In this document: positions 1 through 64,000 of the stretch, piece by piece | Position numbering within the stretch: the stretch's first letter is position 1 | Layout of the letters: the number at the start of each line of letters is the position of its first letter | Assembly: GCA_029259175.1 (NCBI GenBank) | Contig: JAPDJH010000002.1 | Location: forward strand, 32,001 to 96,000 | Direction of reading: 5' to 3' | DNA length: 64,000 nt | Source of the DNA: Hadesarchaea archaeon | GTDB taxonomy: Archaea > Hadarchaeota > Hadarchaeia > Hadarchaeales > Hadarchaeaceae | Notes under the pieces: model-generated | Told to the model about the DNA's origin: nothing | The model's database searches: none | What the model saw: the letters and a program-made list of their open reading frames with translations, nothing else | Position numbers and translations under genes: made by a program

Positions 1-1
1 G

Positions 2-721
2 AGAGGGCATAGCGATTCGAGGGTGATTGAGGAGCTGAAATATCTTCGGGAAGAATACAAGATTCAGGAGATAGAGTTCTTGGACGATACCTTTACTTTA
101 AATAAGAGAAGAGCACTGAGAATAGCTAAAAGGATTGTAAAAGAAGGGCTCGATGTTTCGTGGTCTGCCTCCTCGAGGGTCGACCTGTTCACGGATGAAG
201 TTGCTGAAGCTATGAAAAGAGGCGGATGCCACACAATATATTTCGGCATTGAATCCGGTTCCTCAAAGACCCTCGAGTTCATCGACAAGAGGATAACTCC
301 TGAGCAATCGATTTCTGCAGTGAAGAAAGCAAAAAAGCATAAACTCCAAGCCTTAGGAGCATTCATTATAGGATTTCCTGAGGAGAGTAGAGAAGACGTA
401 GAGAAAACGATAAAATTTTCAAAAAAGGTGGGTGTGGATTACGCACAGTTCACCATAGCCACACCCTATCCGGGAACGAGGTTATGGGATTATGCTTTGT
501 CTAAGAAACTTATACGGACTTTTGATTGGAAAAAGTACACCACATTGGATCCGGTGATGAGATTGAAAAATTTCACCACCAAGCAAATAAGGAAGCTCTT
601 TCGGAAGACATACGTGAGCTTCTACCTGCGCCCGTCCTATGTGATTAAAGACCTGATTTTAAGAAAAGGTTTTACGTTTAGAAGGGCTATTTCAGGAATC
701 ATAAAATGGTTTAATCGATAA
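2..721 (+). CDS. B12-binding-type radical SAM protein, C-terminal part (5' truncated by window)
   Basis: Frame open from the window edge; F-x-DDTF, FGIESGS, FIIGFP and ATPYPGT motifs typical of class B radical SAM proteins. Confidence 0.8.
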   Translation, partial: RGHSDSRVIEELKYLREEYKIQEIEFLDDTFTLNKRRALRIAKRIVKEGLDVSWSASSRVDLFTDEVAEAMKRGGCHTIYFGIESGSSKTLEFIDKRITPEQSISAVKKAKKHKLQALGAFIIGFPEESREDVEKTIKFSKKVGVDYAQFTIATPYPGTRLWDYALSKKLIRTFDWKKYTTLDPVMRLKNFTTKQIRKLFRKTYVSFYLRPSYVIKDLILRKGFTFRRAISGIIKWFNR

Positions 722-871
722 ACTGGGCTTCAAATCGAGTCTTCAGCGCAAGCGCAGATAGAGGCAAATACAGACTGGAACAATGAATTTTGCCACTCAT
801 GTGAGGTTCTCTTAAATCGACCAAGCGCATATTTATTTTGTGCAATCGCTGAAAAGAAATTCTGAGCGAGT

Positions 872-1708
872 GTGAGGCGAGTGGAAGAAAAGATGAGGGA
901 GATGCAGGAGCTGGAAAGGCGCATCAAAGCACGGATGGCGAAAATCAAGCATAAGCTGGCGATCCTGAGCGGGAAAGGGGGCGTAGGGAAAAGCACCATC
1001 GCCGCGAACTTGGCAGTAGGGCTGGCACAGCGCGGATGCAAGGTTGGCATCTTGGACGCGGATATCCACGGGCCGAGCATACCGAAGATCCTTGATTTGG
1101 AGAATCGAGAGGTAGCTGTTGGACCGAATGGCATGCTTCCGCTTGCCGGGCCTTTTGGGACAAAAGTTTTCTCAATTGAGTTTCTGCTCGATAGCAGGGA
1201 GACTCCAGTTATCTGGCGAGGTCCTCTAAAAATGCGGGCGCTTCAACAGTTTCTGGCAGATGTGGAGTGGGGAGAACTCGACTGTTTTATAGTTGACCTG
1301 CCTCCCGGAACGGGCGATGAACCACTAAGTATAATGCAGCTGATTCCTAGCATAAGCGGGGTCGTGATAGTCACCGTACCGTCGGAGGTTTCGCAGATAG
1401 TGGTGAAAAAAGCGATTACCTTCGTGAGGACGGTCAACGCGCCCCTGATCGGAGTGATTGAAAACATGAGCGGATTCGTGTGTCCGAATTGCGGTTCTGA
1501 GTTCAACATTTTGGGAGCTGGAGGGGGAAGAAAAATCTCTGAAGAAATGGGCGTTCGATTTCTGGGAAGAATTCCGATAGATCCGAATGTGTGTGAGGAC
1601 TCGGACAGAGGCGTTCCCTTCATAATCGGACATCCAGACTCGCCCGCCACCAAGGCCTTTTACCAAATAGTGGAAAAGATAGAAGAACTCTTGGACAAGG
1701 AGAGGTGA
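872..1708 (+). CDS. mrp: Mrp/NBP35 (ApbC) Fe-S cluster carrier ATPase
   Basis: GKGGVGKS deviant Walker A, DADIHGP, WRGP, DLPPGTGD, ENMSGFVCPNC. Confidence 0.93.
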   Translation: MRRVEEKMREMQELERRIKARMAKIKHKLAILSGKGGVGKSTIAANLAVGLAQRGCKVGILDADIHGPSIPKILDLENREVAVGPNGMLPLAGPFGTKVFSIEFLLDSRETPVIWRGPLKMRALQQFLADVEWGELDCFIVDLPPGTGDEPLSIMQLIPSISGVVIVTVPSEVSQIVVKKAITFVRTVNAPLIGVIENMSGFVCPNCGSEFNILGAGGGRKISEEMGVRFLGRIPIDPNVCEDSDRGVPFIIGHPDSPATKAFYQIVEKIEELLDKER

Positions 1709-1719
1709 GGGGAGCGTTC

Positions 1720-2307
1720 ATGGTCAGCTGTGCTTTCTGTGAGAAAAAATCTTGCGCGAGGGGCGAGCCGTGTCCGGTTGGTCTGCCGCTGAAGAAACAT
1801 GCTGTGGGAGAATATCGAAAGAGAGCGAATTCGAGGCTTTACCGGAAGTCAAGCGCGCTTGAAATAGAAGGGTACATGAAGTACCCGCGGGTGCGTGAGC
1901 TGATCGAGCTGGCGAAGGACATGGGATGGAAGAAGCTAGGAATAGCTTTCTGCATCGGGCTCTCGGAGGAAGCGAGGAAACTTCAGGAAGTTTTGGAAAC
2001 CCACGGGTTTGAGGTTCACTCGGTGGTGTGCAAGGTTGGAAGTGTTAAAAAACGCGAACTGGGCGTCTCCCGGAGGGATGATGAGACCGCGTGCAACCCG
2101 ATTCTGCAGGCAATGGTTCTCAACCAGGTGAAAACCGACCTCAACATCATTGTGGGGCTCTGCTTGGGACATGACATTCTCTTCCAACGATACTCGGAAG
2201 CGCCCACCACAACGCTCGTGGTCAAGGACAGAGTGCTGGCTCACAATCCGCTCGGAGCCCTCTACTCTAGGTATCATCTCAAGAAACTGATGGGGAGGAA
2301 AAGTTGA
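1720..2307 (+). CDS. DUF1847 family Cys-rich metal-binding protein
   Basis: CxxC, GIAFCIGL, CKVG, CNPILQA, GLCLGHD, KDRVLAHNP; ATG at 1720 chosen as start. Confidence 0.8.
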   Translation: MVSCAFCEKKSCARGEPCPVGLPLKKHAVGEYRKRANSRLYRKSSALEIEGYMKYPRVRELIELAKDMGWKKLGIAFCIGLSEEARKLQEVLETHGFEVHSVVCKVGSVKKRELGVSRRDDETACNPILQAMVLNQVKTDLNIIVGLCLGHDILFQRYSEAPTTTLVVKDRVLAHNPLGALYSRYHLKKLMGRKS

Positions 2308-3074
2308 GGTTCTCGGTGGTTTACGGTCCTGTTTCTTCGTGGAGGCTCGGCAGGTCCCTCGGCGTGGATCCGATATGCGCGGCCGAGAAGGTCTGCTCCT
2401 TCGATTGCGTTTACTGCTCCCTTGGCCGGACCACCGAGAAAATTATTGAGCGCAAGATATTCGTTCCGACCGAGGCTGTGGAAAAATCGCTCGGGAAGGT
2501 TCTGCCCAAAGTCAAGCCCGATGTGATAACCTTCTCCGGAACCGGCGAACCAACGCTGGCGAAAAACTTGGGCGAGATGATAGAAAGCGTCAGGCGGCTC
2601 TCAAAGCTTCCCATTGCTGTTCTCACAAACTCTTCTCTCCAGTTCAAAAAGGAAGTCAGGCGGGATCTCGTGAAAGCGGACATCGTTAAGGGAAAACTGG
2701 ACGCGTCAAACGCAGAGCTTTTTGCTCGGGTGAACCGGCCGCACAAGGGAATCGCGTTTTGGAAAGTTTTGAAGGGCTTGAAAAGGTTTCGAAACGAGTT
2801 CGCAGGAAAGTTTGCCTTGGAAGTGATGTTTGTTCCTCACAACAAGGAGCTTGCGGCCGACATCGCAGAGATGGTCAAAGAGATAGAACCAGATGAGGTT
2901 CATATCAACACGCCACTGCGGCCGAGCCCCGTAGCCCCGCTCAGCCGGGCGGAGCTGGAGGAGGTGGAAAAGAGCTTCCGCGGGCTCAACTACATATCAG
3001 TTTACAAGACCAAAAAACCTCCCAAGATTTCGAGAGTGATTGGGAAGGAGAAAATAAAGCGGCTTAAGCGGTGA
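2304..3074 (+). CDS. Radical SAM protein (COG0731-like)
   Basis: YGPVSSWRLGRSLG, CSFDCVYC, SGTGEPTL. Confidence 0.85.
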   Translation: MRFSVVYGPVSSWRLGRSLGVDPICAAEKVCSFDCVYCSLGRTTEKIIERKIFVPTEAVEKSLGKVLPKVKPDVITFSGTGEPTLAKNLGEMIESVRRLSKLPIAVLTNSSLQFKKEVRRDLVKADIVKGKLDASNAELFARVNRPHKGIAFWKVLKGLKRFRNEFAGKFALEVMFVPHNKELAADIAEMVKEIEPDEVHINTPLRPSPVAPLSRAELEEVEKSFRGLNYISVYKTKKPPKISRVIGKEKIKRLKR

Positions 3075-3310
3075 GGGTGTAAAATGAAGATACAACTTGC
3101 TCACGTTCTGATTTTATTGTTGCGTGTATAGGAACAAGGTTTGCTTTGGAACCGCTTTGGATGTTTCATCACGATTCCGTTCAGTTCTGGGTTTTGACAT
3201 CAATTGAGATCGGTGCTAAAATCGCAATCCTCATTGCTTAGGGAACGATAGAACGCTAAATACGTATCACTAATCAAAGAAAAAAGGAATTCATTACAAA
3301 GGTGAACTGA

Positions 3311-3541
3311 CTATTTCAAAAGCCGCTTTATCTCTTCCACGGTCGGAACCCTTCCTGCCACTTTGACCTTTCCGTCCACCACAAGTGCAGGCGTTGAAAC
3401 TATTCCTCTCCTTGCTATTTCGACGGCGTCGTATACGTGGGACACTTCCGCCTTTATTCCCAGCTCCTTCACTGCCTTTCTGGCGTTCTCTTCCATTTTC
3501 CTGCACTTGGGGCAACCTATTCCTAATACCTCTATTTTCAT
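3311..3541 (-). CDS. Small thioredoxin-like redox protein (MTH895 type)
   Basis: GCPKC, TPALVVDG, GRVP; GGAGGTGA RBS. Confidence 0.88.
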   Translation of the reverse strand: MKIEVLGIGCPKCRKMEENARKAVKELGIKAEVSHVYDAVEIARRGIVSTPALVVDGKVKVAGRVPTVEEIKRLLK

Positions 3542-3915
3542 GTTCTCACCTCCGGTCTGTATTTTTTAAAGTGTTTGACGATGCTCTTCCCAAAAGGGGT
3601 GAGAGAATATATGAAGTAATTCCCCAAACGCTCGGAGTGCACGAGGCCACCCTTCTTGAGTTTGGAAAGATGGTATGAGCATCTGGAATAAGAGCTCCCA
3701 ATCACTTTTCTCAACATGCAGACGCACATCCGTTGACGTTTCAATGCATAAAGGATCTTCACCCGCTGGGGGTCCGAGAGAGTGTTCATAACCTTGGCCA
3801 CCATCCTTATCTCATCTCGAGGAAGCTCCTTGATGATTCGCTCGAACCCTCCTTTTTCCTCGACTTCCACCCTGATTTCTTCAGGAATCACGAATCTCTT
3901 TTTCACTCCCGCCAT
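3538..3915 (-). CDS. arsR: ArsR/SmtB family repressor
   Basis: DPQRVKIL, CVC metalloid-binding motif, SYHLSKL...GLV wHTH. Confidence 0.85.
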   Translation of the reverse strand: MAGVKKRFVIPEEIRVEVEEKGGFERIIKELPRDEIRMVAKVMNTLSDPQRVKILYALKRQRMCVCMLRKVIGSSYSRCSYHLSKLKKGGLVHSERLGNYFIYSLTPFGKSIVKHFKKYRPEVRT

Positions 3916-4926
3916 CTACAACCCCCCCAGCGCTAAGAAACACAAACCAGATATTATCGCCACGATCACCGCAAGAAACGCATACGTACCGACGACTCTC
4001 CATCCCACGATACGTGAAACCCCTAGCATAGAGGGAATGGAGGCCATGGGAGCACCTATCAGGAAAGCCAGGGCGGCAGCAGGGGTCATCCCTAAATCCA
4101 AGAGGGACTTGACAAAAAATACCTCTACTAGTGTGGGCGTGTAGGTGGGAACCCCTAAGGCTCCTCCCAGCACTACTCCTTTGGTTCCAGTCAACCATCT
4201 TGCCACCACATCCTCGGGGAGGTAAGCCTCGATGTAGGAGACGAAGAACACCCCTGCCAACAAATAAGGAATGACTCGCTTAGTGAGATCCCAAGCCACC
4301 CTTCCTGCTTCCCAGCACTTTTCCTCGAACCCCATCCGTCCGATTTCCACTGCGCGCTCGGAGGCCGTCTTCCCGAACTTTTCCTCTATACTTCGACCCC
4401 ACGGGGTTCGGGCCACCGCTGCTCCGATAATGATCGCACCAACGAACGAGAATATCAATCTTGCGAGTGCGAGCTTGACGGATATTATCTCAGAAGTAAA
4501 GATTAGCGCCATGACGTTTGCAGCAGGTGCCATCAGTAAGAAAGATATTGCAGGACCTATGCCCGCTCCCGCCATCATTATCCCACCAAAGATTGGTATC
4601 ATTGCACACGAACAAACGGTAAACACAGGTGCCAAAGCCGCAGCGAGAAAATAGTTCTTTATTTTTTTGCTCGAGAAATGCTGCATCATTTTCTCTTTTG
4701 GGATGAAGGCTGAGAAGAATCCTCCGAGCATGAAAGCAAAAAGTAATGCTCCCCACGCACGAGTCATGTAGCTGAAAGTGTAAACAAGAGGAACCTCCCA
4801 CACAGGATAGTTGTCTAGGTCTTCATACACGAAGACTGGTGTTAGGGTAGAGCCAGTGACTTTGGGATACACGATGATAACAAGTCCGAGAAGCAACAGG
4901 CCTATTGTTAAGAGTGCTTTCTTCAT
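3916..4926 (-). CDS. DUF318/ArsP-family permease
   Basis: Multiple TM helices, VCSCAMIP, FLLMAP, FLIGAP internal repeat; alternative TTG start at 4935. Confidence 0.8.
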   Translation of the reverse strand: MKKALLTIGLLLLGLVIIVYPKVTGSTLTPVFVYEDLDNYPVWEVPLVYTFSYMTRAWGALLFAFMLGGFFSAFIPKEKMMQHFSSKKIKNYFLAAALAPVFTVCSCAMIPIFGGIMMAGAGIGPAISFLLMAPAANVMALIFTSEIISVKLALARLIFSFVGAIIIGAAVARTPWGRSIEEKFGKTASERAVEIGRMGFEEKCWEAGRVAWDLTKRVIPYLLAGVFFVSYIEAYLPEDVVARWLTGTKGVVLGGALGVPTYTPTLVEVFFVKSLLDLGMTPAAALAFLIGAPMASIPSMLGVSRIVGWRVVGTYAFLAVIVAIISGLCFLALGGL

Positions 4927-4936
4927 TTTTCTCAAG

Positions 4937-4958
4937 TATTTAAAAAATTTTTGAAATA
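4937..4958. promoter_or_regulatory. Putative ArsR operator (imperfect inverted repeat) abutting a TATA box
   Basis: TATTTAAAAAATTTTTGAAATA has one mismatched pair and lies just upstream of the permease-arsR-trx unit; AT-rich, so could be chance. Confidence 0.5.
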
Positions 4959-4992
4959 TTTAAATCTTTTGGGATAGGGGAAGAGCTGCTCA

Positions 4993-5604
4993 TCATCTTT
5001 TGCTCCCTTTGATGACGTACAGAGCTGCCCAGTCTTTTTTATCGGTTGTGAAAACATCTTCTCCACGAATTCCCAAAAAGTATTCAGCTTTTGTGTGAAA
5101 ATGTTTAAAAACAAGGTTTTCAATTTCTTTCAAATTCCTATGCCGGATTTTCCTGAAGTAGGAACCTCTCCTTTTCACACGGGTTTTGAAATATTTTGAC
5201 TCCGGATTCAACAGCATGAGGATAAATTTGCCACTGGGCGTGAGAACTCTTGCCACTTCCTCCACCGCCTTCTTAGGATTTTTCAGAAACTCCAGAGTTG
5301 TGACCATAAAGGCCCCATCGAACGAGCTGTTGCGAAAAGGGAGTTCTTCCGCGCTTCCAATAACGAAATGTTTGTTGCTCCGCTTTTTCGCCTCTCTCAG
5401 CATCGCTTCTGAGATATCGAGACCGAAAACATTCAATTCAGGTAGCGCCTGTTCGAAAACGCCGATACCGCATCCGATGTCGAGAATCTTGTTTCGCCCT
5501 TTCAGTTCCTTTCGTAGATATCTCACTTCTCGTTGTAACACCCGCTTTCCGAATCTACTCTCGTAGAACTTTTTGAACTTCCCAACTTCATTGAAGCTTG
5601 TCAA
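4993..5604 (-). CDS. Class I SAM-dependent methyltransferase
   Basis: ILDIGCGIG, GLDISEAML, AEELPF..SFD, RVLTPSG. Confidence 0.88.
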   Translation of the reverse strand: MTSFNEVGKFKKFYESRFGKRVLQREVRYLRKELKGRNKILDIGCGIGVFEQALPELNVFGLDISEAMLREAKKRSNKHFVIGSAEELPFRNSSFDGAFMVTTLEFLKNPKKAVEEVARVLTPSGKFILMLLNPESKYFKTRVKRRGSYFRKIRHRNLKEIENLVFKHFHTKAEYFLGIRGEDVFTTDKKDWAALYVIKGSKR

Positions 5605-5706
5605 ACCCGTCTCCCGGTTTAATCAGCAGGTAAATCATATATAAACCGTGCAAATGAACATAAAATAAAGATTTCAGGAAAATGGGTGTGTTGTGGGTGT
5701 GCAAAA

Positions 5707-6018
5707 ATGGCGGTGATGGAAATCAGTGTGATCCCAATGGGAACCTCTGCCTCGGTGAGCGGTTTTGTCGCCGGGGCAGTTGAGCTCATCAAAAAAAGCG
5801 GGTTGCGATATCGGCTCACCGCCATGGGGACGATCGTGGAGGGAGAGGTCGACCAGCTTTTGAAGCTCGCGGGAGAGGTTCACAAAAATGTGCTGGATCG
5901 AGGTGCCCCCCGCGTGGTCACTCTAATCAAACTGGACGACCGGAAAGACAAACCTCTGTCTGCTGAGGGAAAAATTCGGTCCGTGCAATCCAAGCTGGAG
6001 GGATTGAATGCGGGCTGA
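5707..6018 (+). CDS. MTH1187/DUF77 thiamine-binding family protein
   Basis: SVIPMGT, TAMGTIVEGE, RVVTLIKLDDR. Confidence 0.88.
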   Translation: MAVMEISVIPMGTSASVSGFVAGAVELIKKSGLRYRLTAMGTIVEGEVDQLLKLAGEVHKNVLDRGAPRVVTLIKLDDRKDKPLSAEGKIRSVQSKLEGLNAG

Positions 6019-6430
6019 GGTTCGCCACGTGGCTGGCCTAAGCTTTGTGGGGAAAGCCGATTCCAACCACTGGGTCGCGATGGACGGACCCACCGCTTGG
6101 GGGGGCGCGGAAGCCGGGTCAAAACCCATGGAACTTATCTTGATAGCCTTGGGTGGATGCACAGGAATGGATGTGGTGAGCCTTCTCAAAAAAATGAGGG
6201 TGGCGTTCAGTGATTTCAAAGTAGAAATCTCCGCCGAAAAGAAAGAAGAGCATCCAAAAACGTTTACCAAAGTTCACATCAGATACGTCATCAAGAGCAC
6301 CGCTCCCAAGCAGAAAATAGAGAAAGCTGTCGAGCTCTCACAGAAAAGATACTGTCCGGTTTCTGCGATTCTCCGACAGTCAGCTGAAGTTACCTATGAA
6401 ATTGTTGTGTTGCCGCCGGGAGAAGGCTGA
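6008..6430 (+). CDS. OsmC-like (YhfA) protein
   Basis: PMELILIALGGCTGMDV and YCPVS conserved Cys pair. Confidence 0.9.
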   Translation: MRAEVRHVAGLSFVGKADSNHWVAMDGPTAWGGAEAGSKPMELILIALGGCTGMDVVSLLKKMRVAFSDFKVEISAEKKEEHPKTFTKVHIRYVIKSTAPKQKIEKAVELSQKRYCPVSAILRQSAEVTYEIVVLPPGEG

Positions 6431-6435
6431 GGAAG

Positions 6436-7212
6436 ATGACCACGGTAATCGAGGATCTGCTGTCCGCCGTCGGAAGAAGGAAGGAATTTATCGCCGGGCT
6501 CAAACTCTCAAAAGTTTCCGTGAGCCTGTGCTACACCGCCGTGATGCTCAGCAATGGATACGTGGGACTCTGTCATACACCCACCGAGGATATCCCCCAC
6601 GTGCACACCCGCCGGACGAGGAACTTCCACGAGATGGACGTGGAAGAGGCAGTCTCGCTTGCATCCTCCACGGATTTCTTGGAGAGGGTGGTGGGAATCG
6701 CCACCGTTAATGCGCTGTCGCAATATCTCATGGATCAGCAGAACTATCCGCGCGAGATGGAACGCGATGTTTTCGACGCTCTGGATTTGCGCGGGTGCGA
6801 GGAGGCCGTCGTCGTGGGATACATCCGACCACTGGTTGGCAAGCTAAGAGGAAAGGTGAAAACCGTGAGGGTCTTCGAGCGCAACCCCCAGCTCCGGGGC
6901 GACGCCCTGCCTGACACACTTGCGGACCAGTTCCTTCCTCGGGCCGACGCGGTGGTCATTTCAGGTTCTGCAGTAGTAAACGGGAGCATCGATCGGTTGC
7001 TCGACCTCTCCAGGAATGCTCGAATCGTCGCGTTGGCCGGGCCCACAGCGAGTTTTGTCCCAGAACCTCTCTTCCGAAGGGGGGTCAGCGTTATAGCGGG
7101 TGTTTGGGCGAAAGGCGACGCGGCGGTGCGGGCGGTGGCGGAGGCAAAATCTTTCAGAGAAATCAAACCCTTGGTAAAAAAATACGTGATCAGAAAAAGT
7201 GGTAAAGCGTAA
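6436..7212 (+). CDS. DUF364 family protein
   Basis: GIATVNAL, VVVGYIRP, ISGSAVVNGS, GPTAS. Confidence 0.8.
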   Translation: MTTVIEDLLSAVGRRKEFIAGLKLSKVSVSLCYTAVMLSNGYVGLCHTPTEDIPHVHTRRTRNFHEMDVEEAVSLASSTDFLERVVGIATVNALSQYLMDQQNYPREMERDVFDALDLRGCEEAVVVGYIRPLVGKLRGKVKTVRVFERNPQLRGDALPDTLADQFLPRADAVVISGSAVVNGSIDRLLDLSRNARIVALAGPTASFVPEPLFRRGVSVIAGVWAKGDAAVRAVAEAKSFREIKPLVKKYVIRKSGKA

Positions 7213-7234
7213 CGTGTTGGGTTTTTGTCCAGAG

Positions 7235-8065
7235 CTAACCGAACACCAAGCTTGCTGCTATTCCAACGAGCAAACCGAAGACCACGTTGAAAATCTTCAC
7301 CAGCACCGAATCCCGTATGGTGTAGGAAAGCAGCGGAAGCATGCCGTGTCCGTCCTGAACCACTGAGCTCGTCAGCAACACGGAAAACGGAATGGCTCCG
7401 TCCGCGTAGAGAAGTACGAACGGGATGTGGGGTCCGGAGCCGGGTATCAGCCCAACTACGGCAGCGGAGAAAATCAGCAGGGGGAGGGGAAGACGTGAGA
7501 TGGTGGGCTCCAAGTTCGGGATGAGGCGGATCACGAGCAGGGCCCCCAGCAACCACGCGAAGAGTTTGGGGAGGTGCTGCTTGATGATGTGGTTGAAAAC
7601 GTGCTCCTTCACGAAGTGGCGGAGCTCGGTGCGCTCACGCTCGATGCGATGAACTTTGATCACGCACTTCTTGTCTCTGGTTATTCCGAATTTCCGAACG
7701 ATCGAGTCCGTCAGGAAACCGCCCAAGATCCCGAGCACAAACAACAGGGCGAACAGCGCCAGCGCAGTCGCAGGAAATTTGGCCAACATCACGAACGCTT
7801 CATCCCCCGAAGTAGAAATCATGCAGGCTGTTATTGCCCCCATGCTCAGGAATCCGTGCACGTAAAGCGAAACGCTGGCAAAAGCCCCAACACAGCCCGG
7901 AGTGGCTCCGAGGAAAGAGGCGAGGAGATACTGCCTTAGCGGTCCTCGGGTCATCCACTTGCTCATGCGCTTCTGGGTCCGGAGTTCGATGTATTCGATC
8001 ACCGTCATCAGAACGAACACTATGGCTAAGATGTGGATGGTTTCGCGCAGGACTTCGATTATCAT
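7235..8065 (-). CDS. DUF2899-like putative Mn/metal transporter
   Basis: LGATPGCVG, STSGDEAFV, GLIPGSGPH, QDGHGMLP; multi-TM; abuts DtxR-family gene. Confidence 0.75.
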   Translation of the reverse strand: MIIEVLRETIHILAIVFVLMTVIEYIELRTQKRMSKWMTRGPLRQYLLASFLGATPGCVGAFASVSLYVHGFLSMGAITACMISTSGDEAFVMLAKFPATALALFALLFVLGILGGFLTDSIVRKFGITRDKKCVIKVHRIERERTELRHFVKEHVFNHIIKQHLPKLFAWLLGALLVIRLIPNLEPTISRLPLPLLIFSAAVVGLIPGSGPHIPFVLLYADGAIPFSVLLTSSVVQDGHGMLPLLSYTIRDSVLVKIFNVVFGLLVGIAASLVFG

Positions 8066-8503
8066 TCACCTCACCTCTTCACACTTGGGATCCGGGAAGA
8101 TCGGCTTGTTGCAGGGGCACAGGCGGGGGTGCCCATAGGCCCGGCATATGGAATTGACCAGTTCCTCCGAAACGTGGTAGTCCAGCCTGGAGGCTTCTTG
8201 GCAGGCCTTCTCCTTATCATGTCCCAAGAAGTTCGCTAGCAAGACTTCAAGGATCCGGTGCTTTCTCAGGAGCTTTTGGGTTATTTTGATACCCTTGGGG
8301 GTGAGTTCTACTCCACGATACCGGTGGTGGATGACGAGCTTTTTCCTAGAGAGGTTCCGGAGGACCTCCGTCACGCTGGCTGGGCGAACCCCGAAGAACT
8401 TGGCTAAAGAGGTGGTTTTTACTCTTCTAGACTCCTCATACTGCTGTCTGTAGATGAACTTGAGGTGCTTCGCCTCGTTCTCGGTCACTTCAATTTTTGT
8501 CAT
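8066..8503 (-). CDS. DtxR/MntR metal-dependent regulator
   Basis: V.PASVTE HTH, RKHRILE, LDYH, HPRLCPCNKPI. Confidence 0.88.
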   Translation of the reverse strand: MTKIEVTENEAKHLKFIYRQQYEESRRVKTTSLAKFFGVRPASVTEVLRNLSRKKLVIHHRYRGVELTPKGIKITQKLLRKHRILEVLLANFLGHDKEKACQEASRLDYHVSEELVNSICRAYGHPRLCPCNKPIFPDPKCEEVR

Positions 8504-8509
8504 CAAAAA

Positions 8510-8528
8510 ATTTAGGTAATCCCTAAAT
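8510..8528. promoter_or_regulatory. DtxR-family operator palindrome
   Basis: ATTTAGG-TAATC-CCTAAAT, 6 nt upstream of the regulator ATG; resembles TTAGG..CCTAA boxes. Confidence 0.7.
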
Positions 8529-8717
8529 AAAAAGATCCATCATGAGGGAAGGACCGACTTACACTATGGGGAGGAATGGGCGCTCTCATGGGGCGATTCC
8601 TGATCAGGCCCCGAAGCTTCACAAGAAAGTGGACACCGAGCGGCAACGGCCTCGTTCGTTTTGTTTATAGGGAGTTCTAGTTATGAAAATGATGAAGTAC
8701 TCGCCGGGGGTTGGCAG

Positions 8718-9380
8718 ATGAGAATCGAGGAGCTCCGGGCACTAATGGAGAAATATGCCAAGATGAAGGGGTACCGATTGAATCCAGATGAGGAAACGGT
8801 CATGACTGTTCTGCAGGGGCTGCTGAAGAACGAGGAAAGGTACGGGTATCGGTACTGTCCGTGCCGGCCGGTAACGGGTGACCGACAGGCCGATCTGCCG
8901 AAGATCTGTCCATGCAAGTGGCATCAGGAGGAGATAAGGCAGATGGGCCGCTGTCTCTGTGGTTTGTTTGTGAGCGGAGTGGATGAGGAGCTCGAGCGAA
9001 TAAAGGAGCGCAAGCTCAAAGAATTGGAGCGGCGTTTGATCGAGCGGCGCAAGTCTCTGGCAGAACCGGCAATCCTCACGGATGCAACCTTTGATCGCTT
9101 CATCCGGGAGCACCCGGCGGCGGTCGTGGATTTCTGGGCCGAGTGGTGCATGCCGTGCAAGCTGCTGGCCCCGGTGATCGAGGAGCTGGCTAGGCGGTAT
9201 GCTGGCAAGGTCGCCTTCGGGAAGCTCAACGTGGACGAACACCCGCGGACTGCCGCGCGGTTTGGTATAAGCGCCATCCCCATCTTGATCTTTTTCAAGA
9301 ATGGGAGGCCGGTCGATCAAGTGGTGGGGGTCGCTCCCCGAGGCGAGCTCGAATCCAGGATCGCCAGGCTGCTCCGGTGA
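8718..9380 (+). CDS. Ferredoxin:thioredoxin reductase catalytic-like domain fused to thioredoxin
   Basis: YGYRYCPCR, ICPC, CLCGLF, then VDFWAEWCMPC and AIP. Confidence 0.85.
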   Translation: MRIEELRALMEKYAKMKGYRLNPDEETVMTVLQGLLKNEERYGYRYCPCRPVTGDRQADLPKICPCKWHQEEIRQMGRCLCGLFVSGVDEELERIKERKLKELERRLIERRKSLAEPAILTDATFDRFIREHPAAVVDFWAEWCMPCKLLAPVIEELARRYAGKVAFGKLNVDEHPRTAARFGISAIPILIFFKNGRPVDQVVGVAPRGELESRIARLLR

Positions 9381-9389
9381 GCGGCTTGT

Positions 9390-9728
9390 TCACTGAGTTT
9401 TGAATTCCTTCAGAGCCTGAAGGGCAAACTTGGAGTATGCGAGGGAAGGTCCTCCGCCCATGACCACCGCGATGTAGCACGTTTCGACGATTTCCTGCTC
9501 CGTTGCTCCGGCTTCCAGCGCCTTTTTCACGTGGGTGGCAATGCACCACTCGCAGCCGCGCACGATTCCCCCAGCAAGCGCGATTAATCTCTTGGTTTTC
9601 GCTGAGAGGGCGCCGTCTTCAAAGGCATGTCTGAGAAATACGTTGAACTGTCCTCCCACTCGTGGGGAGCGCTTCCCAAGCTCTTCAGCCACTTCGTTCA
9701 GTTCTTTTGCCAGTTTTTCCATTTCCAC
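9390..9728 (-). CDS. CMD/AhpD-like protein
   Basis: GALSAKTKRLIAL, CEWCIATH, AGATEQEI, MGGGP. Confidence 0.88.
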   Translation of the reverse strand: MEMEKLAKELNEVAEELGKRSPRVGGQFNVFLRHAFEDGALSAKTKRLIALAGGIVRGCEWCIATHVKKALEAGATEQEIVETCYIAVVMGGGPSLAYSKFALQALKEFKTQ

Positions 9729-9939
9729 TTTTTCACCTCTTTAACCCTTAAAACACCGTTTTTTAGCTTTACGGAATAATCCATATTCATCATAGTGTGA
9801 AGTAATCAAGCGTGGGATTTACTGTTGGGGATAGTTAAATCTTGTTCGTCGCCGAGCGTCACCGTTTTCCCACTTCCTCTTTGGTAAGCACATCATTACG
9901 GGAACAACAACGCACTGCGCTACCAGCGGCGGTTTTTAT

Positions 9940-10509
9940 TCACCCCCAACGCCCTCGTCCCCCATGTTTTTCGGAATTCCCCGTTCGGCCGACAAACCGC
10001 GTGTAGAAAAGGTGGAAGAGGAGTCCAATCGCCGCTACGCCCGCGAAGGCGAAGAGTATCCTCACTCCCACCACGTACGCTCCGAAAACCGCCAGCCCGC
10101 AGAAGAGCTGTCCCACTTCCACCGTGGTGGTCGCAACGAGCATTGTTATCAGCGGAAGGAATTTCACCCCTCCGTCTTTGAAACCTCTGATTATCGGGTA
10201 TGACACGACGGGACAGGGGGGCAGAACGGACCCCACAATGCCCGCGTTGACGACCCCGCGCGCTTCGCTTCCTCCTTTTCCGAACCACTTGCCGACCCGT
10301 TGGGGGGTGAGCAGGTTTTTTACAGCCGCTCCGACAAAAATCGCGGCGATGAGGGGCAGCATCAGCTTTTCAATTTCCTTCAGGCTTTGGGTTACTGCGC
10401 GCTGAAAAGCACCGGGATCCAGCAGAGCCATACCTGCGTAAAGAATCACTGCTGCAAAGAGAACGGCGCGCAGCCCCCATGTTTCGCCCAGCGATCTCCA
10501 CGAAATCAT
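9940..10509 (-). CDS. Small DUF318-like permease subunit
   Basis: Hydrophobic; GSVLPPCPVVSYP motif. Confidence 0.65.
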   Translation of the reverse strand: MISWRSLGETWGLRAVLFAAVILYAGMALLDPGAFQRAVTQSLKEIEKLMLPLIAAIFVGAAVKNLLTPQRVGKWFGKGGSEARGVVNAGIVGSVLPPCPVVSYPIIRGFKDGGVKFLPLITMLVATTTVEVGQLFCGLAVFGAYVVGVRILFAFAGVAAIGLLFHLFYTRFVGRTGNSEKHGGRGRWG

Positions 10510-10513
10510 TGGC

Positions 10514-11104
10514 TCACCCCAGCAGGAAGTAGACTAAGAATCCCGCCACGAGGGCTGCGAGGTAGGTGAGGGCGATTCTCAGCGCCATGATTCGGTGGTC
10601 GAAATAAGTCAGATCACAGGACAGGTAGCAGGGAAAAGCCAGGCCAGCTCCGAAGAGCATCCCCATGATTCCCGGGAAACCCGCCCCCGCCGCCCACAGC
10701 CCTGCGATCAGTGGATACGAGACAAACGGACAGGCGGGGAGCACACTCCCTATTCCGACCCCAAGCAATACCGCGATGGGCCCTGCCTGTTCTCCCAGAT
10801 ATCCGGCGAGGATTTCTTTGGGCACGAGAGTCACGGCCGCTCCCGCGATGAAGAGCGCCGCGAGAATGAATGGGAAGAGTTTTTTCAGGGTCGAGAACGA
10901 GTCGCGAATGCTCTTTCTTGCCATGGTGGGGCTAGTCAGGCTCAACAGCAGATAAAGAGAAACGCCGAAAACGATCATGACGTGAATGAGGGGATTCTTT
11001 CCAAACCAGAGGGGCACAGTCCCGCGAAGGGGGCCGAGGAAGGCCCAGCTGCCAATCGCCGTGATCGCGATCACACTCATGGTTGCCGCTCTTTTTCGAT
11101 TCAT
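10514..11104 (-). CDS. Small DUF318-like permease subunit
   Basis: Hydrophobic; GSVLPACPFVSYP motif, paralogous to neighbour. Confidence 0.65.
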   Translation of the reverse strand: MNRKRAATMSVIAITAIGSWAFLGPLRGTVPLWFGKNPLIHVMIVFGVSLYLLLSLTSPTMARKSIRDSFSTLKKLFPFILAALFIAGAAVTLVPKEILAGYLGEQAGPIAVLLGVGIGSVLPACPFVSYPLIAGLWAAGAGFPGIMGMLFGAGLAFPCYLSCDLTYFDHRIMALRIALTYLAALVAGFLVYFLLG

Positions 11105-11215
11105 GCGCTCAGTTTATTGCTGTAAATAGGTTAATTTAAGCATTTTGTTTACTAGAAGCGGTTAACAAAAATCCATATAAAGAAAAGCCGAGTGGAATGA
11201 GGGGGGCGGTTAGAG

Positions 11216-12001
11216 GTGAGTGGAGTCTCGGACGTGTACGCCCGCGTCCGCGAGGAGTTCGAGAAGTTGGTCAGAAATCATCAGATCGGCGGCGAACCGG
11301 TCTACTGCGAGGTGCTGGCCAAGGGATTCGTCGGAAAGGCTCCGGCTAGGGATGACATGGTGTATTTCGAGATGCCGTCCTCCGATTACGCCTTGGTGAG
11401 AGGCAAGGAGGTTCTGTTGAGGTGCAGGTTCAGAGACGCGTGGGGGGATGCTTTCACGGATGAGCCGAAACGATACAGGGGCACGGTAGAGGAGGTGATC
11501 CGCTTACCTTTTACCTCCTCCTCCGCCCGAGCCGTGTTTTTCGCCACGCTCAACGCGGTCTGCAGCTCTCTGGGCTTGGTCAGCGGAGGCGTCCACTGTA
11601 AGGAGGGGGATCCGGAGCGGTGCGGCGAAAAGCTGGTCGAACACCTCCGGGCGCAGTTCGGTAAGGAGGTCACGGTTGCGCACATCGGCTACCAGCCAGG
11701 CCACGTGGGGGCGCTGGGCAAATCTTTCAAAACGCTGGTCACCGATCTGGACCCTGAGAACATCGGAAAAGTGAAGTCGGGCGTTCCCATTCTGGATGGT
11801 GGGGAGAACGAGAGCGTGATCCAGAAAGCAGACGTGGTTTGTATAACAGGGAGCGCTCTGGTGAACGGGACGTTTCCGGAGCTGCTCGAGTGGGCCCGCC
11901 GGTATTCGACCGCGGTGCTGGTGTATGGAGTGTCAGCGATCGGGGCCTGCCGCCTTTTGAACCTCCCTTTTTTCTGTCCTTATGTGCGAAAATCTGCTTA
12001 G
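11216..12001 (+). CDS. DUF364 family protein
   Basis: GKEVLL, GDAFTD, ATLNAV, HC....PERC, TGSALVNGT. Confidence 0.78.
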   Translation: MSGVSDVYARVREEFEKLVRNHQIGGEPVYCEVLAKGFVGKAPARDDMVYFEMPSSDYALVRGKEVLLRCRFRDAWGDAFTDEPKRYRGTVEEVIRLPFTSSSARAVFFATLNAVCSSLGLVSGGVHCKEGDPERCGEKLVEHLRAQFGKEVTVAHIGYQPGHVGALGKSFKTLVTDLDPENIGKVKSGVPILDGGENESVIQKADVVCITGSALVNGTFPELLEWARRYSTAVLVYGVSAIGACRLLNLPFFCPYVRKSA

Positions 12002-12056
12002 CGTTTTCGTTCTGTACAGCTTTAATTCCGCAAGAGAAAACAGAAGTGGTGCGACG

Positions 12057-12470
12057 ATGAGCTCTAGAAGGTCCTATCTCACTCCTCGCCAAATCCAAGT
12101 CCTCGAGCTCAAAATTCGGGGAAACAGCGTGTCACAGATTGCGCGAAAGTTAAGAACTAGCCGGTCCAACGTGAGCCGCCTGCTCAAAACGGCCGAAGAA
12201 AACATAGAGCGTGCGAAGAACACTCTGAAGCTTTTGGAAACTCTCGAGTGGCCGGTAAAGGTGGTGGCTCGAAAGAACGCGAACATCTATGAAGTGGCCG
12301 AACGTGTTTTTAAGTCGGCCGATCAGCGCGGGATAAAAATCGCTCACAACTATGCCGAAGTTGTGCGAATCATAACCGAGTTCTTGGGTCGCAGGGGTTT
12401 GAGGCGGAGGAGGGCTTTGCGTTCGTTCGTTGTCGTGGTCAGCGCGGATGGAAAACTCGAGGTCATTTAG
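12057..12470 (+). CDS. Tfx-family DNA-binding protein
   Basis: LTPRQIQVL, TSRSNVS, AEENIERAKNTL, AD..GIKI. Confidence 0.8.
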   Translation: MSSRRSYLTPRQIQVLELKIRGNSVSQIARKLRTSRSNVSRLLKTAEENIERAKNTLKLLETLEWPVKVVARKNANIYEVAERVFKSADQRGIKIAHNYAEVVRIITEFLGRRGLRRRRALRSFVVVVSADGKLEVI

Positions 12471-12512
12471 AACCTGAAAACTTCTTTACTCGAGCAATTC
12501 CAATATTTCTGG

Positions 12513-13157
12513 ATGCGCACGATTACAGTGTCACAGATGAAAAAAATTGAGCAGCGCGCGGAGCGGATTGGGATTTCGCCTCTGCTTCTAATGGAAAATG
12601 CGGGACGGGCAGTTGCGGAAACCGTGCTGAGTTTTCATCCGAAACGGGCTCTGGTCTTAGCTGGATCGGGAAACAATGGGGGAGATGGGTTTGTTGCCGC
12701 TCGGCATCTGCTCTCAGCTGGTGTGAAGGTTCGTGTTTGGTTACTAGGCTCGTTTTCCAAGCTGCGCACACCGGAGACGCGAATCAACGCCCAAGCGCTT
12801 CGCCGGCTCGATCGAAGCGTGATTTCTTGCTTGCGATCCACCAAGGATTTAACACGGCTCAAGCGCGATTTGTTGACCGCGGATGTCGTGATCGACGCGA
12901 TGTTGGGCACCGGAATCAGGGGAGAGCTGCGAGAACCCTTTTTTACGGTCGTGCAGCTGGTCAACTCTGCACGCAAACCGGTCGTGGCCGTTGACGTGCC
13001 GACGGGGGTTGATCCCACGACCGGAGCGATTGCGGGCGCTGCTGTTCGAGCCACCATAACTGTTAGTTTTCATGCTGTCAAGCGGGGATTGCTGAAGGCC
13101 CGTGAGCACGCTGGAGAAATCCGAGTGGCGAGTATCGGGATTCCACCCAACTTGTGA
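12513..13157 (+). CDS. nnrE: NAD(P)H-hydrate epimerase (stand-alone YjeF_N)
   Basis: LMENAG, GSGNNGGDG, DAMLGTG, AVDVPTG. Confidence 0.92.
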   Translation: MRTITVSQMKKIEQRAERIGISPLLLMENAGRAVAETVLSFHPKRALVLAGSGNNGGDGFVAARHLLSAGVKVRVWLLGSFSKLRTPETRINAQALRRLDRSVISCLRSTKDLTRLKRDLLTADVVIDAMLGTGIRGELREPFFTVVQLVNSARKPVVAVDVPTGVDPTTGAIAGAAVRATITVSFHAVKRGLLKAREHAGEIRVASIGIPPNL

Positions 13158-13158
13158 C

Positions 13159-13851
13159 TCACCACATTCGTTTGATCGCCCACACTGCGAAAAACCCGAC
13201 GAGACCGAAGAGAAATCCTAGTGAGTGGCCCAGCACATCGATTCCCGGCGCCATTCCGAAAAACTCTGCGGGGGCCAGGAGCAACCTGAGGGGGATCACG
13301 ATGATGAAGCTCAGATTGAGCGCTCCACGACCTGCTGCACCCCATGCTCGCACGTTCAAACGATCTGATCTGAGCGATTGGAGCGCGCGGAGAAATCTCT
13401 CCCAGTTGCGTGCCGAGCTCAGAGACGCAACGGAATAGGTGATGCCGAGCACAGCATACACCATCCCTGAGGCACCTCGTGATGTTAGATTTGTGGTTCC
13501 TTTGAGTTCCCACATGATGAGTTCGATGGCATTGGTCAGAAATGCAGCTCCAAAGGCGACTAGAAAGAGCATGAGAGTGATGGTTCGTCGATCTTTAGGG
13601 GGGAGAGAGCTCGTGAAAATAATGAAGAAAGCCATCCATGTGAGGAAGCCGTAGACGTTGTTTAGCAAGTGGTCTGGATTTTCGTGAACGAACACCGAAG
13701 TTATTATTCCCCACGGTCGATCGGCGGAAAGGGAGAGAGCGTCTTTCAGCTCTAGGGCCGAGCACAGGCCGAAACAAAGAAAGTTGAGCCCTAGGAAGAC
13801 CAGCACTAGCAGTAAAAGCGGCTCGTACCCTCGGATCGATTTTGTTTTGAT
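13159..13851 (-). CDS. Rhomboid-family intramembrane serine protease (start uncertain: ATC 13851 or GTG 13806)
   Basis: FVH...HLLNN, GASG catalytic Ser, C-terminal H.LG. Confidence 0.7.
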   Translation of the reverse strand: MKTKSIRGYEPLLLLVLVFLGLNFLCFGLCSALELKDALSLSADRPWGIITSVFVHENPDHLLNNVYGFLTWMAFFIIFTSSLPPKDRRTITLMLFLVAFGAAFLTNAIELIMWELKGTTNLTSRGASGMVYAVLGITYSVASLSSARNWERFLRALQSLRSDRLNVRAWGAAGRGALNLSFIIVIPLRLLLAPAEFFGMAPGIDVLGHSLGFLFGLVGFFAVWAIKRMW

Positions 13852-13863
13852 GGTCTCACCCTT

Positions 13864-14724
13864 TCAAGGTTTTCTCGCAATGATTCCGGCGGCGACTTGT
13901 TTTTTCGTTTCAAATCCGGCTTCTTTTAGTCGTTTGTTTACTCCGGCAACCAATTTTTTCCTTCTCCATTTTCCGGGATCGCCCACATAGTGATAGAGCC
14001 ATCCGCCGGGTTTGAGCACTCGGAAGAGTTCGTCGTAGAACGACTTGGAATAGAGCTCGCCGGCAAGGGCGAAACGCGGGGGGTCGTGCAGGATTCGGTG
14101 GAAGTGGTTTTTGGGCAGCTCTGGCACTAGCGTTGCTGCGTTTTCGAGCCACAGGTGGATGTGAGGGGCGGCAAGTTCGTGTGACCAGGGATTCACCTCA
14201 GCCATCTCGAGCACGTGTGGATCGATCTCCACGGTGGTCACCTCGGCTCCCTGCCGGTACGCGATTATGGATGTGTAGCCTAGCCCGGTTCCTATGTCTA
14301 GGATCCGAGCCCCGTCGAATACGCGAAGTGCACGGACCTTTTCCAGAGCGTCCCGCCAAGGCGTTATGTTTTCGATTCGGTGCATGTGGATGCCCGAGAC
14401 TTCTAGGGTGGGTGCCCGATCCGGTCCCACAGCGAGCAGGCGATAGTAGCGCCCATTCGCGTAAAAAGCCACTTTGAACACGTTTCCTTCTTTTACCATG
14501 CACACATCGCCGGTTTTCATCTTGTCGAGGATCTCTAGTTCCACTATCGAACCATCTGGGAACACAACACCACTTTCGTTCAGTTTCACTTCGCTTTTGG
14601 TCAGCCCCAGATCGAGGCTGATTTTGACGTTTGCTTTCTTCTCTCCCAGTGCTCGCTTGAGGACGTCGACCGTTTCGCGCACGAGCAATATGGCGGCTTT
14701 CGGGCGGAATGTGTAGCGCTTCAT
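13864..14724 (-). CDS. Archaeal SAM-dependent methyltransferase (COG2521-like)
   Basis: PTLEVSGIHMHR, LDIGTGLGY, NPWS, HDPPRF..AGELYS. Confidence 0.85.
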   Translation of the reverse strand: MKRYTFRPKAAILLVRETVDVLKRALGEKKANVKISLDLGLTKSEVKLNESGVVFPDGSIVELEILDKMKTGDVCMVKEGNVFKVAFYANGRYYRLLAVGPDRAPTLEVSGIHMHRIENITPWRDALEKVRALRVFDGARILDIGTGLGYTSIIAYRQGAEVTTVEIDPHVLEMAEVNPWSHELAAPHIHLWLENAATLVPELPKNHFHRILHDPPRFALAGELYSKSFYDELFRVLKPGGWLYHYVGDPGKWRRKKLVAGVNKRLKEAGFETKKQVAAGIIARKP

Positions 14725-15866
14725 GCTGTCCCCACGATTTGGAGTGCCAGTTCTATGGCGCGAGTCGGAGAGGGCACGATCACAGCCCCGCACTCTGCTA
14801 GCTTTTTTTCTTGGCTGGTGCGAGAGGGGGTGTCGCCGTCGGTGCCCAGAACGGTTCCGATAACGCTCAGATATCCACCTGTGTCTTCTACGGTTTGCTT
14901 GGCCTTTCTGATGGCTTCTCCTATTATTGTTGCGGGGTTTGGGTGTCCTCCTCGCCCAAGTTCGAGGTCGAATACGATGACGGCCAATCCCAGGTCGCTC
15001 GATTCTTTTATCATTCTGGATGCCAATGGGGCCGGATCCATCAGCAACTCCTGTTCGCCCGTGAATTCGGCGGCGCTCATGTCGACGAGCGCGTGCCCCC
15101 GACTGGAGTGAGGATCCGCCAACCGGTTGCGTGGTTTCAACGGCACATTGGAGTAGGGCGTTTTTCCACGTTTTTCGAGCACGACTTGAGCTTCAGCACA
15201 GAGAAAGCGTCCCGTGTACAGCCCGCGGATGTGTCGCTGACCATAAGCGAGTTCTGCAGATTCGCGCTCTACGATTTTTTTCGCAGCCGTTTCATTGGGA
15301 AGTTGGTGGTTTAGTGCGGAAGCCATCTTTCCGGCCGTTTCGAGTAGGGTTTGAGAGATTCGCCTTGAGGGGAGGTGATCCGGCATACAAAAGAAGCAAG
15401 GTTTATCTAATGTGTTCACGGCTTCCATGATCTTTCGCTCCACCGTTGTGGCCGGAGTGAGGCCCACCACCCCTATGACCTCGACTTTAGGATCCTCGTT
15501 TAGAAATCGAAGCGCTTGGATGGTGCTGCTCCCCGCAATCCTTTGAGATAGATCGCGGGCCCCCACATAGAGAACATGTCTGATCCCCACCGGGGCCAGC
15601 AGAACAGACAAGCCTCTCAGCCCGGAAGTGGTGGTGCCGACGAGCCCGACCGGACCGGGTGGAAGGGCATTCCAGCTCCCGAACCGGAGATCTCCAACTA
15701 TGGAGAAGGAGCACCTGGGCCCCAGAAGCAGTACTTCGCGTTCACCCGCAAGCCGCTTTATCTCGCTTTCCTCTTCGATGGTTAAATCGCAGCGCAGAAC
15801 CACGTGTTTTTTCGAGTTGATGGCCTCGACCGCTTGCGTGCGGCTGTGTGCTTCCGCAACTTCCAT
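14721..15866 (-). CDS. Divergent FdrA-like (acyl-CoA synthetase fold) protein
   Basis: LLLGP.C, GPVGLVG, VGARDLS, IRGLYTGRFLCAE, SN.P, VLGTDGD. Confidence 0.65.
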   Translation of the reverse strand: MEVAEAHSRTQAVEAINSKKHVVLRCDLTIEEESEIKRLAGEREVLLLGPRCSFSIVGDLRFGSWNALPPGPVGLVGTTTSGLRGLSVLLAPVGIRHVLYVGARDLSQRIAGSSTIQALRFLNEDPKVEVIGVVGLTPATTVERKIMEAVNTLDKPCFFCMPDHLPSRRISQTLLETAGKMASALNHQLPNETAAKKIVERESAELAYGQRHIRGLYTGRFLCAEAQVVLEKRGKTPYSNVPLKPRNRLADPHSSRGHALVDMSAAEFTGEQELLMDPAPLASRMIKESSDLGLAVIVFDLELGRGGHPNPATIIGEAIRKAKQTVEDTGGYLSVIGTVLGTDGDTPSRTSQEKKLAECGAVIVPSPTRAIELALQIVGTA

Positions 15867-15901
15867 CGGATAATTGTCGGTGCGGTGGCTTTTTTTGATT
15901 T

Positions 15902-16204
15902 TAGGAAGGGGATTCTCTTCGAAACCCTTGACTCGCAAATACTTTCGCCGGCCTCTCCCCGAAACGAGCTTAAACGGGAAGGCGGAACCGCTTTACGGAA
16001 TGCCCGGGTCAGTGACTCCAGAGAGCGCTTCCCGCACCGTCCGTGGCGCTCTGCGGGAAGCAGGTCACGCGCGGATCAACAAGCCCGGAAAAGAGGTTCC
16101 CGGAGCAGCGCTCCGGGAACGGGGCCGTGCGGGTTCCGGCCCTGAAGGCGGCCTAGAGCCGCCAACTTCGGAGGTCAAGGCTTCCGAGGAGAACCTAGGA
16201 AGGG
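15902..16204 (+). repeat. Structured ~295-bp non-coding element, copy 1 (MITE-like or ncRNA)
   Basis: Aligns along its whole length to 26917-27216; complementary termini; internal hairpins; TAGGAAGGG direct repeats at 15902-15910 and 16196-16204. Confidence 0.85.
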
Positions 16205-16233
16205 TTTTAGAGTTGCAACGCTAGAAGGAATGG

Positions 16234-16671
16234 ATGACTCGGGCGGAGTACGGGAGCGGCAGAGTGATTCTTGCACGTTTGCCCCACAACGGGGTTATTC
16301 CGGAGGAGATCCAGAGGGCCGCGGAGGACTTCCAGATTCGGATGGGGGTTTTCACTTTGGTGGGGGCTCTGAAGCGGGCAAAGCTCGCGTATTATGACCA
16401 GCGACGCAGGGAATACAAGGTTCTCGAGGTGCTCGGTCCGCACGAGATAGTCAGCTGCGTGGGCAACGTGTCGCTCTACAAGCGGAAGCCCTTCGTGCAC
16501 GCGCATATCGTGCTTGCTGACGAGCACGGAGGCACTAAAGGAGGACATCTGTTGCAGGGGGTTGTTTTCGCCGCCGAGCTTCACTTACACGAGTTGAGTG
16601 GACCGATTCTGGAGCGGAGACCGGATCGGACCACAGGTCTAGCACTCTGGCAGCGCTCAAAACTCTTATGA
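16234..16671 (+). CDS. PPC/DUF296 domain protein
   Basis: VGAL, EIVSCVGNVS, HAHIVL, GGHL. Confidence 0.88.
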   Translation: MTRAEYGSGRVILARLPHNGVIPEEIQRAAEDFQIRMGVFTLVGALKRAKLAYYDQRRREYKVLEVLGPHEIVSCVGNVSLYKRKPFVHAHIVLADEHGGTKGGHLLQGVVFAAELHLHELSGPILERRPDRTTGLALWQRSKLL

Positions 16672-16825
16672 TGGACAATCGCGACCAGCACGGTTCGTCA
16701 AGCGCTGAGATTATCGAGTTCAAATCGAGGTCGAAAAAGGTCTAGTACGGCATGCTTTGAAGCCGAAAACCCTGTACATAGCTTGCACGTCGAGGGGGCC
16801 TGTTGGATTTTTCATGTTTAGTTGG

Positions 16826-16874
16826 TACAACTGGGGAGTTGTATTCCTGCGGGTTATACAACCGGGGAGTTGTA
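16826..16874. repeat. Tandem 18-bp inverted-repeat motif TACAAC-YGGGGA-GTTGTA (x2)
   Basis: Copies at 16826-16843 and 16857-16874, 17/18 identical, intergenic. Confidence 0.7.
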
Positions 16875-17061
16875 AGCCCTTGCATCCTTTGCGCCCGGCT
16901 AGCCAGAATTGAGCATGGTGGTGTGAATCGTGAGCGCGCCAAGCTCGGAACCCGTTCGATGCATCCCGACCTCTTCCGCCACCGAGTGCTCCACCGGGTT
17001 GGAAAAAGCCTCGGAGGGTCAAACCTAAATAACGCCTTTCATATGTTCTCGAGGTGGAAGA

Positions 17062-18297
17062 ATGGCCAGCTTCGACCTGGTGATCAAGAACGCGAGGACG
17101 AGGGCAGATCCTAAGCAAACCGTGGAGATCGCGATAAGCAACGGCAAGATCGCGCGGATTGGACACTCCGTCGGGAAGGGTGACCAGGAAATTGATGCCG
17201 GAGGCGGCTTGGTCACGGAAAGCTTTGTGAACGCTCACCTGCACATGTGCAAAGTGTACACCTTGGAAATGATTGGGGAGGATGCGATGCGGGCATACCA
17301 AGAGGGAGGCATGGACAAAGCGATGATCGCGATTGAGCTGGCCTCCAAGGTCAAGCGCAAGTACAAAGCGGACTGGATTTACGAGAACGCAAAACGCGCT
17401 TTGCTTCTCGGAATCAAACACGGTGTTCTGCACTACCGCGCGTTCGTGGACACCGATACCAAAGGAAAGCTGGAGGGCATCAAAGCTCTGCTCAAGCTAC
17501 GCGATGACTTCCGTGACCTGGTGGACTTGCAGGTGGTGGCGTTTCCCCAAGACGGTGTTGTTCGCGATCCGGGAAGCGAAGCGCTTGTGCGAAAGGCTGT
17601 GGAGCTCGGAGCCGATGTGGTTGGCGGTATCCCTTGGATCGAGTACACCGAGGAAGACGCCCAGCGCCATGTGGATTTGATGTTTGACATCGCGGTGGAG
17701 CACAATCGAGACATTGCCATGCTCACTGATGACGCGGGAGATCCGGGACTGCGCACCACAGAGATGCTCGTGCGCCGAGGCATCAAAGAGGGATGGACTG
17801 GAAGGGTAGAGATCTGCCATGCTCGTGCCATGCAGCTTTATCCCGGCCCGTACTTCGAGAAGCTCGTGGCGCTGCTGAAGCGATGCGACGCGGGAGTCGT
17901 TTCCGATCCGCACACCGGACCGCTCCACGCCCGTGTTTTTGAACTGCTCCAGCACGGCGTGACAGTAGCTCTGGGTCAGGACGACATTGCCGACGCCTAC
18001 TATCCCTACGGCCAGAACTCCATGCTTGAAGTGGCCTTCTTGGCCTCTCACCTGTTGTGGGCGACCACCTTTCACAAAATGGACGTTCTCTACGACATGA
18101 TCACCGTGAATCCAGCCAAAATTTTGAGATTGTCGGCTTACGGGCTCAAAGAGGGTAGCCGTGCTGATCTGGTGGTGCTAGGGGCGCGCTCGGTGTATGA
18201 GGCCCTGACGTACCAAGACCCGCCGCGGTACGTGATACGAGCTGGCAGGGTGATCGCTGAAAACATCGCTGAGACCAAGTACGGGTTCTCCCTTTAG
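17062..18297 (+). CDS. Cytosine/creatinine deaminase-like amidohydrolase
   Basis: AHLH, QVVAFPQDG, GGIP, CHA, GQDDIADAYYPYG. Confidence 0.85.
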   Translation: MASFDLVIKNARTRADPKQTVEIAISNGKIARIGHSVGKGDQEIDAGGGLVTESFVNAHLHMCKVYTLEMIGEDAMRAYQEGGMDKAMIAIELASKVKRKYKADWIYENAKRALLLGIKHGVLHYRAFVDTDTKGKLEGIKALLKLRDDFRDLVDLQVVAFPQDGVVRDPGSEALVRKAVELGADVVGGIPWIEYTEEDAQRHVDLMFDIAVEHNRDIAMLTDDAGDPGLRTTEMLVRRGIKEGWTGRVEICHARAMQLYPGPYFEKLVALLKRCDAGVVSDPHTGPLHARVFELLQHGVTVALGQDDIADAYYPYGQNSMLEVAFLASHLLWATTFHKMDVLYDMITVNPAKILRLSAYGLKEGSRADLVVLGARSVYEALTYQDPPRYVIRAGRVIAENIAETKYGFSL

Positions 18298-19487
18298 AGC
18301 CATCCACGACTGCGCATGGTCTCGACCAAATTCTGTGTTGCCAATGCCAGAGCAGCCGTGCGCATGGAGACCTTGTGTTCGTCCGCAAACTCTAGCACGT
18401 GGTCGAAGGTCTCAGAGAGAATGGATCGGATGGTGTCAAAGGTTTCCTCCCGTTTGGTTCGCGTGCCGGACTTGCCCTTTCTCCACTCGTCGTAACTGGC
18501 GATAACACCTCCAGCGTTTGCCAAGATGTCCGGAACGACGGGGATTCGCCTTTTCGTCAGGATTTTGTCCCCTTCCGGAGTCGTGGGTGCGTTCGCGGCC
18601 TCGATCACCAGCCGGGCCCTGACCTCGGGCGCACTCTTAGTGTTGAGCACCGCACCTACAGCGGCTGGGATGAGCACGTCAACGTCTAGGCTTAAGAGCT
18701 GCTCGTTGGAAATCCGCTGGGCCTCGAATCCTTGCACACTGCCCGTTTGTTGCGCATGTTTTCTCAGTTCGACGATGTTCAAACCATTGGGATCGTACAG
18801 GCCTCCGCTTACATCTGAGACGCCCACGATCCGCGCCCCCCACTCCGAAAGAAACGTGCACAACCACGACCCGACGTTTCCGAATCCCTGCACCGCCACG
18901 GTGGTTTCTGACAGTTCCTTTTTCAGAAACTCGCGCACTGCACGCGCGGTGATGACGGCCACTCCGTACCCCGTGGCCTCGAGACGTCCCGGAAGCCCGC
19001 CGATCCCAACGGGTTTTCCTGTCACGCTTTCTCGGATGTGTGTTTCTGAGAAGATGTCGGCCATCTCGGAGGGCCCCGTTCCTAGGTCGGGCCCGGGCAC
19101 AAAGTTCCCAGAAGTCAGTTCGTACCGGAGTTCGTGGGCAAAGCCGTGCATGATCATTGATTTCGCTTCGCGTGACAATGTGCTTTCTGCGGCTATCCCG
19201 GCCTTGGCTCCACCGAAGGGCAAGTCCATGAGTGCGTTTTTGTAGGTCATGAGCTCCGCTAGCTGGATGGTCTCTTCCAGGGTCACGTGAGAACTCATTC
19301 GAACGCCCCCCTTGTAGGGAGGACCGCGCGCCGTGTTGTGATACACCACGAATACGTGCACAACGTGGTGTCCGGGCGGCAGATAGCGGCGGATCCGGAA
19401 GTGAATTACGCGGTCCGGTTCGCTTAACAGCTCGAGGGTTCGCTCTGGAGCGCCTATGAGATCGAGGATCTGAGAGTTGATGAGCAT
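18294..19487 (-). CDS. Glu/Leu/Phe/Val dehydrogenase
   Basis: YKGGVR, MTYK, GGAK, VTGKP, QGFGNVG, EAANAP, PDILANAGGV. Confidence 0.92.
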   Translation of the reverse strand: MLINSQILDLIGAPERTLELLSEPDRVIHFRIRRYLPPGHHVVHVFVVYHNTARGPPYKGGVRMSSHVTLEETIQLAELMTYKNALMDLPFGGAKAGIAAESTLSREAKSMIMHGFAHELRYELTSGNFVPGPDLGTGPSEMADIFSETHIRESVTGKPVGIGGLPGRLEATGYGVAVITARAVREFLKKELSETTVAVQGFGNVGSWLCTFLSEWGARIVGVSDVSGGLYDPNGLNIVELRKHAQQTGSVQGFEAQRISNEQLLSLDVDVLIPAAVGAVLNTKSAPEVRARLVIEAANAPTTPEGDKILTKRRIPVVPDILANAGGVIASYDEWRKGKSGTRTKREETFDTIRSILSETFDHVLEFADEHKVSMRTAALALATQNLVETMRSRGWL

Positions 19488-19574
19488 CAGTTCTGTATGG
19501 GTGAGTGTGACAAAATAAAGGTGGCGGTGTACACGCCAGTCAGATTTTTAGGCGGTTGGTCGAGGTTATTGTGC

Positions 19575-20402
19575 ATGGAGCGAGTTGCGGATCTGCATGT
19601 CCACACCACCTACTCCGACAGCATTTATTCGCCAGAGCAGGTTCTCAGGGTAGCGAAGGAGCGCGGTCTTGCGGCCATCGGGATCTGTGATCACGACTCG
19701 GTCAGCGGGATTGAAGAGGCGCTGGAGCTCGAGAGCCGATACGGGGTCGAAGTGGTTCCAGGGATTGAGTTGAGCACCGAATACCGCAACATGGAGGTTC
19801 ACATCTTGGGATACTTCATGGATTGGAATGATTTGCAGTTTCAGGCACTCTTGAAGACCATTCAGGAGGTGCGAAAGTGGAGGGCGGAGCTCATGGTCAC
19901 CAAACTCCGACAGCTGGGATTCAATCTGGAGTTCGAGGAGGTGCTGGCCGAGTCGGACAAGGGCGCGGTGGGCAGACCACACATCGCGAGGCTCATGGTC
20001 AAGAAGGGCTATGTGGCGACGATGGATGAGGTGTTCGAGAAGTACTTGAAGTACGGGGGGCCCGCTTACGTTCCGAAGTACAACATGCTGCCGGAGGAGG
20101 CGGTGCGGCTGGTGCGAAAGCTGAGGGGCATTCCGGTGCTGGCCCACCCGAAGTTTTCTCCTCTGAGTGAGGAAGAGATCGAGTACTTGATAAGCCAGGG
20201 GCTGAGGGGGATCGAGGCCTATCACGCACGGCACACTCCAGAGGAGGCACAGCAGTACGTGGCGCTCGCGGAAAAGTACGGATTGCTCATCACGGGGGGC
20301 AGCGACAGTCACGGAGAAGAGGATCCAATCGGGTGTGTGCGCCTGCCGTACGAGCACGTGCGCAGATTGAAGGAGGAGCGAAAGCGGATGGTGTTCGAGT
20401 GA
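19575..20402 (+). CDS. PHP-domain phosphoesterase
   Basis: DLHVHTTYSD, DHD, VHILGY, GRPHIA, AHP, GGSDSHG. Confidence 0.9.
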   Translation: MERVADLHVHTTYSDSIYSPEQVLRVAKERGLAAIGICDHDSVSGIEEALELESRYGVEVVPGIELSTEYRNMEVHILGYFMDWNDLQFQALLKTIQEVRKWRAELMVTKLRQLGFNLEFEEVLAESDKGAVGRPHIARLMVKKGYVATMDEVFEKYLKYGGPAYVPKYNMLPEEAVRLVRKLRGIPVLAHPKFSPLSEEEIEYLISQGLRGIEAYHARHTPEEAQQYVALAEKYGLLITGGSDSHGEEDPIGCVRLPYEHVRRLKEERKRMVFE

Positions 20403-21094
20403 GGGTACGGGCGAGGGCCGCCATTTTCGACCTCGACTGCACTCTGGTCGACACTCTGGAAAGATTTTTTGAGGTGTTCAACGAGTGTCTGAAGCGCAGG
20501 GGGCGCGGGGAGCTCGGCTGGGACGAGTTCTTCAAGCACTATGTGGACGATACCCTCGACGATGTGGTCGCCCCCTCGGGCACTTCAGACCGGGACCGCG
20601 TCCTCCACGAGTTCTGGATGGAGTTCCTGTGGAAATACCGGGAGGGGGATCCAAAGGCCAGGCTTATTCCCGGAGTACGGGAGGTTTTCGAGGAGCTCTG
20701 TCGTCGCGGTGTCCCCATAGCCGTTATCACGAGTTGCATTGTTCCGTTCGGGAAGGTGCGGGAGGAGCTGGACGCCCACGGAATTGGTGAGTTCGTTAAA
20801 GTCGTGGTTACGGCTCACGATGTGGTGCAGGAGCTCGAGCGCGGTCATCACTTCTCCAAGGTCGAGATTTTTCAGCTGGCTGCCGAGCGGCTTGGGGTGA
20901 GGCCCCAAGAGTGTGTGGTGGTGGGCGATTACTGGAATGACATCCGCGACGGGAAAAGGGTGGGTGCGCGCACGGTGGCGGTTCTCACGGGGCTGATGAG
21001 GCGTGAGCTGCTCGAGCGCTACGGGCCGGACGCAATAATTCCCTCAGTTAAAGAGCTGTTTGATGTGGTTCAGTTCGAGCCACCACAAGAGTAA
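20399..21094 (+). CDS. HAD-superfamily hydrolase
   Basis: FDLDCTLVD motif I, VVGDYWND motif IV; GTG overlaps the PHP stop. Confidence 0.88.
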   Translation: MRVRARAAIFDLDCTLVDTLERFFEVFNECLKRRGRGELGWDEFFKHYVDDTLDDVVAPSGTSDRDRVLHEFWMEFLWKYREGDPKARLIPGVREVFEELCRRGVPIAVITSCIVPFGKVREELDAHGIGEFVKVVVTAHDVVQELERGHHFSKVEIFQLAAERLGVRPQECVVVGDYWNDIRDGKRVGARTVAVLTGLMRRELLERYGPDAIIPSVKELFDVVQFEPPQE

Positions 21095-21122
21095 AAACTA
21101 GTGGAGTTCTTCTGGTGAATGG

Positions 21123-21461
21123 ATGCACATAGATGGCACGAGTTTCGGATCGATTACAATCGACGGAACCGTATACAATCACGATGTCTGGATTCGTGTA
21201 GACGGATCAGTGAAAAGGCGCGACCGCAATCACGAGTTCACGCTGGACGAGGCGTGGGAGCTGCTCGAGGGGGATCCGGAAATCATCGTGGTGGGCACGG
21301 GACAAGCCGGGCGTGTTCGGATCGAGGATGCGGTTGTTGAGGAGCTGCGAAAGCGTGGGGTTGAATTGGTGGCAGCTGAAACGCCCAAGGCCATCCTGTT
21401 TTTCAACGACGCGGTCCGGAAGGGAAGACGAGTTGCCGCAGCGCTTCACGTCACTTGCTGA
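21123..21461 (+). CDS. Mth938/DUF498 domain protein
   Basis: FGSITIDG, VGTGQAG, C-terminal HVTC. Confidence 0.88.
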   Translation: MHIDGTSFGSITIDGTVYNHDVWIRVDGSVKRRDRNHEFTLDEAWELLEGDPEIIVVGTGQAGRVRIEDAVVEELRKRGVELVAAETPKAILFFNDAVRKGRRVAAALHVTC

Positions 21462-21496
21462 ATTTCTCGATATTTAGAAAACGGCGGACTTACGCG

Positions 21497-22093
21497 CTAC
21501 TTCGAAAGCGCTTTCATCCCCAGCTCAAACGCCCTCGCGTTGGCATCGATGGTTTTCGGCGGGACGTTTTCCTTTATAGCCTCCTTCAGGACCTCGGCTG
21601 GAAACGGAAGCTTTCCCGTCGCCGCCAGAGCTCCGAGCATCACCGTGTTCGCAGTCCGAACATTGCCCGCCTCCTGCGCCAGCTTGGTGGCATCCAGCTT
21701 GATCAGCTTCCCCTTCAGCTTGCTGATCGCCTGCTCGATCTCCTCCATGCTCGGATACCGCGCCCTCCCTATGTTTACGTCCATCGGATACCACGGATGG
21801 ATGTTCGTTATCACCAACCCCCCGGGCTTCAGGAACTTCACAGCGTTCCGCAGCCCCTCCAGCGGCTCAACAGCCACTATGACGTCCGCCCCGTCGCACG
21901 GCACCAGCGGCCCTTCAACCGTTTTACCAATCCGCACATGGCTCGCCACCGCTCCTCCTCGCATAGCCGCCCCAAAGGTTTCTCCAACCCTGGCCCGCAG
22001 CCCTGCCTTGATGGCAGCGATCGCCACGATGTGTGAAGCCAGAATGCTTCCCTGACCTCCGACCCCCGCAATGATCAGGTTCAGCTCGCTCAC
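21497..22093 (-). CDS. iorB: Indolepyruvate:ferredoxin oxidoreductase beta-like subunit
   Basis: AGVGGQG, RGGAVASHVRIG, NTVMLGA. Confidence 0.85.
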   Translation of the reverse strand: MSELNLIIAGVGGQGSILASHIVAIAAIKAGLRARVGETFGAAMRGGAVASHVRIGKTVEGPLVPCDGADVIVAVEPLEGLRNAVKFLKPGGLVITNIHPWYPMDVNIGRARYPSMEEIEQAISKLKGKLIKLDATKLAQEAGNVRTANTVMLGALAATGKLPFPAEVLKEAIKENVPPKTIDANARAFELGMKALSK

Positions 22094-24066
22094 TCCTTCA
22101 CCTCCTCGATCGCCCCGAACGGGCACACCTGTTTGCACATCCCGCAGTTCACGCACAGAATCGGATCGATCCCCGCCTTCTTCCGCTCAGTGTCGAAGGT
22201 CGTAGCGGGACATCCAAAGCTCACACACAGCATACAGCCCGTGCACTTTTCCTCGTTGACCCGGGTCTGCTTAGCCCTCGGCTTGTACTGTTTCAGTCTC
22301 AGTGCCTGCAGAGTGCACACGCGCCTGCTCACCACTATCGCGAACTTGCCGCTTTGGATCGCCCGCTCAATGGTTTGCTGCGTGGCTTTCAGATCGTATG
22401 GATCCGTCACCTCCACGAACTCCACTCCGATGGCTTGCGCTATCCCCTCGATGCTCAGCTTCGCAGCCTCCTCCCCTGTGGCGGTGACCCCCGTGCACGG
22501 ATCCGGCTGGTGACCCGTCATCGCAGTCCAGTGGTTGTCCATCACCACGAACACGCCCTTCGCCTTATTGTACACCGCATTCACGATGGCTGGCAAGCAC
22601 GCATGGAAGTACGTGGAGTCTCCAGCTACAGCCACGAGCGCACCGTCTTTGTATCCCGCGTGGTGTTGCCCCTGCATGAGCCCGATACCTCCCCCCATGA
22701 TGTAGTTGGTGTCCAGCGTCTCATACGGCGCTTGGATGGGATAGGCCTTCGACTCGCTGGAATCGCTCGGCTCGTAGCGTTTTCCCGCAATGCCGTACCC
22801 TCCCTGTTCGTAACACCCGATATCCCCGTTTACTATGGGAACTTTTCCGCCAACCCGCTTCAGCGCCTGTTTCAGCGCCCAGTAGGTGCCCAGGTGCGGA
22901 CAACCGGCGCATAGTGTTGAGGACCGGGGCGCCACGAGCTTCTGGATCTCCTCCTTGATTTTTTCCCGTTCTTCGTCCTTCTCGAGTTCCATCCCGAGAG
23001 CCTTCGCTATGGATTGCTTGGCTATATCCGGGTTGAGCTCCCCCACCCGCGGGACGTGCCCGGTAAACCTCCCGAGCAACTCCACCCCCGGTGCCACATC
23101 TTTTGCCAGCGCCTTGACCTGCAGCTCGATCACGGGCTCGCCTTCTTCCACGACCAGCACGCGCTTCACCGATTTCAGGAGCTTGGACGTGAGCTGCTTG
23201 GCGACGGGCACCGGAGCCGCCAGTTTGAGAAAAGCAACTTTGTCTTCCACCCCCAGCAGCCGGAGAGCGTCTTTCGCAAAACTGGCAGCAATCCCGCTGG
23301 CGATTATCCCGAGCTCAGCCCCCTCGACCAGCTTGAGCTCGTTCCAGGGGAGTTTCTCGACGGCCTGCTCGATCTCAGCTTGTTTGGAGTGCAACCACCG
23401 GTGCTTCTCCACTGGGCCCGGCGGACCGTAGACGTTCCATCGCCACGCCATCCGCCAGTGCTTGTCAAAGACCGGTCGCCGCTCCGGGGCCTTGATGGGC
23501 CCAAGCTCGACATCACCGGATGCGTGCGATATCCGTGTGACCGACCTCAGAAAGACCGGAAGCTCCAGCTGCTCCGAGAGTTCGAACGCATACTTGCACA
23601 TGTCTTTCGCTTCCTGAGCATTGGAAGGCTCCAAACACGGGATCTCTCCATAGAACGCGGCGAAGCGGGTGTCCTGCTCGTTGGACGAGTAGTGCGCATC
23701 GGGATCATCAGCCACCGCTATTACAAACCCTCCCCGCACCCCTCCGTACACGAGCGTCATAAACATGTCCATCACCCAGTTGAGCCCAGCGTTCTTCATC
23801 GAGGTTATCGCCCGCACTCCCGTTATGGCGGCCCCAGCAGCGACCTCGAATGCAACTTTTTCATTGGTCGACCATTCCGCGTGAAAGCCCAGCTTCTGTG
23901 CCGCATCTGCGAGGGTTTCGAGAATCTCAGATGCTGGAGTCCCGGGATAGGAGGCGGCAACTTGGACTCCAGCCTCGATCGCGCCCCTCGCGATCGCTTG
24001 ATTACCCATCAGCAAAACGCGTTTTCCCGGAGCATCTTGCGTTATGAAGTCCGTGAGTTTGCCCAT
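22090..24066 (-). CDS. iorA: Indolepyruvate:ferredoxin oxidoreductase alpha-like subunit
   Basis: MGNQAIARG, YPGTP, NEKVAFE, LCAGCPH, DIGCY, GDSTYFH, TAMTGHQP, two C-terminal 4Fe-4S motifs. Confidence 0.9.
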   Translation of the reverse strand: MGKLTDFITQDAPGKRVLLMGNQAIARGAIEAGVQVAASYPGTPASEILETLADAAQKLGFHAEWSTNEKVAFEVAAGAAITGVRAITSMKNAGLNWVMDMFMTLVYGGVRGGFVIAVADDPDAHYSSNEQDTRFAAFYGEIPCLEPSNAQEAKDMCKYAFELSEQLELPVFLRSVTRISHASGDVELGPIKAPERRPVFDKHWRMAWRWNVYGPPGPVEKHRWLHSKQAEIEQAVEKLPWNELKLVEGAELGIIASGIAASFAKDALRLLGVEDKVAFLKLAAPVPVAKQLTSKLLKSVKRVLVVEEGEPVIELQVKALAKDVAPGVELLGRFTGHVPRVGELNPDIAKQSIAKALGMELEKDEEREKIKEEIQKLVAPRSSTLCAGCPHLGTYWALKQALKRVGGKVPIVNGDIGCYEQGGYGIAGKRYEPSDSSESKAYPIQAPYETLDTNYIMGGGIGLMQGQHHAGYKDGALVAVAGDSTYFHACLPAIVNAVYNKAKGVFVVMDNHWTAMTGHQPDPCTGVTATGEEAAKLSIEGIAQAIGVEFVEVTDPYDLKATQQTIERAIQSGKFAIVVSRRVCTLQALRLKQYKPRAKQTRVNEEKCTGCMLCVSFGCPATTFDTERKKAGIDPILCVNCGMCKQVCPFGAIEEVKE

Positions 24067-24086
24067 CGGCTCACCTTTTCATCATT

Positions 24087-25436
24087 TCATTGCTGGTTTA
24101 AATTTTTGCGTTTTGCGTACCGGTACATGGCGGCCAGAGCCTTTGCCCCGCGCACCGGATCGGAAAACACTGGTATGCGCTTTTCCGCGAGCTTTCTTTT
24201 TTCCTCCTCTTCTGCTCTGCCACCGCCCAGCATTACCGCGATCACCGGCTTTCCCTTCTTCAAGTGTTTTTCCACCACCTCTGCGATCCCGGGCATCGGA
24301 TCTCCCACAATCGCCAGAACCGAGTCGACCCCCTCCTCCCCCAGCAGGATTTCGAGAGCATCGTCGTACATCTGAGTCGTGGCGCTCCCAGTGAGATCCA
24401 GCGGATTCTTGAAAATGCACTGCGGCGGCAGCTTCTCTTTGAGCCTGTCGACGGTGGCGGACGAGAGATCCACGACTTCGAGCCCGCTCTCCTCGCACGT
24501 GTCCGTTGCCAGGATTCCGCATCCGCCGGAGCTTGTTATGATCACCGTCCGCGGCCCTCGTGGCAGCGGCAACATGGCCAGTGCTTTGCAGTAATCGTAG
24601 AGTTCCTCCACCGAGTACGCCCTTATCAGACCCGCTTGCTTGAACGCGGTGTCGAACACCTGATCCAGCCCCGCCAGCGTGCGCGTGTGCGACTGGGCCG
24701 CTTCCGCCCCCTTCTCCGTCCGCCCGCCTTTCAGCACAACCACCGGCTTGTTTTGTGCAACCTTGCCTGCAGCTTCCAGAAATCTTCGGCCATCACGCAC
24801 GCCCTCAATGTAGAGGGCGACAACCTTCGTTTGGTCGTCGTCCGCGAAGTACTCCAGCAGCTCCGTTTCGTCCACATCGCATTTGTTCCCGAGGGCCACT
24901 TGTTTCGACGTCCCTATTCCTTCGTCTTCAGCCCAACACCCGAGCGCAGCGAAGACAGTCCCGCTTTGAGAAACCACCGAGATCGGGCCGGAGAGCTTGA
25001 CCAGAGGCCAGCTGGCGCACAGCCTGGCAGGCATGCTGTTTATCCCCTGACAGTTGGGCCCAATCACTCTGACATTCGACTTTTTCGCCGTCTTCACGAG
25101 CTCCTGCTCCAGTTTTTCCCCATCCGGCCCGACCTCTCTGAACCCGCCGGAAATAATCACAGCAGCTTTGATCCCCTTCTGCCCGCACTCTTCTATCACC
25201 CTGTTCACAAACTTGGCGGGGACGACGATGATTGCCAGATCCACTTCCCCCGGGATCTGAGTAACCGAGGGATAGCATTTCAGCCCGAGGACTTCGTCGG
25301 CCTTTGGATTGATCGGATAGATCCCGCCCTCAAAACCCGCATCGATGATGTTGCGCAAAATCTCATGCCCCAGCTTGCCCGGCTCACGGGACGCGCCCAC
25401 TACCGCAACTCCTCGTGGCTGGAAGAACTCCTTCAT
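24087..25436 (-). CDS. acdA: ADP-forming acyl-CoA synthetase alpha subunit
   Basis: VAVVGAS, GPNCQG, SQSG, GNKCD, AQSHT phospho-His, NPLDLTG. Confidence 0.88.
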   Translation of the reverse strand: MKEFFQPRGVAVVGASREPGKLGHEILRNIIDAGFEGGIYPINPKADEVLGLKCYPSVTQIPGEVDLAIIVVPAKFVNRVIEECGQKGIKAAVIISGGFREVGPDGEKLEQELVKTAKKSNVRVIGPNCQGINSMPARLCASWPLVKLSGPISVVSQSGTVFAALGCWAEDEGIGTSKQVALGNKCDVDETELLEYFADDDQTKVVALYIEGVRDGRRFLEAAGKVAQNKPVVVLKGGRTEKGAEAAQSHTRTLAGLDQVFDTAFKQAGLIRAYSVEELYDYCKALAMLPLPRGPRTVIITSSGGCGILATDTCEESGLEVVDLSSATVDRLKEKLPPQCIFKNPLDLTGSATTQMYDDALEILLGEEGVDSVLAIVGDPMPGIAEVVEKHLKKGKPVIAVMLGGGRAEEEEKRKLAEKRIPVFSDPVRGAKALAAMYRYAKRKNLNQQ

Positions 25437-26836
25437 TCGATCACCGGCCAGTTGGGCCCGATTCTCAGTCCGCGTCTCGCATCGACTTCCGGCCCTACTC
25501 TGGAGGCCTCCTCGATCACTTTTTCCTCGTCTATGGTGAGTATTTTTCTTTTTTCCATCACGACTCGCCCGTCGATTATTACCGTTTCTACATCGCTCCC
25601 GTTTGCCGCGTATACCAGGGTGGACACCGGGTTGCGAACCGGCACGAGGTGCGATTTCCGCATGTTTACCACTATGACGTCGGCAAGCTTTCCGGGCTCG
25701 ATCGATCCCAGCTCATCGCCCCAAAGCGTGGCTTTCGCCCCGTTGACGGTGGCCATCTCCAACACGCGCTCGGCGGGCATGACGATGGGGTTCAACAAGC
25801 GAGCTTTGTGAATTATGGCTGCCAGCTTCATCTCTCGGATCATGTCGTAGCAGTCGTTGCTCGGACCCCCGTCGCACCCAAGCGCAACATTCACTCCCGC
25901 GTCCAGCATCTCGGGAATCGGGGCGAAGCCGGATGCCAGCTTCAAATTGGAGGCCGGACAGTGGCACACGGTGCCCCCCGTTTCACGCAAGATGGGGAAG
26001 TCTTCCGGTGGCATCCACACGCAGTGCACGTAGATCACCTTCACATCTGGACCCACCAAGTTGCAGTGTTTCATGAACTGCATGGGGGTCATACCAAACT
26101 CGTTGCGCATGTAGCGGATATCGTCCTGGACTTCTGCGAGGTGCAGCGTTATCCCCGTCTGGTACTTGCGGGCGTTTTCTCCGATCTCACGATAGTACTC
26201 CACCGTGGCTCCCCCCGGGGTGCGCGGCCCGAACCAGATGTGAATGCGATTGTTGGCCTTCCCGTGCCACCGTTTGATCATCTGGATGCACTGACGCATC
26301 GCCGTCTCTCCGTCCTCCCGCATGTCCGGATGGATCGCCTCCGGGAAGTCCGCGTATCCAGGGAGGTTCATGAGCTTCTTGCTTATGGCCCCCCTCATTC
26401 CCACTTCCTCCACGGCTCGAGGTACCTCGTCCAGACCGTACTTCCAGTGAAGACTGCTCTCCACGAAGCAAGTGGTACCGGATTTGATCATCTCGATGCA
26501 GCACAGCTTGGCGCTCAGCTCGCCCTCGCGGGGGGTGTAGCTTCCCTGGAGCGGGTGCACCCGCTTGGTCAGCCAATCGACAAGCGAGAGATCGTCCGCA
26601 CACCCCCGCAACAAAGCTTGGGCGAGGTGGACGTGACAGTCCACGAAGCCCGGCAGGATCAAGCGATGGGTACAATTGTATTCACGATCCGCGCGCGGAT
26701 ACTCCTTCACGATGTCAGAGGTTTTTCCGACAGCGACTATGCGGTTTCCATCGATGGCGACTGCGCCGTCCTTGATGATTTCGCGCCGTTCGTTCATGGT
26801 GATTACGGTACCGTGCTTGAGCAAGATGGAAACCAT
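25433..26836 (-). CDS. MtaD/SsnA/TrzA-type amidohydrolase (deaminase)
   Basis: PGFVDCHVH, HLAE, HCPASNLKLASG, LGCDG. Confidence 0.88.
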   Translation of the reverse strand: MVSILLKHGTVITMNERREIIKDGAVAIDGNRIVAVGKTSDIVKEYPRADREYNCTHRLILPGFVDCHVHLAQALLRGCADDLSLVDWLTKRVHPLQGSYTPREGELSAKLCCIEMIKSGTTCFVESSLHWKYGLDEVPRAVEEVGMRGAISKKLMNLPGYADFPEAIHPDMREDGETAMRQCIQMIKRWHGKANNRIHIWFGPRTPGGATVEYYREIGENARKYQTGITLHLAEVQDDIRYMRNEFGMTPMQFMKHCNLVGPDVKVIYVHCVWMPPEDFPILRETGGTVCHCPASNLKLASGFAPIPEMLDAGVNVALGCDGGPSNDCYDMIREMKLAAIIHKARLLNPIVMPAERVLEMATVNGAKATLWGDELGSIEPGKLADVIVVNMRKSHLVPVRNPVSTLVYAANGSDVETVIIDGRVVMEKRKILTIDEEKVIEEASRVGPEVDARRGLRIGPNWPVIE

Positions 26837-26916
26837 ATCAACCCCGTTAATAGACGAATCTCGCTTTAAAAAACTCTCGCCCCAAGTCCCGCGCGCTTCT
26901 GAAAATATTTCTAGAT

Positions 26917-27216
26917 CTAGAGGGGTTCTCTTCGAAACTTTGACCCGCAGATACTTTCGCCTACCCCTCTCCCCGAAACGGGCTTAAAGAGAGAGGTGGA
27001 ACCGCTTTACGGGATGCCCCGGGGCCAGTGACTCCAGTGCGCGCTTCTCGCACCGTCCGTGGCGCTCTGCGGGAAGCGGGATTGCGCGGGTCGACAGGCC
27101 CGGGGAAGAGGTTCCCGGAGCAGCGCTCCGGGAACGGGGCCGTGCGGGTTCCGGCCCTGAAGGCGGCCTAGAGCCGCTAACTTCGGAGGTCAGGGCTTCC
27201 GAAGAGAACCCTAGAG
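26917..27216 (+). repeat. Structured ~295-bp non-coding element, copy 2
   Basis: 72-nt block 27106-27177 identical to 16091-16162; GGGTTCTCTTCG/CGAAGAGAACCC terminal complementarity; CTAGAG direct repeats at 26917-26922 and 27211-27216. Confidence 0.85.
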
Positions 27217-27242
27217 AGAACACCGGAAATTGATGGGGTCAA

Positions 27243-27851
27243 ATGGAGCTCGTGCTCGTGGGCCGTTCCAACGTGGGCAAGTCCAGCCTGATCAGACGAT
27301 TAACCGGCCTGCGCGTCCGAGTGGGAAAACGTCCGGGCGTTACGCGCAGGACGAGACGATACCGATTGGATGGATTGGAAGTGGTGGACCTCCCCGGCTT
27401 TGGCTTCATGTCCGGCGTTCCAAGGGGGATCCAAGAAAGGATTAAAACTCAGCTTATCCGTTATCTCGAAAGTCACAGCAAGCGCATTGGAGTGGCAATA
27501 GAGGTCATCGACGCCCGCTCGTTCCCAGAGATAGTCGAGCGCTGGGAGCGCCGGGCCCAGATCCCTGTCGATGTGGAGTTCTTCCATTTTTTGAAAGACC
27601 TGCGCCTGGATCCGATCATAGCCGTGAACAAAATCGATTTGATATATCCGGACGAGCGCGACGATCTCTTGGACTTCATTTGTGAGCGAATGGACATGCT
27701 GCCTCCCTGGAGACAGTGGCTTGACGTGGTCGCGCCGGTGTCAGCGCGCACGGGTGAGGGGATTGCCCATCTCCGCCGGCTGATCGAAAAGAGGCTGCGA
27801 AAAAAGAAAATGGAGCACCTCATGAGGGTCTTCCGCAAGCGTAGCGGATAG
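27243..27851 (+). CDS. engB: GTP-binding protein EngB
   Basis: GRSNVGKSS, GKRPGVT, DLPGFGFM, NKID. Confidence 0.92.
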   Translation: MELVLVGRSNVGKSSLIRRLTGLRVRVGKRPGVTRRTRRYRLDGLEVVDLPGFGFMSGVPRGIQERIKTQLIRYLESHSKRIGVAIEVIDARSFPEIVERWERRAQIPVDVEFFHFLKDLRLDPIIAVNKIDLIYPDERDDLLDFICERMDMLPPWRQWLDVVAPVSARTGEGIAHLRRLIEKRLRKKKMEHLMRVFRKRSG

Positions 27852-27855
27852 CGAA

Positions 27856-28746
27856 CTATTTCAGTTCAGAACGAGCGGGTGACGTGACGAGTTTTCTGAT
27901 GACTTTCCAGAGATCGATGTCCGGGGTCTTCCCGCGCCGGAGGTCGTCAACGGCTACGAGCGTGTCGAGCCCGATTTTGATCATGTCCTCTTCCAGTTTT
28001 TTCTTGTCCACCTTGCTGACATCGATCTCTCCCTCCGCCGCTGGCGATGCCAGTATTGCGAGCAGTTCACACGTGAGGATTTTACCGGGGCGTTGGCCTT
28101 CATAGAAGTCCCGGATTATGCAGTACACGGAGAACTCCATCGAGCTGGCCATCACTCCCATTCGCTTGTATGATTCGAGCTTGGGCTCCATGAACTCGCG
28201 CAGCGGTGAAAAGTGTGGTGTTTCCACGAAGTAGAGATCGTCTTTGACGTGCGTGATCCCCACCCATAGATTCTCCAGCAGCTCGTACCCGTGTTTTTCT
28301 GCCACTCCCGCCACGATGGGGATCAGCTCCGGATTCGCCATGGCTGGATACTCGGCTCCCACAACGGCTCTGGTCGTCCCCTCGTCTCGCACGCAGCCGG
28401 CGCTTATCACGAGGTCTCCAACGCGGATAAACGTCTGGAGCGCCCCCGCGGTCCCGAGTCTGAGCAGCGTTACGGGGCCCTCGGTGGCTTCGATGGCCTC
28501 GGGAAGAACTATTGCGGTGCTAGCGGGCCCCATGCCTGTGGGGAAGGCAGAGACTGGAATGCCTCGGTACTCGCCGCTGACAACCGTGTGCCCCCGATCC
28601 CCCTCCACCATCTCAACGTTTTTCAGGTATTTCGCAATTTTTTTCACCCGCCCGGGAGAACCTGCCGTGAGGATGTTGGGATGGAGTTTGTCGATCTCTA
28701 GGTGATAGGCTTTCCCCGTTGCGGTTTTGAAAGTTATGGACACCAT
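27856..28746 (-). CDS. Nucleoside (uridine-type) phosphorylase
   Basis: YHL, GSPGRV, TGMGPAS, RLGTAG, RDEGTT, SMEF. Confidence 0.82.
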   Translation of the reverse strand: MVSITFKTATGKAYHLEIDKLHPNILTAGSPGRVKKIAKYLKNVEMVEGDRGHTVVSGEYRGIPVSAFPTGMGPASTAIVLPEAIEATEGPVTLLRLGTAGALQTFIRVGDLVISAGCVRDEGTTRAVVGAEYPAMANPELIPIVAGVAEKHGYELLENLWVGITHVKDDLYFVETPHFSPLREFMEPKLESYKRMGVMASSMEFSVYCIIRDFYEGQRPGKILTCELLAILASPAAEGEIDVSKVDKKKLEEDMIKIGLDTLVAVDDLRRGKTPDIDLWKVIRKLVTSPARSELK

Positions 28747-28902
28747 GGGCACACCTTGTTTTAGTCGCAGCCCCGGATTAAAAACATAATGGGCTTTGGG
28801 AGTTTGTGTCTGTTTTGAGAAGTCTGTATGAGCCACTCGCTTGTCCGGCCTGGGCAAAGGTTTCTGAACCTTCTTTAGCACGTATGTCGCATCCTTATAA
28901 CC

Positions 28903-29175
28903 TCAGGTGTGCACACGTGTGCAGTGCCAGCCCTCGATCCTAAACTTGAACCACTTGAGTTCGGGTCCCTCAAAAGACCTCAAGAACTCAGCGAACTCCA
29001 CCGAGTGTTTTTCTTCAACAATGTAGACGGAACCACCGATCTTCCTCCAGCTCCCGGCCGGAAGGTCGTTCAAGAGCCGCTGAAGCCTTGCGTAGAACCA
29101 CCGCCTTTTCTTTGTCCCCCTCCTCAGATCCCAAGTGAAGAGGATCCAGCGCTCTGTGTGTGCACACGTGTGCAT
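28903..29175 (-). CDS. Small Cas2/VapD/PaaX-like protein (90 aa)
   Basis: ILFTWD strand, RRWFY..L helix and KIGGSVY resemble the Cas2-type pattern; TTTATAA about 28 nt upstream. Confidence 0.55.
   Translation of the reverse strand: MHTCAHTERWILFTWDLRRGTKKRRWFYARLQRLLNDLPAGSWRKIGGSVYIVEEKHSVEFAEFLRSFEGPELKWFKFRIEGWHCTRVHT
28907..28923. repeat. 17-bp repeat containing the perfect palindrome TGCACACGTGTGCA (copy 1)
   Basis: GTGTGCACACGTGTGCA, identical to 29158-29174. Confidence 0.85.
29158..29174. repeat. 17-bp repeat containing the perfect palindrome TGCACACGTGTGCA (copy 2, overlaps ATG)
   Basis: Identical to 28907-28923. Confidence 0.85.
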
Positions 29176-29336
29176 TCCCGTTCCCCATTCACGTGGAGGC
29201 CGCTTATAAAGGGAAAAAAACCCCAATTGAGCATGGTGGGATGCTTACGCTACGGAGTTTCTTCTAGATCCGCGTCCACCAATCGTTTTCCGCCGAGCAT
29301 CCGCAAAGTTTGTATCAGCCGAGCCCCGACCGCAAT

Positions 29337-29969
29337 TCAGAACTGCCCGTGGTTCAAGCGGAGATGCAGCCGCAGGTGTTCTATGGCCAGCAGGCCGAAG
29401 TATAGGGGGAGGGTCCCCTCCGCCGCCGTCCGAGCGCCTCCCCACACAGGGCACAGAATCCAACTCCCGAGCGCGAACACGCCCGTTCCAGCACATGCTA
29501 GGCCTATTTTTCGCTCCAGCGGATCTGCCAGCTCCCACACAAAGAGCTGAGGCGCGAGAACCGCTACTGCCGCGAGGGGGGCCAAAACGAGGGTTATGAG
29601 CGCACCACCACCCACACCCAGTGCGGCGCCGAGCGCGAACACTATCCATGCGTAAGCTAGGCCTGCCGGAACGGACCAGCTGCCGATCCGGAGGAGCTTG
29701 CTTCGCTCCGAGTCCCTTTTCCCCCACAGCAGAGCCCATGCCGAGAGCCACAGAACCAACACCGCCAGCCCGAAGTGCAGGCTCAAGATGCGGGGAAATC
29801 TCCCGAAAACCGAGTAGAGATAGTAAAAGGGGGCGTCGGGCGATAGAGCAAGGGTTGGGAAGAAAAAGGTGGTGAACATGTAAAATCCGATATAGGAGGC
29901 GATGAAGAGCCGGAAGGCCCATCTCACTTGGTTCTTTGTCCGTCCGCGATAGAGCCAGCGGGTTCGCAC
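29337..29969 (-). CDS. Hypothetical multi-pass membrane protein
   Basis: About 6 hydrophobic segments; GTG 29969 lies about 25 nt downstream of TTTATAA. Confidence 0.6.
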   Translation of the reverse strand: MRTRWLYRGRTKNQVRWAFRLFIASYIGFYMFTTFFFPTLALSPDAPFYYLYSVFGRFPRILSLHFGLAVLVLWLSAWALLWGKRDSERSKLLRIGSWSVPAGLAYAWIVFALGAALGVGGGALITLVLAPLAAVAVLAPQLFVWELADPLERKIGLACAGTGVFALGSWILCPVWGGARTAAEGTLPLYFGLLAIEHLRLHLRLNHGQF

Positions 29970-30016
29970 ACGCTCTATTTGGGCTCTCCGAGTTATAAAT
30001 CTGAACTTTTTATCAA

Positions 30017-30052
30017 TGTACAAAAGTGTACACTAAAGTATTAAATAGTACA
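30017..30052 (+). promoter_or_regulatory. TRP-box-like operator array overlapping the trp TATA box
   Basis: TGTACA-N4-TGTACA-N4-AGTATT-N4-AGTACA at 10-bp period; TATTAAAT at 30039-30046. Confidence 0.7.
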
Positions 30053-30070
30053 TTGGACAAAGATGGGAGG

Positions 30071-31501
30071 ATGACGAAACTGGAATCACGTGCCGGTGGT
30101 GCCCAGCGCGCCTTAAGGCTCTCCATCCGGACGAGCGAGGGGGAAAGAGACCCGGCGTTGCTTTACTTTGGGATCCAGCAACTGGGCAAGCCCTCGTTCC
30201 TGTTGCAGTCGGCCGCCGGTCCGGGTGAGAGCGCTCGCTACTCGGTAATAGGTTTTGACCCCTTGCTCTACATCCGGATTCAGCGTGGAAAAGTCGTCTT
30301 GGACGGAGATCCGGATTTCGTTGAGTTCGCGGAGAACCGAGTGGGCGACGGTGACTCCCTCTCCAAGCTTCAACGCGCCATGGGATTCGGAGAACTGCTG
30401 ACCCCTTCCCCCGATCCCCGGTACGCCCTTTCCTGTGTCGGATACATCAGCTACGATTTTATCCGGGAGCTTGTGGATGTGGGCGACACGGCAGTGGATG
30501 ACACCGCTCACCCCGTATTGGAGTTCATGCTCCCCTCACGCGTGATAGTGATAGACCACCTCTCGCACAAGACCCACTGGGTGCGCGTGGGTTTTGGAGA
30601 TCAGAACGTGTCCGGTGGCTTGGACGAGATGGGCGCTTTCCAGCCGGTCTCACCCGGTGAGGTGTCCAGTCAGGGGTCTGTCAAACAGACGAACATAGGG
30701 CGTCGCGATTTCGAATCGGCAGTCCAGCGAGCCAAGGAGTACATACGGGCGGGCGATGTTATCCAAGTGGTTCTCTCCCGCCGCATCGAGCTGTCTCCCA
30801 TGCCTGATCTGAGATATTTCTATTTGAACCTCATCCGGATCAACCCCTCTCCGTACATGTTCTTCCTTGACTTTCCCGCGGCCCGCGTGGTCGGATCCAG
30901 TCCCGAGATTCTGGTGAGAGTGAAAGACCGAGAGGTGATCACACGCCCCATCGCTGGAACGCGGAGGCGGGGTAGAGACCCGGCGGACGAACACGCGATG
31001 GAGACGGATCTGCTCTCAGACGAGAAAGAAAAAGCTGAACACGTGATGCTGGTGGATCTCGGCCGCAACGACATCGGAAGAGTGTCAGAGTTCAACTCGG
31101 TGCGGGTAACGGAGTTCATGCGGGTGGAAAAATACAGCCACGTGCAACACTTGGTGAGCAACGTGGTCGGACGCTTGCGTCCGGAATGCGACGCGTTCGA
31201 TGCCTTGCGCGCAACATTTCCTGCTGGCACAGTTACCGGCGCACCCAAGGTTCGCGCAATGGAGATAATTGAGGAGCTGGAGCCAACGCGACGTGGCATT
31301 TATGCGGGGGCGGTCGGCTCCTTCAGCTACGGTGGCGACGCCGACCTTGCCATCACCATTCGAACCCTGGTGGCCGACGAAAGACGAGCCTTTATCCAGG
31401 CAGGCGCTGGCGTGGTGGCCGATTCGGTACCCTGGAAGGAGTACTATGAAACCGAAAACAAAGCTAGAGCGCTGCTCGTCGCTGCGGGGGTGGAGGAATG
31501 A
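30071..31501 (+). CDS. trpE: Anthranilate synthase component I
   Basis: NPSPYMF, GSSPE, PIAGTR, EHVMLVDLGRND, FPAGTVTGAPK. Confidence 0.95.
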   Translation: MTKLESRAGGAQRALRLSIRTSEGERDPALLYFGIQQLGKPSFLLQSAAGPGESARYSVIGFDPLLYIRIQRGKVVLDGDPDFVEFAENRVGDGDSLSKLQRAMGFGELLTPSPDPRYALSCVGYISYDFIRELVDVGDTAVDDTAHPVLEFMLPSRVIVIDHLSHKTHWVRVGFGDQNVSGGLDEMGAFQPVSPGEVSSQGSVKQTNIGRRDFESAVQRAKEYIRAGDVIQVVLSRRIELSPMPDLRYFYLNLIRINPSPYMFFLDFPAARVVGSSPEILVRVKDREVITRPIAGTRRRGRDPADEHAMETDLLSDEKEKAEHVMLVDLGRNDIGRVSEFNSVRVTEFMRVEKYSHVQHLVSNVVGRLRPECDAFDALRATFPAGTVTGAPKVRAMEIIEELEPTRRGIYAGAVGSFSYGGDADLAITIRTLVADERRAFIQAGAGVVADSVPWKEYYETENKARALLVAAGVEE

Positions 31502-32073
31502 GAGTGGTAGTGATAGACAACATAGACAGTTTCGTGTACAATTTGGTTCACTACCTTGGCGAACTCGGGGCACAGCCGGTGGTGTTTACCAATCGAGCCT
31601 CGTTGAAACAGATCGAGAAAGCGAAGCCGGAGCGAATAGTCATCTCTCCAGGGCCCAAGCGACCGGAAGACGCCAGGGTCTCTTTGGAGGTGGTCAGACG
31701 ATTTGCTGGAGAGATCCCGATTTTGGGCGTCTGTTTAGGTCACCAAGTAATCGCATATGTATTTGGCGGACGCGTGGTTCAGGCCAAGCGTCTGATCCAT
31801 GGCAAGGTCTCCAAGATCCGGCACAACGGCGACCCCCTCTTCCGCAGCATCCCCAGCCCCTTCGAGGCCACTCGGTATCACTCTCTCGCTGTGGAGCGGA
31901 AGAGTCTTCCGCCAGAGCTCGAGATTATAGCCGAAACCGATGACGCCGATCGAGAGGTGATGGCCATCCGGCACCGCGCGTACCCCGTATTCGGCGTGCA
32001 GTTCCATCCCGAGTCAATTCTGACGAAGCACGGAAAACAGCTCCTTCGCAACTTCTTGGAGGTGAGCCGATGA
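31498..32073 (+). CDS. trpG: Anthranilate synthase component II
   Basis: DNIDSF, SPGP, GVCLGHQ, RYHSL, QFHPES. Confidence 0.95.
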
Positions 32074-33125
32074 GCGAGTTCAAACCGATACTGGAGAAGA
32101 TACTCACCCATCAAGATCTGTCAGAGCGGGAAGCGGCTTCTGCTATGCGTTTGCTGATGTCCGGCAAGCTCGAGCCCGTTCAGATAGCCGCTTTTCTCAC
32201 AGCCATGCGGATGAAGGGCGAAACGATCGAGGAAATCACCGCATTCGCCAAGGTCATGCGGGAGTTTGCGTTACCTGTCCGCCCCAAGGTTCAGGGGGCG
32301 CTGGTGGACGTGTGCGGAACGGGAGGCGATTCTCTCAAAACTTTCAACATCAGCACGGCCGCGATGTTCGTGGCAGCAGGAGCGGGCGTGCGCATTGCCA
32401 AGCACGGAAACCGTTCGGTGACCAGCAAGAGCGGCAGTGCCGATGTGCTGGAGGCCCTTGGAGTGGTTATAGATCTTCCTCCTGCAGAGGTCGAGCGTTG
32501 CATCGAGAGCGTAGGGATAGGTTTCATGTTCGCTCCCCGGTATCACCCGGCGATGAAATACGCGACGCCCGTGCGCCGGCAAATCGGGATTCGGACGGTA
32601 TTCAATATTCTGGGCCCTTTGACGAATCCTGCGGGAGCCACCGCTCAACTCATGGGAGTTTTTGATGGCGCACTCACAGAAAAACTAGCCTGGGTGCTGC
32701 ACCGACTGGGCTGTGCGCGCGCCATGGTGGTCCACGGGCTCGACGGTTTGGACGAGCTGTCAACGATTGGAAAAACGCAGATCTCAGAACTGCGAGACGG
32801 CGAAGTGTCCACGCACGTGCTCAGACCCGAAGATGTGGGCCTAAGCACGGCTTCCCCATCTCAGCTCGCGGGAGGAGACGCTCGCGAAAACGCCCGGCTG
32901 ATACTCAAGGTGTTTCGGGGCGAACGTGGACCCAAACGAGATATCGTGGTCCTCAATGCAGCGGCTGCTATCTGCGTGGGAGGGCGAGCACAGGATTTGC
33001 GCGAAGGACTCGAGATAGCACAGGAGTCCATCGATTCAGGCGCGGCTTATCAAAAGCTTCGCGATTTTATCAAGGCAACGGGCGGCGATTTCGCCAAACT
33101 TCAGCAACTGGAGGATCAGCTATGA
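32070..33125 (+). CDS. trpD: Anthranilate phosphoribosyltransferase
   Basis: CGTGGD, NIST, KHGNRS, GSAD, LGPLTNP. Confidence 0.96.
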
Positions 33126-33886
33126 ATATTTTGGACAGAATTGTGCGTGATGTTGAGCAGGAAGTGAAGAGAAGACTGGAGACACGCCCTTACGAGCACA
33201 TAAGGCCACCGCGCCCTAAACTTAAGCTCTCTCGAGCCATTTCTGAGTCTCCCATTCTTATTGCCGAGGTCAAGCGGGCCTCACCATCGCTCGGGGGTAT
33301 CCGGCCGAACGCCGATCCTCTCTCGCTGGCTGCGGAAATGGTGGACGGCGGTGCTGGAGCGCTCTCAGTTTTGACGGAGCGGATTCACTTCCAGGGGGAC
33401 CCGCTGTTTCTTCACCGTCTTGCCAAGCACGTACAGGTCCCTTTGTTGATGAAGGATTTCGTGATCCACCCGTACCAGCTCGAGGAGGCCTATCGCTTGG
33501 GAGCGGATGCTGTGTTGCTCATAGCGAGGGTTCTGGACGACCGTTTACCGGAGTTTGTGGACCGAACTCTCGAACTCGGGATGGAACCATTGGTGGAAGT
33601 GTTTGATGAGGCCGAGCTTCGTCGGGCCCTGCAGACGAGGGCGCAGCTCATCGGAATAAATAACCGCGACTTGGCGACCATGAGAATCGATCTCGGCAGG
33701 ACCGAGCGTCTCGCCCCTCTGGTTCCCCAGGACAGAGCGGTGATAAGCGAGAGCGGTATTGCGACTCCTGCAGATGTCAAGCGGGTGCTGCGTGCTGGGG
33801 CGAGAGCGGTTCTGGTGGGAACCGCTATAATGCGGGCCCCCGATATCAGGTTGAAAGTGCGAGAACTGGTGGAGGCGATTTCGTGA
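33122..33886 (+). CDS. trpC: Indole-3-glycerol phosphate synthase
   Basis: [30 protein letters not shown]. Confidence 0.95.
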
Positions 33887-34527
33887 TCATCAAGGTGTGT
33901 GGTTTCACACGATCCAGAGACGTCGAAAAAGCTTGTGAGCTGGGCGTCGACATGATCGGTGTGATCTTGGTGGAGGGATCGAAACGCCAAGTCGATGTGG
34001 ATCAAGCGAGAAATCTTTTGTCGAGTGCAACAGCGAAAAAAGTTGTTGTCTGCAAGCCATCGAGCGTTGAAAATCTGCTGCTGCTGGAGCGGACGTTAGA
34101 GCCCGATTATTTTCAGCTCCATCCGAGCCTATCAGTTCAGGAGCTCCAACGCGCTCGCGAGTCCCTTGACGCCGGGCTCATTCTTGTAGTTCCAGTCCCA
34201 CCAGCTGGAGCCGAAGCGGAGCAACTGGTTGAGCAGGCAAAGGAGCTGGAGCCCTTGGCCGACTATCTGTTGATAGACACGAAAGGCCCTCATGGAGGCG
34301 GGACGGGGATCACGCACGATTGGTCCGTGAGCAGGCGGATCGTGGAGAGGTGTGACACGCCCGTTTTGCTTGCCGGGGGTCTGAACCCCTTCAACGTTGA
34401 GCAGGCGATCCGTACAGTCAGACCGGCGGGCGTAGATGTGGCGAGCGGGGTCGAGCAAGCACCCGGAATCAAAGACGAAGAACTCATGCGGGAGTTTGTT
34501 GAAAAAGCGCGTAAGGTGAGCGCGTGA
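33883..34527 (+). CDS. trpF: Phosphoribosylanthranilate isomerase
   Basis: KVCG, QLH, GGTG, LAGGL, DVASGVE. Confidence 0.95.
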   Translation: MIIKVCGFTRSRDVEKACELGVDMIGVILVEGSKRQVDVDQARNLLSSATAKKVVVCKPSSVENLLLLERTLEPDYFQLHPSLSVQELQRARESLDAGLILVVPVPPAGAEAEQLVEQAKELEPLADYLLIDTKGPHGGGTGITHDWSVSRRIVERCDTPVLLAGGLNPFNVEQAIRTVRPAGVDVASGVEQAPGIKDEELMREFVEKARKVSA

Positions 34528-35693
34528 GGGGACGGTACGGTCGTTTCGGTGGCCGCTATGTGAGCGAAGTGCTGATCCATGTGCTGGAGGAATTGGAGGA
34601 GGCATTTGAGCGCATTTATCCAACTCCAGAGTTTCAACAGGAATTTCACCATTTGCTGCGTACCTACGCTGGACGTCCAACGCCCCTTTACTATGCCCGA
34701 AGGCTAAGCGAGCGAACGGGACTCAAAATTTACTTGAAAAGGGAGGACTTGGTCACGGGAGGATCCCACAAGCTCAACAACTCACTGGGTCAGGCCTTGC
34801 TGGCCAAGCGAATGGGCAAGCGAAGGATAATCACCGAAACAGCGGCTGGACAGCACGGTCTTTCCGCCGCAATGGCCGGCAACGTGGTGGGCTTGGAGGT
34901 GGAGATCTTCATGGGTGTCAAGGACATGGAGCGGCAGGCTAGCAATGTCAAGCGGATGCGTCTGCTGGGGGCCAAGGTGACACCGGTGACCACGGGCACT
35001 GGCGTGTTGAAAGATGCGGTTTCGGACACCCTGCGGGAGTGGGCCAAGACGAGCCGTACAACGCACTACTTGATGGGCTCCGCTGTTGGCCCCGCCCCGT
35101 TCCCGGAGATAGTGGCGACCTTTCAGAGCGTTATAGGGGAAGAGCTGAGACGCCAGATATTGGAGTTCGAGGGGCGCCTTCCGGATGCAATAGTTGCTTG
35201 TGGGAGCGGGGGGAGTAACGCCATAGGCGCCTTTCGCCCGTTCTTGTCGGATTCAGATGTGCGCCTCTACTTCATCGAGGGCGGCGGTGAGTCGCTGGAT
35301 GCGGATAACAGTGCGGCGGCCTTTGTTCTCGGAAGACCCGGTGTTTTGCACGGGGCTCTGATGCAGATCATGCAAGACGAGGACGGACAGATAAAACCCT
35401 CCAAGACACGTGCAGCTGGGTTGAACTATCCAGGCCGTGGCCCGGAGATCTCGTACTTATGCGAAACGGGGAGGGTGAAGCCGGGGTACGCCTTTGATCG
35501 GGAGGTGTTCGAGGCTGTGAAGACCACCGCCGAGTGTGAGGGTCTGATTCCAGCACTCGAGACGGCGCACGCGATAGCGTACGTGCTGAATCACCCAGAA
35601 GAGTTCGATCGCGGCGAACTGGTGGTGATAAACTTCTCGGGGCGCGGAGACAAGGACTTGGACGCTATCATGAGGTACTTCTATGAGGATTGA
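34524..35693 (+). CDS. trpB: Tryptophan synthase beta
   Basis: KREDL..GSHK, AGQHG, GGSNA, ALETAHA, SGRGDKD. Confidence 0.96.
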   Translation: MRGRYGRFGGRYVSEVLIHVLEELEEAFERIYPTPEFQQEFHHLLRTYAGRPTPLYYARRLSERTGLKIYLKREDLVTGGSHKLNNSLGQALLAKRMGKRRIITETAAGQHGLSAAMAGNVVGLEVEIFMGVKDMERQASNVKRMRLLGAKVTPVTTGTGVLKDAVSDTLREWAKTSRTTHYLMGSAVGPAPFPEIVATFQSVIGEELRRQILEFEGRLPDAIVACGSGGSNAIGAFRPFLSDSDVRLYFIEGGGESLDADNSAAAFVLGRPGVLHGALMQIMQDEDGQIKPSKTRAAGLNYPGRGPEISYLCETGRVKPGYAFDREVFEAVKTTAECEGLIPALETAHAIAYVLNHPEEFDRGELVVINFSGRGDKDLDAIMRYFYED

Positions 35694-36510
35694 ACGAAAG
35701 CTGCGACAGCTTCGGGAGCGCAGGGAAGGGGCTCTCATGCCCCACGTGTATTACGGCGATCCCACGCCAGAGTTCTCTTTCGAGCTTGTGCGAACTCTGG
35801 CCGCGAGCGGTGCGGATCTGCTGGAGGTGGGAGTACCGTTTTCGGATCCCATTGCCGACGGACCGGTGTTCACGGCGGCTTGTGAGCGGGCCCTTTCCAG
35901 AGGGATAAAACCACGCATGTGTATCGCAGCCATAGAACGGCTGAGATCCGAGGGTATAGACCTGCCCGTGGTTGTGACCGCCTACTACAATATCGTGTAC
36001 AACTGGGGAGTTGTGAGGTTCTGTGCAGATCTCCAAGCGGCTGGAGCGGACGGGATCATAGTGCCCGACCTGCCGGTGGAGGAATCGGAAGAGCTTTTGG
36101 AGGCTGCGAAAGACCGGGATCTCGACTTGATTTTTCAAGTGGCCCCCACAACTTCTGAGAGCCGGATCGACAAGGTGCTGAGAAAGGCTTCGGGCTTTGT
36201 CTATGTGATAAACGTCGAGGGGGTGACCGGCCCGCGCGGCGACATAGTCCCTTCCACTCTCCAGCTCATCAGCCGCGTGCGGGAGAGGACGTCGCTACCG
36301 CTGCTAGCTGGTTTTGGTGTTTCGTCCGCTGATCACGCCCGGCTTTTGGTGGCCAACGGTGCAGACGGTGTGGTGGTCGGAAGCGCCATTGCCGAGATTT
36401 ACTCAAAGAATCTCCGGAATCCGCACTCCACTCTAGAGCGAATCAGAAGCTTCGTATCGGAGTTGAAGGCCGCCTGTGTTCAAGGCATGCGCGAGCGAAA
36501 GAGGATATAA
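35683..36510 (+). CDS. trpA: Tryptophan synthase alpha
   Basis: EVGVPFSDPIADGP, YYN, PDLP, GVTG, GFG, VGSA. Confidence 0.96.
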   Translation: MRIERKLRQLRERREGALMPHVYYGDPTPEFSFELVRTLAASGADLLEVGVPFSDPIADGPVFTAACERALSRGIKPRMCIAAIERLRSEGIDLPVVVTAYYNIVYNWGVVRFCADLQAAGADGIIVPDLPVEESEELLEAAKDRDLDLIFQVAPTTSESRIDKVLRKASGFVYVINVEGVTGPRGDIVPSTLQLISRVRERTSLPLLAGFGVSSADHARLLVANGADGVVVGSAIAEIYSKNLRNPHSTLERIRSFVSELKAACVQGMRERKRI

Positions 36511-36518
36511 GCCGGCAG

Positions 36519-38066
36519 GTGTCCAGTATACTCGTGAAGCGCATCCGTTTGAGACTTAGACCCCTGGACATGGAAACCGGCCGCCACATAGTAGTGCTCC
36601 ACGAGCGGGACTCCCAGCAGCTGGGCCACATGCCGGGAAGCCGGATCAGGATAGGAGCCAATGGAAGAGAGTACGTGATGATCGCCAACGTTAGCGGTCG
36701 TTTGGTCGAACCCGGGGAGCTGGGCACGTTCATTGAGGCCACAGAGATTCTGGGATTGAAGCAGGGAGCGGAAGTGGAGGTCTCGCTTGCTCCGCAACCC
36801 GCTTCCATTTCAGCGATAAAGAAGAAGTTGCGCGGGGAAAGCCTCTCCGCCGAGGAAATTGGAACTATCGTCCGCGATATTGTTTCCAACAATCTTACGA
36901 CTACCGAGCTAACGGCTTTTATCGTTGCACAGTACACCCGTGGAATGTCGATGGAGGAAATAGTTGCTCTAACACGGCACATGGTAGAAACCGGCGAGAA
37001 ACTGGAGTTCGACACGAAACCCATTCTGGACGTCCACAGCATCGGCGGCGTTCCCGGAAACAAGTATGCCCTGCTGACCGTGCCCATTGTTTCAGCCGCC
37101 GGACTCAAAGTGCCGAAGACCAGCAGCAGGGCCATTACGAGCGCTGCGGGCACGGCGGATGTGATGGAGGTCTTGGCCCCCGTGGATCTGTCGCTGGAGG
37201 AAATCAAGCGAATAGTGAATCGTGTAGGGGCAGTGCTCGCGTGGGGGGGCGCCGTGCGACTTGCCCCCGCAGACGATATAATAATTCAGGTTGAACGCCA
37301 TCTCGGCATAGACCCTCGTTGCCAGCTCTTGGCTAGCGTCATGTCCAAAAAATTGGCCGTGGGTGCTGATCGGGTCGTCATCGACATCCCCACAGGTCTC
37401 GGGGCCAAAGTCTGTACGCGCGAAGAAGCCCGCGAGCTTGCCCACGACTTCATCGAGCTGGCCCGACGCGTGGACGTGCAGATGGAGGTGGCGGTGACCT
37501 ATGGCGGACAGCCCGTGGGCTACGCCGTGGGTCCAGCTCTCGAAGCAAAGGAAGCCCTCGAGGCGTTAAAAGGAGAGGGCCCGGGAAGTCTGATTGAGAA
37601 GGCCACGAGCCTCGCAGGCTTGATGCTTGAACTCGGCGAGGTGGCCCCACCCGGGCTGGGCAAGCAAATGGCCAAGGACATCTTGAGATCAGGACGTGCT
37701 CTGGAGCAGTTGCGAAAAATTATCGAGGCCCAGGGCGGGGATCCAAAGATCGATTCAGGTGATCTCCCGATAGGACAGTACAAGCAAGTGATAGAATCTC
37801 CAGCCTCCGGATATGTGAAACGCGTCTACAATGAGCGCATCAACGCCATAGCCCGAGCCGCTGGAGCGCCCATTGACAAAGGCGCAGGTGTTCGCATTCT
37901 CCTAAAAGAGGGGCGGAAGGTGGAACGCGGAGAACCTCTAGTAGAAATCTATGCCGAGCACGAGAACAAACTCGATGAGGCGATCGCGGTTGCCAAGCAA
38001 AACTTCCCGGTTCTGATCGAGGGGATGCTTTTGGAAAAACTCGCGCACCGCCCGCACCTAGAATGA
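36519..38066 (+). CDS. AMP phosphorylase
   Basis: N-terminal archaeal domain, HSIGGVPGNK, PKTSSRAITSAAGTAD, APADD, GPALEA. Confidence 0.92.
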   Translation: MSSILVKRIRLRLRPLDMETGRHIVVLHERDSQQLGHMPGSRIRIGANGREYVMIANVSGRLVEPGELGTFIEATEILGLKQGAEVEVSLAPQPASISAIKKKLRGESLSAEEIGTIVRDIVSNNLTTTELTAFIVAQYTRGMSMEEIVALTRHMVETGEKLEFDTKPILDVHSIGGVPGNKYALLTVPIVSAAGLKVPKTSSRAITSAAGTADVMEVLAPVDLSLEEIKRIVNRVGAVLAWGGAVRLAPADDIIIQVERHLGIDPRCQLLASVMSKKLAVGADRVVIDIPTGLGAKVCTREEARELAHDFIELARRVDVQMEVAVTYGGQPVGYAVGPALEAKEALEALKGEGPGSLIEKATSLAGLMLELGEVAPPGLGKQMAKDILRSGRALEQLRKIIEAQGGDPKIDSGDLPIGQYKQVIESPASGYVKRVYNERINAIARAAGAPIDKGAGVRILLKEGRKVERGEPLVEIYAEHENKLDEAIAVAKQNFPVLIEGMLLEKLAHRPHLE

Positions 38067-38612
38067 TCAGAGAATGAAGACCGCAGCGGCCACGACGGTC
38101 GTCCACATCCCTTCCTTCACGAGCGCCGTCTGGGTGATGTTGGTAGTTCTGACTATCTTTCCCGAGATCTTCCATATCTGCTTTCTCTCATCCCAGCTTT
38201 TGTTTGGATCGAAGGGGAGCCCCAAGGAGCTCGCCAACATGGATGCTGCCAGATCCTCCGCGTACTCGCCCGCTTCCTTGGCTGTCTGACCGTATGCGTG
38301 GTGCTCACTGATGTAGCCAATGGTCTTCTTGTCGGCCGGTAGAGCACACCCGATGCTCGCCGATATCAGCCTTCGCCGCTCGTTGCTCGCACACCGCGAC
38401 ATCACCAAGAACACTATCTGACCATCGGACAGCATGGAGAGCGCTCTTTTTCTGGAGATGACCTTGCACCCCGGCGGCACTATGCTGGAGACCGGGACCA
38501 AGTTGAATCGGGCTATCCCGGCGTCCTCCAAGGCGTTCTCGAAAGATCTCAACATCTCTCTGTCGTGTCCCACACCCTTCGTTAGGAATAGATACTTGGG
38601 AACGAGGTTCAT
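38067..38612 (-). CDS. pdaD: Pyruvoyl-dependent arginine decarboxylase
   Basis: SFENALEDAGIARFNLVPVSSI self-cleavage motif, GYISEH. Confidence 0.92.
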   Translation of the reverse strand: MNLVPKYLFLTKGVGHDREMLRSFENALEDAGIARFNLVPVSSIVPPGCKVISRKRALSMLSDGQIVFLVMSRCASNERRRLISASIGCALPADKKTIGYISEHHAYGQTAKEAGEYAEDLAASMLASSLGLPFDPNKSWDERKQIWKISGKIVRTTNITQTALVKEGMWTTVVAAAVFIL

Positions 38613-38621
38613 GCGAGTCCC

Positions 38622-40274
38622 TTATTCCTCTTCGCCGCCGCCCTCCTCTCCTCCGGGGGTCTCAGGGGACTTCGGGCCCTTCTCCTCCTTCTTGCTGGCC
38701 GCGATCACATCATCAATCCTCAGGATCATGATGGCAGCTTCGCTGGCGGACTTGATGGCCTGCGTTTTGGTTCTTAGCGGCTCAAGAACTCCGAGCTTCT
38801 TCATGTCCACAATTTTTCCGTTGTACACGTCGATTCCGTATGTCTTCCCATCCGGCTTTTCGTGCTTCGCCCTCAGCTCCACGAGCACATCGATCGCGTC
38901 TAGACCCGCGTTTTCCGCCAGAGTTTTCGGAATGACCTCCACCGCGTTGGCGAAGGCGTTGATGGCCAGCGCTTCCTTACCGCCAACCTTCTGGGCGTAG
39001 TTTCTAAGCTCCTTTGCGAGCTCCACTTCCGGAGCTCCACCTCCCATCACTATCTTCCCGTCCTCGATGGCTGCGGCCACTACCGAGAGCGCATCGTGAA
39101 GCGCGCGCTCGACCTCGTCCACCACGTGCTCGCTCCCACCGCGAACGAGGATTCCAACCGCCTTGGGGTTCTTGCACTTTCTCACGAAAGTCATTTTGTC
39201 CTCTCCAATCCTCACTTCCTCCACAAGCCCGGCGGATCCCAAGTCCTCAGCAGTGAGCTCCTCCAAGTTGTTGACTATGCGCCCCCCGGTGGCTCTGGCC
39301 AGCTTCTCCATATCGGATTTCTTCGCCCGCCTCACCGCATAGATTCCGGCTTTTGCCAAGTAGTGCTGTGCGATGTCATCGATCCCCTTCTGGCAGATTA
39401 CGACATTCGCTCCGGTGCTCACGATCTTGTCCACCATTTCTTTCAGGATCTTTTCTTCTTCCTCGATGAACGCGCGGAGTTGAGAAGGATCAGAAATTCG
39501 GATCTCCGCATCGGTTTCCGTCTTTTTGATTTCGAGCGGAGCGTCGATCAACGCAATCTTAGCGTCCTTCACTCGCTTGGGCATACCCGGGTGCACGCGC
39601 TCTTTGTCGACGATCACTCCCTCTACGAGTTCCGAATCAAAAGTGCTCTTGCCCGGTTTTTTCTCCACACCGATATAGTCGATGTCTATCACATAGCGGT
39701 CTCCCACTTTGTCGGCGATCTGCTTGACCGCCTTCACCGCCAGCTCCGCCAAGTATTCGCGGGCGCTTTCGGCCTTCTTTCCCGTCATGGCTGTCATGGC
39801 GATTTGCTTGAGGGTTTCCTCGTCCTCGATACTCACAGGGATAGCGACCTTGTTCAGAGTCTCCTGAGCCTTCTCGGCGGCCATCCGGTATCCAATCGCG
39901 ATTATAGTGGGGTGAATGGCCTGATCGAGCAGTTTCTCGGCTTCCTTTAGGAGCTCCCCGCCGATCACCACCGCGGTTGTGGTTCCATCACCCACCAGAT
40001 CATCCTGAGTTTTGGCAACCTCCACCATCATTTTTGCGGCTGGATGCTCTACCTCCATTTCCTTCAGAATGGTCACGCCGTCGTTTGTCACTATTACATC
40101 TCCCAGCGTGTCGACCAGCATCTTATCCATTCCACGGGGGCCGAGGGTGGTGCGAACAGCTTCGGCTATCACCCGGGCCGCCATGATGTTCATCCGCTGA
40201 GCATCACGCCCCACGGTCCGCCTCGTTCCCTCGGGCAGGATTAGAACTGGGCGTCCACCGAGTGTTGCACTCAT
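38622..40274 (-). CDS. ths: Thermosome (group II chaperonin) subunit
   Basis: [29 protein letters not shown]. Confidence 0.97.
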
Positions 40275-40321
40275 AGAAATTCACCTCTATTTGTGAAGAT
40301 TTGGTCTCAGCCTTTTAAACT

Positions 40322-42775
40322 TTACGCTTGTTTTATTTCTGCGACTATCCTTCTCGCCGCTCTTTCTGGATTGCTGGTGTTGTATATCGCGCTCCCGGCT
40401 ATACAGATATCTGCACCGGCCCTCACAACCTCTTTTGCCACACCCTCTTTGATGCCGCCAGCGACGGCCAGCAGGAAGGGCCGGCACCGCTTTTTCGCTT
40501 CAGCGATGAGCGTGGTAGAATCGTAGATCCCTCTCCCCCTGAGTTGCTCGCTTATTCCTCGGTGCAGGCAGAATATCACGTGGTTTTCCCTTCCCTCAAA
40601 TTGTCTGGCGAGTTCTTCTATCAAGGCGATCGGGTCGGGACAATCGATGAAGTCGATGAGTATCGCTCTGTTCCACCTGATCGCCTCGCTGAGAGCTTCG
40701 AATATTTTGGTTCGTCCTCCGATGCCTAGAACGGCCGCTATGTCGGCTCCGGCCCTGAACGCGATCTTGGCCTCCAGATTTCCAACATCCATGGTTTTCA
40801 GATCCGCGACTATCAGCGCGTCTGGAGCCACCTTGCGGAGTTCTGGAATCAGACGATCGGTTCCGTGGCGTTTGAGGGCGGGCGTTCCCGCTTCAACGAT
40901 TTGAGCTCCGCCGCGATAAGCCGCGCGTGCTATCCTGACCACGGTTTTCAAATCCGCGTCTAGATCGAGGGCCACCTGAAGCGCCGGGCATCTGAGACGT
41001 TCGATTGGAGTGATCCCCACCGGAATCTCTTTTGCCCGCTTGGGTGTCTTTAACTTGAGCATTCTGCTCGGCACACCTCTCTTGCCCCATCCTCTGAGCT
41101 TGTAGTATCTTTGAAGCATTTGAGTGAGATCGAGCCCGAACTCCGCGGGTAGACGATCTTGGGCTGGTTCGAATCCCTCTCGCACGTTGAATCTCCGCTC
41201 TACGTCGTAGATACGCGCTCCCACCTCTCTCAGGTGTTTTTCCGTCCACATGACTCCAGTCAAAGCAGTGAGGAGCTCCGCGAAATCGTAGAGTTCGAAG
41301 TCCAAGGTGGAGAAGAGCGCCAGCGAATGATATTTGCACACGACCAGAGAATCGTAAACTGCCGACGCGTCTTGCAGTCGCTTCACCAGCTCGGGCTTGC
41401 CGTCTTCCGTTTGTGGATCCACGAACTCCGGATGGCCTAGAATCTCGGGGTCTATCGTGTACGCCCGCAGATGACATCCGCCGCGATTCGAAGTGGCGTA
41501 GGCGAGCGCTATTCCCTTTGCACCGCGGGGGTCATAAGCCGGGAGTTCTAGCTTTTTGCAATGAGGAACGAAGACCTTCAGCTTGAGCTTCTTTGCTGCT
41601 GCGACGGTTCCGAGAGAAAACGGAGACTTGCCGCGCCCGATGTCGTTCACCAGCCGAACCGCATCTTCAAAATTTCTGCAAATTCCAGCCTTCCTCGCCA
41701 CTCCGAGCGCAACACCCATCGATATGGTGTCGAGCCCCAGTTCATCGCAGATGGCGCTGAGCTTGGCAATCTGCTGGTAATCGAAGAAGCCGGCGTTGGG
41801 CCCAAGCATGACGATGCTTTCATATTCCGGTCCCTTTCCTTCCCAATTCTTGACCCGCACCCAGCGCCCGCAGCCAGTGGGACAGCCGAAGCAGGCGATT
41901 TTTTTGACCAGGTATCGTTCGCGCACCGTTTCGCCTGAGAACGGATCCACATCTTCGAAGCTCAGTTCCTTTCCGGAAAAATTCCAGGCTGGCAGCAATC
42001 CGCCCGCTGTGATGCGGTGGACGAGCATCGCGGTTCCGAAGCGAGCCAGGGTGCCATCTGTTCCCGTTATCGGATTGGTTTCTATGACTTTTCGCACCCG
42101 AGTGAGAATTTTCTGAAATTCGGGTGGATGAGCCACAGGCACGCGCTTGGTACCCCGCACGACAACGGCTTTGAGGTTTTTGGAACCCATCACGGCTCCC
42201 CCTCCGCATCGCCCGGCCACCCCCATCCGCCCTTCCCGGTTTCCCGTGACTACACACGCCATTCGGGCTAGGTTTTCACCTGCTGGTCCAATGGTTGCGA
42301 TAGAGAACTGCGGGTAACGGTCAAGCAGCTCCTCGATGGTCTCCAAAGTCGACTTGCCCCAGAGTTCCGTGGCGTCGTGTAGGGTGACTTTGTCGTCATC
42401 GATTTCAATATAGACCGGTTTTTTGCTTCTTCCCTGAACGATCAGCCCGTCGAAACCCGCCCGTTTGAGCCAAGCTCCGAAGAAGCCGCCCATGGACGAA
42501 TCAGCTATGGTACCCGTTAGCGGGGACTTGAAAACCACAGCTGTTCGTCCGCTTCCGGGAAAGGGTGTTCCGGTCAGCGGGCCCGTCATGAAAATCAAGC
42601 GATTAGCGGGTCCGAGTGGACCGGTTCCTCGTTTTAGCTCACGGTAAAGAATCCATGCGCCGTACCCTCTGCCACCCAAAAAATTGAACGCGATTTTCGG
42701 ATCGAGCAGTTCCGTGTTTATGGTTCCTGAATTCAAATCCACTCTCAGGAGTTTCCCGGCATAGCCACCCTTCAT
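40322..42775 (-). CDS. Aldehyde:ferredoxin oxidoreductase (W/Mo-pterin) fused to 3-hexulose-6-phosphate synthase
   Basis: AOR: GYAGKLLRVDL, KSPLTG, MGSKNLKA, CFGCPTGC, DELGLDTIS, RGGCH; from aa 599 HPS: LQVALD, EAGTP, DLKTMDVG, AGAD, VAGGI, GSAI. Confidence 0.88.
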   Translation of the reverse strand: MKGGYAGKLLRVDLNSGTINTELLDPKIAFNFLGGRGYGAWILYRELKRGTGPLGPANRLIFMTGPLTGTPFPGSGRTAVVFKSPLTGTIADSSMGGFFGAWLKRAGFDGLIVQGRSKKPVYIEIDDDKVTLHDATELWGKSTLETIEELLDRYPQFSIATIGPAGENLARMACVVTGNREGRMGVAGRCGGGAVMGSKNLKAVVVRGTKRVPVAHPPEFQKILTRVRKVIETNPITGTDGTLARFGTAMLVHRITAGGLLPAWNFSGKELSFEDVDPFSGETVRERYLVKKIACFGCPTGCGRWVRVKNWEGKGPEYESIVMLGPNAGFFDYQQIAKLSAICDELGLDTISMGVALGVARKAGICRNFEDAVRLVNDIGRGKSPFSLGTVAAAKKLKLKVFVPHCKKLELPAYDPRGAKGIALAYATSNRGGCHLRAYTIDPEILGHPEFVDPQTEDGKPELVKRLQDASAVYDSLVVCKYHSLALFSTLDFELYDFAELLTALTGVMWTEKHLREVGARIYDVERRFNVREGFEPAQDRLPAEFGLDLTQMLQRYYKLRGWGKRGVPSRMLKLKTPKRAKEIPVGITPIERLRCPALQVALDLDADLKTVVRIARAAYRGGAQIVEAGTPALKRHGTDRLIPELRKVAPDALIVADLKTMDVGNLEAKIAFRAGADIAAVLGIGGRTKIFEALSEAIRWNRAILIDFIDCPDPIALIEELARQFEGRENHVIFCLHRGISEQLRGRGIYDSTTLIAEAKKRCRPFLLAVAGGIKEGVAKEVVRAGADICIAGSAIYNTSNPERAARRIVAEIKQA

Positions 42776-42842
42776 TTAACCATATGGTTATCACCGTTAT
42801 CTAAAAAGACATTTGCAGACGGAGTAGTGTTGGTGGCCAGCA

Positions 42843-43943
42843 GTGGAGGAATTTTTGAGAAAAGCGCGAGTTCTTCTTCGCGAAACCAAGCGGGTGTTCG
42901 CTGATTGCGCGACCAAGAGTGGCGGGATCCTGGCAGCCAATCCAGCCAAGCCGTATTATCCGAGAGGGGCTGCGAACTACGGGTATGTGTGGGTACGGGA
43001 CGCGTCTTTTGTTTGTGTCGCTGCGGACGTGTTGGAGTTGGGAATTCAGGAAAAGTTCTTTGAGTGGTGCATGCGGGCTGAGCGCTTTCCGGGAACCACA
43101 CTCTTTTGTCGCCGCTATCACCCGGATGGAACGGCTCTGGCCGCGGGCGAGGGCCTCGGAGGCGAAATCGAGAACCAGCTCCAGCCGGATCAGGCGGGGG
43201 CCCTGTTGTGGGCGCTGTGGCACCACTTCAGGGAGGATCCGTCAGAGGCGAGGGACTTCCGGCCGCTGATTCGCGAAGTTGCGGATGGGTTGTGCGAACT
43301 CTGGAAAAAGAACAGGTTTGACATGGTGGTGTTCGATGTGTGGGAGGAGCAGGCTGCCTTTCCAGACCTCGATGAGTTTTTTTCTTACACACTCGCGGCC
43401 TGTGCTGGTGGTCTCAGATATGCAGGCGCTCTGTTTCCGAATCCGCGCTGGCAAAAAACAGCGGATCAAATGGTCTCGGTTTTAAGAAGAACTCCCGGAA
43501 AGCGGTTTTTCCGAAGTTATGGGCGGATACCCGATCCGGAGGTGGACGCCTCTCTGCTTGGGTTGGTGTTCCCGTTTGAGGTTTTCTCACATGCTCATCC
43601 GAAAATCCGAAGGACGATTGCCGATATCGAGAAGGAGCTAGTGATCGGCGGAGGGCTTCATCGCTACCCCGGCGATAGATACGATGGCTGGGTGTACGAG
43701 GGAAAGATGTTGAGGCAGAAGGGCGGGGGCGCGTGGCCGCTGCTCAACTTTTGGCTGAGCGTGTGCCACGCGCGGGCAGGGAACAAGAGGAGGGCTCTTC
43801 GGTATGCGCGGTGGGTGCTTCGGCGCGTGAACAGACACATTCCGGAGCAGATTTTCCCTAATCGGTTGCAGGTTTCTCCATCTCCTCTGGCTTGGGCGCA
43901 CGCCATGTTTGTGCTGGCCATGCGAGAACTCAGGATCGTGTGA
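42843..43943 (+). CDS. GH15-like glycoside hydrolase, catalytic domain only
   Basis: YVWVRDA, Q.DQ.G, DVWEE, DASL, RYPGDRY, PEQ, PLAWAHA. Confidence 0.85.
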   Translation: MEEFLRKARVLLRETKRVFADCATKSGGILAANPAKPYYPRGAANYGYVWVRDASFVCVAADVLELGIQEKFFEWCMRAERFPGTTLFCRRYHPDGTALAAGEGLGGEIENQLQPDQAGALLWALWHHFREDPSEARDFRPLIREVADGLCELWKKNRFDMVVFDVWEEQAAFPDLDEFFSYTLAACAGGLRYAGALFPNPRWQKTADQMVSVLRRTPGKRFFRSYGRIPDPEVDASLLGLVFPFEVFSHAHPKIRRTIADIEKELVIGGGLHRYPGDRYDGWVYEGKMLRQKGGGAWPLLNFWLSVCHARAGNKRRALRYARWVLRRVNRHIPEQIFPNRLQVSPSPLAWAHAMFVLAMRELRIV

Positions 43944-43983
43944 GCGGAAAAAACTTATGAATGGTGCCAGAATTCTTTATCGG

Positions 43984-44061
43984 GCGGCAGTAGTCTAGCC
44001 TGGTCTAGGACACCAGCCTGCCACGCTGGTGGCGCGGGTTCGAATCCCGCCTGCCGCACCA
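43984..44061 (+). tRNA. tRNA-Gly(GCC), CCA encoded, no intron
   Basis: GCGGCAG/CTGCCGC acceptor stem, CCAGC-CTGCCAC-GCTGG anticodon arm, GGTTCGAATCC T arm, followed by TTTT. Confidence 0.96.
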
Positions 44062-44208
44062 TTTTGGAAGAGAACGCAATTGAATCACAAAGTTTATTAT
44101 TATGTGCACTCGATGCATCGAGTTGCTGGCAACCAGTGACGAACTGCTTGAGGGGTTTCGACTAACAGGGGACTCCCAGCCTCCAGTTGTGCTTGTTCAT
44201 CTCCTCTC

Positions 44209-44889
44209 TTACCACTCCCATCGAATCACGTACTGATAGCGCCGAGATTTCAACCTCCGCCACACAGGATAGATCAGCAACACACCCGCTATGAAACCTC
44301 CAACGTGCGCCAAGTAGGCAACCCCCGATTGAACTCCGAGCACCCACGTGAACGACGCAGAGAGCACCTGAAGCACAAACCAGAAACCGATGAGAAACAG
44401 CGCCGGGACTGCCACAATCTGAATGATGTAGAAAAACACCACGGCGGTGTGGACCCGAGCCCATGGATATAGAATCAGATACGCCCCTAGCACCCCCGAA
44501 ATCGCTCCAGAAGCTCCTATGGTGGGGATCTGGGAACTCGGGTTCGCGATCGCGTGTACCAAGCTCGCCGCCAGTCCACACACCACATAAAACAGAATGA
44601 ATCTGCGCTTGCCCAACACATCCTCCACATTATCCCCAAAGATCCACAGGTACCACATGTTGCCTACCACGTGCAGAATCCCGCCGTGCAGAAACATGGA
44701 GGTGAGGAGCGTGTGCAGCTCCCTCCCCGCCAGGATTTCCCGGGGACGCATCCCGTAGAGGTTCACGAGTTCGTCTAGCCGTCCCGCCAGCCAGCTCCCG
44801 AAAAATATTCCGAGGTTGATCGCAATCAGAGCGGCGGTCACCACGGGCCGGCTCCGGGTGGGGTTTTCATCCTTCAGCGGGAACACCAA
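44209..44889 (-). CDS. Rhomboid-family intramembrane serine protease
   Basis: PLKDENP, SMFLHGG..H..GNM..LWIFGDNVED, GASGA, AHVGG. Confidence 0.93.
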   Translation of the reverse strand: MVFPLKDENPTRSRPVVTAALIAINLGIFFGSWLAGRLDELVNLYGMRPREILAGRELHTLLTSMFLHGGILHVVGNMWYLWIFGDNVEDVLGKRRFILFYVVCGLAASLVHAIANPSSQIPTIGASGAISGVLGAYLILYPWARVHTAVVFFYIIQIVAVPALFLIGFWFVLQVLSASFTWVLGVQSGVAYLAHVGGFIAGVLLIYPVWRRLKSRRYQYVIRWEW

Positions 44890-44918
44890 GTCACCTCGAT
44901 TGCTTTCTTCCGGCTTCT

Positions 44919-45005
44919 AGCTGGGTCTTTCCCTCGAGCATCTGAGGGGGCAAGAACCCCTGCTGATTGGAGAGTCCTTGTTCCTGCACGGTCACAGCCC
45001 CAGCT
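44919..45005 (-). ncRNA. Candidate structured RNA leader (three-way junction)
   Basis: Three nested stems found by eye between a TATA-like tract and the rhomboid RBS. Confidence 0.3.
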
Positions 45006-45056
45006 TCTCCACAACACTTCGCTCACGATAAATAATATCATAACTGAGGAGTAGTG

Positions 45057-45725
45057 ATGCTTCACCTCGTTCTGGCCGACTCGGAACTGGAACAGGTCCC
45101 TGCTGAGATCGCTACGCACAAGGTGATTCGCTATCTGGCGAGAAAACGCGGGCGCAAGCCAACCGAGCTTATTTTGAACTCGAGCCGGCATCACCCTGCC
45201 ATGCGCAAGCTGCCGCAGGCCGAGCGGCGCGGCCGTCCGGATATCGCTCACTTCGCCCTTCTGCAGGCGCTCGACTCTCCGGCCAATCTGGTGGGGGAGC
45301 TCCGGGTTTACGTTCACACACGCCACAACCGAGTGATTCGAGTAGATCCCCGCACCAGACTGCCACGGGCGTATGAGCGCTTTGAGGGTCTGATGGAACA
45401 GCTTTTCCTGACAGGAGCCGTACCGCCGGACAACCCCTTGTTGCTCCTAGAGGCGAAGACGTTAGAACAACTGGTTCAGGAGATCGCTCCCGACCGCGTG
45501 GTGGCGATGGCGGAGAGGGGAAAGCGAAAAAAACTCGCTGAGCTGTTTACAAGAGCTGACTCAAACGTGTGTGTGGTTATTGGCGGATTTTCGCACGGAG
45601 ATTTTCTGTCTCCTGTGAACCGGATCGCCGACGAACTCGTAAGCCTGTTTCCGCAGCCACTCACGGCCCCGCTGGTTGTTTCTAGGGTCCTTTCTGCGTA
45701 TGAGCAGGCCAAGGGGATTCTATGA
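45057..45725 (+). CDS. nep1: Nep1/Emg1 rRNA pseudouridine methyltransferase
   Basis: RGRPDIAH, RLPRAYERF.GLMEQL, IGGFSHG. Confidence 0.93.
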   Translation: MLHLVLADSELEQVPAEIATHKVIRYLARKRGRKPTELILNSSRHHPAMRKLPQAERRGRPDIAHFALLQALDSPANLVGELRVYVHTRHNRVIRVDPRTRLPRAYERFEGLMEQLFLTGAVPPDNPLLLLEAKTLEQLVQEIAPDRVVAMAERGKRKKLAELFTRADSNVCVVIGGFSHGDFLSPVNRIADELVSLFPQPLTAPLVVSRVLSAYEQAKGIL

Positions 45726-46030
45726 GTCGCACACGGCACCGAGCGAGGGAGAGAGCAATGGAGTGCGCGATAAAACTCCTAGATCTCGCTGACAAGAGGT
45801 GGTCATCGGACCCCTCGCTCTCGAGAAGATACGTGGAGCTGGCTTGGAGGCTGAAGACCAAGTTCAACCTCCGTTTTTCCCGTGAAGTGAAGATGCACTT
45901 CTGCAAGCGGTGCTTTACCATCTGGCGCCCCGGTGAGACGTGCAGGGTGCGTATCCGTGACGGAGTGCTGACCGTGACCTGCCTGAATTGCAACCGCGTC
46001 TACCGGCTACCCCTTCCAGCAAAACGTTAA
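45722..46030 (+). CDS. rnp4: RNase P protein component 4 (Rpp21)
   Basis: RRYVELA, FCKRC, RVR, TCLNC zinc ribbon. Confidence 0.9.
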   Translation: MSRTRHRARERAMECAIKLLDLADKRWSSDPSLSRRYVELAWRLKTKFNLRFSREVKMHFCKRCFTIWRPGETCRVRIRDGVLTVTCLNCNRVYRLPLPAKR

Positions 46031-46063
46031 TATCGGGTAAAAAGAGAGATTTAAAGCGTGTCG

Positions 46064-46486
46064 ATGAAAGTGACAAGCGTCCCGGCTGACAAGCTCATCG
46101 GGCGTTTGAAGGAAGAACTAAAAAAATACAAGGAGCTAGAGCCCCCGCACTGGGCCCACTTCGTGAAAACGGGTGCGCACCGCGAACGCCCTCCGGATCA
46201 GCCCGATTGGTGGTACATCCGGGCTGCATCCATGCTCCGCAGGCTGTATTTGGACGGCCCGGTAGGGGTCTCTCGGCTCCGCACATACTACGGGGGAAGG
46301 CAGAACCGAGGCCAAGCTCCTGAGCACTTTCGCAAGGGGAGCGGCAAGATAGTCCGCACTATCCTTCAACAGCTGGAGAAGGCGGGGCTAGTCATCAAGC
46401 TCGATAAGAAAGGACGGAAGCCAAGCAAAAAAGGAGTGGAACTGCTCGAGCGCTTGGCAAGCGAGGTGGGTGGTATAAGTGGATGA
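46064..46486 (+). CDS. rps19e: Ribosomal protein S19e
   Basis: VKTG.HRERPP..DWWYIRAAS, LQQLE. Confidence 0.95.
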   Translation: MKVTSVPADKLIGRLKEELKKYKELEPPHWAHFVKTGAHRERPPDQPDWWYIRAASMLRRLYLDGPVGVSRLRTYYGGRQNRGQAPEHFRKGSGKIVRTILQQLEKAGLVIKLDKKGRKPSKKGVELLERLASEVGGISG

Positions 46487-46808
46487 AGCAGAACTCGAGG
46501 AGCTTAGGAGAAGAAAAATGCTGGAGCTCCAAGCAAGATTGCAAGAACAGCAGAGACAGGAAGAACTCCGCAGACAGTTGGAGTACCAGAAGCGTGCCGT
46601 GCTCCAGCAAATCTTGACACCTGAAGCACGCAGCAGACTTGCCAACATCCGGATGGCAAAGCCGGAATTTGCCGAACAACTGGAGCTGCAACTCTTGCAA
46701 CTCGCACAGAGCGGCCGTATAACTTCGAAGATCACCGATGAGCAACTGAAGAAGATTTTGGATCGGATAGTTTCCAGCCGCCGTGAAATAAGAATCAAGA
46801 GGTTGTGA
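46479..46808 (+). CDS. PDCD5-like DNA-binding protein
   Basis: ELEELRRRK, LTPEARSRL, ITDEQLK; conserved position after rps19e. Confidence 0.92.
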   Translation: MDEAELEELRRRKMLELQARLQEQQRQEELRRQLEYQKRAVLQQILTPEARSRLANIRMAKPEFAEQLELQLLQLAQSGRITSKITDEQLKKILDRIVSSRREIRIKRL

Positions 46809-46809
46809 G

Positions 46810-46965
46810 ATGGCGCGGAACAAGCCGTTTCCCAAGAAAAAGAGGCTCATCAAAGCGGGCAGACGAACGAGACGCGCACCTATGTGGGTAATAGTAAAAA
46901 CACGCGGCAAGATAAGGGCCAGCATGAAGCAGCGCCATTGGAGACGCCAGCGTATTAAGCCGTGA
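46810..46965 (+). CDS. rpl39e: Ribosomal protein L39e (not in the ORF track)
   Basis: Manual translation MARNKPFPKKKRLIKAGRRTRRAPMWVIVKTRGKIRASMKQRHWRRQRIKP. Confidence 0.93.
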   Translation: MARNKPFPKKKRLIKAGRRTRRAPMWVIVKTRGKIRASMKQRHWRRQRIKP

Positions 46966-46976
46966 GGTGAACGACT

Positions 46977-47228
46977 GTGGTGGAGGAGCGCATTTACGTG
47001 GTGCCCCTACGCCGTGCAAAGCTGGCTGCCCGTTACAAGCGCACACCACGTGCGGTGCGCATTCTGCGCGAGTTCATAGCTAGGCACATGAAATCGGAGA
47101 ACGTGAAAATCGATGCGGCCCTCAACCAGCATCTCTGGGAGCGAGGAGCGAGGAAGCCTCCTTCTCGCGTTCGCGTTAAGGCCGTGAAACAAGACGATGG
47201 AACGGTTGTAGTTTCTTTAGCCGAATAG
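46977..47228 (+). CDS. rpl31e: Ribosomal protein L31e
   Basis: ERIYVVPL, KRTPRA, W.RG..KPP. Confidence 0.95.
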   Translation: MVEERIYVVPLRRAKLAARYKRTPRAVRILREFIARHMKSENVKIDAALNQHLWERGARKPPSRVRVKAVKQDDGTVVVSLAE

Positions 47229-47236
47229 GTGTCTTC

Positions 47237-47887
47237 ATGCCAGTGCGTCGGATGGATTTCAATCGAATCCCGTTTATAGGAGCGTATTCCCTATGTACCG
47301 ACAAGCTGTGTTTAATTCCCGAGCACGTTCACTTACGCCCCGACAACACTCATGTTCTTGGCGTGCCCGTTATTCGGGCTTCCGTGTCCGATAGCCCTTT
47401 GCTCGGAATCTTGCTTGCTGGCAATTCCCAGTGTTTACTGTGCTCGGATCTTTTCGAAGTCCAGCTCCCATCCGATCTGGACGTGGACGTGGAATACCTG
47501 CCGGGAAAGCATACTGCGTTGGGCAACTTGGTATTGGCCAACGACAAGGGAGCGATCGTCAGTCCAGAGCTCTCGTCCTCCGTGGTGCGTATGATCGCTG
47601 ATGGTCTTGGAGTAGAAGTTGAGCGCGGCACCATTGCGGGTCACTCCACCGTGGGTGCTGTTGCGGTCGTGACCAACCGCGGGGCGTTGCTTCACCCAGA
47701 TGTGAGCGAGTCGGAGGCAAAGCTCGTGGAGGAAATCCTCAAGGTTCCGGTGGATGTGGGCACGGCATGCGGTGGCGTAAGCTTCTTAGGGCTGTGTGTG
47801 ATTGCAAATTCGAATGGGGCTCTCACGGGCTCCACAACCACCGGACCCGAGCTGGGGAGGATTGAGAGTTCGTTGGACCTGGTGTGA
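47237..47887 (+). CDS. eif6: Translation factor aIF6
   Basis: GNLVLANDKGA, TNRGALLHP, TTGPELGRIE. Confidence 0.94.
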   Translation: MPVRRMDFNRIPFIGAYSLCTDKLCLIPEHVHLRPDNTHVLGVPVIRASVSDSPLLGILLAGNSQCLLCSDLFEVQLPSDLDVDVEYLPGKHTALGNLVLANDKGAIVSPELSSSVVRMIADGLGVEVERGTIAGHSTVGAVAVVTNRGALLHPDVSESEAKLVEEILKVPVDVGTACGGVSFLGLCVIANSNGALTGSTTTGPELGRIESSLDLV

Positions 47888-47896
47888 GGTGGGCGC

Positions 47897-48124
47897 ATGA
47901 AAAAAGTGTACAGAATTCGAGGATGGTTCAAGCAGGGATTGTGGAAACAGGTATTCACTAAAGAACTCGTGGCATTGAGTGAGCGGCAAGCCCTTGAGCG
48001 ATTGTTGTCCGACGTGGGAAGCAAGCACAAGGTCAAACGCAACATGGTGCGAATCGAAGAAATCCGGGAGATCCGACCCGAGGAGGTTAAAGACCCTCGG
48101 GTCTTAAGGATGTTGGAGGCGTAA
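47897..48124 (+). CDS. rpl18a: Ribosomal protein L18a (LX/eL20)
   Basis: F.KE..A, GSKHKVKR, I.EI; operon position. Confidence 0.9.
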   Translation: MKKVYRIRGWFKQGLWKQVFTKELVALSERQALERLLSDVGSKHKVKRNMVRIEEIREIRPEEVKDPRVLRMLEA

Positions 48125-48125
48125 C

Positions 48126-48560
48126 ATGGCGGAGAGATCGTCACAAGACAAACTCCAAAGCTTATTAACACAGATCGGAAGCTACAGAGAGCTCATTCGC
48201 GTGCTCCAGCAACAGATTTCGAACTTAGTCGAGGCCCGTTCGGAGCTGTCGATGACCCTGAATTTCCTCAAGAACATGCGCCAGCTCAAACCAGATACAG
48301 AAGTTTTAATTCCGGTGGGCTCGGGGGCCTTGGTTCCGGGACGGCTGACGACTGTTGAGAAAGTGCTCGTTGAAATCGGATCCGGAGTGGTAGTCGAGAA
48401 GAGCGCAGAGGAGGCCGTCCAAGTCATCGAGAACCGGATAAAGGAGGTTGACGAAACGGTTGGCCGCTTGCAAAAGGACATCGCCGATATCCAAGAAAAA
48501 ATAGAGGCAATCAGGCCTGAAGCCGAGCAGCTGATGAAGCAGCTAGAGAGGGAATCCTGA
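48126..48560 (+). CDS. pfdA: Prefoldin alpha
   Basis: Coiled coils around LIPVGSG and VEIGSG hairpins. Confidence 0.92.
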   Translation: MAERSSQDKLQSLLTQIGSYRELIRVLQQQISNLVEARSELSMTLNFLKNMRQLKPDTEVLIPVGSGALVPGRLTTVEKVLVEIGSGVVVEKSAEEAVQVIENRIKEVDETVGRLQKDIADIQEKIEAIRPEAEQLMKQLERES

Positions 48561-48562
48561 AA

Positions 48563-49717
48563 ATGTTTGGTGCACTTAAAAAGAAACTGAGCAAGTTCAA
48601 GGAGCGCATAGTCGAGGCTATAAGCAAAAGAGAAGCGGAGGAAGTCGTCGAGCCTGCTCCGCAGACGGTTCGCGGGGAGGAGAGAGAAGTTCCTCCGGCT
48701 CCCATTCCGCCTCCGAAACCGGAAAAAGAAGCGAAGATCCCAGAACAAAAAGTGGAGGGAACTGTTGCGGAGCAGACCACTCCTCAGCCCACCGAGGTGT
48801 TCTTGCCTTCTCCCGAAAAGCCCAAGCGAGTAGTCAAGCGAGCTATAAAGCGGTTACTTGTTAAGAGGCTTTCTCCGCAGGACGTGGACGACATCATGTG
48901 GGATCTCGAGGTGGCCCTGTTGGAAAGCGATGTGGCTCTCCCAGTGGCAAACCACATTCTCGAAAAAGTGAGGAGCGAACTCACGGCGAGAAAGATAAGC
49001 ATCCGCGACGATCCCCGCAAGATCGCCGACGAGATTTTGCGCTCGGCTCTTCACGATGTTTTGACCCCAAGCTCGCGCGTGGACCTCCTCAGCGTGATCC
49101 GGTCCAAAAAATCGCGCAACGAACCAGCAGTTCTCGTGTTCGTAGGGATCAACGGACACGGCAAAACCACAACCATCGCCAAACTTGCCAAGTATTTGAA
49201 GGACCGTGGATTCAAAGTGGTGCTGGCAGCCGGAGACACCTTCAGAGCCGCCGCGATAGAGCAGCTCGAAATCCACGCACAGCGACTGAACGTTCCCCTC
49301 ATTAAGCAGAAAAGAGGGGCCGACTCAGCCGCGGTGGCATATGACGCCATCGCTTTCGCCAAAGCTCGGGGATACGATGTGGTTCTGGTGGACACAGCTG
49401 GCCGTATGCAGACCAATAGGAACCTCATGGACGAGATGCGAAAGATCGTCAGGGTTGCCAAGCCAGACTTGGTGTTGTTTGTTGGGGACGCGCTGACAGG
49501 GAATGACGCTGTCGAGCAGGCAAAGGCGTTCGATGAGGCAGTGGGAATTCATGGGTCGATTCTCTGCAAGATGGACGCGGATGCCCGTGGCGGTGCGGCC
49601 CTTTCTATCTCATACGTGACGGGCAAGCCCATCTTGTTCTTGGGAACTGGGCAGGGATATGACGACCTCGTGGAATTTAAACCCGAGTTAGTCATAAATT
49701 CATTACTGGGGGACTAG
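48563..49717 (+). CDS. ftsY: SRP receptor FtsY
   Basis: GINGHGKTTTIAKLA, DTFRAAA, DTAGR, GGAALS. Confidence 0.96.
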   Translation: MFGALKKKLSKFKERIVEAISKREAEEVVEPAPQTVRGEEREVPPAPIPPPKPEKEAKIPEQKVEGTVAEQTTPQPTEVFLPSPEKPKRVVKRAIKRLLVKRLSPQDVDDIMWDLEVALLESDVALPVANHILEKVRSELTARKISIRDDPRKIADEILRSALHDVLTPSSRVDLLSVIRSKKSRNEPAVLVFVGINGHGKTTTIAKLAKYLKDRGFKVVLAAGDTFRAAAIEQLEIHAQRLNVPLIKQKRGADSAAVAYDAIAFAKARGYDVVLVDTAGRMQTNRNLMDEMRKIVRVAKPDLVLFVGDALTGNDAVEQAKAFDEAVGIHGSILCKMDADARGGAALSISYVTGKPILFLGTGQGYDDLVEFKPELVINSLLGD

Positions 49718-49719
49718 GC

Positions 49720-51346
<1,627 letters not shown>

Positions 51347-51375
51347 CCTAATTAAGTCGTCAAGGTTTATTTTGA

Positions 51376-52455
51376 ATGATGATCGAGATCGATGGTTCGA
51401 TAGGAGAAGGTGGAGGATCCGTTGTCCGTGTGGCCGTGGCTTTAAGCGCTGCGAGCGGAAAACCCATAAGGATTTTCAACATCCGCGCTAAGAGGCCCAA
51501 GCCAGGACTCCAGTACCAGCATCTGAACGCGGTCAAGGCCGTTGCAAACCTGTCGAATGCGAGCATAGAGGGACTCGAACTTGGATCCACCGAGCTGGTT
51601 TTTCATCCAGGCCGTATTTCTGCCGGCAAGTTCAGAATCGATATAGGCACGGCTGGTAGCACAATGCTCGTGCTTCAAGCTCTCATGCCAGTCGCGGCCT
51701 TCGCTCCTGCTCCCGTAGAGTTTGAGATACGCGGCGGGACCGACAATCCGTTGGCACCTCCGGTGGATTATGTGAAAAACGTGACCCTGCGTGCGCTGGA
51801 AAAGTTCGGATATAGAGCAGAGTTGCAGTGTGTCAAGCGCGGATACTATCCGAGGGGAGGAGGAATCGTATTTGCGAGATTAAACCCAGTCGATCATTTG
51901 GCTTCTATAAATTTAGCAAAGGGTGGAGATATCTCGAAAATTGAAGGAATAGCTCACATATCCCAACTTCCGGATCATGTTGCGAGACGAATGGCACACT
52001 CCGCTACGCGTGAGCTAATTTCTGCCGGGTTTTCTAAAGTTCACATTCGATCCGAGAGAAGCGATTCCCTCAGCGTGGGGGGAGGAATAACTCTCTGGGC
52101 TATTTTTGAATCGGGCGACGCTGTTGGTGCAAGTCGGTTGGCCAAAAGAGGGGTACCGGCAGAACAAATAGGCCGAGAAGCCGCAAGGGACTTGATTTCT
52201 CAGTTCCGAACGGGAGCCCCAGTGGACAAGTATTTGGCAGATCAGCTGATCCCGTACATGGCGCTTGCGACAGGAAAGTCTACCATCTACTGTAGTGAGA
52301 TGACACTCCACACAGTGACAAACATCGCTTTGGTCGAGCGGATTCTTGGGGTCAAATTTCGTATCGATGGTGAGCTAGGCAAACCAGCCGTTATCCAGGT
52401 GGAGGGTCTCGGAAAATCCAATCCCTCTCTCAACGGTAAACGCGAGACGGGTTGA
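51376..52455 (+). CDS. rtcA: RNA 3'-terminal phosphate cyclase
   Basis: DGSIGEGGG, IRAKRPKPGL..QH, GGTD, GYYPRGGG, ADQL. Confidence 0.94.
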   Translation: MMIEIDGSIGEGGGSVVRVAVALSAASGKPIRIFNIRAKRPKPGLQYQHLNAVKAVANLSNASIEGLELGSTELVFHPGRISAGKFRIDIGTAGSTMLVLQALMPVAAFAPAPVEFEIRGGTDNPLAPPVDYVKNVTLRALEKFGYRAELQCVKRGYYPRGGGIVFARLNPVDHLASINLAKGGDISKIEGIAHISQLPDHVARRMAHSATRELISAGFSKVHIRSERSDSLSVGGGITLWAIFESGDAVGASRLAKRGVPAEQIGREAARDLISQFRTGAPVDKYLADQLIPYMALATGKSTIYCSEMTLHTVTNIALVERILGVKFRIDGELGKPAVIQVEGLGKSNPSLNGKRETG

Positions 52456-52828
52456 AGAGACGCTTTCTGTATTTTACCAGCTTTCCGTTTCTCAGCTTCC
52501 TGAAGAAGCAAGACCGATACCCCTTGTGGCATGCGCCTCCGATTTGTTTCACATCGTACAGCAGCGTGTCACCGTCACAGTCCACATAAACTGCCTTCAC
52601 CAATTGAACATTTCCTGATGTCTCTCCTTTCATCCAGAGCTTTTTTCTTTCTCTGCTCCAGTAGTGCATCTTCCCCTCTGATAACGTCCTTCTGACAGCT
52701 TCTCGATTTTGCCACGCCACCATCAATACCTCTTTGTTCTGATAATCTCTCACAACAGCTGTTACGAGCCCCCGCCTGAACCTAAGATTTCTGAGAACGT
52801 TTTTCACTTGAGCAGTTTCTAGCTTCAC
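52430..52828 (-). CDS. hisI: Phosphoribosyl-AMP cyclohydrolase
   Basis: WMKGETSG, DCDGD, ACHKGYRSCF. Confidence 0.94.
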   Translation of the reverse strand: MKLETAQVKNVLRNLRFRRGLVTAVVRDYQNKEVLMVAWQNREAVRRTLSEGKMHYWSRERKKLWMKGETSGNVQLVKAVYVDCDGDTLLYDVKQIGGACHKGYRSCFFRKLRNGKLVKYRKRLFNPSRVYR

Positions 52829-53097
52829 CGTTTTCTCCTCCGTCTCAGTTCCTCCATCACATCCTCCAGCTCCACGTTCTTTTCAGCAAGCAAAATCATC
52901 GCGTGGAAAAACAAGTCCGCCGCTTCATGAATGATTTCGCTTTTTTCAGATGCTTCAATCAGTTCCTGTGCTTCTTCCATTATTTTTTCCTTTGTCTTTC
53001 CCGCGCGCAGGAGCCCAGCCACATAGGACTCCGGCTTGGGGTTTCGCTTTCTGTCTTTTATCACTTCGAACACTTCTTCCAAGATCTCAGTCCCCAT
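52825..53097 (-). CDS. hisE: Phosphoribosyl-ATP pyrophosphatase
   Basis: SYVA.L, KIMEEAQE, EAADLFFH. Confidence 0.92.
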   Translation of the reverse strand: MGTEILEEVFEVIKDRKRNPKPESYVAGLLRAGKTKEKIMEEAQELIEASEKSEIIHEAADLFFHAMILLAEKNVELEDVMEELRRRRKR

Positions 53098-54400
53098 CAG
53101 CTCCCTCCTGCAGTCTTATCCGAACGCTTAGCGCGTGCCCCGGTAATCCCTCCACGTTTGCTAACTGTTCTACCACCTCGGCGATACTCTCCAGCCCTTC
53201 TTTTGTGAGTTCTTGAACCGTTGGCAGTTTGAGGAAATGGAGGACCGAGAGACCCGACTGTCGTTTCGCAATACCCCCCGTCGGCAAAATGTGGTTTACA
53301 CCAACTCCCAAATCGCCCGCAGCAACTGGTGTGTAGTGGCCCACAAAAATTGACCCAGCGTTTTTTATCAGTCTCAGAAGCTTTCGCGGACGCTTGACCA
53401 TTAGCTGGAGATGCTCGGGAGCATAAGCATTTGCTAGTTCAACGGCTTCATCGAGGGTCTTCACGATTATTATTCGGCCGTATCTGGCTAGAGCTCTCAC
53501 TGAGATATTCCATCTAGCGCTACTCTTCACGATCTTTCTAGCTTCCTCCCTCACTCGCTTTGCCAGCGGTTCTGATGTGGTCACAAGAACGGCCGCCGCT
53601 TCTGGATCGTGTTCCGCTTGTGCGACCAAATCAGCAGCCGCAAACTTTGGATTCGCCGTTTCGTCAGCGATTATGAGCACCTCGCTTGGTCCAGCTGCGA
53701 AGTCCACCTCCACATCAGGCGCAACGATTTGTTTTGCAGCAACCACGTAGACATTTCCGGGTCCCACGATTTTGTCAACTTTTGGAATGGTTTCGGTGCC
53801 ATAGGCCATCGCAGCCACGGCCTGAGCTCCCCCTGCCTTGAAAACTTGCGTGACGCCCGCTAGCCGCGCGGCAACCAGAACGGCTGGAGAGATCTTTCCG
53901 TCTTGATTCGGAGGAGTGCACATGATTATTTGTTTAACCCCCGCAATCCGGGCAGGGATGGCTGCCATCAGCACGGTGGATGGATATTTTGCCAGACCTC
54001 CCGGGACATAAATCCCCACACTTTCCAGCGGGCGCACCAGCTGTCCAGCACGAACACCTTTTTCTATTAGCGTCCACCACTCGCGGGGCAACTGTTTTCT
54101 ATGAAATCTCTCAATAGCTTTCGCCAGTTTTTCCAGACTCCGGCGTATCTCTGGTTTTAACTGCTGAAACGCCAGCTCGAACTCCTCCTCTGTTACTGCA
54201 AGCTGGGCGGGATCCAATTTTACCTTGTCGAATCTCTCGGTGTAGTGCAGGAGCGCAGCATCTCCTTCTCTGCGCACATCCGCCACTATTTTGGTCGTTC
54301 GAAGCAAAACGGACTCAACGTCTACTACTGATCGCTTCAGTATCTCTTCTTTTTCTTTTGGAGTGCATTCCCACCACTTTATGATTTTCAGCGGCTCCAT
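53087..54400 (-). CDS. hisD: Histidinol dehydrogenase
   Basis: YVPGG..YPSTVLM, GPGN, AGPSE, QAEHD, APEHL, NHILPT. Confidence 0.96.
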   Translation of the reverse strand: MEPLKIIKWWECTPKEKEEILKRSVVDVESVLLRTTKIVADVRREGDAALLHYTERFDKVKLDPAQLAVTEEEFELAFQQLKPEIRRSLEKLAKAIERFHRKQLPREWWTLIEKGVRAGQLVRPLESVGIYVPGGLAKYPSTVLMAAIPARIAGVKQIIMCTPPNQDGKISPAVLVAARLAGVTQVFKAGGAQAVAAMAYGTETIPKVDKIVGPGNVYVVAAKQIVAPDVEVDFAAGPSEVLIIADETANPKFAAADLVAQAEHDPEAAAVLVTTSEPLAKRVREEARKIVKSSARWNISVRALARYGRIIIVKTLDEAVELANAYAPEHLQLMVKRPRKLLRLIKNAGSIFVGHYTPVAAGDLGVGVNHILPTGGIAKRQSGLSVLHFLKLPTVQELTKEGLESIAEVVEQLANVEGLPGHALSVRIRLQEGADGD

Positions 54401-54972
54401 CAGAGAACCCCTTTGGTGCTGGCGATCTTTCGCCTAGAAGTTTTTCCAGTGGCTCTGCGCAATGCGATTCCAAGAGCTTTGAAGACAGCCTCTGCTTTGT
54501 GGTGGTCGTTAAATCCCCGCATGATCTCTACGTGCAGATTGAACCTCCCAACCGTCGCGAAAGTCTGGAGCAGGTGTGTGAAGAGATCGCTGCTCAGATC
54601 GTCTAGTTGCTTCTTCCTGAACTTGCACCTGATGTCGGGATACGCTCGCCCGCTGAGATCCACAGCTACCAACACCAAAGCGTCGTCCATGGGTATGATG
54701 GCTTCTCCCATTCGCTCGATCCCTTTTTTGTCCTTTAGGGCTTTGGTTAAAGCCTCACCAAGCGTGATCATGACATCTTCTGCGATGTGGTGTGGCAGGT
54801 CTCCACTCGCTTTTACACTTAGATCGAAGCATCCGTGTTTTGCAAAAGCAGCTAGGAGGTGATTAAAGAATCGGATGGGAGTTTGAATTTTTGATTCGCC
54901 ACTTCCATCCAAGTTGAGTTTTACCTCGACTTCAGTTTCCTTGGTTTTTCTCCTCACTGTTGCCCTTCTCAT
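54400..54972 (-). CDS. hisB: Imidazoleglycerol-phosphate dehydratase
   Basis: HHIAED, PMDD, NDHHKAEAVFKA, STKGVL. Confidence 0.95.
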   Translation of the reverse strand: MRRATVRRKTKETEVEVKLNLDGSGESKIQTPIRFFNHLLAAFAKHGCFDLSVKASGDLPHHIAEDVMITLGEALTKALKDKKGIERMGEAIIPMDDALVLVAVDLSGRAYPDIRCKFRKKQLDDLSSDLFTHLLQTFATVGRFNLHVEIMRGFNDHHKAEAVFKALGIALRRATGKTSRRKIASTKGVL

Positions 54973-55682
54973 CGATGCACCACCTCGAGCGCCTGTTTAA
55001 GTGTGAACTTTTTCTCATATAACGCCATTCCTACCACTGCTCCGTACGCACCGGTTTGTTTTACTTTCAGAAGATCATCCAAGCAGCCCACACCCCCCGA
55101 TGCGATAACGGGAGAACGAACCGCTTCTACGAGCTTGCGTATGGCCGAGATGTCCGGCCCCTTCATCCGACCTTCCCTGTCCACAGCGGTAAAGAGAAAG
55201 CCCCAAACTCCGATCTTTTCAAATCTCTGAGCCATTTGCTGGGGTTCTAGTTTCGTTTTTTTCCGCCACCCGTTCACGAGCACGCGGCCTTGCCTAGAGT
55301 CGAGAGCGATAGCGACCCTGCCTTTCCCGAACAGCTTAATTAGTTTCTCCACAAATGGTGGATTTTTCACAGCAGCGGTACCAACCACGATTCTTTCAAC
55401 ATTTGATTCTATCAGTTCTCTCGCTCTTTCTTCACTTCGGATACCACCACCAACTTGAACAGGCACATGAGCCTCTTTCACTATCCGTTTTATCACTTCT
55501 AGATTGTTTCCGATACCCAGAGCAGCATCTAAATCCACTACATGCAAAAGATTTGCTCCTTCTCTTTCCCATTTCCTTACCCATTTGAGCGGATCTCCGT
55601 AGTCATTTCTTGTTCTCGGGTCTCCTCCTACAAGCTGAACGCATCGCCCGTCCATGAGGTCGATACTCGGTATAACAAGCAT
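54969..55682 (-). CDS. hisA: ProFAR isomerase
   Basis: IPSIDL..GRCVQL, HVVDLD, QVGGGIR, ASGG. Confidence 0.94.
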   Translation of the reverse strand: MLVIPSIDLMDGRCVQLVGGDPRTRNDYGDPLKWVRKWEREGANLLHVVDLDAALGIGNNLEVIKRIVKEAHVPVQVGGGIRSEERARELIESNVERIVVGTAAVKNPPFVEKLIKLFGKGRVAIALDSRQGRVLVNGWRKKTKLEPQQMAQRFEKIGVWGFLFTAVDREGRMKGPDISAIRKLVEAVRSPVIASGGVGCLDDLLKVKQTGAYGAVVGMALYEKKFTLKQALEVVHR

Positions 55683-55691
55683 GCTGGAGCC

Positions 55692-56549
55692 TCACGGAAG
55701 AACTCGCTCGATGGGTAAAACCAGAATATCTTGGGCCCCGGCCTCTTTTGCCTGTCTGATGATTTTTTCTACTTGATCGGCCCACACAACAGCCTGAATC
55801 GCCAGCATCGGTGTTTCTGATTCAACTCTGGATATGGTTGGTCCAGCCATGCCGGGGACGATCCGCTTTACCTCTTCAAGTTTTTCTTCCGGGACATTCA
55901 TCAAGATGAGTCTCATACCCCGCGCACGGATTACGCTCTCAAGTGCTGTCCTGATTTGTTCTATTTTCGCCCGCTTTTTTTGTAGACTCTTCGGATTCGC
56001 CACAAGTCTAGCCGAGGTATCGAGGATCTCATCCACGATTTTCAGTCCATGCACTCGCAGGGTAGTCCCGGTGCTGACCAGATCCACTATGACATCTGCC
56101 ACTCCGATGAGAGGAGTAATTTCGGCCGATCCTGTAATCTTGGAGATTTGAACCCGGATTCCTTTTTCCCTGAAGTATCTCTTTGTAATGTTGGGAAACT
56201 CCGTCGCTATCCGTAGTGGTTGCTTTAGTTTTTTCAGGTCTCCCTTTGCTTTGGTGGCGATCACCATTTTCGCATTTCCAAATTTCAAGTCCAGCAGCTC
56301 CACCACCCTTGCTCCGCTTTCCACGATTAGATCGTATCCGGTGATCCCCAGATCCATAGCTCCTCTGGCAACCATTTGGGGAATGTCCTGTGCACGAACA
56401 AAAACAAGTTCTACAGTTTTGTCTCTCGTCCTCGCGAATAGCTGACGTTCTCCTCTATCTATCACCCCTATGCCGGCATCCTCTAGCAACTTGATGGCTG
56501 GTTCGCACAACCGCCCTTTGTTTGGCACGGCAATCTTAATTTGCACCAT
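55692..56549 (-). CDS. hisG: ATP phosphoribosyltransferase (long form)
   Basis: AVPNKGRL, DIP, DLGITG, DLVSTGTTL, C-terminal regulatory domain. Confidence 0.95.
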   Translation of the reverse strand: MVQIKIAVPNKGRLCEPAIKLLEDAGIGVIDRGERQLFARTRDKTVELVFVRAQDIPQMVARGAMDLGITGYDLIVESGARVVELLDLKFGNAKMVIATKAKGDLKKLKQPLRIATEFPNITKRYFREKGIRVQISKITGSAEITPLIGVADVIVDLVSTGTTLRVHGLKIVDEILDTSARLVANPKSLQKKRAKIEQIRTALESVIRARGMRLILMNVPEEKLEEVKRIVPGMAGPTISRVESETPMLAIQAVVWADQVEKIIRQAKEAGAQDILVLPIERVLP

Positions 56550-57624
56550 ATTTCCTTCCCACCTTTCTGAGAGCTCTTACGAGTTTTAGGTTTTGATTTG
56601 GTGTGCCTACTGTAATTCGGACATAGCTTTTTCCGGCCCCCTTGAAACCAGACAGATCACGCACAAAGATGTTCTCTTTGGCTAACTCGTTGCAAAGAGT
56701 GGTAGCGTCCACACCCCACGGTCTCAACCCCACCATGACGAAATTCGCTAAGGATGGAAGAACTTGAAGGCCTAGCTCACGTATTTTGGAGCACAACCAT
56801 TCTCGCTGGATTTGAATCTTTTTGACAGTTTTCTGAACGTATTCGAGATCTGTCAGAGCCGCTACTGCTGCCTTCTGAGCAAATCGGTTTATGTTGAAAG
56901 GCGCGCGTATTTGTTCGAGCACGTCGATAATCTTTCGTGGTCCAACTGCGTACCCGATGCGTAGTCCTGCTAACCCGAAAGCTTTAGAGAAAGTTTTGAG
57001 CACCACAATGTTTCGACTTTGGGCAGCCAGCTGTGCTAGCGAAAAACCAGCGAATTCTCCATACGCTTCATCTATTACCACTAGTTCCTGAATTTTCGCC
57101 AAACGCAAAATAGTTTCAACACTTGCACAGGTTCCGGTGGGGTTGTTCGGTCTGCCTATGAACGCTATTCTTGTTTTTCTGCTTTTGGCAAGAAGGATTT
57201 TTTTCTCCCACTGAAAGTTCGGAAGTTTGCAGTATGTCGGAATCCCTCCCGCAATCTTGGTGGTTATTTCATAAAGGGCAAAGGTGGGCAGCGGGATTAA
57301 TACTCGTTCGTTTTTATCTATGAATGCCTTGCAGATTAGATCGATCAGTTCGTCCGACCCGTTTCCCACACATATGTTTTCCGGCTTTACTCCCAGATAA
57401 CTCGAAATTTTGTCTTTGACCTCCCTGCAAAGCGGGTCGGGATATGTGTTGATCTTATCCAACTCTTTTTTCAAAACTCTCTTCACGAGGGGAGAAGGCC
57501 CATAAGGATTTTCGTTTGATGCCAAGTTAACGATTTTTCGGTTTTTGATGTCATACCTGCTTGCCAGCGGGTATCTTCTCCGACTTTTCAAGTACTGTGC
57601 AACACGGGGGTTCAGCAGCCTCAT
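56536..57624 (-). CDS. hisC: Histidinol-phosphate aminotransferase
   Basis: SNENP, GNGSDE, PNNPTG, DEAY, TFSKAFGLAGLRIG. Confidence 0.94.
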   Translation of the reverse strand: MRLLNPRVAQYLKSRRRYPLASRYDIKNRKIVNLASNENPYGPSPLVKRVLKKELDKINTYPDPLCREVKDKISSYLGVKPENICVGNGSDELIDLICKAFIDKNERVLIPLPTFALYEITTKIAGGIPTYCKLPNFQWEKKILLAKSRKTRIAFIGRPNNPTGTCASVETILRLAKIQELVVIDEAYGEFAGFSLAQLAAQSRNIVVLKTFSKAFGLAGLRIGYAVGPRKIIDVLEQIRAPFNINRFAQKAAVAALTDLEYVQKTVKKIQIQREWLCSKIRELGLQVLPSLANFVMVGLRPWGVDATTLCNELAKENIFVRDLSGFKGAGKSYVRITVGTPNQNLKLVRALRKVGRKYGAN

Positions 57625-58589
57625 CCCATCGACCTCCGCAGTAGTTCGTCCCTATCGGCGTACTTCTTCCACACGAATTCTCGTTCGAAAGTCAGCTCGC
57701 TGGGTACGCCCTCCTTTTCGAGTATCTGATGAGCCTCTTCCAGAGTATTCGTGTTGACCAGTTTTTTTGCGATTTGGTTCACATTTTCGAACACCACTTT
57801 GGGATCCAAGTAAAAAGTCAGAGCGGCCAGGGGGGTCAGCAAGACTTTACGATAACCTCCTCGAATTTCAATTTCCCCTATTTCTCCCTTTGCCGCACGT
57901 ACCGCAAGTTTGCTGGCTTCTGTCTTTGTTTTGGGGATGAGTTCTTCCAGTACTTGCACATCTTCTTTGGTTAACCCTCTCGCTCCTAGGAATCCCCCGT
58001 ACTTCGCAGTTTTAGCCAGCTGGTTCAAAATTTGCTCGAATGTGAGTTCGCCGTCTGTTCCCGCTCCCATCACCCCGAGGACAGAGGGCACCTTTAGATA
58101 ACACATTGCTGCGAGCATCATACTATCTGCCAGCATGCTGTGGAGCCCTTCTTCCTTTCCGCTAGCCAAGATGTCTCCTCCTACATCAATTCCTACGAAG
58201 AGCCGGGTTCCAAGTTTGTCTATCGCTTCGTTTAGCCCTCGGATCACGCCTCTCACCCCTTGATTGAGATCGACGAGTACTGTTTTTTCACCGAGAAACT
58301 TGGCGACAACGGATTCGGTAAATATCACTCCTTTTTTAGTTTTTGTTTCACTTGACGCTAGCCCGACTGTTTCTGAGATGATTTCTAAGTTCTCAATCTC
58401 CGAAAACTTTCTTGGACCGGGTTCGGGGTCGTTTACATAACGCTCCCAGCTCAATCCTCCCACCATGGGCTGTGCACCCAACTTTTTGAGATAGCGAGCG
58501 GTAGGGATGGTTCCGACCACATCTCCTCCACCGCCTACTCCGATTACCATCGCTCTTTCGCCGGGTTGGATAAGATTCTCCAGCACCAT
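57621..58589 (-). CDS. DUF1152 family protein
   Basis: GVGGGGD, WER...DPEPGP, DVGGD, LADS, DGE, TEAS. Confidence 0.78.
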   Translation of the reverse strand: MVLENLIQPGERAMVIGVGGGGDVVGTIPTARYLKKLGAQPMVGGLSWERYVNDPEPGPRKFSEIENLEIISETVGLASSETKTKKGVIFTESVVAKFLGEKTVLVDLNQGVRGVIRGLNEAIDKLGTRLFVGIDVGGDILASGKEEGLHSMLADSMMLAAMCYLKVPSVLGVMGAGTDGELTFEQILNQLAKTAKYGGFLGARGLTKEDVQVLEELIPKTKTEASKLAVRAAKGEIGEIEIRGGYRKVLLTPLAALTFYLDPKVVFENVNQIAKKLVNTNTLEEAHQILEKEGVPSELTFEREFVWKKYADRDELLRRSMG

Positions 58590-58713
58590 ATGGACCGCTT
58601 AAATTTTGGGAAATTGGTATATAAAGTTTAGCTTTTATTTATACTTTGTAAACAAAATTAACCATATTGATAAAATATTTAAATAATGTTTTCGAAAATT
58701 ATGCTGGAAGAGC

Positions 58714-59187
58714 ATGAATTCGGCATCCGAAAGTGAAAAAAATTTACTCGACAGAACCAACTTGAAGCTCTTGAAACTCCTCCAATCCGATTCCCAGCTT
58801 TCATACCGACAGCTAGCACGATTTCTCAAGATAAGCCCTGCGGCAGTTCATAAGCGAATACAGAAGTTGAAGAAGAGCGGTGTGATTTCGGGCTTTACCG
58901 TTCTGATAGATCCACAAAAAATAGGGAAGAAACTTAAAGCCTTCGTGGGGATCTCGACCAGTGCTGGTTCGTGTTCTGAAGTGATTGCGGTTCTAAAAGA
59001 AAGACCAGAAATTTTGGAAATCCACGAAATAGCTGGTGAACACGATCTTTTCGCCAAGATAGTGACCTCGGACACGGACGAACTTAACCGAGTTCTTCAT
59101 GAGATCGACAGGATTCCGGGTGTGGTTTCCACGCGAACTCTTGTAGTCCTAAAAACAGAAAAGGAGACTCTGTCGGTTCCCTTATGA
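58714..59187 (+). CDS. Lrp/AsnC transcriptional regulator
   Basis: N-terminal HTH (RIQKL..GVI.GF), AGEHD RAM domain. Confidence 0.92.
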   Translation: MNSASESEKNLLDRTNLKLLKLLQSDSQLSYRQLARFLKISPAAVHKRIQKLKKSGVISGFTVLIDPQKIGKKLKAFVGISTSAGSCSEVIAVLKERPEILEIHEIAGEHDLFAKIVTSDTDELNRVLHEIDRIPGVVSTRTLVVLKTEKETLSVPL

Positions 59188-59222
59188 GTGTTGCTTATAT
59201 TGTAGATGCGAGTGTTTTTGTG

Positions 59223-59962
59223 ATGGAAGAGAAGCCTCCTTCCGCCCCCAGCTCTGACATCAAGCCAGTGGCGCTTCTGTTGGTGTTGCTAGGAGTGATT
59301 GCTGCAGCAATATATTTTCTTCCATCAGAGCCATCTGAAACGCTTTCCAAGGTCAAGATTCTCGAAACATTCGATAACCAAACTATAGAAGACTTGCTTT
59401 CCTCCGGATGGGTTATATGGTATAACCCCTCCATGGTTGAACTCACTGGGCTTTCAGTAGGTTATCCTGAGGAGACTTGGACTATCACTGAGCACGGTAT
59501 ACTGTGTGCGGACAAGGGAGCCGGAGGGCTCTTCTATATGGGCCACGAAGGGTCAGATTTTCGTCTGAGTGTTTCGACCAAGTGGGAAGGAGGCCCTTGG
59601 ATCGGTCTGGCTTTCCGTTGCGAGAACGACTGAGTTTCGGGAACTGTGGGGGGGGTGCTTCGTCTGGTAGTTGGTACTCGACGGGTTATTTGGTTCAATT
59701 GGGATATCAAAACTCGGTCAGATTGTGGAAGTTGGAGAATAGGAGTCCGCAGCTTTTAGCCGAGCAATCCTCCTCAGCAGAGGTCAGGCAGTGGCATCAA
59801 GTACAGGTAGAAGTCAAAGGAGCTCCCATCGATGTGTGGGTGGACAACCAGCTGGTTCTATCCGAAGTTGACACAAATCCGATACTCGGGCCGGGACGTG
59901 TTGGACTGGTAAACTGCAGTGGATATGTGTACTTCGATAATCTATTAATTGAAACCCTCTAA
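59223..59962 (+). pseudogene. Frameshifted membrane-anchored beta-sandwich (DUF1080/lectin-like) gene
   Basis: ORF1 (TM anchor...GLAFRCEND) stops at 59633; an overlapping frame continues with WHQVQVEVKG..IDVWVD..GRVGL..YFDNL. Confidence 0.6.
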
Positions 59963-60006
59963 AACCCCTTTTATAAATGAAGATTCCACAGTTATAGGGA
60001 GTTGGT

Positions 60007-61914
60007 GTGGAACCGTTGAGTGAAAAATCAGCAGATAGCGGCGTTGGTCAGGAGATTGTGAAAAATCTGGCACTCTTGGAAGGCGAGGATGAGTACTTAA
60101 TGGAACTGGCAACCAAACTCGCACAACCTGTTCAAGTCCAATCACAATCTTCTGAGACCACGAGCATGGATCTTTCCGATTCTCTCGTCGAGGAGCTTGC
60201 ACAAAGATTAGAAAAAATGCAACCTTCTGCTCAGCCTTCTGTTGCCCAACCAGCTCAACCTACGGTTGCTCAGCCGGTCCCGCAACCCGCCGAGCTTCCA
60301 CCAGAACCAGAGGTTGATCTCCACGTAAAGATGCACGAGATGATATCGAGCATGGACGAAACCGTCCAGGAACTTTACACTAGAATTTCTGATCTTGAAA
60401 AACTTCGAGCTCCACAGGAGTTCACAGAATACTGTGTTTTTGAGCCTCCGCCAGGGTACCAAGAACTTGAACGTTATTGGATCCACAAGCCTTTCGTGTG
60501 GGCAGCGATTTTGTATTCCCCCGAACGCAACGAGCGGATGTACTATTTGGTAGAGCCGGCCCTTACGGTTGGTGAAAAAACTGCTCTGGAAATTCTCTAT
60601 CAAAACCTTTTAGAACGGATAACCTATGATCCTCGAATTAAAGATCGTGACAGGTTGTTGGAAGCGAAGGTCAATGAGATTTTGAGAGAGTATGGGATTG
60701 TCATGACGAAGAAATCCATTCAGAAACTCCTCTATTATCTCAAAAGGAACTATATCGGCTATGGTCGAATCGATGGTCTTATCCGGGACCCAAACATTGA
60801 GGACATCTCCTGCGATGGATGGAATGTTCCAATATTCGTGTACAGCAGGAAGTACCAAAGCCTGAGAACAAACATCATTTTCACAGATCAAAATGAGCTG
60901 GATTTGTTTGTTATTAGGTTGGTGGAGCGAGCTGGCAAGCAGATCACGTTGGCCAAGCCCACCGTGGACGCAGCTCTGCCCGAGGGGTACCGTTTGCAAG
61001 CCACATTGGGGAGTGAGGTCACGACGCGAGGAAGTTCGTTCTCCATCCGAAAGTTCGCAGAAGAACCGTTCACACCAATAGATCTCTTAGCGTATGGAAC
61101 GTTTTCTTCAGAGATGCTCGCATATCTATGGTTGGCCACCGAGAACAAGAAGAACATTATGGTCATCGGCGGTACTGCGAGTGGAAAGACATCGACCTTG
61201 AACGCACTTTCCATGTTTATCTGGCCCGATGCTAAAATTGTCAGTATCGAAGACACGCGCGAATTGGCGCTGTATCAAGAAAACTGGATTCCAAGTGTTA
61301 CGCGCCCAGCCCCTGGGGATCGGGCGATAGACATGTACGACTTGCTTCGGCAGGCGCTCCGGCAGCGACCGGAGGTAATTATTGTAGGTGAGGTTCGAGG
61401 AAAAGAAGCCCTTACCCTCTTCCAAGCGATGTCTACCGGCCACACGTGTTACGGAACCATGCACGCTGGTTCGATCCAAGAGATGGTGCACCGTCTCGAG
61501 GGGGAGCCAATAAACGTTCCCCACCACATGCTTGCAGCACTGGATATTGTGTGTCTCCAGTTACTCACGTATTTCAGAGATCAACGTGTGAGGCGGAATC
61601 AGAGTGTGGTAGAAATAGTGGGAATAGATCCAGCCACTGGGGCTCTAAGAACTAACAGAGTTTTTGAGCGCAACCCGCTAACCGACGAATTTGAACGGGT
61701 GGGAGAATCGCATGTGCTCAGAGAGATCGCTAAGGAGCGAGGTTGGAGCGCACTGGAGCTGGAGCAGGAGCTCACTAGGAGACGACAAGTGTTGGAGTAT
61801 CTGCACAGAAACAATATCCGCCGATTGAATGAGGTGGCGAGCGTGTTCCGCCAATACTATTATGAGCCAGAAAAAGTCATGGAGCAAATAGCTTCTGGCA
61901 AGCTGAGGGTCTAG
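60007..61914 (+). CDS. Type II/IV secretion (pilus assembly) ATPase
   Basis: DPNIEDISC, GGTASGKTS, IEDTRE, LRQRP, GEVRG, TGH. Confidence 0.93.
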   Translation: MEPLSEKSADSGVGQEIVKNLALLEGEDEYLMELATKLAQPVQVQSQSSETTSMDLSDSLVEELAQRLEKMQPSAQPSVAQPAQPTVAQPVPQPAELPPEPEVDLHVKMHEMISSMDETVQELYTRISDLEKLRAPQEFTEYCVFEPPPGYQELERYWIHKPFVWAAILYSPERNERMYYLVEPALTVGEKTALEILYQNLLERITYDPRIKDRDRLLEAKVNEILREYGIVMTKKSIQKLLYYLKRNYIGYGRIDGLIRDPNIEDISCDGWNVPIFVYSRKYQSLRTNIIFTDQNELDLFVIRLVERAGKQITLAKPTVDAALPEGYRLQATLGSEVTTRGSSFSIRKFAEEPFTPIDLLAYGTFSSEMLAYLWLATENKKNIMVIGGTASGKTSTLNALSMFIWPDAKIVSIEDTRELALYQENWIPSVTRPAPGDRAIDMYDLLRQALRQRPEVIIVGEVRGKEALTLFQAMSTGHTCYGTMHAGSIQEMVHRLEGEPINVPHHMLAALDIVCLQLLTYFRDQRVRRNQSVVEIVGIDPATGALRTNRVFERNPLTDEFERVGESHVLREIAKERGWSALELEQELTRRRQVLEYLHRNNIRRLNEVASVFRQYYYEPEKVMEQIASGKLRV

Positions 61915-61951
61915 TTTTATTTATTGTGCTATGATAAGATAGTTCGAGATA

Positions 61952-63787
61952 ATGAAATACAGTCACTTGGCGTTCAGATTGTTTGGCAGGTTTACTCGGG
62001 GAAAGAGATACGTGTCTTTACAGGAAGCTTTGAGAAAAGCCAGGATGCCAACGACAGCAGATGTGTATGTCTCGATGGCTTTCTTGTCGGCTTTGCTGGC
62101 GTCGGCTGCGGGAGTTGGTCTCGGATTCGTGGTGGGCTCTCTGCTGGGCTTGTCCACTTTAATGGTGGTCCTTTTGGTGATTTTGGTCGGCGCCTCGCTG
62201 GGAGGGCTAACATATCTTCTCACAATTCAGTATCCGGGCATTCTAGCCAGTGAGCGAGCGCGTAACATTGACTTGGCTCTCCCCTACGCTATAAGTTTTA
62301 TGCACGCACTGAGTAGAAGCGGGGCAACTGTAGTAGATATCTTTCGGGAATTGAGCGCGCGAACCGATGTGGGTGAGATCCAGAAAGAGGCCCAACAGTT
62401 CATGCGCGACATCGAATACCTCGGCAGGGATCCTCTTACAGCATTACGATCGCTCGCTCGCAGCACGCCTTCAGAGAAATTCAGAAGCTTCCTGGAAGTG
62501 CTGATTTCGATTGTCGAGACAGGAGGAGATATTGGTCCATACTTGGCTGGCAAGGTATCTGAGTACCACATGGGGATGAAAGAAGAAAACAAAAAGACCG
62601 TCTCCACCATGGAGCTCTTGACCGAAATTTACATCATCATAGTCCAATTTCTACCATTGCTCATGATGGCTATTTTTATTTACATGGGCTTCATGCCTGG
62701 CCAACAGATGAACATCTTTCTTCTCCAGTTGATGGCTTATTTGTGGGTTCCTCTAGGATCAATAATCTTCGCGATTCTGCTGGCTACTATCCCTCCCATA
62801 GAACTCAGGGGTCGCCCCCTGCTTGTTCGCTTGACGAGTCCATTCAAAGGCATCCCGGTGATTTCGGGTGGGGAATACGATCGACGAATTCTGAAAAAAC
62901 TGCGAGGAGGCATGCTAAGCATGAAGATAAAGAGGTTTCTCTCCAACCCCTTCAGACTATTCACACAAAATCCATCGTACGTGCTGTTCTTTAGTATTCC
63001 AGCAGGGATCCTTTATCTTCTTTACACTCCGCTGAGAACGTTAACTCTTTGCATAGGATTTTTGATCATGGTTGTACCGTATACGATTTTTTATGAATTC
63101 CGGTCTAGACGAGCAACACAGCTAGAACGATCTCTTCCCGACTTTTTGAAATCTCTTTCCAGCGCTTCTCGGTCGGGTCTGCCTCTCGCAAGAGCGCTCC
63201 AGGTAACATCAGGGGCCGAACTGGGAGTTTTGAGCCGAGAACTGGATCAAGTAGGTAGGGAGATCCAGTGGGGATCCTCGGCAACCGAAGCTCTCTCTAA
63301 ACTGGAAGCCCGGGTGTCTATTTCACCGACGACAGCACGTACCATCACTTTGATTCGAAGGGCAAGCGAAGCGGAAGAAGATATCTCGGATGTGATCGAT
63401 ATTGCTTTCAAGGATGTTCAGACCCGTCAAGAAATAGCGAAAGAGAGGAAATCGGCCATGAGTATTTATCGAATGATCATCTTAATGAGCTTTGTGATCT
63501 TCATTGTTACCATCTTTTTCATAGTCCAAAGCTACATGATGATGCCTATCAGTATGGAAGCAGGAGAAGTCAAAATCCAAGGCCTACCTCCCATGGACGT
63601 AAAGCTTCTCCTATATCGGTTAATGATATTTCAAGCGATGTTTACTGGAATTATTGCGGGACAAATTGGGAGCGGAGACGTAAAGAGTGGTCTCAAGTTT
63701 GCCATCTTGTTATTGTGCATAGCGATTTTGATGTTTGAGCTGATCATATTGCCTATGGGGCCTGCCCCCTCTGCTGCGACAGAATAA
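61952..63787 (+). CDS. Type II secretion F (TadC/FlaJ-like) platform protein, two GspF domains
   Basis: LPYA..M, TPS..F, LPDFL, multi-TM; adjacent to ATPase. Confidence 0.88.
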   Translation: MKYSHLAFRLFGRFTRGKRYVSLQEALRKARMPTTADVYVSMAFLSALLASAAGVGLGFVVGSLLGLSTLMVVLLVILVGASLGGLTYLLTIQYPGILASERARNIDLALPYAISFMHALSRSGATVVDIFRELSARTDVGEIQKEAQQFMRDIEYLGRDPLTALRSLARSTPSEKFRSFLEVLISIVETGGDIGPYLAGKVSEYHMGMKEENKKTVSTMELLTEIYIIIVQFLPLLMMAIFIYMGFMPGQQMNIFLLQLMAYLWVPLGSIIFAILLATIPPIELRGRPLLVRLTSPFKGIPVISGGEYDRRILKKLRGGMLSMKIKRFLSNPFRLFTQNPSYVLFFSIPAGILYLLYTPLRTLTLCIGFLIMVVPYTIFYEFRSRRATQLERSLPDFLKSLSSASRSGLPLARALQVTSGAELGVLSRELDQVGREIQWGSSATEALSKLEARVSISPTTARTITLIRRASEAEEDISDVIDIAFKDVQTRQEIAKERKSAMSIYRMIILMSFVIFIVTIFFIVQSYMMMPISMEAGEVKIQGLPPMDVKLLLYRLMIFQAMFTGIIAGQIGSGDVKSGLKFAILLLCIAILMFELIILPMGPAPSAATE

Positions 63788-63824
63788 AATAGGCAAACTG
63801 AGCAACCTAGATAAGGGTGTGTGA

Positions 63825-64000
63825 GTGGTAGGAGGACTAGGAAAAACCCTTGCTCTGTTGGCAATTCTTACTTTCATTTTACTAGGAGTCGGCACAGCTG
63901 TAGGATACTTGTTGGGAGTGCCTCCAACGTATTCTCTCGGAATAGCTCTGATGTTGGCTCTCGTTATGAATGCCAGCCTCTACTATGCTGCGGACAAATG
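63825..64000 (+). CDS. htpX: HtpX-like M48 protease, N-terminus (3' truncated)
   Basis: Manual translation MVGGLGKTLALLAILTFILLG...ALMLALVMNASLYYAADK fits the HtpX two-TM start; catalytic motif lies outside the window. Confidence 0.6.
   Translation, partial: MVGGLGKTLALLAILTFILLGVGTAVGYLLGVPPTYSLGIALMLALVMNASLYYAADK

Follow-up and report, generated by a model that had tools for sequence, protein, structure and literature searches.

Two copies of an element of roughly 285 bp lie in the analysed window, a stretch of 64,000 nucleotides of an archaeal contig (C3:32001-96000), and the ORFs that flank both of them are divergently oriented (Table 1). An initial annotation had placed this repeat at 15902-16204 and 26917-27216; the second copy is real, with 88% identity to the first over query positions 8-294 in a search of the genome against itself, and the intervals take in flanking duplications, the element proper occupying 15911-16195 and 26924-27210. 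The same search recovers five short copies (A to E) of 283-287 bp in this 1.3-Mb archaeal genome, the full inventory being these five, one copy of 1177 bp, and one right-end fragment of 73 nt. Terminal inverted repeats of about 23 bp are present in 5/5 short copies, and the six complete elements are flanked by target duplications that agree at 9/9 positions in A, C, E, and the long copy and at 8/9 in D, and that are blurred in B. No ORF is common to the short copies, because they differ from each other by 1-2-nt indels, which agrees with the earlier statement that no credible ORF is present. Their divergence of 9-12% means that transposition activity may be past. The duplicated element is very probably a non-autonomous miniature transposon (MITE), a gutted derivative of a TnpB transposon, and this identification is well supported.

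Table 1. Features of the two window copies (positions counted from the first letter of the window).
Feature	Position	Strand	Basis or remark
Candidate TnpB TAM, TTT directly 5' of the copy A duplication	15899..15901	+	same TTT in empty-site contig
Left 9-bp target-site duplication TAGGAAGGG, copy A	15902..15910	.	single copy in empty allele
Copy A, 285-bp MITE-like element	15911..16195	+	own-genome search, alignment of copies
Left terminal inverted repeat, copy A; tip mutated from GG to GA	15911..15932	+	same repeat flanks IS6-family transposase gene in G046
BRE/TATA-like stretch, putative remnant of tnpB promoter region	15960..15975	+	by eye
Central 10-bp hairpin, copy A; remnant of tnpB RuvC-I coding region	16025..16061	+	BLAST to long-copy 549-586, 87%
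Omega-RNA scaffold (probable), copy A; equals 3' end of tnpB plus right end of 1177-bp element	16090..16195	+	96% identity
Helix P1, 11 bp, copy A	16095..16120	+	covariation, 30 family members
Helix P2, 6-7 bp, copy A	16121..16143	+	covariation, 30 family members
Helix P3, copy A; long-copy counterpart has tnpB stop codon in loop	16147..16163	+	alignment, by-eye comparison
Terminal hairpin, copy A; partly right inverted repeat; then AGAACC and flank	16166..16189	+	
Right terminal inverted repeat, copy A	16173..16195	+	
Right 9-bp target-site duplication TAGGAAGGG, copy A; also predicted guide start (16196 to about 16215)	16196..16204	.	
Copy B, 287 bp	26924..27210	+	missing at syntenic locus of G042
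Left inverted repeat, copy B	26924..26945	+	
Central hairpin, copy B	27041..27077	+	
P1, P2, P3, and terminal hairpin, copy B (27110..27204)	27110-27135, 27136-27158, 27162-27178, 27181-27204	+	
Right inverted repeat, copy B	27188..27210	+	
CTAGAG, also at 26917-26922; blurred duplication of copy B beside CTAGAT/CTAGAG tandem	27211..27216	.	

An unoccupied allele of copy A is found in a contig from a public DNA run of another study (X8), which joins 15893 to 16196 and thereby skips 302 nt; it retains a single TAGGAAGGG after GATTT and has eight other differences in 587 nt, corresponding to a 98.6% identical allele. This comparison of empty sites in public DNA runs covers copy A only, of the six sites. 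Similarly, copy B is missing from the syntenic locus of a genome of the same genus (G042), and a search of 45 other genomes of the same family gave no real match, with three of the 45 yielding only 31-37-nt matches (E 6e-4 to 8e-4). In view of the terminal inverted repeats, the 9-bp duplications, and the empty site in another population, this is a mobile element; it also carries a real conserved RNA module. The initial inference of an RNA-structured mobile element thus came close, and that of an unclassified large ncRNA running from end to end did not hold.

On another contig, outside the window, an element of 1177 bp has the same ends as the short copies and encodes an intact TnpB, the only intact cognate TnpB in the genome, and, according to the alignments, the short copies arose from it by internal deletion. 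Its ORF of 356 aa matches PF07282 with 70.8 bits and the guided_TnpB model NF040570 with 155.7 bits (cut-off 100); the invariant residues D151, E285, and D319 are kept together with a CxxC..CxxC (zinc finger) motif, and a G replaces the canonical RuvC-II E, as in the RuvC-II-rearranged type. The last ~108 nt of the short copies match the 3' end of tnpB and the right end, which is where the omega-RNA of TnpB lies; identity to these 108 nt of the parent is 94-96% in four of the five copies, and copy C is 91% identical over 117 nt. In the long copy, the omega-RNA region overlaps the tnpB stop codon and extends to the right end. By its sequence, this segment of the short copies is identified as the probable omega-RNA scaffold of TnpB, consisting of P1-P3 together with a terminal hairpin directly adjoining the right end. 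The scaffold is the most strongly conserved portion of the short copies, and their middle is debris of the tnpB gene.

Within the TnpB family, helices P1 and P2 have been maintained by covarying substitutions, in the orientation that is sense for tnpB (+). Among 30 family sequences, 90.2% of the 509 cells in these two helices are paired, against 75.4 ± 1.1% in shuffled alignments (0/500 as high) and 33.6-55.8% in slid controls, and 87 cells show double changes, against 27.9 ± 4.7 in the shuffles (again 0/500 as high). On the + strand of this wider family, G-U cells outnumber A-C cells by 52 to 15, or by 37 to 8 with one row per lineage. By eye, the changes in P3 between the genome of the window (G000) and G046, a genome of the same order, preserve pairing, and the terminal hairpin of G046 is an analogous one made from another repeat. 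Neither the window copies nor the long copy, the copy from G046, or a relative with canonical ends matched an Rfam family, whether at gathering or at permissive E-values; omega-RNA is a known class, and the family found here has no Rfam model.

The strand evidence for the scaffold comes only from this wider family. The initial annotation had read the strand from a G-U bias between the two window copies, which indeed show 20 G-U against 7 A-C cells on their RNAalifold structure; this bias is uninformative as to strand, because the minus strand folds as well (consensus energy -116.1 against -114.3 kcal/mol) and, when its own structure is used, G-U predominates there too (67 against 24). The z-scores of single copies are modest and no better for the + strand (copy A, -2.60 on + and -3.70 on -; copy B, -5.06 on +), and within the 3' module of the five copies the stem polymorphisms, 7 G-U against 3 A-C cells, are not significant.

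These folds also bear on the earlier idea of a free-standing, unclassified large structured or ribozyme-like ncRNA of ~295 nt with paired ends, an explanation that is largely refuted and retains hardly any probability. The internal stems once listed for it are in the sequence and are recovered in MFE and consensus folds, the folding energies are low, and, as had been stated, the element has neither a tRNA nor an Rfam match; in a scan of the whole window, tRNA-Gly at 43984-44058 is the only gathering-level match, and the best matches in E-value mode are at chance level (E 1.5 and 2.1). However, although the pairing sequences at the ends exist as described, they are transposon terminal inverted repeats common to a transposase-bearing insertion sequence and flanked by duplications, and not the closing stem of an RNA. 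Moreover, the element is missing from close relatives and from the nearly identical allele described above, the left end is its least conserved part, the minus strand folds as well, and only 2/96 predicted pairs are changed on both sides among the five copies. When archaeal genomes are annotated, similar "structured RNA" repeats of ~285 bp should be read as TnpB-derived MITEs.

The ends point to a vehicle other than that of typical TnpB elements. In G046, the interval L143:346-1533 carries the same repeats, a 9-bp duplication GATCGTAGC, and a gene for a 293-aa DDE_Tnp_IS240 protein (PF13610, 46.5 bits; cut-off 27), so that, to judge from the sequence, the ends appear to be those of an IS6-family (DDE_Tnp_IS240) insertion sequence that is intact in G046. 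The repeats have GG tips, and by eye their inner words CTCTT and GAAA are each one letter off the IS6 motifs cTGTt and caaa; the duplication is 9 bp, and not the 8 bp of IS6, in the TnpB element, in the short copies, and in the transposase-bearing copy. The 90.9% complete assembly of the window's genome contains no intact transposase with these repeats, only a 116-bp IS remnant. As previously noted, the window itself lacks a transposase, with no match to the DDE_Tnp_1, DDE_Tnp_IS240, or TnpB-TNB families inside C3:32001-96000; the matches on C3 lie outside it, at 10172-13488 and 99291-99821. Candidate partners elsewhere were rejected on their ends: that of an IS6-type gene cut by a contig edge (C11:1-496) is different, and those of the PF01609 transposases on the small contigs C19 and C23 and at C3:99291 are unrelated. 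None of the nine largest repeat regions of the genome holds a transposase, nor does the surrounding of a solo repeat at C2:150013, which adjoins HEPN and phage-integrase genes. For G046's own repeat, GCTTTGCACAAAAAT, a by-eye comparison with the listed elements of that genome gave no transposase-bearing partner among 21 matches; one match at C32:2864, and possibly another at C3:5798, was not traced to a listed G046 element.

Canonical IS1341-like relatives (L035/36, L085/88, L157-165) encode TnpB proteins that are 37-49% identical to the one described here and share P1 and P2, and the L086 protein reaches 53% over a shorter match. Their left-end interior sequence resembles that of the copies in G002 and G004; they start after motifs like TTAAC or TTTCAC, and their terminal hairpin is followed by GTGTCAA or GTAGTTCAC. 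Unlike the present element, they lack both inverted repeats and a duplication. In a search for inverted repeats, local alignment of the ends of distant relatives scored 16-23 at seven genome loci and 18-21 at 9/10 metagenome loci, against 30-31 for two positive controls, and the score of 34 at L088 reflects a palindromic hairpin without duplication. Of ten ORFs adjoining the distant TnpB relatives, seven belong to housekeeping families and three to no family, with no transposase among them.

The closest published parallels are partial. PATEs, which are protein-less derivatives of IS200/IS605 elements, "often encode omega-RNAs" that act in trans (Meers et al. 2023 preprint, PMC10055086). As described in the available text of that preprint, they resemble the short copies in being gene-less derivatives with both ends and the omega-RNA region, for which TnpB would have to be supplied in trans by another copy. 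They have asymmetric hairpin ends, no duplication, and TAM-adjacent insertion through a Y1 transposase (PMC10055086), whereas the element here has true inverted repeats, IS6-type 9-bp duplications, and no Y1 transposase, and for the first two reasons it does not fall within IS200/IS605 (IS1341 group) or the PATEs. IS630, ISL2, and IS1031 elements produce duplications of 2-3 bp, unlike the IS6-type partner with its 9-bp duplication. These three are the DDE partners of TnpB named in the available text of Altae-Tran et al. (2023, PMC10691335) and a review (PMC13565253), and the supplementary tables of the former may list the present clade. DDE-linked and solo TnpBs with inverted repeats are on record there; like them, the present tnpB has an inverted-repeat end no more than 250 bp away and a rearranged catalytic site, and, as with the solo tnpB copies, its ends are common with transposase-bearing elements by which it was presumably mobilised in trans (PMC10691335).

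The IS6 family, as far as covered by the available text of its review (Varani et al. 2021, PMC7986276), shares with the present element short inverted repeats with GG tips, and the partner transposase is of the DDE_Tnp_IS240 type. The repeats of IS6 are 15-20 bp long and have cTGTt and caaa motifs (PMC7986276). In the majority of IS6 members, the duplications are 8 bp and the IS lengths 700-890 bp; two IS6 MITEs (227 and 336 bp) are on record, and one passenger gene is given, in one member (PMC7986276). The present case differs in its 9-bp duplications, a partner IS of 1188 bp, and a cargo of tnpB and its RNA. TnpB is mentioned 0 times in that review, and a literature search on the IS6 family, TnpB, and archaea found no such association in titles and the starts of abstracts.

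With these ends and this cargo, the overall best explanation, held at a probability of roughly 60%, is an IS6-ended TnpB MITE whose short copies serve as guide-RNA genes. A TnpB/omega-RNA module of a canonical IS1341-like element would have been captured between IS6-type ends and then, like its gutted copies, moved in trans by an IS6-type transposase. The short copies would each be a protein-less, trans-acting guide-RNA gene, with transcription starting in the tnpB promoter region that they retain and running over the right end into the duplication and flank, which would form the guide. By eye, copy A 15960..15975 corresponds to an A/T-rich box that precedes the tnpB start codon (ATG) by ~30 nt, both in the long copy and in G046, and the guide role of 16196 to about 16215 is predicted from the TnpB omega-RNA architecture in the available texts of PMC10055086 and PMC10691335. 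TnpB from the single full-length copy might cut any allele without the insertion, at TTT followed by the duplicated 9 bp and flank, after which recombination with a chromosome that has the insertion would re-establish the element or let it spread. A restoring role of TnpB is less obvious, however, because copy-in transposition is described for IS6 elements.

The proposed cut presupposes a target-adjacent motif. Since the guide must start inside the 9-bp duplication, the TAM must be just outside it, which is precisely the position of TTT, on one side only. In a register chosen after inspection of the counts, and invariably on the side of the left end, T occupies positions -12 to -10 in five, five, and five of the six G000 elements and positions -14 to -12 in 10, 11, and 11 of the 11 sites in G046. 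An exact TTT is lacking at copy B and at the long copy. Canonical-ended relatives also start after T-rich motifs (TTAAC, TTTCAC). That TTT is the TnpB target-adjacent motif and that the short copies function as guide-RNA genes at present has, on these sequences, a chance a little below even. Alternatively, TTT might reflect a target preference of the transposase or insertion into the A/T-rich TATA-box regions of archaeal promoters. All sites are indeed A/T-rich and promoter-like, which could account for part of the T-richness, several have TATA-like words just upstream, and both window copies sit between divergent ORFs. Target preferences of DDE transposases are usually symmetric. This alternative is unlikely given that the motif has one fixed register, on the left-end side only, with no mirrored AAA opposite, and that by eye 0/4 ends of TnpB-less IS6-type copies have TTT, a very small sample. 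A tentative reading, to which rather less than even odds are given, goes further in holding that TnpB and its omega-RNA left an IS605-type vehicle and now ride an IS6-type DDE transposon, with gutted copies as dispersed guides for one TnpB in trans and TTT as the TAM; an oriented TTT serving as TAM would mean that which insertions survive depends on filtering by the nuclease and not on the transposase's choice of target.

Whether the short copies act at all is contested by a further explanation, in which they are dead MITEs whose helices are inherited omega-RNA debris, with uneven conservation produced by gene conversion or chance. It accords with a genome that lacks a matching transposase and with the divergence of the copies. 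The RNA-library signal is weak as well: contigs cover copy A at 15777-15968 and 15881-16097 and the last 108 nt of the long copy into its flank, both at a depth of 2-3 like that of their neighbours, and in both cases they are strandless with DNA carry-over possible. In addition, most deletion derivatives in G046 are without P1/P2, so that survival in that genome does not require the scaffold to be kept. On the other hand, variation among the five short copies is uneven, with 15/104 variable columns in the 3' module against 60/186 in the 5' part (Fisher p 8e-4) and 5/31 in the right hairpin and repeat against 12/24 in the left repeat; the 3' module and right repeat are thus 2-3 times less variable than the rest and less variable than the left repeat. 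The central hairpin varies in only 4/46 columns and differs in the long copy, and conversion from the long copy therefore does not explain it; family-wide, it yields only a 5-bp consensus of -3.15 kcal/mol. The genome still encodes an intact TnpB with the full set of catalytic residues, and an orientation-specific TTT is hard to account for in a dead element. On balance, inert relics are judged unlikely, with an appreciable residual probability.

A role outside transposition was weighed too, in which promoter-region copies would guide TnpB to bind, and not cut, and so tune neighbouring genes. The position between divergent ORFs and TnpB-derived repressors described in the available text of PMC10705468 speak for such an exapted regulator, which is nevertheless highly improbable, as the catalytic D, E, and D are all preserved in TnpB, the guide's own locus has no TTT beside the full-length match, and the copies are polymorphic insertions that are not fixed.

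To our knowledge, the benefit of TnpB to transposons has been worked out only for IS200/IS605 elements. In these, the target motif of the transposase is the TAM of the nuclease, and excision is scarless. Because the putative promoter, the scaffold, and the guide position are all retained in the protein-less copies, one nuclease may serve several guides, which, if true, would be a natural one-nuclease, many-guides arrangement outside CRISPR. The IS6-ended element offers a concrete and testable case of an RNA-guided nuclease coupled to a DDE transposon, and the same question is raised by eukaryotic Fanzor. According to the available text of Bao and Jurka (2013, PMC3627910), Fanzor is likewise a TnpB homologue carried as cargo in inverted-repeat transposons with target duplications; it differs from the present case in its eukaryotic and viral hosts, larger proteins, and other transposase superfamilies.

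The window's own genome (G000; 1.31 Mb in 23 contigs, 90.9% complete) was searched with copy A, the first of the two duplicated stretches, and was found to hold five short copies of 283–287 bp each, together with a right-end fragment and a long element bounded by three matches on contig C6 (see table). All six complete elements start with GGTTCTCTTCGRAAC and end in its reverse complement, over ~23 bp, and the direct repeats that flank them are 9 bp long. Perfect duplications are TAGGAAGGG (copy A), CATCCCATC, TCAGCCTCT and TAACTAGCC (long copy); that of copy D matches at 8 of 9 positions, and copy B shows no clear duplication, just CTAGAG next to a local tandem. This CTAGAT/CTAGAG tandem left of copy B (window 26905-26923) blurs the duplication and shifts the TTT motif discussed below 6 nt away. 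The two stretches of the initial annotation (15902-16204 and 26917-27216) are real copies; because repeats and flanking duplications frame the elements, its coordinates run from duplication to duplication, so that the element lies where it was placed but both duplications had been included in its span, and the ends that were taken to pair in an RNA are terminal inverted repeats. Both window copies lie between divergent ORFs, 14721-15867 (-)/16234-16671 (+) and 25433-26836 (-)/27243-27851 (+), at most ~45 nt from the probable start codon of the gene on the left; the DNA there is A/T-rich and promoter-like.

Copies, RNA helices, variability among the five short copies, and the IS6-type relative (C2, C3, C4 and C6 are contigs of G000)
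Feature	Location	Strand	Remarks
Copy A	C3:47911-48195		own-genome search
Copy B	C3:58924-59210		own-genome search
Short copy	C4:30186-30470		own-genome search
Short copy	C4:115502-115788		own-genome search
Short copy	C2:184207-184491		own-genome search
Right-end fragment	C6:61329-61401		73 nt; own-genome search
Long element	C6:24883-26059		1177 bp; own-genome search
P1	GUUCCCGGAGC/GCUCCGGGAAC	+	in scaffold stretch
P2	GGGCCG/CGGCCC	+	in scaffold stretch
P3	GGCGGC/GCCGCC	+	tnpB stop codon in loop
Terminal hairpin	CUUCGGAGG/CUUCCGAAG	+	3' arm within right inverted repeat; then AGAACC and flank
Left repeat			12/24 columns variable
Columns 61-112			21/52 variable
Columns 159-186			14/28 variable
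Central hairpin	window 16025-16061, 27041-27077		4/46 columns variable
P1-P3			10/73 columns variable
Terminal hairpin and right repeat			5/31 columns variable
IS of G046	L143:346-1533		1188 bp; same ~25-nt repeats as G000 type; 9-bp duplication GATCGTAGC

The long element contains one ORF of 356 aa, which scores 70.8 bits against the Cas12f1-like TNB domain and 155.7 bits against the NCBIfam 'RNA-guided endonuclease TnpB family' (cut-off 100), and reaches a best E of 7.7e-17 against solved Cas12f and TnpB chains. In an eight-member alignment of the TnpB family, no variation is seen at the RuvC-I aspartate, glutamate 285, the RuvC-III aspartate or the four zinc-finger cysteines, and all members have glycine where RuvC-II canonically has glutamate; this is the 'rearranged' type of TnpB presented in PMC10691335. 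The short copies match the long element at three separate segments, namely positions 1-59 (81-90% identity), positions 549-586 (87% in three of the five copies; part of the sequence that codes for RuvC-I) and the last 108 nt, 1070-1177 (94-96% in four copies; copy C matches 1061-1177 at 91%), and are therefore patchwork internal-deletion derivatives of this parent. Further tnpB copies have left remains before the window start, at C3:13312-13488 and C3:10172-10258, where fragments in open frames of 127 and 83 aa match the TNB domain.

The parent's last 108 nt begin ~70 nt ahead of the tnpB stop codon and reach the right end, a position that TnpB omega-RNAs occupy (PMC10055086, PMC10691335); the structured 3' part of the element is the omega-RNA scaffold. 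Helices P1, P2 and P3, which the initial annotation had listed as internal stems, are present and all fall within this stretch. TnpB relatives (32-63% identity) were drawn from genome and metagenome collections, and their 3' ends keep P1 and P2 in different letters. Across an alignment of 30 of 34 references (one spurious window anchor and loci L039, L086 and L103, out of register, were dropped), 90.2% of 509 cells in the 17 pairs of P1 and P2 are paired, against 75.4±1.1% in shuffles, and 87 cells are changed on both sides, against 27.9±4.7, with 0 of 500 shuffles reaching either value; both-side changes occur in 12 of the 17 pairs, and sliding the partner by 1-3 columns lowers the paired cells to 33.6-55.8%, figures that overstate independence, as kinship links the rows and part of the region codes for protein. 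In the family alignment 52 cells are G-U and 15 are A-C (37 and 8 when each lineage is limited to a single row), which puts the RNA on the tnpB-sense (+) strand. A G-U bias between the copies had been offered as the strand signal; the strand comes from the TnpB family instead, since the five copies alone give none (consensus -114.3 kcal/mol on the + strand, -116.1 on the - strand) and only 2 of their 96 pairs changed on both sides. As anticipated, the element matches no Rfam family; a tRNA-Gly (GCC) at window 43984-44058 is the sole Rfam or ARAGORN match in the window.

Conservation among the five copies is uneven, both between the 5' and 3' parts (Fisher p 8e-4) and between the central hairpin and the remaining 5' part (p 4.5e-5). 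Equal conservation of both repeats would be expected if transposition alone mattered, so the extra conservation towards the RNA side suggests that the RNA is constrained; such unevenness could also have come from gene conversion. The central hairpin, a RuvC-I coding remnant, varies less than any other part of the short copies; its counterpart in the long copy (L006:980-1033) forms an 11-bp stem in different letters, and 17 relatives share just a 5-bp core at this point of the coding sequence, with a weak consensus of -3.15 kcal/mol.

The element is mobile. A search of 45 further genomes from the family gave no real DNA match to it: three yielded only 31-37-nt matches (E 6e-4 to 8e-4), and the three same-genus genomes yielded none at all; in G042, of the same genus, the genes around copy B are syntenic, the spacer is ~350 bp shorter and the element is absent. 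Mobility shows most directly in X8, a public DNA run from a different study: in one of its contigs, of 587 nt, window 15576-15893 is joined to 16196 with 302 nt skipped and seven other letters in between, giving an allele of ...GATTT, a single TAGGAAGGG and the right flank, with 8 further differences over the 587 nt. This allele is the empty site of copy A, either never filled or precisely vacated.

With elements oriented by tnpB sense and positions counted from the left end, T occupies -12, -11 and -10, just 5' of the duplication, in 5/6, 5/6 and 5/6 elements of G000; TTT is exact in copies A, C, D and E, reads CTT at the long copy and is displaced by the tandem at copy B. G046 is a Hadesarchaea MAG from the same order; there, positions -14, -13 and -12 are T in 10/11, 11/11 and 11/11 sites, counted without L070 and L073 (whose flank is common with L131) and without scripted pairs not credible as elements. 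Background T at the other 17 upstream positions is ~0.37 (G000) and ~0.29 (G046), and odds calculated by hand, uncorrected for register choice, are ~1e-4 for G000 and far less for G046. No mirrored AAA is found on the right side of the sites in either genome, and by eye TTT is found at 0/4 ends of TnpB-less IS6-type copies. An empty allele would carry TTT directly 5' of the sequence which, in a filled allele, comes after the right end; this is the geometry needed for a TnpB target-adjacent motif and guide, and the empty allele of copy A in X8 shows it.

The data show the anatomy, parentage and mobility of the element, its conserved RNA helices with their strand, and an IS6-type partner elsewhere; the mechanism built on them is a proposal. 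In it, a promoter-like box kept at 15960-15975 would drive transcription of the short copies across the scaffold and on into the flank; the TnpB of the C6 copy may then load their RNAs in trans, and TTT-flanked empty alleles would be cut and repaired from a filled chromosome copy. Possible signs of expression are four contigs from RNA libraries: one of 192 nt spans the left junction of copy A without mismatch, a second (217 nt) covers 15881-16097, and two more join the scaffold of the long copy to its flank. All are of depth 2-3, could come from either strand and may reflect DNA carry-over. The long-copy contigs could equally well stem from antisense transcription, because the convergent SRP54 gene there stops 4 nt past that copy's right end. 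Protein-less IS605 derivatives keeping omega-RNAs (PMC10055086) and TnpBs in inverted-repeat DDE elements with solo copies presumably moved in trans (PMC10691335) are already in print.

Distant TnpB relatives are canonical IS1341-like elements, which start after TTAAC/TTTCAC-like motifs, end in a hairpin followed by GTGTCAA or GTAGTTCAC, have neither inverted repeats nor duplication, and have no transposase among their neighbours. By eye, the interior next to the left end is still similar between the G000 element and same-family copies in genomes G002 and G004. Among the relatives compared, inverted repeats with duplications occur in two lineages only, G000 and G046 (by coordinates one genome with handle G060). 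The TnpB of the G046 element is 63% identical; the repeat of that element (GCTTTGCACAAAAAT) differs, and many deletion derivatives accompany it. These include a ~300-bp family with an inverted internal segment (L070, L072, L073, L074; ~301-306 bp) and ~150-bp minis without P1/P2 (L130-L132; 146-178 bp); one flank is common to L070, L073 and L131, which suggests recombination between copies or filled-site duplication.

A collection scan for the G000-type repeat gave three matches in G046, one of them the IS at L143, which encodes a 293-aa DDE_Tnp_IS240 (IS6-family) protein (46.5 bits, cut-off 27); this IS6-type partner is left in G000 only as a 116-bp remnant, C2:149898-150013 (L113 ~7899-8014; 86%, with one perfect copy of the inverted repeat). 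In an IS6 review (PMC7986276), GG tips, 8-bp duplications and two MITEs are described and TnpB is not mentioned; the duplication here is 9 bp. Another review (PMC13565253) gives ISL2, IS630 and IS1031 as TnpB-linked elements, and a literature search outside the PMC10691335 supplements found no paper on TnpB linked to IS6-type ends. Two other candidate partners in G000 were rejected: an IS6-type gene at C11:1-496 (DDE_Tnp_IS240, 47.9 bits; cut by the contig start), which has a different end and lacks the element's repeat after its stop codon, and a ~450-aa DDE_Tnp_1 transposase on C19, whose ends are unrelated to the element's repeats. C19 (1458 bp) and C51 of G046 (1358 bp) are two whole small contigs that encode such a transposase, with near-identical starts, a likeness that reflects either a shared, recently exchanged IS or binning overlap. 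Neighbours of the 116-bp remnant are a HEPN-domain gene on one side and, on the other, an ORF without a recognised family; a gene of the phage-integrase family (616 aa) is close by.

Follow-up and report, generated by a model that had tools for sequence, protein, structure and literature searches.

A conserved, apparently uncharacterized AOR-HPS fusion in archaea and its proposed role in pentose synthesis

In a 64,000-nucleotide window of the genome of a Hadesarchaea archaeon (contig JAPDJH010000002.1), an AOR-family oxidoreductase and an HPS-type barrel are encoded by a single ORF of 817 residues, which has an ATG start and no internal stop according to the ORF list and its translation. The fusion is conserved and apparently uncharacterized. 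No description of it was found in the literature searched, in which supplementary AOR trees and gene tables (e.g., PMC11291895) could list such genes, and the preliminary description, made from the window alone, had likewise named no characterized protein of this architecture. We propose, with a probability of roughly 0.6, that the fusion serves reverse-RuMP pentose synthesis, its AOR half oxidizing the released formaldehyde to formate with formation of reduced ferredoxin. Many archaea make pentoses via the reversed RuMP pathway, and one formaldehyde is released per pentose; in methanogens, Fae-Hps transfers it to tetrahydromethanopterin. From the interpretation given in the preliminary description, the fusion itself, the intact-looking halves, the HPS identity, the status as sole HPS, and the absence of Fae were retained; the junction motif was abandoned as a mark of fusion, and net formate assimilation was judged unlikely.

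Architecture and the two halves of the protein

The features of the gene are listed in Table 1. The claim that AOR and HPS share one ORF was borne out by Pfam, which detected AFOR_N (270.2 bits; cut-off, 29.8) and AFOR_C (312 bits; cut-off, 27), both above the gathering score, followed by OMPdecase/HUMPS, whose match begins at residue 598, in agreement with the barrel start at residue 599 noted earlier. Across the linker, the distance between the YYxxRxW end and LQVALD is 34–35 residues in 60 and 24 residues in 44 of the 108 fused proteins.

Table 1. Features of the AOR-HPS gene and its upstream region (positions in the window)
Feature	Position	Strand	Basis or remark
Complete AOR-HPS fusion ORF	40322-42775	-	817 aa + stop
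AFOR_N, residues 7-209	42149-42757	-	Pfam PF02730, E 1.4e-80
AFOR_C (AOR domains 2 + 3), residues 223-571	41063-42109	-	Pfam PF01314, E 8.1e-93
C295-x2-C298-x3-C302, first three [4Fe-4S] cysteines	41870-41893	-	Aligned to 1aor Cys motif
C480, fourth [4Fe-4S] cysteine	41336-41338	-	Aligned to 1aor
E319, equivalent of P. furiosus AOR Glu313	41819-41821	-	Alignment to 1aor
H435, equivalent of P. furiosus AOR His448	41471-41473	-	Alignment to 1aor
Linker, residues 572-597	40985-41062	-	Conservation map: sequence poorly conserved, length fixed
HPS-type OMPdecase-suprafamily barrel, residues 598-810	40346-40984	-	Pfam PF00215 (OMPdecase/HUMPS), E 1.2e-24
D658-x-K660-x-x-D663, HPS barrel motif	40787-40804	-	Aligned to ADLKTMD of 9lj9, 3ajx
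H738, conserved HPS-barrel residue	40562-40564	-	Alignment to 9lj9, 3ajx; D604, E628 conserved too
Putative TATA-like box TTTTTAGATAA, A/T-rich	42797-42807	-	22-32 nt upstream of ATG; read from sequence

In the AOR half, the four cluster cysteines (C295, C298, C302, and C480), E317/E319, H435, D349, and D475 were invariant in all 108 fused proteins. The cysteines and the Glu/His pair aligned to those of 1aor, in line with the earlier view that this half looks intact, and are likewise kept in tungsten AORs; E319 and H435 presumably act near the tungsten site, as equivalents of Glu313 and His448. Against solved structures, the AOR half scored 425, 403, 391, and 298 bits with 9mqx, P. furiosus AOR (1aor), C. 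autoethanogenum 9g7j, and P. furiosus FOR (1b25), respectively, and the full AFOR_N + AFOR_C fold was common to all of them (TM, 0.86–0.89; Foldseek TM, 0.89 to 9mqx_D and 0.88 to 1aor). Judged by these scores, it is AOR-type, not FOR-type, being nearer to the broad-range AORs than to the characterized FOR, and its sequence therefore gives no sign of formaldehyde specificity. It is approximately 25–30 residues shorter than 1aor, with an alignment gap between query residues 361 and 406, and, unlike tungsten AORs and FOR, it is followed by a predicted C-terminal sugar-phosphate aldolase. It falls into a clade of its own (100 SH-aLRT), distinct from the four unfused AOR paralogues of this genome. 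These paralogues were considered as candidates for a dedicated FOR and rejected, being AOR-like or ambiguous (one scored 322 bits with FOR and 309 bits with AOR); NCBIfam models failed to discriminate among them.

The C-terminal barrel is HPS-type rather than KGPDC-type, as had been supposed. NCBIfam HPS models gave 132–142 bits and KGPDC models 55 and 36 bits, and among solved chains, HPS 9lj9_B and 3ajx gave 114 and 102 bits, respectively, versus 32 bits for KGPDC. The two best solved matches are thus the HPS-PHI fusion of Thermococcales (9lj9) and M. gastri HPS (3ajx; Foldseek TM to the fusion barrel, 0.87), with which the barrel has LQVALD, E-x-GTP, D-x-K-x-x-D, H-x-G, AGG, and G-S/G-A-I in common. 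When aligned to these two, D604, E628, G630-T631-P632, K635, D658, K660, D663, H738, and A772 were invariant in the 108 fused proteins, and the phosphate-binding G773 and G774 were present in 107; D604 corresponds to the Asp of beta-1, E628 to the metal-binding Glu, and H738 to the catalytic His. In this suprafamily, the Asp of D-x-K-x-x-D works across the subunit boundary, and the protein is expected to form a dimer. The Asp of H-x-G-x-D-x-Q in 9lj9 and 3ajx is replaced by Ser in this fusion; the position is Ser, Asp, and Thr in 84, 23, and 1 of the 108 proteins, respectively. The partner domain also differs from the situation in HPS-PHI and stand-alone HPS, since it is N-terminal and a redox enzyme, and PHI, in contrast to Thermococcales, is encoded separately, on a different contig.

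The TIGR03128 model (RuMP_HxlA) gave 132.5 bits (136.5 bits in the genome search), below its curated cut-off of 200. In the HPS tree, the barrel belonged to a clade of its own (99 SH-aLRT), and the alignment revealed extra residues ahead of beta-6. HPS is the best-scoring function among the OMPdecase-suprafamily models, but the sequences place the barrel in a diverged clade. In all 108 fused proteins, Ile or Val occupies the position three residues beyond the catalytic His, which we take to be the HPS-like state from work on KGPDC; the PDB title of 1xbx names an R139V change. By spacing only, E112, R139, and T169 of KGPDC correspond to D708, I741, and A772, respectively, with the T169 equivalent uncertain by one residue.

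The AF2 single-chain model was confident (pLDDT, 93.5; pTM, 0.89), with an ordered linker whose blocks had pLDDT values of 88, 78, and 93. When the halves were docked as separate chains, the ipSAE was 0.36, compared with 0.00 for the best control. Of 80 solved complexes, 58 attained this mark, as did 2 of 110 mismatches; at values of 0.60 or lower, only 7 of the 80 solved complexes did so, together with both passing mismatches. The docking runs agreed in 96% or more of their contacts, with a partner pLDDT of 90 or higher. The docking weakly suggests contact between the two domains; a physical formaldehyde channel, as put forward in the preliminary description, is conceivable.

Genomic setting and proposed pathway

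The host genome (90.9% complete) was compared with 16 other genomes containing a fused or split AOR/HPS pair. The fusion was the only HPS match in the host genome, in which RpiA and FBP aldolase/phosphatase were also present, while Fae, Mch, and Transketolase_N were not found at this completeness. The preliminary description had seen no PHI gene in the window and had suggested locating phi and fae: a stand-alone PHI was indeed found on another contig (198.5 bits; cut-off, 160), with nothing informative beside it, and Fae was absent from the host genome. Among the 16 other genomes, stand-alone PHI was above the cut-off in 14, Fae was found in none, and Mch was found in two. Transketolase_N was matched in 7 of these 16, and RuMP is therefore not always the sole pentose route. 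A conserved operon partner such as ferredoxin or PHI was sought and rejected, because no gene beside AOR-HPS was common to the lineages and PHI lies elsewhere.

The closest known parallel is Fae-Hps, the bifunctional enzyme of methanogens and relatives reportedly described by Goenrich and coworkers in 2005. Both proteins have an N-terminal formaldehyde-handling module (proposed, for the fusion) and a C-terminal HPS barrel, and the role proposed for both is reverse-RuMP ribose-5-P synthesis with instant formaldehyde capture. The quick HPS tree placed the barrels of Fae-HPS as the sister group of clade A (90 SH-aLRT). On the other hand, the partner domain is Fae of about 160 residues in one and a predicted tungstopterin/[4Fe-4S] oxidoreductase of about 580 residues in the other; the product is methylene-H4MPT in one and would be formate and reduced ferredoxin in the other, which would need no H4MPT (Mch was absent here and in 14 of the 16 fusion genomes). 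The Fae-Hps model NF009833 matched the HPS part only (139.7 bits; cut-off, 274), and the Fae domain PF08714 was found neither in the protein by Pfam nor in the genome. From these sequence comparisons, we propose AOR-HPS as a functional analogue of Fae-Hps, not a member of its family. The earlier idea that it replaces Fae-Hps fits the sole HPS and the lack of Fae in this genome and in the 16 others. The likeness of the junction to the RL..PPYLQVA stretch of Fae-Hps had been read as a mark of fusion, and this was discarded: the P-x-LQVALD start ahead of beta-1, common to Fae-Hps and the fusion, also begins stand-alone HPS and HPS-RraA fusions and belongs to the HPS module itself.

In the proposed pathway, the stand-alone PHI would convert fructose-6-P supplied by gluconeogenesis to D-arabino-3-hexulose-6-P, which the C-terminal barrel would cleave to ribulose-5-P and formaldehyde, and RpiA would convert ribulose-5-P to ribose-5-P. 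In the same polypeptide, the AOR-family half, predicted to carry tungsto- or molybdopterin and one [4Fe-4S] cluster, would oxidize the formaldehyde, its presumed substrate, to formate and reduce ferredoxin. Removal of formaldehyde would pull the unfavorable cleavage, avert toxicity, and regain two low-potential electrons, and the job of Fae-Hps would be done without tetrahydromethanopterin. Three loci with Mbh/Ech/Nuo-type large subunits in the host genome are possible ferredoxin sinks. Searches of this genome for formate consumers and exporters (Fdh-alpha, FTHFS, PurP, PurT, and FocA) were all negative; a supply of formate to purine synthesis was rejected (PurP and FTHFS not found; PurT, 63 bits versus a cut-off of 502), as were its oxidation and export (Fdh-alpha and FocA not found).

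A different chemistry is unlikely, though the least so among the alternatives: the barrel could be an HPS-like enzyme that has diverged to act, as an aldolase or decarboxylase, on a different keto-sugar phosphate, with an AOR half that oxidizes or makes an aldehyde other than formaldehyde. The likeness to broad-range AORs, the TIGR03128 score under the cut-off, the separate clade of the barrel, the clade-specific Asp-to-Ser change, and the extra residues before beta-6 would all suit such an enzyme. However, the genome has no HPS candidate besides the fusion, yet it has kept PHI and RpiA, and no transketolase was found in it; we know of no use of PHI without HPS. The residues common to HPS and KGPDC are, moreover, all invariant, and the Ile/Val after the catalytic His is the state taken as HPS-like.

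Even less probable is a mainly reductive, assimilatory role, in which reduced ferredoxin would drive the conversion of formate to formaldehyde in the AOR half and HPS would condense the product with ribulose-5-P. AOR-family enzymes are reversible in vitro, and condensation, the favorable direction of HPS, would pull the unfavorable reduction, although ferredoxin-driven reduction of an acid is thermodynamically steep. A route from formate via formaldehyde into RuMP has been hypothesized for a crenarchaeon, in the accessible part of that source without AOR-HPS (PMC7143981). Neither the Fdh alpha subunit nor a FocA-type formate channel was found in the host genome. The preliminary description had raised formate assimilation into RuMP as the reverse reaction; in this genome, net assimilation is improbable, since the search for a transketolase that could regenerate ribulose-5-P found none.

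Distribution and integrity of the fusion

The expected combination of AFOR_N, AFOR_C, and OMPdecase in one chain was found in 112 of the best 120 matches in a collection of 5.8 billion proteins. The fused architecture occurs in Hadarchaeota, Bathyarchaeia, Methanomethylicota, Nezhaarchaeales, and Hodarchaeota; judged by ORF length, 19 of the 66 Hadarchaeota species genomes have it, and a fused ORF was found at 14 of 80 species-representative loci.

Some relatives have split forms. In one locus (L017), a 580-residue AOR is followed, after a gap of 3 nt, by a 269-residue HPS, and split forms nested within the fused clade in both the HPS and the AOR trees; the association of AOR and HPS persists through gene fission. 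In another genome, a stand-alone clade-A HPS occupies the same syntenic position as the fusion, and the best match to the AOR half scored only 442 bits versus 821 bits in a fused genome; the AOR partner is dispensable in some relatives. The N-terminal domain at two further loci (L018 and L019) was considered as a decayed AOR and rejected, with hhalign aligning the HPS half only and Pfam and Atlas giving no match.

In the quick HPS tree, the fused barrels were divided between a clade next to Fae-HPS and a second one among HPS-RraA fusions, and the two fused clades were left in a polytomy in the AOR tree. Trees in which fused and split members were held together exceeded the free quick trees by 41 lnL for HPS (p-AU, 0.863) and 88 lnL for AOR (p-AU, 0.946). 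We therefore argue neither for two independent, convergent fusions nor for one common origin.

Some relatives have a stand-alone HPS of the same clade and no matching AOR, which would suit an AOR half that lacks redox activity and acts as a scaffold or regulatory appendage, with the HPS half as the sole enzyme. Such a role is very improbable, because all the AOR cofactor and catalytic residues checked are kept in the 108 proteins from several phyla, and a variant of the gene carries 21 silent and 14 replacement changes. The variant is a contig of 3177 nt from another study (run X6), which spans positions 40200–42900 with 35 substitutions and no insertions or deletions and has no stop in the gene. 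A contig of 407 nt from run X5 spans positions 40870–41276, including the linker. The junction is thus free of the stop or misassembly that the preliminary description had named as grounds for refutation. That assembly or gene calling fused two adjacent genes, as the split neighbors in a few relatives (L017 and L027) might suggest, is practically negligible, because an independent contig crosses the junction without indels and the architecture is fused in 112 of the best 120 matches and at 14 of the 80 species-representative loci. Contigs from two RNA libraries hold pieces of both halves, a weak hint of transcription only; none of them covers positions 41003–41169 over the junction.

Implications

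A reversible, ferredoxin-linked module between formate or formaldehyde and sugar phosphates, with a real inter-domain channel, is a long shot; if true, given strongly reduced ferredoxin, the tungsten site would reduce formate and the resulting formaldehyde would be trapped at once on ribulose-5-P, so that C1 units would enter hexose phosphates by a natural anaerobic "reductive formate-RuMP" route. For oxidation of the formaldehyde released in reverse-RuMP pentose synthesis, AOR-HPS offers a testable answer to the fate of formaldehyde in archaea free of H4MPT, namely on-the-spot oxidation with recovery of low-potential electrons. It may also serve as a natural template for aldolase-oxidoreductase coupling, with relevance to engineered C1 metabolism, and would provide one clade of the AOR family, which is large and for the most part unassigned, with a physiological substrate.

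Architecture and barrel of the AOR-HPS protein

As proposed in the preliminary description, AOR and HPS are combined in a single 817-aa ORF, in which one open frame contains three Pfam domains (see table). In the last third of the ORF, the top NCBIfam models were those of HPS, with scores of 142, 140, 139, and 132.5 bits for PRK07028, Fae-Hps NF009833, HxlAB, and TIGR03128, respectively, whereas two KGPDC models scored 55 and 36 bits and OMP decarboxylase scored 40 bits. Solved structures gave the same contrast: the barrel scored 114 bits with the HPS portion of 9lj9, 102 bits with 3ajx (HPS of M. gastri), and 32 bits with KGPDC 1xbx. The alternative of a KGPDC-type barrel was thus not upheld. 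The barrel is HPS-like by its residues and context, yet it lies below the curated HxlA cut-off (TIGR03128 in NCBIfam, 132.5 against 200 bits).

Conservation was examined by aligning the query with 107 fused database proteins of 780–870 aa in MAFFT. The barrel residues D604, E628, G630, T631, P632, K635, D658, K660, D663, H738, and A772 were present in all 108 proteins. Ile occupied position 741 in 106 proteins and Val in the other 2; position 742, the Asp of H-x-G-x-D-x-Q in reference HPS, was Ser in 84, Asp in 23, and Thr in 1. Clade-A barrels, the fused and related stand-alone barrels sister to Fae-HPS in a quick HPS tree, have about six additional residues before beta-6.

Features of the AOR-HPS fusion, its surroundings, and related loci in other genomes
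Feature	Position	Strand	Remarks
AOR-HPS fusion ORF	40322-42775	(-)	817 aa, ATG start, no internal stops
AFOR_N	residues 7-209		Pfam, far above gathering score
AFOR_C	residues 223-571		Pfam, far above gathering score
OMPdecase/HUMPS	residues 598-810		Pfam, far above gathering score
Extra pre-beta-6 residues 721-733 and Ser742	about 40550-40615		clade-A barrel versus reference HPS chains
TATA-like box, A/T-rich	22-32 nt 5' of fusion ATG		sequence reading only
AMP/thymidine-phosphorylase-like gene	36519-38066	(+)	neighbour of fusion
Pyruvoyl arginine decarboxylase	38067-38612	(-)	neighbour of fusion
Thermosome subunit	38622-40274	(-)	neighbour of fusion
GH15-like gene, weak	42843-43943	(+)	neighbour of fusion
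Unfused AOR paralogue	own genome (G000) contig 6: 17433-19412	(-)	about 1.6 kb from PHI, same strand
Stand-alone PHI	own genome (G000) contig 6: 21001-21597	(-)	
Stand-alone HPS of fused clade	L013:7956-8681		242 aa; Hadarchaeia, genome G017
HPS with ~386-aa N-terminal region	L019:6825-8672; L018:2387-4243		616-619-aa frames, clade-A-type barrel; uncultured Thermoproteaceae
Abutting AOR and HPS parts	G024:C14:11870-12561; L027:2-1064		different frames or ORFs

The linker is weakly conserved in sequence among the 108 proteins, and its length is fixed within each clade (34–35 aa in 60 proteins and 24 aa in 44). The junction had been likened to that of Fae-Hps; the similarity is real (KLFDPPY/LQVALD there) but not peculiar to fusions. 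Since P-x-LQVALD also opens stand-alone HPS proteins and HPS-RraA fusions, this stretch belongs to the barrel. AlphaFold2 modelling of the single chain (59-row alignment) gave a mean pLDDT of 93.5 and a pTM of 0.89, with linker blocks at 78–93 and loop 743-750 as the sole region below 50. Foldseek matched AORs (TM 0.85–0.89 to target) and HPS/KGPDC barrels separately and found no solved chain spanning both halves. When the halves were folded as separate chains, ipSAE was 0.36 (runs 0.36, 0.26, and 0.39; best control 0.00), with contact agreement of at least 96% and partner pLDDT of at least 90. The same mark was attained by 58 of the 80 solved complexes and by 2 of the 110 mismatches; with ipSAE at or below 0.60, it was reached by just 7 of the 80 complexes and by both passing mismatches. 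The models give weak support to a defined interface between the halves.

Distribution, fission, and loss

The architecture is recurrent: among the best 120 matches in a collection of 5.8 billion proteins, one of which was the window's own cluster, 112 had AFOR_N, AFOR_C, and OMPdecase in one chain. The remainder comprised one N-terminally cut match and seven AORs of ~562–571 aa without a barrel. By source names, the closest fused matches (63–66% identity) were Hadarchaeota/Hadarchaeales, and the others included Bathyarchaeia, Hodarchaeales, Nezhaarchaeales, Methanomethylicaceae, and Thermoprotei. A 61-member cluster of this architecture is also present in the ESM Atlas. When the AOR half alone served as query against 1.84 billion representatives, the highest scores (662, 640, and 481 bits) went to split and fused forms, and unfused AORs reached at most 428 bits. 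Within Hadarchaeota, the phylum of the window, the barrel lay in an open frame of at least 800 aa in 19 of 66 species genomes, fused status being judged from frame length alone.

Of 80 species-representative loci retrieved with an HPS-domain alignment, 14 had the fused ORF (two cut by contig ends), 2 a split pair, 19 Fae-HPS, 24 HPS-RraA-like, and 21 stand-alone or other forms. HPS with a C-terminal RraA-like domain (PF03737; PRK07028), the commonest HPS architecture of the 80 loci, occurred in Thermoplasmatota, Methanomassiliicoccaceae, and Njordarchaeota (L031-L060 and others). The N-terminal regions of L018 and L019 share 35% identity over their whole length and gave no match in Pfam or the Atlas and no similarity to the AOR half by hhalign; they may represent a third type of N-terminal HPS partner.

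In the bathyarchaeial locus L017, a 580-aa AOR ORF stops 3 nt ahead of a 269-aa HPS ORF, and the ~562-aa AORs join it within the clade of fused AORs (100 SH-aLRT); the pairing therefore outlasts gene splitting. The stand-alone barrel of L013 adjoins a divergent upstream neighbour that also flanks the fused genes in L009-L011. Its genome matched the AOR half with 442 bits at best, against 821 bits in a fused genome; the AOR partner can therefore be lost, and it appears to have been lost there. A same-genus genome (G061) likewise has a 242-aa frame. The abutting parts in G024 and L027 may reflect a frameshift, a sequencing error, or a recent fission. In quick trees, the fused members of each half appeared to form two separate clades, and longer forms (P0104, 999 aa; P0118, 991 aa; P0247, 992 aa) grouped with clade B, the second fused clade, in the trees of both halves. 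AU tests did not reject a single grouping of all fused members, and the constrained trees were better than the quick trees.

Genome context and proposed function

The own assembly (1.306 Mb, 23 contigs) is 90.9% complete, and the missing 9% qualifies every absence. The fusion is its sole HPS match. PHI and Fae, whose whereabouts had been left for a genome-wide search, were found above cut-off as a stand-alone gene on contig 6 and not found, respectively. RpiA and FBP aldolase/phosphatase, three Mbh/Ech/Nuo-type large-subunit loci, and four unfused AOR paralogues are present, and Mch and Transketolase_N were not found. The sole visible route to ribose-5-P therefore runs from F6P through PHI, the fused HPS, and RpiA. 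No informative neighbours of PHI were seen among the ORFs listed nearby, and none of the four neighbours of the fusion is conserved beside it in other lineages. The downstream thermosome gene has its own A/T-rich TATA-like box, as read from the DNA.

Among 16 other genomes with a fused or split pair, none had Fae, 14 had stand-alone PHI above cut-off (one more being cut by a contig end), 2 had Mch (both Bathyarchaeia), and 7 had Transketolase_N. One Geothermarchaeales genome, whose clade-A barrel stands alone, did have Fae.

The best-supported reading, with a probability of about 0.6, is pentose synthesis by the reverse RuMP pathway, in which formaldehyde released by the fused HPS would be oxidised on the enzyme to formate with reduction of ferredoxin. 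The data establish the architecture, the integrity of the protein, and its phyletic pattern; we infer substrate, direction, metal, and channelling. Among solved structures, the AOR half matched 9mqx, P. furiosus AOR 1aor, 9g7j, and WOR5 with 425, 403, 391, and 167 bits, respectively. It is an AOR family member by every sequence criterion tested but did not fall into the FOR subfamily (298 bits for FOR 1b25 against 425 for 9mqx), and some other aldehyde or sugar is an unlikely but conceivable substrate. Fdh-alpha, FTHFS, PurP, true PurT, and FocA were not found in the 90.9%-complete genome. A reductive, formate-assimilating direction is less probable still than another substrate. CxxCxxxC, the distal Cys, and equivalents of 1aor Glu313 and His448 were visible in the alignment, and C295, C298, C302, C480, E317, E319, H435, D349, D475, and R189 were present in all 108 fused proteins; an inactive AOR half is very improbable. 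Finally, contigs from two public sequencing runs cover the junction (a 3177-nt contig of X6, from a study other than the likely source, spanning 40200-42900 with no indels and 35 substitutions, of which 21 are silent and 14 replace an amino acid, none creating a stop, and a 407-nt contig of X5 spanning 40870-41276), leaving a negligible chance that assembly or gene calling joined two adjacent genes.

No description of the fusion was found in searches of the main text of published articles. By analogy, it would work like Fae-Hps, and it lies outside that family because the Fae domain is absent. Formaldehyde from the fused HPS is without a tetrahydromethanopterin route in this 90.9%-complete genome, and the AOR-HPS protein can be classed with the bifunctional HPS fusions.
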